Source of the DNA: Calcarisporiella thermophila CBS 279.70 | Taxonomy: Eukaryota > Fungi > Calcarisporiellomycota | DNA length: 64,000 nucleotides | NCBI RefSeq assembly: GCF_041956535.1 | Contig: NW_027192196.1 | Span: 204,921 to 268,920, forward strand | Direction: 5' to 3' | In this document: positions 1 through 64,000 of the stretch, piece by piece | Layout of the letters: each line of letters opens with the position of its first letter | Numbering within the stretch: position 1 is the first letter of the stretch | Notes under the pieces: model-generated | What the model was told of the DNA's origin: nothing | What the model saw: only the letters and a program-made list of their open reading frames with translations | The model's database searches: none | Position numbers and translations under genes: made by a program

Positions 1-12688: not shown

Positions 12689-12993
12689 ATACAGGTGGAT
12701 CGATATACAATAAAAATGTCTGGCCTAGAATACTAAGTTATTACCAGTTATCATAGTTTTTCATTGTTAATTTTTTTTCCTCAAGATTTCTTGTGTCACC
12801 TAATAATATATTCTTATTTATCCACTTTGTGTGAATTCACTCGAATGCTCGCCTATTTCAACAATATATATTCGGGCTTCAACTTCGCGTAGGGAATCCT
12901 TTTTTATTTCGTAATAATATTGGTATAGAAGCTCGAATACTAATTGGAACCTATATTTCTGATTACACTATGGGCTGGAAATTCATTTAGGAT

Positions 12994-14557
<1,564 letters not shown>

Positions 14558-14827
14558 ATCTGAATTTAGTTTTCGTGAGAAACAGTAGAAGAGAAATTAA
14601 AATTAAACGCAGATAGAAAATATAATAATGCAGCAGAAAGGGGGTTTTATTCAAGATGTCCGAGTTAGGGAGAACATCCTGAAAATAAAATGGAATAAAG
14701 TAATGGATTTTTCCCCAAAATTAGAACGTGCTAAATACCTTTCTCGCCAATATATTATCAGAAAATTTCATTTAAGCAAAATCGCTAGCATTACATTGCT
14801 TAAGAGAATTGTTTTATTTGATACACT

Positions 14828-15080
14828 TTGGTCATACGCATTATAGACGCAGGTTCGCACTCTATTACGAAAAAAACGCGTGAAGTTACTTTAGATTTAT
14901 CACATTTTGAAGCGGATCGTATTCGAAATTTCAACATTATCGCGCATATTGACCAAGGAAAGGGTACGCTGGCTGATAGGTATGATGTTTCAAGCATTAT
15001 TATTCTATTCGCATTTTTGTCCGATGAATTTACATATTAAAAATAGACTATTAGAGTTAACTGGGACTATTACTTCCATG
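14828..15080 (+). pseudogene. GUF1: 5' fragment of mitochondrial GUF1/LepA (EF-4) GTPase with a degraded G1 motif; intron 14980-15046; truncated
   Basis: [28 protein letters not shown] versus canonical [28 protein letters not shown]; similarity ends at ~15080 in the AT-rich 3' region of the UBX gene. Confidence 0.8.
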
Positions 15081-15371
15081 ATTATTAACCCACCTTTACA
15101 AATATATAAAAAAACCACTTTATCTAATAGCAACAGTTTGAGGAGAAAAAAAAAGAAAATGGATAAAAATGTAGGAAGACAATCGTTGAAAAGAAAAGGC
15201 GTCATGAAAGGTAACACCGCTCTATTTCAGAATAAAAATAGATTCATAGAGGAAAAAAAGAGTAAAACACACATATATATGTGCATATATATATGATTCG
15301 AAATATGTTATTTGCAGAATAGGGGGAAAAGATTAAAGAAAAAAGAAAAGAGAGAAAAAAATAAGCAAAAA

Positions 15372-17110
15372 TTAGTGCCATCCGAGCGACACGGCCGCGT
15401 TACTCAACCCTGCCTCTTCTATTGTTTGACCAACCTGGTTGATGAGCTGTTGCCGATTGAAGACCAGTTCAAACGGAGTGACATCCGCCTGCGGCACTTC
15501 GGCCTTAATGAACTCGAAGATGGCCCGCACGGGATCTTGCTTACTGAAACGCCGGATGATACGGGACCCGTCTGGCAGGCGGAATTGGATTCGTGTGCTT
15601 GTGGCAGGGTCGGTGGGCTCGTCCCGCTTGACCGGTTTGATGGCGTCAAACACGTTATCCTCCATGTCCTCAGCCTCAACCTCCATCGCATCCCTCGACT
15701 CCCTGGCTGAAGAGCCCGACTCATACCCCCCTGAGCTCTCCGCTAGCGACGCCGCTAATGCTGCGTTGATCTGCTCCTCCTCCGTCATTTCGGACACATC
15801 TTTGACAGGCGTCACGGTGTCTCTCGCGCGACCCTTTTGCTTCGATTTTGATCCGCCGACCAAGCTGTGTGAATCCAGGAAATCGGCAATAGCGATGAGA
15901 AATTCCTCCGGGGTCATCCCCACGTTCCATTTCTTGACCAGCTCGCCCGTCCGGGGATCCAAGATGGTGATATACGGATACGAGGTGGTGGGGTAGAACG
16001 AGAGAAACTTTCGGCCTTCGGGGGTCGTTGATCCAAACTAAAGCGGTGGGAAATGAGGTTTAGTCGATAAATACATTCTCCTATTTTAGGAGCTTCCCCA
16101 TAGGTACCTGTAAGAAGAGAAAATGCTCCCGAATGATATCCTTCACCGTCTCATTGCTCCAGAGGTCGCGGTTGAGTACCTGACATGTAAAATCGGTGAG
16201 ATCCTGCACGTTCACCAGGAGCCACTTGCCCTCTTGTTTTGCCACATCCCGCGTCTGCTCAAAGCCCGTTTTTGCCATGATGTCAAAAGGGGGCCGGAAA
16301 AGGCGCGCTAGCCGATTGTATTTATCCTCCTCTGCATTGTCTGAAGCGGAACAATGAATAGAGAGTAGAATGGGGAATTAACTCGAGTTGCACTTTACCT
16401 GCACCACTACCAAATGCATCGAAGCTCATCGACTCGTCCTGATCGAATATCCTGTTCGGCCCTATTGGTCTTACCCCCATCCCCGGTGTGATCATGACCC
16501 CTTGTCTTCCAAATCCGAAGCTCTCACCACTAGATTCGGCAAAATCCATCATAGGATCGCCCGTCAGAACCTCTCTCCGGGGGGCAATGGGAGCCCTAAC
16601 GCCTCCATTCTCCCGCAGTTCTTGCGCGCGCATAGAAGATTCCTTCCTCCGTGCTTCGCGCCTGCTCGCCTCCTCTTGTTCAATTGCTTCAAGGCGGCGG
16701 GCCATGGCCTCATCGGATTCAAATTCCACCACTTCTTCACTAAAATCGTAATCCCCAACGTTGGTAGGAGGGGGGATATTTGGGCGTGGGGGAGGGGAGA
16801 CTTCACGGACGGAATCGTCATCGTCTATAATTGTGTGTGAAGCTGTAGCGGATGTTGAGGTTGTGTGGGATGCTTGGGGTTGCAGTGATGCTCCCCCATT
16901 CTCCATATAAAAGTTAATGGCCTGATCGAGTTGTCCATCGGTAATCTGTGATTAAGATAAAACATTTAGGAAAAAAAGGCCCTCTATAATGCTAGGAAAT
17001 GGGACGCCAGTTACCGCCAGATACTCTGACGCTCTGTCAGGTTCAGAGCCAGTGATGGCGCAAAAATTGGCGATTAAATCTGGATCGATCTGTGATGCTG
17101 CAGAACTCAT
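15372..17110 (-). CDS. UBX5: UBA-like/UAS/UIM/UBX p97 adaptor (UBXN7/Ubx5-like), multi-exon
   Basis: IANFCAITG..ASEYL (UBA-like), KWLLVNVQDLTDFTCQVLNRDLW (UAS), MTEEEQINAALAASL (UIM), TRIQFRLPDGSRIIRRF..TIEEAGL (UBX). Confidence 0.9.
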
Positions 17111-17311
17111 TATAGCGATTGAATTTTACTAATTGCTTAAGTAGCCAAGAAAACACAATAAGGAAGAAAAAAAGGGTGGTGGTTTTTTTGTGAACGGTGG
17201 CCAGAACGTGTTTTGCGTGCGTAAGATCATCGAGACGCCTTTTTTCGTCAGCATAGGTCTGACAGTCACAAGATGGTTTATTTTTTAAATTTTAGATTCT
17301 TTTTTTCATTT

Positions 17312-20300
17312 TCAACTGTTCGACACCGCGTCACACAGCCGATTTAACTCCTCGTTCAGAAGCTCCAGCGACAGGCGCCAGCTGTGCACACATCTCCCAA
17401 TAGCAGATCTTTCCTCAGCGCTCTTCTCCACGCCCACCCTCTCAAGGACCGTGTCATTAAATCCGCTCGACTTCACTTCCTTAAGAAGCCTAGCGAGATT
17501 CCCAAGAGCTTGCTTAAGCACAGACGCAAGCTCAGAGTAGAGGTGTTCTACATGCGGTAAAAGGGTTTTCCCAGGAGCCTTTTTGGTTTTCGCAGATCCG
17601 CTGTTAATCGCCTGGCCTAATACAATTGCGTATGTACACATCTCCCACAGGACGGAGTATCGATGGAAGCCTTTCCATGTCAAAGTCAACACAGTATCAT
17701 CGGGACTGCTTTCTAGAGCGACAGCTGTGGTGGCGACACCTTGTTAGCCTCGAAGGTGCGAGAAATTACGGGGAACAAGCGTGCTCCTTACCTTTCACTG
17801 CTAGGATGGCCTTTTCTATGAACACCGCGGGGTCCGTTTCATCTCTGATCGCGCTCTCGAGCTTCATGACCATATCAAACAACTTTTGCTCGGCGGTAGT
17901 AAGCTAAAAACGTGAAAAAGAACACCCATGCTTTTAATAAATATAAAATAAAGACCACGGAGGATATGGCTAACCTCGGCACCCTCTCGCATCTTTTCCA
18001 TTGCCTCTACAACCTTGGAAGTATCTTCTCCCTTGGCTGCGCTGCTTATCAGAGCAAGAAGCGCAGCGTAGATTCTGAAGCTTTCTAATGTGAGGTGGGG
18101 ACCTGGTCTAGTCGCTGATTCCGCGGGCAGTGTCTCTTTTTCCCCATTAGCAAAATCCAGCATGACCTCGTAGTCCCTGTTATCTTCTCTCGCGTTACAG
18201 AACTCCTCCCCCCATTCAACTCCCTCAAGGTCCAATCCCTTGAAATAATCCATTGCCATCTTTATGCTGAACGCACGTTGCATCCCCCCCATTCTTGTTG
18301 TCGTGAGTTTGTTGATGCCTCGCTGAAGCGAGTCGTCGAGCTTTCGACGGAATGCAATGAACTCCTCGATTTTCGAGTAAGTGCCATTCTTATACGCGAG
18401 CACAAGCATATCGGGCGTTTCCGAATTGTTGCTGGAGTATATCTGCGCGGCATTGGCAAACGTATGCTGCATGTGGTCGAATTGCCCTAGAGACATAGCA
18501 TGCTCCGTTGCGAAATGCCTATCAAAACAAGATACCCATTGGATGAATAGAAACGATTTGGAAACATGTCTTCGCATCCCATTTGAAGATTGGCAAGAGA
18601 ACAGGGGCTCCACTTACAACAAGGTATCCAACTGAACCTGCTTGATATCCATAGTTTCATAAATAGACAAGGCCCTTTGATAAACACCTAATAGGCAGAA
18701 GTATGAATCAAGTGTCCAAGACTGCTTTTCAACCTTTCCCATAAAAAAGTACCTATGATTTGATATAACCGAATAAGTAACAGCTTGAACTGGAAATTGT
18801 GCTTGCTTTTCTGGAGCGCCGCTTCCAACCAGAAGATTGCGCGGAAGAGATGGCGTATATTAGCTAAAATAGAGGGCACGTTTGAAATTGATCTCAGGAT
18901 CCAGCTTTTGAATAGAGGGCAAAAAAAAAATCACCATTATCTTTGTGATAAGCATCCACCAGCAGATGACTAGCCAATATCACAAATTCGTCACCGTATT
19001 GCCGCTCTGTCTCCTCAAGGTTCTTGCCAAGTGGCAAAGCACTGTTGTAAGCTTTCCACAGATTGTCGGCCAAATCCGAAAGTTCCTGCACGCTCAGTTT
19101 GGATTGTTGTCCCAAAAATCGTTCCAACTTGGCAAAGTTGATATGGCGCTGCACCGCCTTGGCATTGGTTGTAAGAGGGGGCAGCTTGCTGCGGAGCATA
19201 TCCAAAAGCTCGGAGATTTCTTGTTCGGAAAAGCACTTGACATAGGGCTGCAGATCCTCAAAGCAGCAAGTTTTGCTGCTAAATCGTTCAAAATAGGAGG
19301 CGACTAAAGGCACGGTGCTTGCAAGAGCATCTATAAACAAACATCCATGAGATGTACTAGAAAACAAATAGTTGCGTGGCTTGGATTTCCATATTTTACC
19401 TTGCTTTCTTTCTTTAATAATCCGACATTCTAACTCTATCTCTGCCAGAAATACACCCCTTTTTACGTCTTGCCCCTGAGAAATCAATTGCTGCTGCAAT
19501 GAGCTCAAAAATTTGCGTGCGTCGGCTATACTCTTGTCATAGATAAGGGAGCTGGTAAAAGCGAGAGACTAATTATAACAATGATATAATAACCCACTAT
19601 AATTCACATACCCATTCTCAAGTTCGATTTCTTGATCCAGCAGCTTGAATAATGAATCAAGATAAAACTGGAAATACTGCCACTCATCAGGGCTAATCAC
19701 GAAAAGCAGTTAGTTTAAACCTATTTGTAATAATGATAAGAAAAGCACGTACTTGATCTTCAAAAGATTCGTCCGAACGACGGAGTTTACGGTTGGCCAT
19801 TTGTTGCAGTTTGCCAGCAACTCCAAGCGCATCCACTGAATCTCCGGGTCATTCTTACATATCTCACTAAACTCATTCTCAATCACAGCTAGTGCATCGG
19901 CGTGTTTATTTTGCGCAATCAAAACGTTGAGGTAGAGCTGCACCTCTATTATAAAAGTGAGCATGCAGTAGGTTGAAGCGAAAGGGAGTTGCAAACCATT
20001 ACCTTCAGCAGTCCTAATTCGTTTCTCTTGGGCCGCTTTGGCGATCATTCTTTCGGCTAAAGGATAAAATATGTTTGGCTGACCTGCCGGAACTTGTTTG
20101 GCCTAATTTCGTAAAAACGCGTCAACACTTTACTATTAAGCTCAGGTATGGGGTATGGCAGCGTACTTGTAATATTAAACTCATAATTGCCCAGAAGAGA
20201 TACTTGTTTGACTTGAAATTCTTATGATTCTTTAGTGCAGCCTAATCGTAATGGAGTGTATTAGTAAAGTCGCTACCCAACACAGAAAAGTTTAGGAATC

Positions 20301-20923
20301 ACCTGCTGTTGACCCTTAAAATCATTCTTTCGGACCATGGCCATAAACCACATATTACAGAACTCTTCATTGTTGGGCTGCTGCCTTGCTGCGGCTTCGT
20401 ACATTGCAATGACTTCATCGTCTATAGATGCGAGAATGAGTAAATTCTAGCAAAGAGGGGAGCATAAAATTGAAAAACATCATACGTTTTCCCATCGAAG
20501 CGTACACATGTGTAGTAGCCTGCAATACAGACTCATCGGCAGGTTCTGCTTTTCGCACTTCATCGCACAACGCAAGTGCTTCTTCTTCCTTGTTGCTGCG
20601 CTCTAGTGCAACTGCTTTTAAAGCCTTTTCAATGAGAAAATAGTAAAACTATTGGCCTCGAGTAATCTTATTGAAGTCGAAAAAGTATGTCTCACCTTTA
20701 ATATCAGTGCATTGGGCTGCTTCTTCAGCATCTTATTGCACAGCTGAAGTGCAAGCTTATTGTTACCACTATCAACTGCATCTATACATTGGTGAAAGCA
20801 ATAAAGAAAGTACACGTTAATGCAAGAAAATGGCTATATCAAATTCTATTGTATCTGTTTATCAATCGGAAATATACCATACAATGGCCTTAATTTACGC
20901 TCACTCACTTCAGTACTCGACAT
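17312..20923 (-). CDS. NAA25: NatB N-acetyltransferase auxiliary subunit (NAA25/MDM20), many introns
   Basis: MSSTEVSERKLRPLY|DAVDSGNNKLALQLCNK, YFERFSSKTCCFEDL, TERQYGD, HNFQFKLLLIRLY, YKNGTYSKIEEFIAFRRKLDDS. Confidence 0.92.
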
Positions 20924-21233
20924 TGCACTTGTTATATGCTCTTCCCGAGTTTTCTTCCAGAATCGATACAATTTAAAACAATTTGAGGACTGCTCTTTCC
21001 GCAGTAATTCAATTAAGAAATTTGAAAATATGGTTCAATTTATTCTTCATAAAACTGCAAATGGAATAATACGCATATAATGAAATGACTAAAAGTTATA
21101 TACAATAAAGAGCAAACCCAAATGAATTGAAATTAGAGCACTTTTATCTAGAAGAACAATAATATTAAATCATATACTCTCTTTTATAATAAGTTCTCTC
21201 ATGTTACTAATGATGGTGGCAGTACCGAGTCGG

Positions 21234-24200
21234 TCAGACTCTAGTAATTTTTTTTTTTTGAGCTTCAAGCGCCCGTTGATGCAGCGGTTCAGCTTGATCA
21301 TATTTTCCCTGGCATTTGTAGAGAGCAGCTAGATTGTTAAGAGTAGTTATTGTATCAGGATGATCAAGACCCAATATATTTTCAACGACCGCCAGTGCTC
21401 GTTGATAAAAAAGTTCAGCTTGATCATATTTGTTTTGACTTGAGTATAGTGCGGCTAGGTTGTTAAGAACGGCTGCAGTATCATGGTGCTTGGATCCCAA
21501 ACATTTCTCCACATTTTTTAGCGCTCTTTGATACAAAGGCTCAGCCAGCTCATATTTACCCTGATGTGTATAAAGCGCAGCTAGATTGTTAAGCGTGCAT
21601 GCAGTTTCAGGATGTTCGGATCCTAATTTCTTTTCTCGAATTGAGAGTGCTCTTTGATAAAGCGATTCGGCCTGCTCTTGCTTGCCCTGTTTTTCATAAA
21701 GTGTAGCCAAGTTGCAAAGTGTACTTGCGGTATCTGGATGCTCTGGTCCCAATGCTTTCTCGACAATCACCAGCGCTCGTTGACGTAGAGATTCGGCGCG
21801 CTCATACTTGCCCTGATCCGAATAGAGCGCAGCTAGGTTATATAGAGTGGTAGCGGTAGAAGAGTGCTCTGGTCCAAGCACCCTCTCAACAATTGCCAGC
21901 GCTCGTTGATACAACGACTCTGCCTTCTCAAGTTTGCCCTGAATACTGTAGAGGTGAGCTAGGCTGTCAAGGACAGTGGCAATAGAAGGGTGTTCTGATC
22001 CTAACTCTCTCTCCACAAATGTTAGCGCTTGTTGATGCAGCAACTCAGCCAGATCATATTTGCCCTTAATTCGGTAGAGTACAGCTAGATTGTTGAGAGT
22101 GATGGCGGTATCAGAATGCTCGGATCTCAGCCCATTCTGGAGGATTCTCAGTGACCGTCGAAACAGCATTTCAGCCTCCTCATATTTACCCTGATTTACA
22201 TATAGCGCAGCTAAATTATTAAGTGTGGTTGCAGTATCGTGGTGCGCTTCCCCCATCTCTTTCTCAATAATTTCTAGAGCATTTCGATGTAGCAATTCGG
22301 CCTGTTCGTATTTACCTTGACTTGAGTAAAACGCGGCTAGATTGTCAAGCGCGGTAGCAGTAGAAGGATGCCCAGGTCCCAATACTTTCTTTCGGATTGT
22401 CAGCGCCCTTTGATATAGTGTCTCGACCTGATCATATTTGTCTTGACTTGAATAGAGCATAGCTAGATTTTCAAGTACGGTAGCAGTAGTAGGATGCTCT
22501 GGTCCTAATTTTTCCTCAACTGTTGCTAAGGCATGTTGATAAAACGATTCGGCCTGTTTATATTTTCCCTGACTTGAGTAAAGTGTTGTCAGATTATCAA
22601 GTGTAGTTGCCGTATAAGAATCTTCTGGCCCCAACATCTTCTCAAAAATTGACAGTGCTCGTTCGTACAGCAATCTGGCTTGTTCAGATTTGCCCTGACT
22701 TTTGTAAACTAAAGCTAGATTGTTTAGGGTGGCTGCAGTATTGGGATGTTCAGATCCCAAAGTTTTCTCAACAATTGCAAGCGCTTGATGATACACCGAT
22801 TCAGCTTGCTCATACTTATCTGACCTCTCATAGAGTGCAGCTAAGCAATTAAGTGTACATGCAGTATCAGGATGCTCGAATTCTAACTTCTCTCGGATTG
22901 ACAGTGACTTTCGATACAATATTTCTGCCTCTTTATATTTATTTTGCATGGCGTATATATACCCTAGGGAATAATGCGAAAAAGCTGTATTAGAGTGCTC
23001 GCTTCCATACAGCGAGGTACATATTTTAAGTGAGAACTTTGCGAGTTTTTCAATATCAATTATTATCCCATTGATTGTTAAATATTTTAAGGCGAGAGCT
23101 GTCACATTGTATAAGGCATCTGATATAATTGAGCATGGATTCATGTCACCAAGCAACGCAACAAAATATCGGATATGCGCAATATAAGGTTGTATAATGG
23201 AATGAGCAACTGGATCATATAATTCGTATAACTCAGCGCTCAAAGTCTCACGTTCAAGCGCGTGTGCTATTTCCTTGGCCCAATCTACTTTATCTTCTAT
23301 ATTTATAGCATCGTAGATAACCTTCTGAACAAGTCTGTGAATCCGCACACTAGCAAATAATTTTTTTATGCCGTCTTCATCTAACAGAGTAGATATCAAG
23401 GAAACAAAGGAGAAGTTGATTAGAACTGATATCGCAGATTGCACTGCAGTTCTCGCGTCAGAAGCTTTCACCTCGAACTCTGTTGAAGCCTGCGGACTCG
23501 ACTCAGCTTTGAAAATAGAATAACAGTGCTCAAAGAGACGCGTAGGAATTTCATCCGAGTGAAGAAAGGCACATGCCTCCAGTACTCTTACTGAAATCGG
23601 ATTTTTCTTATTGAGTTGTTCAAGTGAAATAGCCCAGACCGTTTCAATTGTGTGTCTATAAGTGTTTGCGCTATCCTCATCATGATACGAATAAATTTCT
23701 TTTCGTTGTTTTTTGAACTTCACGAGATAGCCTTTAAAAGTATAGCGAGTTGTCTTCATATAAGCACGAGCAAGATCAATCGCAAGCGGCATACAATCAA
23801 GCTCAACAACTACTTTATGAGCATAGTGATACTGGATGCTTTGTGGATCCATTGTTTCTAACTCTTCTTGTAACAGTAGAGACATGGCCTCTTCTTCTGT
23901 CATCTTGCCTATTTCTATTATTTTTCCTCTCCGAGAAGATATATGCTCTCGTGTAGTTATGAGAATATGACCTCCTTTACTAGGCAATATGTCAAATATA
24001 TTCTCAGACACTTTCTCTCCCACATTATCCAATAAGAGCAGCCAGTTAGTGTTAGCTTCTAACCAACTTCGAACCCATTTGAAGACTGTGTCTTCTGCGT
24101 TTTTCTCCTTTAATAAAGCAGGGTCAATGCCAAGATTGATGGCCAGCTTTCGCAACGAATCAAATGTTATTGTCCAGTTTTCGGCATTTAGCCAGAAAAC

Positions 24201-24602
24201 GAACTCATATTCTTTGTTGTGGTAATAGCAGTATCGTAGCATCAATTGCGTTTTACCCATCCCACCAAGACCCTTGAGCACCACAATTTTGCGTCGGTGT
24301 GGTGAACTAGCCTCGCCGAGCAACTCCGATAGTTTATTGAAAATCTCTGGCCGCTCAATGAAAGTATTATTTTCATCCGGGACACCAAAGAATGTTTGAT
24401 CCACCTTGTGCTTTGGATAGGGGGCCAATAGCCCGGACCCTACCAGCCAAAATGGAAGACTTTTATTAGACGTTTATACTTCATATTCATATGTACGTCT
24501 TCATTTACCTGCTCCATAAATATATGTGACATTTCCGGAGTTAATGGATGCCCTATTCGAAGCGTTTATATATCCAGCAGTATTAGCGGTTTGCGAAAAC
24601 AT
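21234..24602 (-). CDS. Fungal NLR: N-terminal HET-s-like amyloid motif, NB-ARC domain, 14 TPRs (~1099 aa); exon 1 24602-24509, intron 24508-24440, exon 2 24439-21234
   Basis: P-loop GLGGMGKT, VFWLNA, Walker B WLLLLDNV, GHILITTR, CMPLAI (GLPL-like), IHRLVQ (MHD-like), 42-aa TPRs. The 69-nt GT..AG intron with CTAAT branch site links ATG 24602 in frame to ORF 21234..24428. Confidence 0.9.
21250..23006 (-). repeat. 14 tandem ~42-aa (126-nt) TPR repeats, kinesin-light-chain-like
   Basis: Consensus GxEHPxTAxTLNNLAxLYxxQGKYExAExLYQRALxIxEKxL counted 14 times in the translation. Confidence 0.93.
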
Positions 24603-24620
24603 TGCTTTATGATCAAACAA

Positions 24621-24645
24621 CTTGAGAATATCTTGAGAATATCTT
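24621..24645. repeat. 11-bp tandem duplication (CTTGAGAATAT)x2 plus CTT just upstream of the NLR start codon
   Basis: cttgagaatat cttgagaatat ctt. Confidence 0.85.
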
Positions 24646-25145
24646 ACGAATGTTATAATTCGGTTGTTAATTACAATTGTCGCAAAGAATTTTTCAAGCT
24701 TTTAAATAGAAGCACTTAAGCACATGGTTTATACTAATCTTATGCCCAACCTTAAGTAAAAACTCTACACATTTACCTTATTCGAAGTTTGAAAATAATG
24801 ACAGTGCCCAATGACCTTACCCTATCAAGTTAATATTTCTTATTCCAAGGTACTGAATTTATATTATACTTCACTGCCCCTCTCTTCAAGTTCACATTTC
24901 CTCTTACGAAACTTTGATGTGTGCATCCAATTCCCTTGAGAATACGTGAGAGTATGTTTACACATGAAAGAAAAATCTCCAGTGGACCTTATATTTTGTA
25001 GCACTAAAATGTAAAAAAAGCATATATTTGAGAACACATTAAAATACACAAAGAGGCTTTGCTGGGAATAATATATATCAGAATATTTATATCATTCTCA
25101 GAGATCGGATTTAAATTATATGCAATCATGCGAAAGAGATGGATA

Positions 25146-28100
25146 TCATGGATATTTGCGATAATAAATACGACGTATAAGCTTTTCTATCTCGCTAAAC
25201 ACGACCAGTATCCCGCAGCAAATCACAATTTTAGCCCATGCAAAGCCGGGGAGCGGGTTCATTTCGAGCCATTCCGCCCAAGGAGGAATGAGATTGCCCA
25301 TGATTAGGAGTGCGAACGATAATATAAGAGCATAGATCATCCAAACATTACTAAACGGGTTTGTGAGAAAGATGGATTCACGGACCGTGCGAGTTAGAGG
25401 TGCAAAAAGGAGCTGTAAGGTTGTCAAGCCCATAAAGGCCTGTAGATATGAGATTTAGATTAACAGGGTGTATAAAACCGAAAAGACATTATGGTTGCAT
25501 ACCAATGATTGAGCGTCCCTTAGCTGAATCCCTTCGACATACAATGCAATTAGGAATAGACCCATCGAGAGTCCTCCCATTAGAAACGCTTTTAGTAGTA
25601 AATTTAGAGAGCTACTGAGGGTTAATATTTTGCGCTGTGGATCACGCGGCTTGCGTTGCATGAGATCTATCTCTGCTGGTTCCATAGCAATAGCCATAGC
25701 AGGAGGAACATCGGCAATAATGTTGGCTAACAAGTAAAAAAAAAATTAAACTATTATCTAGGTTGCAATGAATCACTTGATCATTACCCCAAAGAATCAT
25801 AATTGGGGTGAAGGGCGTCGGGAGTCCTGCCACACTCGCCACCAACATGACAATTATCTCAGCGGTATTGCAGCTGAGCAAATATATGATAAATTTCATA
25901 ATATTATCGAACACTTTACGTCCCTCTTCAACACCTGCAACAATGGTTGTAAAATTATCGTCTGCAAGTACAATATCGGCCGCCTGCTTTGTAACTTCGG
26001 TTCCCCCGATACCCATGGCTACACCCACATCAGCTGCTTTTATAGCAGGGGCATCTATGTAGGGAGAAAAATCAGTCAGTATATATGAAAGGGGAAAATT
26101 GTTGACTCGTAAACTCGGTGATAATAAGAAATCGAGATGTATGAACAAATACCATTTACACCGTCACCCGTCATAGCTACTACGTCCTTTCGTTTTTTGA
26201 GAGCTTGTACAATTTTTAGTTTGTTATCAGGGCTAGCGTAACGAAATCAATTTAGTTAAATAGTGATTATTAGATGTATGTGATAAGAGGATCCTTACCT
26301 AACTCGGGCGAACACATTCGGGAAAGGAGTAAGTTCAGCAATTGCGTCATCTGAAAGAACATCGAGCTCCTGTCCACTGATTGCACGGTTCTAAATCGTA
26401 CCATCAGTTTTCAATTCAACATATTGCTAAAGAAAAAATGAGCTTACCATTCCACGAACATCTTTTTTCATGATCCCAAGTTTGTAAGCAATAGCGGTGG
26501 CGGTCACTACGTGATCACCGGTAATCATAACCACATGGATACCCGCTTCTTGACATTTTTTTATTGATTCGGCGACTCCGCTTCTGGGTGGATCGATGAG
26601 TCCAATTAGACCAACGAAAGTAAGCTCCTTTTCCGCATAAGGTGGCTCATTCGGGTCTATTTGACCATCGACACGAGGAATGCGTCGATATGCCAACCCA
26701 AGCACACGTAGACCTTTCGCAGCCATGACCGAGGCTTGATTGCTCACTAAATGTTCGAAATCATCATCCATTTCAACGGGTTTGGATTCCAGTTGAGTCC
26801 TAAGTGTGGTGGGTCTATCATCGGAGGAAGAGGTGCTAGTTGTCGGTAGATAGTTGACACATCTACGTAATAGTTGCTCTGGGGCACCTTTAGCAAGAAT
26901 TATGTCATGGTCGTATTCAGATGAGCCCTTTTTTTCCTCCTTTTCATCGCCGTTGATTCGCACGAGTACACTCATCACTTTCCTCTCGCTATCAAACGCC
27001 CGTTCGCTTAACCGCACAATTCCAAGCTGTCGCCACCACACTTTTGGAAAGCCCGCTTTTTGCGCTGCAACGATAAGCGCAACCTCAGTTGGATCGCCGA
27101 CCCCCTTCCAATTTTCAGTGCCTTCGGCTGCTTCGATGGAAGAGTTGTTGCAGAGACAAGATACCATTAGAGAAAGGAACAGGGTAGGTGATAACTTGGT
27201 GTAGTCGCCGCGAGGCACCACTTCATCCATCCTCTCTCCGATCGAGGGCGTTTCGTCTGCTGTAATATCAGTAGCCAGTGTAGAGAGCTTCTTACTCTCA
27301 TCAGCCTCTGTGGATTGGGTCGAACTTTCAACTAACGAATCGGATTGGGATGGACGACGCGCTGAGTTCTTATTTACATGAATTATTTCGCCTTTAGTAG
27401 GATTCAAAGAAGTGGACTCTGTAAGACTATAAATCGCATCATCAGATGTCCAAATTTCGCTAACGCCCATCTTTCCTTCCGTAAGTGTCCCTGTCTTTAA
27501 TTTTTTTAATTGGTTAAAATGAATTCAATCGCTTTTACATAAATTAATATATAAAATAATACCTTGTCTGAACATATAAAAGTAACGCTTCCAAGGGTTT
27601 CAACTGCGGGGAGAGTTCGGACAATGCATTTTCTAAGTATTTTAAATAGCGTATTAATTGAGTCGACGGTAAAATTTGGGATGTCTGATCTATTTTGGAG
27701 CTTATTAACTCAAATTATGCACCTTGCTGCCATTTGCTTTACACCAATTGCCATTGTAACAGTAACAACAGCGACCAGGCCCTCTGGAATAACGGATACT
27801 GCCAAACTTTTTACAAAAAATTATTAACTTACTATACCAAAAATAGAATACAAACGGCAGAATGGTGAGTAGATACCTGATTCCAATATTGACCATTTGA
27901 TTCGTATCCTTTTTGTACAGAACACCTGCTACAACCACAATTACACACAAAAGTATTGCCAATGCAACAAGCCACTTTCCAAGAGTGGCAAGTTTGCGTT
28001 GCATAGGAGTCTTTGTTTTTGATTGCGAAGAAATTGCCGCTGAGATTTTCCCGATCTAAAATTCAAGGAAAAAAGATTAATAATTTATAGCACATGCAGC

Positions 28101-29856
28101 ATGTCAATGAAATGGCAGAACCTCAGTATAATTTCCTGTGCGAACCACAATTCCTTTTGCGCGTCCTCGTGCAACTAATGTGGACATAAATCCAATACAT
28201 TTACAATCACCAAGAGGCAGCTTTCTTGTCTGGAGACGAAGAGAAAAACAAAAATAAGTATATTAAACTAGAAGCTTGATATATGCCAAAATGGGCACTA
28301 GGATGACGAACCTGAGCTTTTATTGCCTCTGTATCTTTCTGCACGGGAACACTTTCGCCAGTCAGAACACTTTCAACTACCTCCAGCTGTGAGACCTCGA
28401 CTAAGCGTAGGTCGGCTGGCACGGCGACTCCCTCTTCGAGAACGACTAAATCACCCGGAACTAATTCAAGAAACGGAACCTCATGCTGCTTCCCATTCCG
28501 TATTACGGTTGCCTATGTTAAATGGGTGATTTTGGTATCGATAATAAATGGAAATATTGTCAATCTGTATTACCTTGCCCAATTCAAAATTCCGCAATGC
28601 CTCCAGAGCCTTGTTTGCTTTGTACTCTTGCGAAAAACCAATTACCGTGTTCAAGACAACGACTATTAGAAGTACGGCCATTGCTTTCAAATCGCCCTTT
28701 GCGCCCGTGACGATACTAAAATTAACATAGGAAAATTAACAAGGAAGTTGGTTACGATATCTCTAATTTAGGGCTTGGAGAAAGGAGCTTACGCGGCAAC
28801 AATTAATAGTAGCACCATAAAATCTTTAAGCTGGTTCAAGATCATCTTAAAAATGGACGGTTTTGGCGGCTCCGGGAGCTTGTTTGGGCCGTAGTGCTGG
28901 CGTAGGGAAGGGATTACTTCATCTGAGAGACCGTTTTCTATATCAGTCCGGAACATCTTGAGCACTCTAGACACATTTCTATCGAAGTAAAGGGCTAATT
29001 AAGGCAAGATGCAAATCAGAAAATCCGACGCATAGGAAGCGCAAAGAAATCCAATTTGTAGGTACAAGTGGTACCTTGTGGAGGAAGCAGCACGCCCTTT
29101 CCTATGTCAGGCAATTTCGCAGTCTTATCTTTAAATTCCTCCATGACATCTATTGCATCATCAAGCTCGTCCTCTTTGACCAGGTCGCGCCAATCCCACT
29201 CAAAATAATCGGAAAACATGCGAAGTAATGCGACTGCAGCCTGCTTTTGTTCCGAAGTCGAGTATGGTTGAAGGCGGCGGTGAATTTTCAGCGCAAACCT
29301 GAGGTCGGCAATGTTCTTTTGCGAAACCGCCTGCCGAAATTCCTCGACTAACACACAGGGGAAGAATTAAGTGATCCATTGCAAAATGCAGCCCAGCCAA
29401 TTTAAATCTTGTTTGAATACCTTCTTGAAAAAATTCTCCAAAGAGCAAAAATGCCTCATCGCCCTCTACCGTAGGGCGCCGTCGTAATAATCCACCATTG
29501 TCTTCACCGGTAAAAATTAGTAAAGCCTCACATAACCGTTTCATTAAATCGAAATCGAGATTTGGATGACGGTTTCCTCGCAAACGGTGATCTAACACAT
29601 ATCGCAGGCCAGCGAGCACATCAGAGAGGGAAATACCTTGGTTGTCCTTGATATCAAAGAGATCATGTACTATTTGACGAGAAGATCAATCTTTGAATAA
29701 AAGCTTAAAAAATGTCTAGAAATTACCATGGATCTCAATTTGATGCTCGATGGACGCTTTCCCATCCCAACCAGACGACACTTCAATGTTAATGCTTTCG
29801 TTCACAGGAGTTGTATTAACATTTATCGTATCAGAGCCTTTTTTCAAATTTGACAT
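25146..29856 (-). CDS. P2-type cation-transporting ATPase (ENA/Na+-efflux- or Ca2+-type) with N-terminal extension, many introns
   Basis: YGPNKL, VPADLRL, LTGES, VIPEGL, CSD|KTGTLT, GDPTEVAL, KGAPE, DPPR, MITGDH, MTGDGVN|DAPA; start MSNLKKG at 29856. Confidence 0.92.
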
Positions 29857-30318
29857 TGACTTTTTCAGCGATGTTTGTTTGAAATAATTAAAATTAACGG
29901 CACCCTACGATATATTAAAAGCTTTATAGGGGAAAAGCGCTTTTCATACCCAGATTTCCAAATCGGGAAACGATAGCAAAGAATATTCTGAAATTTCATG
30001 GAAACTTCTGTGTTTAATACTTCTGATATCATTGTGACGAAACAAGCAACTCTCTAGGAATAACCAAAGCTAATAGTTATACAAGATGTCCTATTGGGTT
30101 GCTGAGAGTTTTTGTGTTGTCGAAAGATTTTTTTTAAATCGGAGAGTGCTACATATTAATTCATTTCCAAATCTATTCCTATATCTATTTCGATCGCTCC
30201 ACACAAAAGAATAGCTCTTTTTTTTTCATTCAATCTTAAAGAAAAAGAGAATACTTTGGGAAAATTTTTTTCAAAGGGCGAGATATATGCTTTTAGGTAA
30301 CCCCTTTTAAAAGGCCTC

Positions 30319-31460
30319 TTAACCAGAGCCGCCAGAGAATTTCTTTCCAAAGAGAAGCATTTGCAGTTGATCATAACTATTGGATAGAGATACAAAGTGA
30401 GGTTAGTTTTGGCTATAAACATGCCTCTAAATTTGCAACATACCCAGCGAGTACACCAGCGCCAGCGACAGCACGGAGAATATTGGCACCCGCACCTTTG
30501 AAGAGGGATTTCACTCCCTCCTGAGCAATAATCTGCTGGAATGCAGCCAGCGAAGACTTATATTTGACAGCCTCTCCAGAGGTCATCATCATACGACGAC
30601 GAACAGTGTCGATGGGGTACGATGCCAACCCAGCACCAATGGTAATACCCCATCCAAGCAAGAAGGATGCTAAGAAGTTGCCCTCAAGAGGACCAACCAA
30701 CACCACCGGTTTCAGCGAGTCGTACATACCAAAGTACAACCCACGATACACAATGATGCCCACGCACGAAATGTTGAATCCACGGTAGAGACCAAGAATA
30801 CCGTCAGTCTTGAGAGTCTTGCGATACACGTCGATAAGACCGTTGAACTGACGCTCACCACCCTTCTTCGCGGCTTTAGCATCATTGGCCAAGCGAGTAC
30901 GTGCATAGTCGAGCGAGTACACAAAGGTAAGCGAAGCAGCACCAGCAGCACCACCAGAGGCAAGATTTCCAAAGAACCATTTCCAGTACCCATCCCTATC
31001 CTTCTTATAGCCAAACATACGCTTGAAATGGTCCTATTATACGGGAAATAAATAAAGAGTTAGGATAATTCGTCTAAAATAAAATTATGTCCAGCGAGGA
31101 AGTTTTACCTTGAAAGCGAAGTTTAGGGCTTGCGTAGGGAAGTAACGAATGACATTGGCCAAGTTACCACGCCACAGCGAGATGAATCCTTCTTCACGGA
31201 TAGTACGACCAAAGCAATCACCGATACCCTTGTAAGGGGTGGAGAGTCGTCCTTGCTTTATCATCTCATCTTGATTTTGGATGAGGAGCCTTTTTATGAT
31301 AATAAATATATTTTAACACTCCGGATATTACTGATATGATACACACTTACTTTACACGCTCGATAGGGGCGGCTGCTGTCTTGGACACAGCGGCAGAAAC
31401 GCCACCCATCATAAAATCAATCATAAACGACTTCGCGTCCTTCTGTGCCTTTTGCGACAT
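30319..31460 (-). CDS. AAC: Mitochondrial ADP/ATP carrier, 4 exons
   Basis: [32 protein letters not shown], signature RRRMMM, spliced end [18 protein letters not shown]. Confidence 0.97.
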
Positions 31461-31698
31461 TTTATTAGAATTTTTTTTTTTTGCAGAAAAAAAAAACTGG
31501 AGAGGAGAAAAAGAACAGGAACAATGGGGAGCGCGTAATGAAATCCATGCATTCCCCGATGTATTTTGATTGGTTAGGTTATATTAGGTTACTAGAGACT
31601 TGTGTACAAAACAACAGCAGTCACTCTTCAACTTTGGTTTAAAATTCGTTTCATGTATATAATAATATAGATTCTATTCATTTACCTATTATAACGAT

Positions 31699-32165
31699 AT
31701 GTCCGATATCGACACACCCCCCATCGAACCACTCCACGATGCACTCTCCAAGATTGAAAACTACCTAAATCCTCTTCTTGCAGAGCCTCTTACCGAAACG
31801 ATTGGAAAACTTTCATTACAAGAGCGCGCGCAGCTTCAAATATTGATCGCACATTCGATCAACACACTTATGAGCAGTGAGTGGACTTTTTTCATAAAAC
31901 AAAATGCTCGATCACTTTACTCACAATTCTCTATTTAGTATATCTGAAAACACAAGGTGCAGAATTAGCCTCCCATCCTGTTAAACAAGAAATTGCACGG
32001 GTAAAATCCTACCTCGAGAAGCTTCAAAACTCTCTCAGCGCAAAGGAGCGCACTATGGCCATTGATCAAGAGGCTGCCAAACGCTTCATCATGCACGCAC
32101 TAGCTGGTCAGAAAGCAATGGAACAGGAGGAGGAGGAAGGAGCAGTGGGAGAGGATGACTCGTAG
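31699..32165 (+). CDS. RRP47: Sas10/Utp3/C1D family exosome cofactor (Rrp47/C1D); intron ~31877-31937
   Basis: ERAQLQILIAHSINTL..YLKTQG..SHPVKQEIARVKSYLEKL..IDQEAAKRFIMHAL. Confidence 0.85.
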
Positions 32166-32524
32166 AAGATCGATATCTCTTGGATCGAGAGCCATGTTTA
32201 GCATTTATAATACTTTTAACCTGTACAGTAAAACCTATTTACTCTTTGGCAAGCATATTTGTTGGAATATGTATAAGCATTTGACCCTGAACTCTTCTAT
32301 TCTTCTTCCAAAAATATAATATATAAAAAGAAGGATAAAACAAGATTGATTTACAAAACGATGAGCAAAACAAACAAAAAAAGGAAGAGAGAGAAAAAAA
32401 ATAAAACAGTAAGCAAGTTTACAAAAAGTGCTACAAAGCAGAGTAAAAATAAAAGAGGAAAGAGTTGAAAACCCCCTTCCATGATACATAGTATATATAT
32501 AATTAATTATAAGCTTATTTACTC

Positions 32525-35500
32525 TCACTCCTCATTAGATCTGTTTAGCACTTGGGAATTAGACGAGGAACTTGTCGAGGACTTATGATGATGCCTGGAG
32601 CTGTGCCAACTCTCTGCTTCTAGTGTATAGAACTTTATCCCATCTACAAAGTAGTAATAGCACATTATTAGTGAAGTACAACAGAAATATAAACACTAAA
32701 TTTTTTTACCAGCAAGGCCGTAGGGATTCGACCCAGGTTCTTTATCCACCACGTGCTCGGTGATCCTCACTATCCTGGCAACAATCCACTCCCTATTCCG
32801 GATCTCCTTGCTCATAGCCTCGCTTGGTTCCAAAAAGTAGTGTGGAAAATTTATGTTAAACGCAGCCCATGGTCCCTTGGCAGTTGAGTTGCGTGTGGGA
32901 AGGAACAAAGCTAGATCACCCGCCTTGAAATTTCTAAACGCAATTTTGCCGCTCGATTCAGAAGAGGCTCGTCCATATTTCTCGCGGAGAGTACGACAGT
33001 CTCGCTGCCACTTCTTTGCCACCTCTACAGCATCAACGAACTTGCGACGAACACCGGCAACCACTTCGTTCAAATCTAACTCTTGCGCCATACGAAGAAG
33101 CGTACGGTGTTCCTCGGTATCATCAATATGCGAACCCTCAAGGTGAGGTTTCTCGGACTCCTCTTGTTTAAGCGATAACCCCAGTCCCGCAATGAGAGTT
33201 TGCATACTAGTGTAATAGGCTCGGAGTTGATTCGAAAGTAGTTCGCAGAGTTCGGTACGCTCGTCAATTTGTTTCTGTGCCAATTGTAGGCTTGCTTCGA
33301 GAATAGGGGGCTTGCTCTGCTGCTCCTGCAAGTCACGGTTTAAGCGCTCCAGTTCTCCACGTTTAGCGCAATATTCGTCAAAGATCTTCGTCAACATGGC
33401 CTCAAAGGCTTCCAGTGGCGGCTCTCCGCCCTCTCGAGAGTTCTCGCCCATATCCTCCATTTCTCCCAAACACTGGAGTGCTTTACGATGTATATCCGCT
33501 ATTCGCCCTTGGAGCCGTTCCAATTCAGCGCTTTTAGATACTCGATCTCTCTCAGCGGTCACTACTACCTCTCGCGCCTGTGAAAGCCGTCTTTTAAGCT
33601 CTCCTTGCTCTTCCTGGCAGCTTTCCTTCTCTGATTGTACACCTTCCAACCTTGCTTCCAACTTCTTTTTCTCCTCTTCATGCTCAGTGCGCTCCGCCTC
33701 GAGTATCTCTTCGAGTTCGGCGATATGCTCCTCCAGTTTTTCCATCTCTTCCTCGTGCGTGTGCTCAAGCTCCACAATCTTTAGACGAAGCGGCTCGATT
33801 TCTGAAAGCAAACGCTGACGCTCTTGACGCTCCTCCTCACGCAGCTGCTCGAGCTCACGCACCTTGGTATTCCAAGCCTGGCTGATCTCGCGGTTCATTG
33901 CCTCGAGTTCGTCGATACGGTCTTTCATCACAGCCATCTTTTGTCCGCCTTGGCCGGTGCCGGAGCCAACGCCAACAGGACGCTGAAGTTCAACAGTAAA
34001 GCCCTTTTCTTGCTGAGATGGTGGAGGGGAAGCCTTAGTTCCCTCAGTATTTGCTCCATACAAACCCTTCACTCGCTCCAAATCGCCCTGTAACCTCCGA
34101 TTTTCCTCCTCTAATTTCGCACATCTCTTCTCCAACTCCTCCCTCGAGTTTTTATCCTCAGCTCGGGACGATGCGCGCTCCATATACTCAGGTGGGGGAG
34201 ATACTGGCTGCATTTCGAGCATATTATAATCCATTGGAGAAGGATTCGTTTGGGCTGAAAACCGTCGAGGTATCCCGATAGGCATAGCGGACGGGAACGG
34301 TGTGCGTTGGTAATTTCTTCGCAAGAGCATCTCAAGAGAACGGATGCGTTCCTCGTAATGCTTGAGCTTTTCTTCGGCAGAATCGAGCTCTTTCTGCTTT
34401 GCCTGAAGCAACACCTCCACTTCCTCCATCTCGGCCCTACCCTCGACTAAAGGCTTCTTCACGGAGATGGCAGTAAACGGAAGAGGAGTAGATGGATTTG
34501 GCTGAACTTGCTGGATATCACCTTCACCATTTTGCCGTTTTGCCTCTACTGCGGCTGGGCTGCTACGCTGTGTCCCTGGAACTGGGCTCTCTCCACCGTC
34601 GGCATACTGCTCCATCATACCTCTCTCAAATTGCAATCTCATCGAGTCAACCTGATGCATCAAGCGCGTAAGGATACTCTCTAACTTTGCCAATGGATCA
34701 GAGGAACTGGCCGAGCGCTGGGATTGTGACTGCTGCTGGGAAGTCTGACGGTTCATCGAGAGACGAGGAGAAGATGGAGTGGTGGAGGGTAATCGTAGTC
34801 GATTGATCAATCCCAGGAAATCTGTCGAATTGAATATACTAGGTTAAACATCACACAGATCTCATTGGAGATAAATTAAGTAGAGAGAAAAAAAAACCTT
34901 TGAAATCTGATTTGCTAATATCAGGCAATTGATCTGTGGCGCTATTGGTGAGCATGACTTCACAGCTAGGTGCGCTTGCCTCCATTCCCTCTACACGAAA
35001 TGGTAGGTATTTTCCAACCTCCACGCGAAAAGTATCTCTCCTCTCCTGCTCCACTGCCCTAAGTCTCGCAAAGGATTCTACAACTTGATGTGCATTTTGT
35101 AGCAATAATGCGGAATACTCCTTTCGTCTCACAATCTCAACCAATGTCGAGCCATACGCGATGAGCAAATACTGCGATCTTGAAGCAACCACACTCATCG
35201 AGTCGCCAAATGATCCGCGTCGCGCTGCACGCAAGTCTTCCTCTAGCCGACGAATGCCCGAAGTGATGGTTTCCATAATAGATGACTGTATGCGAGACAC
35301 TTGGTAAAGTTTCTGGAGGAGGGTGACTGTCATCTTTGATTTAGATTGGAGAAGGTACGAGGTTTGGTTGCGTACAAACTGGTCTAGCTTAGCCATTTCT
35401 ACGGAATCAAACAAAAAGAGAGTCCATCAGAGTTTGATCAAGAAATAGGTGGGAAAACTTCTCATACCTGGATAATATACGTCCATGTGCTCGGTCACTA

Positions 35501-37084
35501 AATTTTCAAAGGCCTCAAAAACTTTTTTTGCAGTTGGGGGAAGCGAGTTAGAGGGAGGAAGGGAGGGAGAGTTCCCAGGCTGGAGTTCAGCAATCAGTTC
35601 TTGAACTCGTGTGATATCTCTTTGAACCCGTTCTCTATTGGCATTTGCCTGGTTGACGCACTCCTTCACCTCAGCTACCACTACGTCCAAGGAGTTCAAG
35701 CTAATATCCGAAAGGTCATAGTGGCAAATTAGCAAAAAAAAAAAAAAAACTTAGTATCAATAGGAGCTAATAGGAGATTACTAACTCAATATTTCCGGTT
35801 CCTTGTTTCAAGAGTGTCTCGGTTCCGCTCTGGATACTCTTTATTCTTGCCTCTAGCTTCTGGACCTGATTAATCAGCTCTCCATGTACCTTGGACGCAG
35901 ATGCTAGCCATGTGCTTATTTCTTCCATATTTGCGTAATCGGCAAGGGTGCCCGTAACATTCCCACTAACGGCAGCCCCAGGCTGTGAAGCAACCAGTTT
36001 AGGATGGATGTGCACACGCCGTAGTAACTCCATTTCCTTTGGAACACTTTGGAGGATATTTGCCTGGCGCATCAGTTCACGTTGTGCATTGGCATTGAGC
36101 GAATCCAGTTCTTGAGTCACATTCCTATAGCGAACAATCCAATTTGAATGAACTGGAAGTATATACAAATATAAAAATGCCCAACTCACTTGCAGTGTGC
36201 TTCCATATTCACTAGAGCGATGTTAAGAGCCATGGCTTGAATTCGGTGTTCTTGCAAAAGTGTTTCGCAGAGCTGAGCATGCTTTCTTATTGTCGTTGCA
36301 TAAATCTAAAGAAAATATTTTTTCGATCAATCAACAACATCTTCGAAACATTTTATTCAACATATTGCAGCATTAACTCACATCCGCCTGCATGTCTAGT
36401 GAACGAAAGAAGGTCAAAAACATGTCGCACTGCTGTGATAGGCGAGCAGAAGACCGCTTCGACTTTAAAGATTGTAAGGATTCCGCTAGAAGATTGATGG
36501 AGAGCATTAGATGCCACCAATTTATAGAAGTCAAGCAAAATGAAAAGAGACTTACGACTAATAGATTGTACAGGGGGCTCCAGCCTATTCTTCTCGCTAT
36601 CACTTAATAACTCGACCATATCATGAGGCGATTCTAGAAATCTGCGATCATAGAGCACTATAACATGTTCATCCTGTACCCAAGGAAGATAGAATCATTG
36701 TATCGGCAACAAAGAAAATACAAAAACGTATGCGCCTTACATTCCCCGATCCGCGTAAGACTTGCGGGATCATGTCTTCCCGGAGTTGCGTGCCTAAGCT
36801 TGTCATCAAAATCTGTGCTTTCACGGGAATTTGGGCCATTCTCTCCAGCTCCCGACGCAGTGAATCCAGGCTAATGTACAAATGCAACAAATAGAAAGTT
36901 AAAGTATGGAACTGTAGCCATCTCTGTGTGACCAGTCAAACGTAAGGGGATGGATTCATCATGTCCTCCATAAATAAGAGAATACACGACGCGATCTGCA
37001 ACCAATGGATTCCTCCACTTACTTTGAGATATTTGAGGAATCGATATATACGCATTTTCCTGTCTCAGCTCTATAGATCTTCAT
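32525..37084 (-). CDS. ATG11: Autophagy scaffold Atg11 (FIP200-like), multi-exon
   Basis: N-terminal MKIYRAETG..QILMTSLG, YGSTLVEIVRRKEY, long coiled coil, C-terminal claw KIAFRNFKAGDLALFLPTRNS..WAAFNINFPHYFL..WIVARI. Confidence 0.93.
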
Positions 37085-37496
37085 TTGCCACTTTCTGCCA
37101 AGACGAAAAGAACCTGGAATTTGCGTGAAAATATCGTGGAAATATTCCAATTTCTTGGAAAAAAAAATAGTTGATAAAGAGAATGTGTATCCACGTAAAT
37201 AATTACGTATTTATATAGGGGAGAATATTATTGATAACTCAATTGGATTCAACTGGTGTTGAAGATATTGATGTGAAAGAGAGATAAAGAAAATGGATCT
37301 CCTGTGACTGCCCACGAGTGTAATAGCCAATGGGGGTGATCATCCACCTAAAAAAACGTCACCTCAGGCGATCACACCTTGCATTTTAATAGCTCGCGTC
37401 TTTAGGGTTCTCCTTGTACGTTTTTTTCTCACCATAAAATCGTACGAGAATCGCCTGAGACTCTATTTTCTTTTTTCTAATACAAAGAATTCACTC

Positions 37497-37816
37497 ATGT
37501 TTCACAAAAGTGGGTTTCGCCTGTTAATTCCCTTGCGCGTCCGGATGACTCGCCAGATTAGTGGTCGAGAGGGTGCTATTCGCGAGTCGACCGGCTCCTT
37601 CTCTCAGAAGGAGAAAGCGATAGAGGACCAGTGGGCGCGTCAATCGGTAGCTATCATTGATTAGAACAACTGTTCTAGATCAAAATAACGCATAACCTGA
37701 AATAGGATGCCGAAAAAATCAGGCAACTACGCGAGCAGCTTGAAACGACAAAGAAGCAGCTGGAAGAGCAGCATTCCAAACTCGCCCAACTTGAGCGCAA
37801 TCATAAACAAAAGTGA
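37497..37816 (+). CDS. INH1: Mitochondrial F1Fo ATPase inhibitor IF1 (not in ORF track); intron 37647-37705
   Basis: Basic presequence followed by EGAIRESTGSFSQKEKAIEDQWARQS|DAEKIRQLREQL coiled coil. Confidence 0.88.
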
Positions 37817-37976
37817 CCACCTGCATTAACCTTGACTCAATTAGAAACAGCTGTATAAATACACGATTGTCTGCTTGTATATATGTTATATATTGTAAGG
37901 GGATTATGGGTTGATCATTATGGTGATAATAAAGTCGCTTAAGAATGAATAAATAACGCTCTGCTCAGCACATAAA

Positions 37977-39252
37977 TTATGCCAGCTTCTTTTTGACTCT
38001 TGTCTTTGCCGTCCCCCTATTCCTACACTCTCTCACCAACGTCTCCAACAGCATAATGAAGAGAGATCCGCCCACGGAAATCCCATTTAAAGCTAGTGCT
38101 ATCCACACTACGCGATCCGTCACAAATTCACACTTGGCGTAATTCCAAGAGCCATCGGACTTCATCTCAAATAATCCAGCACTTCCTCCAAACTCAGCCA
38201 TCACGCTTCGCACTGTAACTTCTCTCACCCCATGCTCAGAGGAAATTGCCCCCGTCGGAAATGCATCCGTGGAGTTCGACGATAGAACATGAGCGATATC
38301 ACAGCCAGCATGGTCATGCCCGGCGAATATGATTGTCGGTTTCAAGTGACGCAGGAGAAAATCTGAAGCATTGGCCGAGAGCATGTTCTGCTCTATGATA
38401 AAATTATTGCTGGGCAGGGTGAGGGAGTGTAAATCGCATTAAGAGATATGGGAAGAGCAATGAGTATTGGAGGAGAGTTGAGGTTACCTGTCACGCCATG
38501 TCAAGGGTGCATCCACGCATAACCCCTCTTTCTTGTAGAGAGGGACATGTGTAAGCAATATCAACTCGACGTTTTTGCCCTCTTGCTCTTCAAGCTTTCT
38601 CTTCTCCGCCATCTCCTCCAAAAATCGCCATGCTTCTGCTCGTATCTCTTCGTCCATCGCAGGCCCATCAAGCGCCATAGAATTGAAGCCTACAACTCTC
38701 ACTATTTTTCCCTCTCCTAATGATTCCTCGAATTGAAATTCCGTAGGTCCGAAAGCCTGTTCCCATCTTTCAAGCCGTGCTCGCGACATGTCTGCCCCAT
38801 AACCCACATCATGATTCCCAACTAAACTTTTAACACCGCTAAATGCACGCTGATAGCGCTCAACTCTTCGTCTAAACTCATCATCATCGATCCACTGACT
38901 AGAGAACAAATCTCCTAGAACAATAGTGTGGGTTGGACGAAGACGCTGAAGAGAAAGATGAATGTGTCGAAAGTAGAGGTCATTAAAAGCAAGATCGAGT
39001 CTCCCACGCATGCCCTGTCGATATATCTTGGCATCGCCTTCCATTTGGGGATCCGCTAAGAGCACAAGTCTGAACCCGGTATCTAAATTTTCAATTAGCT
39101 GCTGAAGAGTGTTCATCTACACCCAATCACGATTTACCTTTCCATTTCCATCCGCAGAAAAGAGTATAATTATATAGGTATGAGAGTATAACTCCAGATA
39201 TTATACCTAATAAAACCAGTAAGAGCTTTAAATATTTTAATAATAATGGCAT
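37977..39252 (-). CDS. TED1: Metallophosphoesterase, Ted1/MPPE1 (PGAP5)-like, with N- and C-terminal TM segments; 3 exons
   Basis: LADPQMEGD, LGDLFSSQWI, GNHDVGYG, LLTHVPLYK, GHDHAGC, VREVTVRSVMAEFGG. Confidence 0.85.
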
Positions 39253-39640
39253 CTTTATACATAACTAAGTTATATACTCGATTTGGTGACTACCAATAAA
39301 TAAAAATCAAAATTAAGCCTCTGAAATCCAAGAAAGGCTTCAATGAATCATATCATTTGATATCATCGAGTCCAGTGTTCCTAGGACAGGGGCAATTTCA
39401 AAAGTTAAATACTTTAATCGAAATAATAATTAACTAAAAATGAGAGAAGACAGTTAAATAGAAAAAAAAAAGAATCAACAAAGCAGTTCGGAAACAAATA
39501 ATAATATAGATGTATCTACTGATAAGCAAGGGAGGGCAAGTGGAGTGAGGATATGAGGGAAATAAAAAGGAGCAACAAATTTAATACGCTTACGCTATTT
39601 TCCAGTCAGCAAAGTGAATAAGGAAAAGGGAAAAGGAAAA

Positions 39641-39670
39641 AAAAGAAAAGAAAAGAAAAGAAAAGAAAAG
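39641..39670. repeat. (AAAAG)6 microsatellite just 3' of the Zn2Cys6 gene stop
   Basis: aaaagaaaagaaaagaaaagaaaagaaaag. Confidence 0.9.
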
Positions 39671-39673
39671 ACT

Positions 39674-42390
39674 TTACATAAACAATTTTGAATGCGAGGA
39701 GGCTTCCTGTTTGAACTCCTGTTGGCCTTGCCCTTGTGTTGCGAATACACCTGGATAGCCAGCCGGCCAATCATCCAGATATGCTGGAGCAGTAGAGGGA
39801 ACTTGATCGAGACTCCCAAGCGGTGGGGTTACGAGCATAGACAAAAATGAATTTTGGCCAGGATTGGCGGCGCCTGTGGGCCATTGTAGAACTTCCTGCG
39901 GAGGCGATGAATTTTTCCCGTCGTTAAGCGGGGTTGGGGTTGTCTGCATTTGCCCTATGGTGGTCGAGGTAAACTGGGGTTGCTCCTGCCGGAAATTGGA
40001 CTGCGGAAACTGCTGCTGCATCAACGCAAACATATCAAACATAGGGGTAGTGGTTGGAGGCATAAGCGGCGTGATTGAGGCAGAATAAGAGCGACTCTGC
40101 TGTTGTGCAAGAGGATCACCGATATCTCCTAAAGAGAGCGGCGTCTCGCGACTCCTACTTGAGCTATCACTGCTACCTGAATTGATGACACTGTTCGCTT
40201 CATTTATTAGCTCAGCGACGTTGGGGGGAAGTGATTGGGTAAGGGTGGCAGGTTCCGAGGAGATTTCACATAGAGGGGGAGCAGAAGCACTACAGAGCAT
40301 GGTCTTGGCAGAAGGAAGCGTTTCTATCTGCTTGTTTAGAGGTTTAATCTCCTTTACGTATCCCATCTCATCGAGCTGAAGCTCTCTCAAGCCAACCAAA
40401 TCGCCAATAATATTACAAGCGCGCTGGGCCGACATCCACGCATCCTCCAATGTTGACAGCACGCTCATACACCGCGCAACATCCAATTTTGCTTTGGCAG
40501 CCACTTTGGGGTCAGAGGAGGTGGCGTTGTTGAGATGGATACTCGCCGCGGTGAAAATGCAATAGGTCCCGGGGTGATAGAGGAAGCGCAAACTGCCATT
40601 CTCGCGCAAACTATAGGAAATATCCACGATTGCGTTGGCTGCCTCTGTGCAGATCCGATGGGAAGGATAAGAAGTGCGAGGAACCTCTTGGTCCGGCATT
40701 GGAATGAAGGGTCGATGCAGGAGTATGACTGCGCTATGATACAGCAGATGCAATAGGCACACGGGCGGAGAGGGGAGCTGAGAAGGCCGAGTGCCAGGGG
40801 GAAGGTGGAGATGTTGAGGCAGCGCTTTGTACCAGGAGACAAGAGAGTTATGCAGCGAAGATACAAGAGAATTTGGGTTTTGTACAAAGGCAGGATTATG
40901 TTTTGCACTCAATGAATAGATGCTCTGCAGAATGCGCCCCAGAATCTCGTACAAACGAACAAGTTGTTTAAAATCAACCACTGTTTGCGGTCGAATGGCG
41001 GTTGGAGAAGAGGATCCGCGTTGTCCAGATCCAACTGGAGTGGCAGGAGAAGAGGGTGTGGAAAAGTCCTCTTCCTCTTCATCGTCATCATTTGGATATG
41101 GGACATCGAACTCTCGTTCGTCGATCGAGAGTGAGCGACCGAACTTGGCAGAGATAAACCGATCGGCCACAAAACAACACCAGAAGACACGCTTTCGAAT
41201 ACGTTTCTCCTCCTTCGGCAAGTTCCACGACTCGCAGTTGCGATTGAGCCCTAGGTCGAGTGCCATTCGAATAGCCATTCCACAGTATAGCCAAGCTCTA
41301 CTCGAGCGGCATACAGCTTGTTGATGAGCTCCCAAAAGGAGTAAAGCCTGAATGGTTGAGAGACGAGAAACGTCATAATCATTATCGAGGAGCACTTTAG
41401 CACGCTCAAAAAATATTTCGCCCGCCGATTCTGGGGCTTCGGGATCGGTACGACATCGTGGATCATCTGATATGCGCGAAGCGAGAGCATAGATGGCATT
41501 GAGAAGGAGTAGAGGCGGTGGGTTACTCTCGTCGTACAGTGCTCGCAAGAAGCTTGGCTTGTGGACGACTGGGAAAGTGGGGTAGATGTAGGTGAAGTAG
41601 AGATGAATGAGATGGTCAGAAAGATCGCGTGGAATCTGCTCAAACGGGTTGACATAATAAGGGCGTACTTCATCCGACGACTTCACTACTATTTTTGATC
41701 CAGACTTCCGCGTTGTCGATCTTACTGAGAAATGGAACACCCCATCGCTAAAAGTGCGGCTGTTTTTCACCATGAAAAGCCCACTGCTCTTTCCAAGGAA
41801 ACGAACCTAGATAAAGAATATTGATACAGCTTAAAAAGGAGGGGGCGACTCGAATATGCTAGAAAAACACTTACTTGTCCTAATTCATCAATGCATAACT
41901 GGCCCACCATATCGTTAAGCCGGTTGATCTCATTTTCACTTATTGTTTCTGCCTTATGCTCCGTCATAGGTGAATGATCAAAAGGATCTTCTACATCTGC
42001 AGAGTGAGCCCTATGGGTTCTGTCATTAGACCCAGGGGGACGCTCGTCGGATGAAGATGCGGTATTATGACGACGTACATGACGTACGGGGATCTGCTCT
42101 CCGCTCGGTGTCTCCAGTGGGCCACTTAATTCAGCAAGTACTGACTGCACACGAGGATCGCTTTTGTCGACCAAGTCTCCCAACAACTCTTCCATGCGCA
42201 TCAATCTGTTTTCTATTGCTTCAATGTAGCCTTTAGGAGGGCCACGCTTCTTGCTGAGATTGCTATAGCTGCATTCAAGGCCAAATGCTAGACAATTGGA
42301 GCAAACAGGGGTGGTTCCATCGCACTTGACTTTTTTCTTGCGACATGTATCACATGCTCTAGTAACACGCTGGCGCTTTGTGGGAAGCAT
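39674..42390 (-). CDS. Zn(II)2Cys6 transcription factor with Fungal_trans domain; intron ~41807-41875; start uncertain
   Basis: [19 protein letters not shown] cluster; [47 protein letters not shown]. Confidence 0.93.
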
Positions 42391-43193
42391 TGGAATCCAA
42401 AAAGAAAAATCCTTGGGAATTTTCATAGAATTGTAAATCCATTTTGCGTTATATGTGCATGAGAAATGTTGACAAATCACTTACCTCTAGTATTTATTCA
42501 ATATTTTAATAGTTTGCAACAGCAAGCCTCAAAATGATCTTGTGAATCAATGAAAATAGAGCGAGAGGGGGAAAAAAAGCGGGGAATGGATCGAAGCTAG
42601 GTATTTAGGGGGATGAGTTTGCAAAAGGGGAGCGAAAAGGGGGAAGGATGGGGAGAAATTTTCAAGATTGTCAGAAAACAAAAAGTTAAAATCAATAATG
42701 CAGAAACAACATGCGCAAACCCAGAGAATATGGAAACAGTATAAGCTCTTTGAAGCTATTGTCCTTCGGCCGAGCTTTTCGTGCGATTTGATAACCGAAA
42801 GGGGTATCCCACTTTTATTGAGTCATGGTTCCCATATATGCACCCCCCCTCTAACAAAAAACACTGTGACGTGTCAAAATGCAGCGAATTTGCCTCGTGG
42901 TCTGAAAGCAATTTTAAACTTCTTGATCTGAGAACGGCAGCCAAGGCGTGAACACTGTATATTGAGGATTTAGTATCGGGCGGCAACTCGGCGTGCAGGT
43001 TCGACCACATGGCCCCTGTTGTTTAAGGTTCCACCTGGAGCCGCCGCAGAATTCGGAGAGCCGCGGACCCCCTCCCGTGTCATTGCAACATCATAACATA
43101 GCTTTATTTGAACAGAAAATAACTTAATCAGTCTACTCTATAAGTAGGGGTGTATATGTATATAAGTTAGAAAGTTTATTTTAGCATTCGGGG

Positions 43194-44490
43194 TCAGCCC
43201 AGCGTCGCGGCCGGAAAGGTGCAGCTTGGATGCTCGATGTCGGCTCTGCTCTGAATTATCCGCAACTCGCACCGACGCACCCTCTGTGCCTTGGCTAAAT
43301 CACTCTCGTCGCTCTCCAATTTATCTAGCCATTGCTTCTGGTACTCGAGCGTCCGCTGCACAATCCCTCCCAAAGATCCAATCACCTTCTCGCATGCAAC
43401 GGACAGCCCTTCTGCAACTCCATGCGCTAATGCCTCCTCAAGCCGCGCGATGAGGAGTGCAGAAAATACATCACCTGTGCCAACAAAATAGCCACCATAT
43501 GCAGGGAACGGCACAACAAATTGCTTAGTTATGCGGGGCGATTCTTGGATAAGTTCGCTGCCCACGCAATAAAGAACGCGGTTTGCATTTCCGGGAAGGG
43601 GGGGATGCGGGATATGCGGTTCATCAGGTGGGAATGGCATGGAGGAGATGACGACATATTTAATACCAATATCATGCAATTTATCAATTGCTTCCCGTGC
43701 ACTAGCTAAGTCGGTTATCTTCACGCCAGTGAGGAGCCTGGGAGCATGTAAAAAGAGGAGAAAAGAAGCCCATTAGGAATCGTGTTTATAAGGTTGTGGT
43801 ATAGGTTGAGAAAATGCGGAAGTATAGATTAGATTACTCACTCGGCTTCAAATTGGTTTGGAGTTGTGATATCAGAATACTTCAACAGGTCCCGGTAAAT
43901 AGGAACTACCTCTTCACTCACATAAAAGCGACCCTCATCTCCCATCACAGGATCACACACTATCATGAGCCATCAAAAATTAGCGGCTCTGCTACTCACG
44001 TTAATTCACAAAATCACATAATCAGAAATACTCACAGAACAGCATATTGGGACTACTCGCTCGCATCTTCTTTACAAATTCGATAATAGCACGCAACCCT
44101 TCCGCAGTGCCGATATAACCTAATCATTCAATTGTGACATAATGACACCGAAGACTTGGAAATAAGGAGAAAATACCAGTCAGCAGGTAAGTATAATCTA
44201 GCAGTCCATTTCGCTCAAGCCCAGCAAATAACTCATTGTACTGGTCCTCAGCCAGACGATGACCCCCAAGTGTCGGGTATCCTATTGCCATAGCAGCCAA
44301 GTTCAAGTCTGTCTATTCCTGGTCATTTCTTCAATGTTAACAGTCTACCTGTGTGGTTGGAAAATTCGACTGTATTCACGGTATCCACATCGAAACCTAG
44401 AAGTTGTAGAGGAAAGGTTGCGGCCTTGTTGCCACAATAGCCCGATACAACATGGGATTGAATGCTTAACACCCGCTTGCCTTCCTCCAT
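43194..44490 (-). CDS. BUD16: Pyridoxal kinase, multi-exon
   Basis: [57 protein letters not shown]. Confidence 0.93.
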
Positions 44491-44680
44491 TTCTGGTTAT
44501 CAAGTGATTAGAAATGGAGATGCTCAGGTTATATCATTGCTTCGGAATTTGAAACGATAAGCCACTCAATCCTTTATTTCGAGATAACATATTTCATATT
44601 GATTATATCACAAAATATGCTATGGGGAGAATACACTATAAAGGATTACTTGGTGATACACCGGTGCGAGACAAAAAACC

Positions 44681-45164
44681 CTAAACCCCTTGGCGATACT
44701 CTATCACTTTCTTAGTGTAGTACGCGCCTGCAAGCAGACTTGCAGTACCAAGCATTATTGGAACTGGCTTGCGTGTTTTAATGGCACGGGGAATGGATGA
44801 GCCAGCAAGAATAGCAGAGGCAGCTACAGTAGAAGTTTAAGTAAAAAAGAGTAAATCTATACAGCCAAAAAAAAAGAAATGCCACCGAATGTTTAATTAG
44901 GATGATTACCAATTGCCGTTTCATGCCCATAATCGCGATTTTGTTGAATAATATAACTATCACATTGAGTAAGAAACTCCAGAATCAGAATGCATGTCCA
45001 CACATTAAATGCCAGAGTGGTTTTCCTAATTACCCTGCAACTCCGTAAATTAATCCAACTCCCACACCTGCGACGAGCGAAGGGACCGATTTCGTACGAG
45101 CATAACCGACAATTCCTCCAACGGCACACAGACCAGCCATGGTGTAGGAAGGATGGTGTGACAT
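44681..45164 (-). CDS. TMEM14-family small membrane protein, 3 exons
   Basis: MSHHPSYTMAGLCAVGGIVGYARTKSVPSLVAG..NRDYGHETA..AYYTKKVIEYRQGV*. Confidence 0.85.
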
Positions 45165-45461
45165 GTTCTCTACTATTTCCCGTTTTTTAACAAAGCTAAC
45201 AATGTTCTCTTCACCAATGCTTATTAATGGCTCAAAGCTTGAAAGTCTAATATTGGATTTTATATGTGGCGCATTTTATCCTCGGATGTTGATTTACTGC
45301 ATTAGACAATAGGGGCCGAAATTCGGTGACAATTAACCACTAATACGGTATATTGCCATACTAGAGGATCAATGATTTTATAAAAGCTTTGACCGGTAAG
45401 AGCTGTATTAACAGAGATTTTGGCTCGTTTGAGAATATAGATAAAATGATAAATACAGTGC

Positions 45462-46375
45462 TTAATCGTAATCAGACTCCTCATCCTCGTCACTCAGTGC
45501 CGAGGTAGCGTTGCTGTATATGATTTTTTGCTCACTCTTTTCTGTTTTCTCTTCTTTTCCTTCTGAAATTGCTCCTGAGGCTCTGAGCTGGTTTTCTAAA
45601 CCTACGTAATAGAAAAGGAATGGTTATATATAAGTGGTTCAGATTATTTGTAGTTATTATACAAAGAAAAAAAAGTCTTACTCTCGACTGTCATTTTCAT
45701 CCCCCCAAATGCTATTGCCCCTACTAACTGCTGGCGAAGGTCGCCCTCTCCGTAAATTAAAAGTGTCGGCACGTTGGCATCAGGATAATTGGGTATACAC
45801 TGGTCGCTCACAATCTTGACAAACTTAACATCCTTATGTCTCTGGGCAAGGGTTGCGAGGTGTTGATTCATAAGTTTACAGGCAGGAATGCTATCGAAAT
45901 GTGAGATATGTGAGAAATTCCGAAAATGCCAAAATACATTGTTAGAGTTGGGTGGGACACTCACTAATCCTTGAAAAGGTGCACGACTACCCAGGCATTT
46001 TTGCTCGTCTCCGTGACCTCATTAGTATAGTCGGGTTTGGATATTTGGACTACTTCTCCATACTTATTTCTCAGCGCCGCCTCTTGCATCTCTGCTATGC
46101 GCTTCATCCTAATATCAAAATGGCCAAATTAGTATTAAATTAATAAACCCTCCTAAGTATGAAAGCTTAATACACCTGTATGAGTGCAATATCCGCTCAT
46201 CCTCCTCATCCTCGAGCTCATCTAGTTCTTCTAATGTTCGATCTTCAAGTGAAGATTCTTTCGCCTTTGCTTCCAAGATCATCTCATCCTCTTGTTCACG
46301 TAGCTCCTCATCGGTTGGACCGGAGCGTTTCAGAATACCTTTCTGGATGAGAATGTCCTCCCATTCGGTTGCCAT
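45462..46375 (-). CDS. PLP2: Phosducin-like protein 2 (CCT co-chaperone), multi-exon
   Basis: TEWEDILIQKGIL, ELDELEDEEDERIL, VKFVKIVSDQCIPNYPDANVPTLLIY. Confidence 0.92.
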
Positions 46376-47267
46376 TTTCACTGATTTATACTAATGAGTG
46401 ATTAGATATCAATAATATATCTAATTATAATACGAAGAGCGCTGCGCCATGAATTGAAAGTTAGGCACGGCTATATATAGCTATTATAATATTGAAATAT
46501 CCAAAACGGGCCTACTGTCGACCGATTTTTATGGGGGCATCCATTGATTAAAATATTTAATTACAGATATCATAGTTGAAGTTGGAGATATTTATATACT
46601 AGCCAACCTTTTGGGGTTTTTACCAGAATCTAGAGAATAGACTACAATCACTGTCTTATCATGAAAAGATTTTTATCAATGATTTATTTGGACGGGACAC
46701 GAAGCGCATTTGAATAGGCTCTACATCTCTTATCCAAAATATTGCTAGGAATATTTCACCCTAATTCTTTTGAAATGTGTCGTATATCCTGTCACATAAG
46801 TAATTAGACAAGCCAGCCCCGAGATTAACATATGTATTTCTAGAAAAGGCCGAGTCATCCTTATTCCCCCTCATTATCAAGCAGTATTGCGCAAACTATT
46901 CAAAGAATTCTGTCGAAATATGAACTTGTAAAAGCATCCACTGTCTAGGCTCAGCTCATTTTTTCTTGTATTGTATAAAATACGTTTTTTGGTTAAAAAT
47001 AACCCAGTATTTCTATTGAATCAATATAGGTATCAAACAATAAATTGCTTGAACTTAGGGTCCTGGTTTTTTACCGGTAAGTGACAACTTGATTACATCT
47101 CTGATGACTGCAGTATATTTGATCTTTCAGTCAGTATAAGATGTACCTTAAAATGATTTATTGAATTGAAATAAGCTAGTGTGACTTCCGATTTAAATTT
47201 AGAGTATAAACAGTTGTAGGCTATTCTTTTAATTATCGTTATCATAATCTCTTCAGGTATACTAATA

Positions 47268-47782
47268 ATGGGCAAGAGAAGTACGCGAATTTATTCAATA
47301 TTTTGGTGCCATTCTTCCTAATTAAAAGCATTGATTAGAGGATACATCGAATGCAACACTCACCAATGATAACGTCTCTATGCATGCTGTTAATGACGGT
47401 ACATCGGTAATACCGCCACTGATGGGTAAACAATCTATAAAACACACACTAAATCCCCCTCATATTATCTAGTTTGGATATTCATGTATATATGCTTAAT
47501 TTTGGCCTAGGGGATGTGGATGGCGATCATCTCGACGGGAAATCTCGAGTTAACCAGGAGCTTGAGCTCCTTCGATTGCGCAAACAGAATCAAAAGGAAA
47601 GTGATCCTACCATCGATCTTCTTAAAAAGATCAAGTCAAAGCCATTAAAGACAAGGGCGAAGAAACGTAAAGAGAAGCAGATTGAGCGGGCACTACAGAA
47701 CATGGATAAGGAGGACGAAAAAATTGAAAGAGCAGAAGAGCGCAGGAAAAGGCGAAAAGAGAGACGCACAGTATGGGAATGA
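47268..47782 (+). CDS. Small basic protein, Alb1/Ecm1-like pre-60S factor; 3 exons (first exon ATG GGC AAG AGA A)
   Basis: KKRKEKQIERALQNMDKEDEKIERAEERRKRRKERRTVWE C-terminus; GT..AG introns at ~47281-47338 and ~47426-47510. Confidence 0.6.
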
Positions 47783-48236
47783 AACGTGTACTTGGATGTC
47801 CTAGATCGGTGACCATGGCCGTAGCCCGGTGACCACCTCCTGTTCCTCACTGATACCTGCTTTACCTCTGTCCCCCTGTTACCCAAGACCAAATCGAAAT
47901 TTCTTCTCGAACGTCTTTGAGCTTGGCATAGTCTTTCTATATTTATTCATACTACAAATAATTTCTTGGATTTTGTTGTTTTTCTTCATTTATCTTTGTT
48001 TTTTTTTTGTTCTTTTCTTTTTTTCTTCCACTTTCGTAATAAGGCTTGTCCTTTTGGCAAGAAAAAATCCTTGGTAATTTGGGATATTTGGTTGTGGAGC
48101 TAAAAAAGATCAGCCAATCAGCACCTCACAAGGCGTGATGAAATCCAGACCGCTCCTCTGACCTCGTCTTCGATCTCTTCATCAACCATTTATTTTTTTT
48201 TTACACGTTTCTCATAAGGAATAAGTCTCTTTAATA

Positions 48237-48863
48237 ATGGTAAGTAATTTTTTTCTATTTTCTCTAACACTGGCTACATCTGAGAGTGGCCGATCATTTT
48301 GAGGATGTTCTCTCCTCCCCCTATTAATGGGAAGATGGATCTCTAAGTTGCTCACTCCAATCTCATCCAACTCACTCTCTACTTATTAGTCGAGCGGCGT
48401 CGCGGTTAATTCTGAATGTCTTGAAACTTTTCAGGCTCTTAAGTTGCGAAAAAAATTCAAATACATTGTGTTCAAGTTAAATGATACCAAGACGGAGATC
48501 ATCGTGGAGACATCAGTAGAGCAAGCCTCCTACGATGATTTTGTCGAAAGCCTGCCCCCCTCCGAATGCCGCTATGCCGTGTACGATTTCGACTTTGAAA
48601 AACCCGGCGAGGGTGCGCGTAACAAGATCTGCTTCTATACCTGGTAAACCCCTTATTCTATAATGATGAAATGTGATTTTTGAATTGGTCCCTAACACCG
48701 TTTTAATAGGTCTCCTGATAGTTCCAAAATCAGGGACAAGATGCTTTACGCGTCTAGTAAGGATGCGCTGCGAAAGCAACTCGTTGGCATCGGGGCGGAA
48801 ATTCAGGGCACCTCGTTCGATGAGGTGTCTCACGAGGCCGTGCTGGATAAAGTGCTGCGTTAA
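48237..48863 (+). CDS. COF1: Cofilin/ADF; introns 48240-48389 and 48644-48709
   Basis: M|[27 protein letters not shown]|[22 protein letters not shown]. Confidence 0.97.
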
Positions 48864-49207
48864 TTAATTGCTCTTATCCAAAAGATATTTTCAAACTGCA
48901 GTGTTTTTCTTCCCTTCTTTGTTATGTTGGTACTGCATGTCGCTTTTTTTTTCCCTTTTGTTATTTTGGCGAAGAGATATGTTTTTTGATAAGTGTGGTC
49001 AATTGAATAGACAACATAAAGTTTCAGAGTAGTAGCATCGCTCTAGTATTAAATTGACATATCTGGGGAAGAGATAGAACACACCGATGTATCTCTAGAA
49101 ACAATGGAAATACAGGAATATTATTGACTAAGAATATACACATGAAATGGAAAAAAGGAGATTAAACAGTGTATAAGAAACAGACGCGGCCATGTGAACT
49201 GTGCGGA

Positions 49208-52200
49208 TCAAAGCTTCTTCAGTCGAGGCTGCTTCAACTGTTGCCCATGCTCTCGCATCAAGTCCCCCACCTTCGACTTGATCTTATCCTTACTCCACTG
49301 CAGCTTCCGTGCCAACTTATTCCTATGCACCCGATTTCTCGCCTCATTCGAGGTACCCGTATTCACACCCGACGAGGTGTCGTCGTCGTCACCTTCCGCT
49401 AAAGACGCGGAGCTCCATTCACTATACACGCTGGATGCGACTGAAGCCCGTTTCTTTTGCTTGTCTCCGGTTGACTCCTGCTCTGACTCGAGGGCGGTGG
49501 CATCCAGCCGGTAGCCCCGTAGGTCGCTATGGCTCAAGGATAATCCCGGGATAAAACACAGCTTCAATCTCACTTTGCCAAGCGGCCCGCTTTGATCCGC
49601 CAACTCATCCTTGGCATTCACTTGGGAGTCGATATCCTCGTCGCCAGCCACACTATTCAAGCCTATTACAACCTCGTGTTCGACTCCGTCGCTTGGCAAA
49701 TGCTTCAGCCAATATTTACCCAAGGCGCTCGTGGTTTTCAGCTTCATGCTCGATTTTTGCACGAGACGCACCACTAGAGCCGTTTGGTAGCGTCGCAGGA
49801 CGGGCAGCTCAAACCGCCGCTCCTCCCACACCAATCGACCTTCGGTAATCCCGAGTCCAAAGCTTCCTGTTTTGACCCGATCCTCTATCTCATCCGGAAT
49901 CAGCTGCCCGTAACCTTCAGCATGAGTGGCAGACACCGGGACCATGTTGAGGGACAGGTGCAATTGGGTGCGCTCCAAACGCTCCAATAATGGAGAAACT
50001 ATCCCCTCCGCCATCACGTCGCTCACCACAAGCGTTCCAACATCATAGCCTTTCAGTTGACGGGGTATTGAAATCTTGATTGGCCTAAAAATAAGGCTCA
50101 ACCGTATATGACCATAGGCGACTCCTCGTGTTAACATAAACCACCGGGTAACCTCGTAGATACCCTCTTGTTCCCTTCCACAAAAGAAATCATGTGCACG
50201 CACGAGCACTAATCCAAGTAGTGGATCATGTTCAAACGTCTTTTGGTCCCGGAGGATGACCCGGACCGAGCCATGGTGAAGATCTGGAATGAAATTCTCC
50301 GTAATCAAGTTCCAGTACTGTGGATTAAAAATAGAGTTTAGGATGGACTTGCTTGAGGGGAATGGTCATCATAAAGTTACCGGAGCGGGATTATGCATCT
50401 TGATGCGTGTGCGGGCAACTTGTCGGTCATTGACATAGATGTCAGCATAGGGATTTGGGACCGACTATAAAATGAGAGGGGGGAGGGCACAGATTCGTCG
50501 TTAATACGCAGAACCCTAGCAGTAAGCAAAAGGGATTATCTACCTCAGGGTCATATGGATGCGAACGGTCATTATAACATGAACTCATAATCTCGAGATC
50601 AGCAGCTTGGTGCAACTGAACTAGCATAATACCAGCTAACACGAAGAGAGCATATGCTGTCGTCACCTTACATTTTCATTCAGATAGAATAGCTACACTT
50701 ACCTATTTGTTTACATTTCTCTGGTCTCTCCCTCTCGACCAGAACAGCTCGAGCCTCATCTCTTTCCAATTCCCTCTCTTGTTCCTTCACCGCTGCAAGA
50801 ATACCCCGGCTAATACCATCGTCCGCAGGCACCAACTTCTTGGCCGGTGGAGCCACGATCTTTGGGTGGTAGGATAGTCGGTATCGCACTTGTCCGCGCG
50901 GTGCATTACCATCCCCCTTCCCTTTTCCGTAAACTTGCAGTATCTCACTCCACCCATCATGCAATAATCTCTCCTCCTTCACCATCTCACCATTCTCTTC
51001 CATGACGATTTTCTTGATCGGCCATAGAACCTTCCCCAGGAGATCGTCGGAGGAGCCTCGATCCGAATCCCACAAGTTGATTTCGAGCGACTTCCCGTTG
51101 GTGACATCACTTCCGGTTATGGGCAAGTAGAGGACCTCGTTCCACACTGGATGGCTCGAGTTAAGCAGCACCCGCGTGTAAGCCGCACGCTGTTTACTTG
51201 ATTCGGAGAGCTTCAGCTCGATGTAGGGGTCGTTATCGGACAGTATATCGGCTTTGGGGAGGTTGAGGGCCTCGAAGGCCTCGAGCCTGATGATCCCGAT
51301 GGATCGAGTTTCTAAATACAACCAAGGCTATTAGGAGATATGGACGTAGGAGAAATCGAATCCCTGGCTCTTACCGTGCACAACCTCATCTCCCGTCATG
51401 AAACTCTCCACATCCAAGATAATGGATTTGGGGTCTGTTAAGTCCAGTAGCACTGCATTGACACAGCTGGCAATGAATTGCTTAATCAGTGGAAGCTAAT
51501 GGCCCAAGCATTAAAAAAATCGTGTAGAGTGAATAAAAGCAATGTATGACAAGTCTCGGTAAGACGCCCATGGACTTCTTACCTGCATCAAATTCATAGT
51601 GTCTGTAAGCGGCCGAATGGCCATTTCCAATTGCGGGAGTCCCAATAGTGCAATTTCTGCCTTCCCAAGAAATGGGGGGTTTGATTTGGTCTCAATCTTA
51701 AAGCGAGCCTGGGTCGCACATAAAAATAGGATTAGGAGGAGAGGGAACAGGCGAAGCCAATAGAAACATAACAAAATTACTTTTCCCACACAGTGAACTA
51801 GCTCTGCTTTAACCGGAATCACCTTTTTCAGGGAGGTGATAAGATCGATCATTATGTACGGTGGCTCGAGATGGATGCCGTCTTTCTTCACGTAGAAGCT
51901 GAAGGTTGCCTCGCCTCTCTAAACCAAAAACAAACATAGCTAGCGTTATCGGGGAGCATGCACTATCGCCGGCATAAACAAGTTAAATACCACAAAATCA
52001 TCGTTCTCCCCTTCCTCTGGCGCCAGTATTTTGATGCTAGTGAGTCGCGGCGAGATGACCCCCAAGTCGAATTCAGTGACCTTGACTCGCTCAACAAATA
52101 TGGGCGGCATAAATCTTTGCATTGCCTCCTCAAGCAAATCGGTCACCGCGACAAAAAGCTCCCGGTCCAGTATCCTCCATAGCTTGGCCATAATGCTATT

Positions 52201-52800
52201 CACCCACTCGACCGTCTCGGTTTTTTGCTCGGATATTACTGCAAGGGCCGTATGTTTCTCAATGTCGAGGTGATGCGCAATATAGTGTTTCTCAAGGTAG
52301 TTCCTCCATGCCCAAGCCAAGGCAAATATGGCAAGCATTGCCAAAGCATGAGGCAGACCTAAGCTGCCTAGCGTGTATCCGCTGACACCAACCAGGAATA
52401 TGAGTTTGGGACCAGTTAGAAAGCTAGAGAGTTTTGATGTGACCTGTTCCTGCACTGAATGGGGAGCTGGGACAGATTGCTGCGATGAATCGCCAGGAAC
52501 CGCTTTGGCGGTAGAGGGGGAGGCAACAGCCGTGGAGGGGGGAATGCTGGGAGATATAGTAGCTGGCTGTTGTCGAGAGCCTGAAGCAATATCAAGACTC
52601 GCCTCACTTCGCGTGATATTGGGTGAAGTGTAAGTTGTCTCGTCAGGTCTAGAGATAGCGTCCGCAGCTTGCTCTTTGTTCACAGCTTTAGGAGAGCGCC
52701 CGAATAAACTAAAGCGCCGATTTCTTTCCGTAGGCGAGTCCGATTTATCCCCTGATTTCACTTGGTTGTGCGCGTCAGTAGGAGTGCGCTCGGCTTCCAT
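49208..52800 (-). CDS. SMP-domain, multi-C2-domain membrane-tethering protein (tricalbin/extended-synaptotagmin-like), multi-exon
   Basis: TM hairpin, ETVEWVNSIMAKLW (SMP start), NPPFLGK, C2 LPKADILSDNDPY..HPVWNE..WDSDRGSSDDLLG, further C2 RDQKTFEHDPLLG. Confidence 0.85.
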
Positions 52801-53272
52801 TTTCTAGTATAACAGATCCGATGAATTCAGGGCAATGATCTAGAACGTGACATGCGATGGGCTAAAGGCAACCACTGTCTGAGAGGCTTTGAGGGGAGGG
52901 GGCCAAATATTAACGAAAAGCTAAGTAGAAAAACTAGGCTTATGAGTGGAAGTTTCTCTTGAGCCAAGAATTCCATATATAACAAAGCTCCAGAAATCCT
53001 CCAATCTGGGACAAGACAGGATCTTTTCTTTCTATGGAGAGCACAAGATCAGCTAGTATTCGAATGTACTTTTTGAAAGTCCACCTGAGCCTCTTCGACG
53101 TAAAATTGGCTCTACTGCTGCGGTAGAACAGGGTCAGAATAACAGGGCAGCCCATCAAGAAGCAATTTGTGGAGTTCAACTCGACGAATAGAGAGAATCA
53201 GCAGCAGTATAAGGCGTAAGGAAAATAATATTTTCTTTATTACAAGGAAATATGATAAAGGGGGAGAGATAT

Positions 53273-53835
53273 TTAGTCGAACAAGCCGAAGCCCATATCG
53301 TCATCCTCTTCTTCCTCCTCCTCCTTCTCCTCCTTCTTCTCTTCGGCAGCAGGAGCAGCACCGCCAGCAGCAGCACCACCAGCAGGAGCGGCAGATGGGG
53401 CAGCTATTATAAATATAAAAAAAGGATTAAGCCAATTGGCCACGATAAATAAAAAGAGAAAAAGATAGGTCTCTATGCCAATTCCATTGTGCATTATGGA
53501 ATAGACATCGAAACATATAAAGCGATGAGCAACATCCTCGACACCATCAAGTCATTTACTTACCAGAGCCAACCTTCTGGAGCATCTCCTTCACGTTCTT
53601 GCCCTCAAGAGCCTTGGCAAACACGGAGGCCCACACGGGCTCAACCTCGATGTTGGCAGCCTTGGTCAAGGCCAAGATCTTGTCGGCCTATACAAATAGG
53701 AGTAGAATCACGTCTCCATTTAGCCACCCAAGAGCACCAGGAGCATCGACGCGAACAGAGTTTACATACCGAGACTTCGATGCCTTCATCGGCAAGGATG
53801 AGCGTGGCGTACACAACGGCGAGTTCAGCAGACAT
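53273..53835 (-). CDS. RPP1: 60S acidic ribosomal protein P1, 3 exons
   Basis: [30 protein letters not shown]-terminal [14 protein letters not shown]. Confidence 0.97.

Positions 53836-64000: not shown

What the first reader, a model, noticed from the sequence alone, without database searches (positions are those of the whole stretch)
24440..24602. Hidden first exon gives the NLR an N-terminal HET-s/NWD2-type amyloid signalling motif
Seen: the NB-ARC-TPR ORF begins at a TTG. An upstream ATG exon (24602-24509) splices in frame through a 69-nt GT..AG intron with a CTAAT branch site, and a TATTTAAAA lies ~100 nt upstream. This exon encodes only MFSQTANTAGYINASNRASINSGNVTYIYGA. Residues 7-25 (NTAGYINASNRASINSGNV) align without gaps to HET-s prion repeat R1 (NSAKDIRTEERARVQLGNV, recalled), with 8/19 identities including both ladder Asn, the inward A/I/A positions and the GN arc. 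They also resemble the NWD2 R0 motif. One deviation: Ser22 replaces the hydrophobic L/V before GN. Known: Dikarya NLRs with no effector domain and a short N-terminal amyloid motif template the fold onto a HeLo/HELL cell-death protein. Inference: this is an amyloid-signalling immune receptor in what appears to be an early-diverging fungus, where to my knowledge such systems are little described. The motif sits on its own exon, like a shuffleable module.
Basis: partly seen in the sequence, partly recalled or inferred. Interest (0 to 1): 0.92.

Follow-up and report, generated by a model that had tools for sequence, protein, structure and literature searches.

The report
Amyloid-like motif links NLRs to caspases
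An immune-receptor gene of an early-diverging fungus starts with a tiny exon whose prion-like motif reappears on two caspase-like proteases and one phospholipase in the same genome, which suggests an inflammasome-like receptor-to-protease relay that I could not find described in any fungus; nothing is shown experimentally yet.

Summary
The exon, intron and frame are real. The organism is Calcarisporiella thermophila (Mucoromycota), and NCBI already annotates this spliced NB-ARC-TPR protein (VTP21DRAFT_9796). Fourteen NLR loci in the genome carry a related first-exon motif; at least 11 have the same phase-1 intron. A profile of these exons finds three other carriers: the extreme C-termini of two intronless Peptidase_C14 caspase-like proteases and the N-terminal exon of a patatin. 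The single HeLo protein has no copy. This NLR's motif best matches caspase VTP21DRAFT_383 (10/22 identical, ungapped; 1 of 50,000 shuffles). Two motif subtypes lean towards different caspases. Endogonales caspases end in similar tails, one Jimgerdemannia NLR has the same exon design, and bacterial relatives carry EAD1/TIR adaptors in that tail position. The motif has the HRAM core pattern but matches no HET-s profile and lacks R/K15, so it is HRAM-like, not a HET-s member. Best reading: amyloid templating from NLR to caspase or patatin. Amyloid formation, expression and substrate are untested. The scan noted the same system earlier from other NLRs of this genome (s1-605894).

The parts
24700..24708 (-). 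TATA-like TATTTAAAA, 106 nt upstream of the ATG
   Evidence: Sequence; function untested
24509..24602 (-). Exon 1, 31 codons + 1 base, encoding only the motif region
   Evidence: NCBI model P0001 = VTP21DRAFT_9796; equivalent exon in paralogs
24528..24593 (-). Motif core, Gln4 to Val25 (HRAM positions 0-21), long subtype A
   Evidence: Alignments A1/A3; 10/22 identical to the C-terminus of caspase P0121; HRAM position table
24440..24508 (-). 69-nt phase-1 GT..AG intron, CTAAT at 24469-24465
   Evidence: same phase and position in at least 10 paralogs and in Jimgerdemannia P0306
21234..24439 (-). Exon 2: short linker, NB-ARC, TPR array, stop
23697..24338 (-). NB-ARC domain (PF00931, E 3.7e-11, over cut-off); Walker A at 24272-24249
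21288..22985 (-). TPR sensor array, about 14 TPR_10/TPR_12 repeats
25146..25400 (-). Context: last exon and stop of the upstream P-type ATPase; leaves 543 nt before the NLR ATG

Best explanation
The gene is a sensor NLR without an enzymatic or pore-forming N-terminal domain. On ligand binding by the TPR array the NB-ARC domain oligomerises (established NLR behaviour, inferred here) and brings the N-terminal motifs together, where they nucleate an HRAM-like beta-arch amyloid (inferred from the residue pattern). This seed recruits the matching, otherwise disordered motif of separate effector proteins, most likely the C-terminal tail of caspase-like protease VTP21DRAFT_383 and possibly the N-terminal motif of a patatin. 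Clustering on the fibril activates the protease by proximity (inferred by analogy with caspases and MALT1), giving a defence or cell-death output whose substrate is unknown. Shown by sequence: gene structure, motif family, the three effector carriers, intact catalytic residues, best-match pairing. Inferred: amyloid fold, physical interaction, activation, cell death.
For: A profile built only from 13 NLR exons, run on the 28-Mb genome, gives 14 NLR exons, a patatin first exon (E 3.6e-5), two caspase C-termini (E 0.0096, 0.081) and one noise hit at E 2.9; iteration adds nothing new (17 hits). Both proteases pass PF00656 and keep His/Cys. Profile-free: this exon against the P0121 tail scores 54, z 7.1, reached by 1 of 50,000 shuffles; 6 of the 10 identical residues use different codons. 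Six of seven subtype-A exons score clearly higher against caspase 383 than 327; subtype-B exons L015 and L016 clearly prefer 327 and all five B exons score low on the patatin; three motif-less control exons match nothing. AlphaFold2: confident caspase fold (nearest MALT1 and metacaspases) with an unstructured tail, pLDDT <50 over 303-351. Endogonales homologs end in an acidic linker and a Gly/Asn-rich beta-type tail with an invariant Gly; Jimgerdemannia NLR P0306 has a motif exon and phase-1 intron. Bacterial relatives hold EAD1 or TIR in the same C-terminal slot, and the EAD1-type tail is repeated in a neighbouring gene; EADs are proposed homotypic adaptors (PMC7159879). HRAM core positions are met: G19 15/16, hydrophobic 16 in 16/16, 8 in 14/16, 10 in 13/16, N/D20 13/16 (definition PMC4518210).
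Against: No experiment and no RNA evidence. No profile match to any described amyloid motif. The effectors have one copy, not two, and are not next to a motif-bearing NLR: neighbours here are housekeeping genes, and the NLR 10 kb from caspase 383 has a different first exon. Subtype pairing is a trend on few sequences (L021 scores 44 v 45; L005, L022, L027 weak). The Jimgerdemannia NLR matches its own genome's caspase tail only weakly (z 2.5) and Calcarisporiella effectors better. Low pLDDT on a variable tail is expected for any poorly aligned region. No gasdermin was found, with an insensitive model.
Confidence: 0.66

Rival explanations
1. The motif is a homotypic adaptor between these NLRs and the caspases/patatin, but works as a short non-amyloid beta-strand docking peptide without self-propagating fibrils.
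For: No match to any known amyloid-motif profile or structure; charged positions typical of HET-s are missing; single copy in effectors; bacterial relatives use folded adaptors in that slot.
Against: Length, Gly/Asn turns, alternating hydrophobics and the GN end follow the HRAM core; single-copy effector motifs and unlinked genes are reported for the PNP_UDP-associated HRAM variant and for BASS (PMC9815663).
Confidence: 0.14
2. The motif is amyloid, but the true executioner is a HeLo/MLKL-type pore former; the caspases and patatin are side branches or decoys.
For: The genome has one HeLo gene (E 6e-52) and one MLKL_N match; a motif split by an intron could escape a six-frame search.
Against: Neither locus is hit by either profile; the HeLo protein has a long C-terminal region ending without the motif; no PF17111 or PF11558 match (the PF11558 control was silent).
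Confidence: 0.07
3. The patatin, not the caspase, is this NLR's main effector.
For: The patatin is the best non-NLR profile hit (E 3.6e-5), matches subtype A throughout (z 4.8-9.4), has the same exon-1/GT design and intact DGGGxRG, GxSxG and DGG motifs; patatin is a known fungal NLR effector domain (PMC9815663).
Against: For this NLR the caspase scores higher (54 v 40; 1 v 42 of 50,000 shuffles); described effector-side motifs are C-terminal (PMC12261475). The patatin could be a derived gene that captured an NLR first exon. Not exclusive with the best explanation.
Confidence: 0.09
4. The similarity is compositional (Asn/Gly/Ser-rich low complexity) or a relic with no signalling role.
For: Short, small-residue-rich sequences; several motif-bearing NLR loci are decaying (stops or frameshifts), and a third caspase paralog has a stop.
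Against: Composition-preserving shuffles are exceeded; the hits fall at termini of two paralogous proteases and a lipase out of 28 Mb; synonymous divergence with residue conservation; the design recurs in Endogonales.
Confidence: 0.04

Closest known systems
NWD2/HET-S and HRAM1-5 systems of Dikarya (PMC4518210)
   Same: Effector-less NLR with one short N-terminal motif; G19, hydrophobic 8/10/16, GN end; matching motif on a separate effector; coexisting motif subtypes.
   Different: No PF11558 or PDB match; R/K15 absent (0/16), Q at position 0 and G at 6 and 13 instead; effectors are Peptidase_C14 and patatin rather than HeLo/HELL; one copy, not two; genes unlinked; host is Mucoromycota.
PNP_UDP-associated HRAM variant NLR12, PUASM and the agaricomycete NLR05/22 motifs (PMC9815663)
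   Same: Enzymatic effector, single effector-side copy, many NLRs per effector, genes not adjacent.
   Different: Different enzymes; that survey scanned 19 effector domains including CHAT and Patatin but not PF00656, looked at effector C-termini, and reports motifs from Asco- and Basidiomycota.
Bacterial BASS motifs on CHAT, TIR2, hydrolase and cyclase effectors (bioRxiv 10.1101/2020.01.06.895854)
   Same: Amyloid motif at the C-terminus of a caspase-clan protease, paired with an NLR.
   Different: Bacterial, adjacent genes, CHAT rather than Peptidase_C14; similarity to individual BASS families not tested.
Bacterial caspase-EAD1/TIR proteins (PMC7159879)
   Same: Nearest sequence relatives of the fungal caspases (25-38% identity); adaptor in the same C-terminal slot.
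   Different: Folded helical adaptor instead of a short beta-type motif.
Animal inflammasome and CBM/MALT1 signalosomes (own knowledge; contrast drawn in bioRxiv 10.1101/2021.06.03.446900)
   Same: NLR recruits a separate caspase-family protease through a homotypic polymer.
   Different: Death-fold filaments there; that paper notes known fungal NLRs carry their protease in cis. Analogy only, no homology of the adaptor.

Membership tests
Fungal NLR (NB-ARC-TPR) | NB-ARC domain with P-loop followed by superstructure repeats | tested here: met
   PF00931 E 3.7e-11 over cut-off, Walker A intact, about 14 TPRs
HET-s PFD (PF11558 / HRAM1) | Profile match to HET-s 218-289 | tested here: not met
   No Pfam hit for any of 13 exons; no HET-s chain in PDB at E<=10; genome search blank but control silent
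HRAM (broad) | Gly at position 19 | tested here: met
   This exon yes; 15/16
HRAM (broad) | Hydrophobic at 5, 8, 10, 16, 18 | tested here: inconclusive
   This exon 4 of 5 (Ser at 18); family 8, 14, 13, 16, 10 of 16, counting Ala as hydrophobic; the short subtype is out of register at 3 and 5
HRAM (broad) | Asn, Gln or His at position 3 | tested here: inconclusive
   This exon and caspase 383 have Asn; family 6/16
HRAM (broad) | Preference for Arg/Lys at 15 | tested here: not met
   0/16
HRAM (broad) | Two repeats at the C-terminus of a HeLo/HeLo-like effector | tested here: not met
   Carriers are caspases and patatin with one copy
NLR amyloid signalling (general) | Same motif at an NLR N-terminus and at a terminus of a separate effector in the same genome | tested here: met
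NLR amyloid signalling (general) | NLR and effector genes adjacent (usual, not universal) | tested here: not met
   Housekeeping neighbours in the window and around the effectors
NLR amyloid signalling (general) | Motif forms amyloid, propagates and cross-seeds the effector | not testable with these tools
   Needs experiment
PP/RHIM, sigma, PUASM, BASS | Family consensus | tested here: inconclusive
   No NxGxQxGxN or FxGxGxQ pattern by inspection; PF17046 blank in genome; BASS profiles not available
Peptidase_C14 (effectors P0121, P0122) | Caspase fold with His-Cys dyad | tested here: met
   PF00656 E 4e-16 and 5e-12; H89 and C140 invariant in 30 homologs; fold matches MALT1/metacaspases

The most novel reading that the evidence does not exclude
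Calcarisporiella and Endogonales run an amyloid-coupled 'inflammasome': many TPR/ankyrin NLRs converge through two or more motif subtypes on stand-alone caspase-like proteases of probable bacterial origin, in which a prion-type motif replaced the bacterial EAD1/TIR adaptor, with a patatin as a second output carrying the motif at its N-terminus.
Probability: 0.5. Interest if true: 0.9.

Novelty: new variant of a known kind. Interest (0 to 1): 0.78.

Why it matters
In the papers I could read, fungal amyloid signalling is described from Asco- and Basidiomycota with HeLo/HELL, lipase or PNP_UDP effectors, and an early survey found no NLRs in Mucorales or chytrids (PMC4986451). A system in Mucoromycota would extend amyloid signalling beyond Dikarya, and a separate Peptidase_C14 effector would give fungi a receptor-adaptor-caspase logic like animal inflammasomes, built with a prion motif. 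It is directly testable with 22-residue peptides and named gene pairs, and the two subtypes predict a seeding barrier.

Tried and rejected
Exon alone against the genome: self only; the family profile was needed. Pfam, PDB and ESM Atlas gave nothing for the motif. HeLo gene L032: no motif; PF17111, PF11558, PF17046 and PF04598 blank in the genome, with weak or silent controls. No effector or gasdermin-like ORF recognised within about 10 kb of the caspases or patatin, by inspection of ORF ends only. Flanks of four Endogonales caspases held no NLR. In bacterial loci no short-motif caspase showed a matching neighbour motif. A large upstream effector exon is unlikely: 543 nt separate the ATPase stop from the ATG and paralogs share the M-x-x-Q start, but it is not excluded without reads. 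No RNA run was listed. One exception to flag: sent residues 1-45 of the database's own protein P0001, which cross the junction; it returned nothing and nothing rests on it. The HET-s R1 peptide has no reference here, so a shuffle test against it was left out. Four literature searches on this topic found no paper on Mucoromycota amyloid motifs or Peptidase_C14 as an amyloid-coupled fungal effector; the library lacks most subscription journals.

Full report
Observation. Exon 1 runs 24602-24509 (94 nt), a 69-nt GT..AG intron with CTAAT follows, and exon 2 (24439-21234) brings the total to 1099 codons plus stop. The best database hit is identical over the region searched: VTP21DRAFT_9796 of Calcarisporiella thermophila, 1099 aa, with this N-terminus. 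Exon 2 encodes NB-ARC and about 14 TPRs. The upstream P-type ATPase stops 543 nt before the ATG. No RNA run was listed. Searches were made exon by exon; the one use of the database's joined protein across the junction gave nothing.

A motif family. The genome has 35 NB-ARC matches at about 25 loci. Upstream of many of them lies a small ATG exon ending in G|GT; a phase-1 splice into the NB-ARC frame was found for 11. Thirteen exons align with an invariant Gln and a near-invariant Gly 19 residues later. A long subtype A (this gene, L003, L004, L006, L009, L012, L023) has the pattern Q-x5-G-x-[IV]-x-A-x2-G-x2-[IV]-N-x-G-N; subtype B (L015, L016, L021, L022, L027) is a residue shorter; L005 is intermediate. 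About eight loci have no such exon. On an NB-ARC tree subtype A falls in one moderately supported group, subtype B occurs on both sides of the deepest split, and motif-less genes are interspersed; this fits gain, loss or exchange of the exon but was not tested formally. Differences concentrate at third codon positions.

The partners. The profile, built from NLR exons only, was run on all six frames of the 28-Mb genome. Besides 14 NLR exons it found C16:694926 (E 3.6e-5), C1:901059 (E 0.0096), C1:766134 (E 0.081) and one noise hit. These are the first exon of a patatin with intact catalytic motifs and the last 35-45 residues of two intronless Peptidase_C14 genes, VTP21DRAFT_383 and _327. Adding them to the profile gave the same 17 places and nothing else. 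Without any profile, this window's exon aligns ungapped to the 383 tail with 10/22 identities (z 7.1; 1 of 50,000 shuffles), less well to the patatin (42 of 50,000) and poorly to 327 (1683 of 50,000). Subtype A generally prefers 383 and the patatin; subtype B leans to 327, clearly for two of five exons. The only HeLo protein is long and has no motif; no HeLo-like (PF17111) or PF11558 match exists. None of the effectors is adjacent to a motif-bearing NLR. Two ordinary intron-containing PF00656 genes elsewhere are not hit by the motif profile.

Beyond this genome. Homologous caspases in Jimgerdemannia, Endogone and unassigned assemblies keep His89/Cys140 and end in an acidic linker plus a diverse Gly/Asn-rich beta-type tail with one invariant Gly. 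Jimgerdemannia NLR P0306 begins with a motif exon and phase-1 intron and is picked up by a leave-one-out profile (E 0.009 among 411 proteins), in the same assembly as caspase P0123, though that pair scores only z 2.5. The fungal caspases form one clade (SH-aLRT 100) whose nearest relatives retrieved are bacterial; Mca1-type metacaspases were not in the tree, so a bacterial origin is an inference. In bacterial relatives the same tail position holds EAD1 or TIR, and the EAD1-type tail recurs at the end of a neighbouring gene, the pattern from which EADs were proposed as homotypic adaptors (PMC7159879). AlphaFold2 gives 383 a confident caspase fold closest to MALT1 and metacaspases and an unstructured tail.

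Mechanism. Most likely the activated NLR oligomer nucleates a beta-arch amyloid from its N-terminal motif and templates it onto the caspase tail, clustering and activating the protease; the patatin may be a parallel output. Gene structure, motif sharing and catalytic integrity are shown; amyloid, binding, activation and cell death are inferred. I put a homotypic adaptor role at about 0.9 counting all partner options, and the full amyloid-to-caspase model at about 0.66.

Comparison. Against the HRAM definition (PMC4518210) this exon meets N3, hydrophobic 5/8/10/16 and G19, and misses hydrophobic 18 and R/K15; the family never has R/K15. It matches no Pfam or PDB entry. It should be called HRAM-like, not HET-s. 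Single effector-side copies, enzymatic effectors and unlinked genes have precedent in the PNP_UDP-associated HRAM variant (PMC9815663); an amyloid motif on a caspase-clan CHAT protease has precedent in bacteria (bioRxiv 2020.01.06.895854). I found no report of such motifs in Mucoromycota, of Peptidase_C14 as a fungal amyloid-coupled effector, or of an effector-side motif at an N-terminus.

Earlier notes of the scan. Several first-stage notes describe the same exon on other NLRs of this genome, and one follow-up (s1-605894) reports the same two caspases and patatin. I saw that follow-up, after finding the carriers; it uses the same genome and is not independent evidence.

Verdict. Real feature, new variant of a known kind; interest 0.78.

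Noticed in passing
L032:1003-2169 (-), G000 C38:7175-7831: The genome's only HeLo protein, with a long uncharacterised C-terminal region and no motif.
   Followed up: partly
G000 C6:81777-82094 (+): MLKL_N (PF22215) match over cut-off in a 627-aa open frame, on the same contig as this window; not read.
   Followed up: no
L060 (G000 C39:19131-20138 +): Third paralog of the motif-bearing caspases, with one in-frame TGA and a short divergent tail that the profile does not hit.
   Followed up: partly
L008 (G000 C1:524197-524274 -): Motif exon with an internal TGA; the NCBI model VTP21DRAFT_239 fuses this NLR to an upstream Fungal_trans gene, probably a mis-annotation.
   Followed up: partly
P0253 / L161: Jimgerdemannia model with Zn2Cys6 cluster, then a motif-like stretch in its own exon, then NB-ARC; the stretch resembles Endogone caspase tail P0129 (z 3.6).
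   Followed up: partly
P0124 C-terminus: Jimgerdemannia caspase tail followed by several extra Asn/Gly-rich pentapeptide-like repeats.
   Followed up: no
L071:about 2780-2920 (+): Metagenomic fungal NLR with an uncalled upstream exon carrying a motif-like stretch.
   Followed up: partly
L066:10001-15156: Blastocatellia operon: kinase-ankyrin, caspase with a short RHIM-like tail, unknown 347-aa protein, ParA-like/TIR/WD40 protein; no matching motif found in neighbours.
   Followed up: partly
window 3281-5782 (+): 833-aa single-ORF glyoxal/galactose oxidase-like protein with FG-GAP and tectonin repeats.
   Followed up: no
L010, L014, L018 first exons: Other NLRs also have a small first exon, but with unrelated sequences that match none of the three effectors; possible further motif types.
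   Followed up: partly
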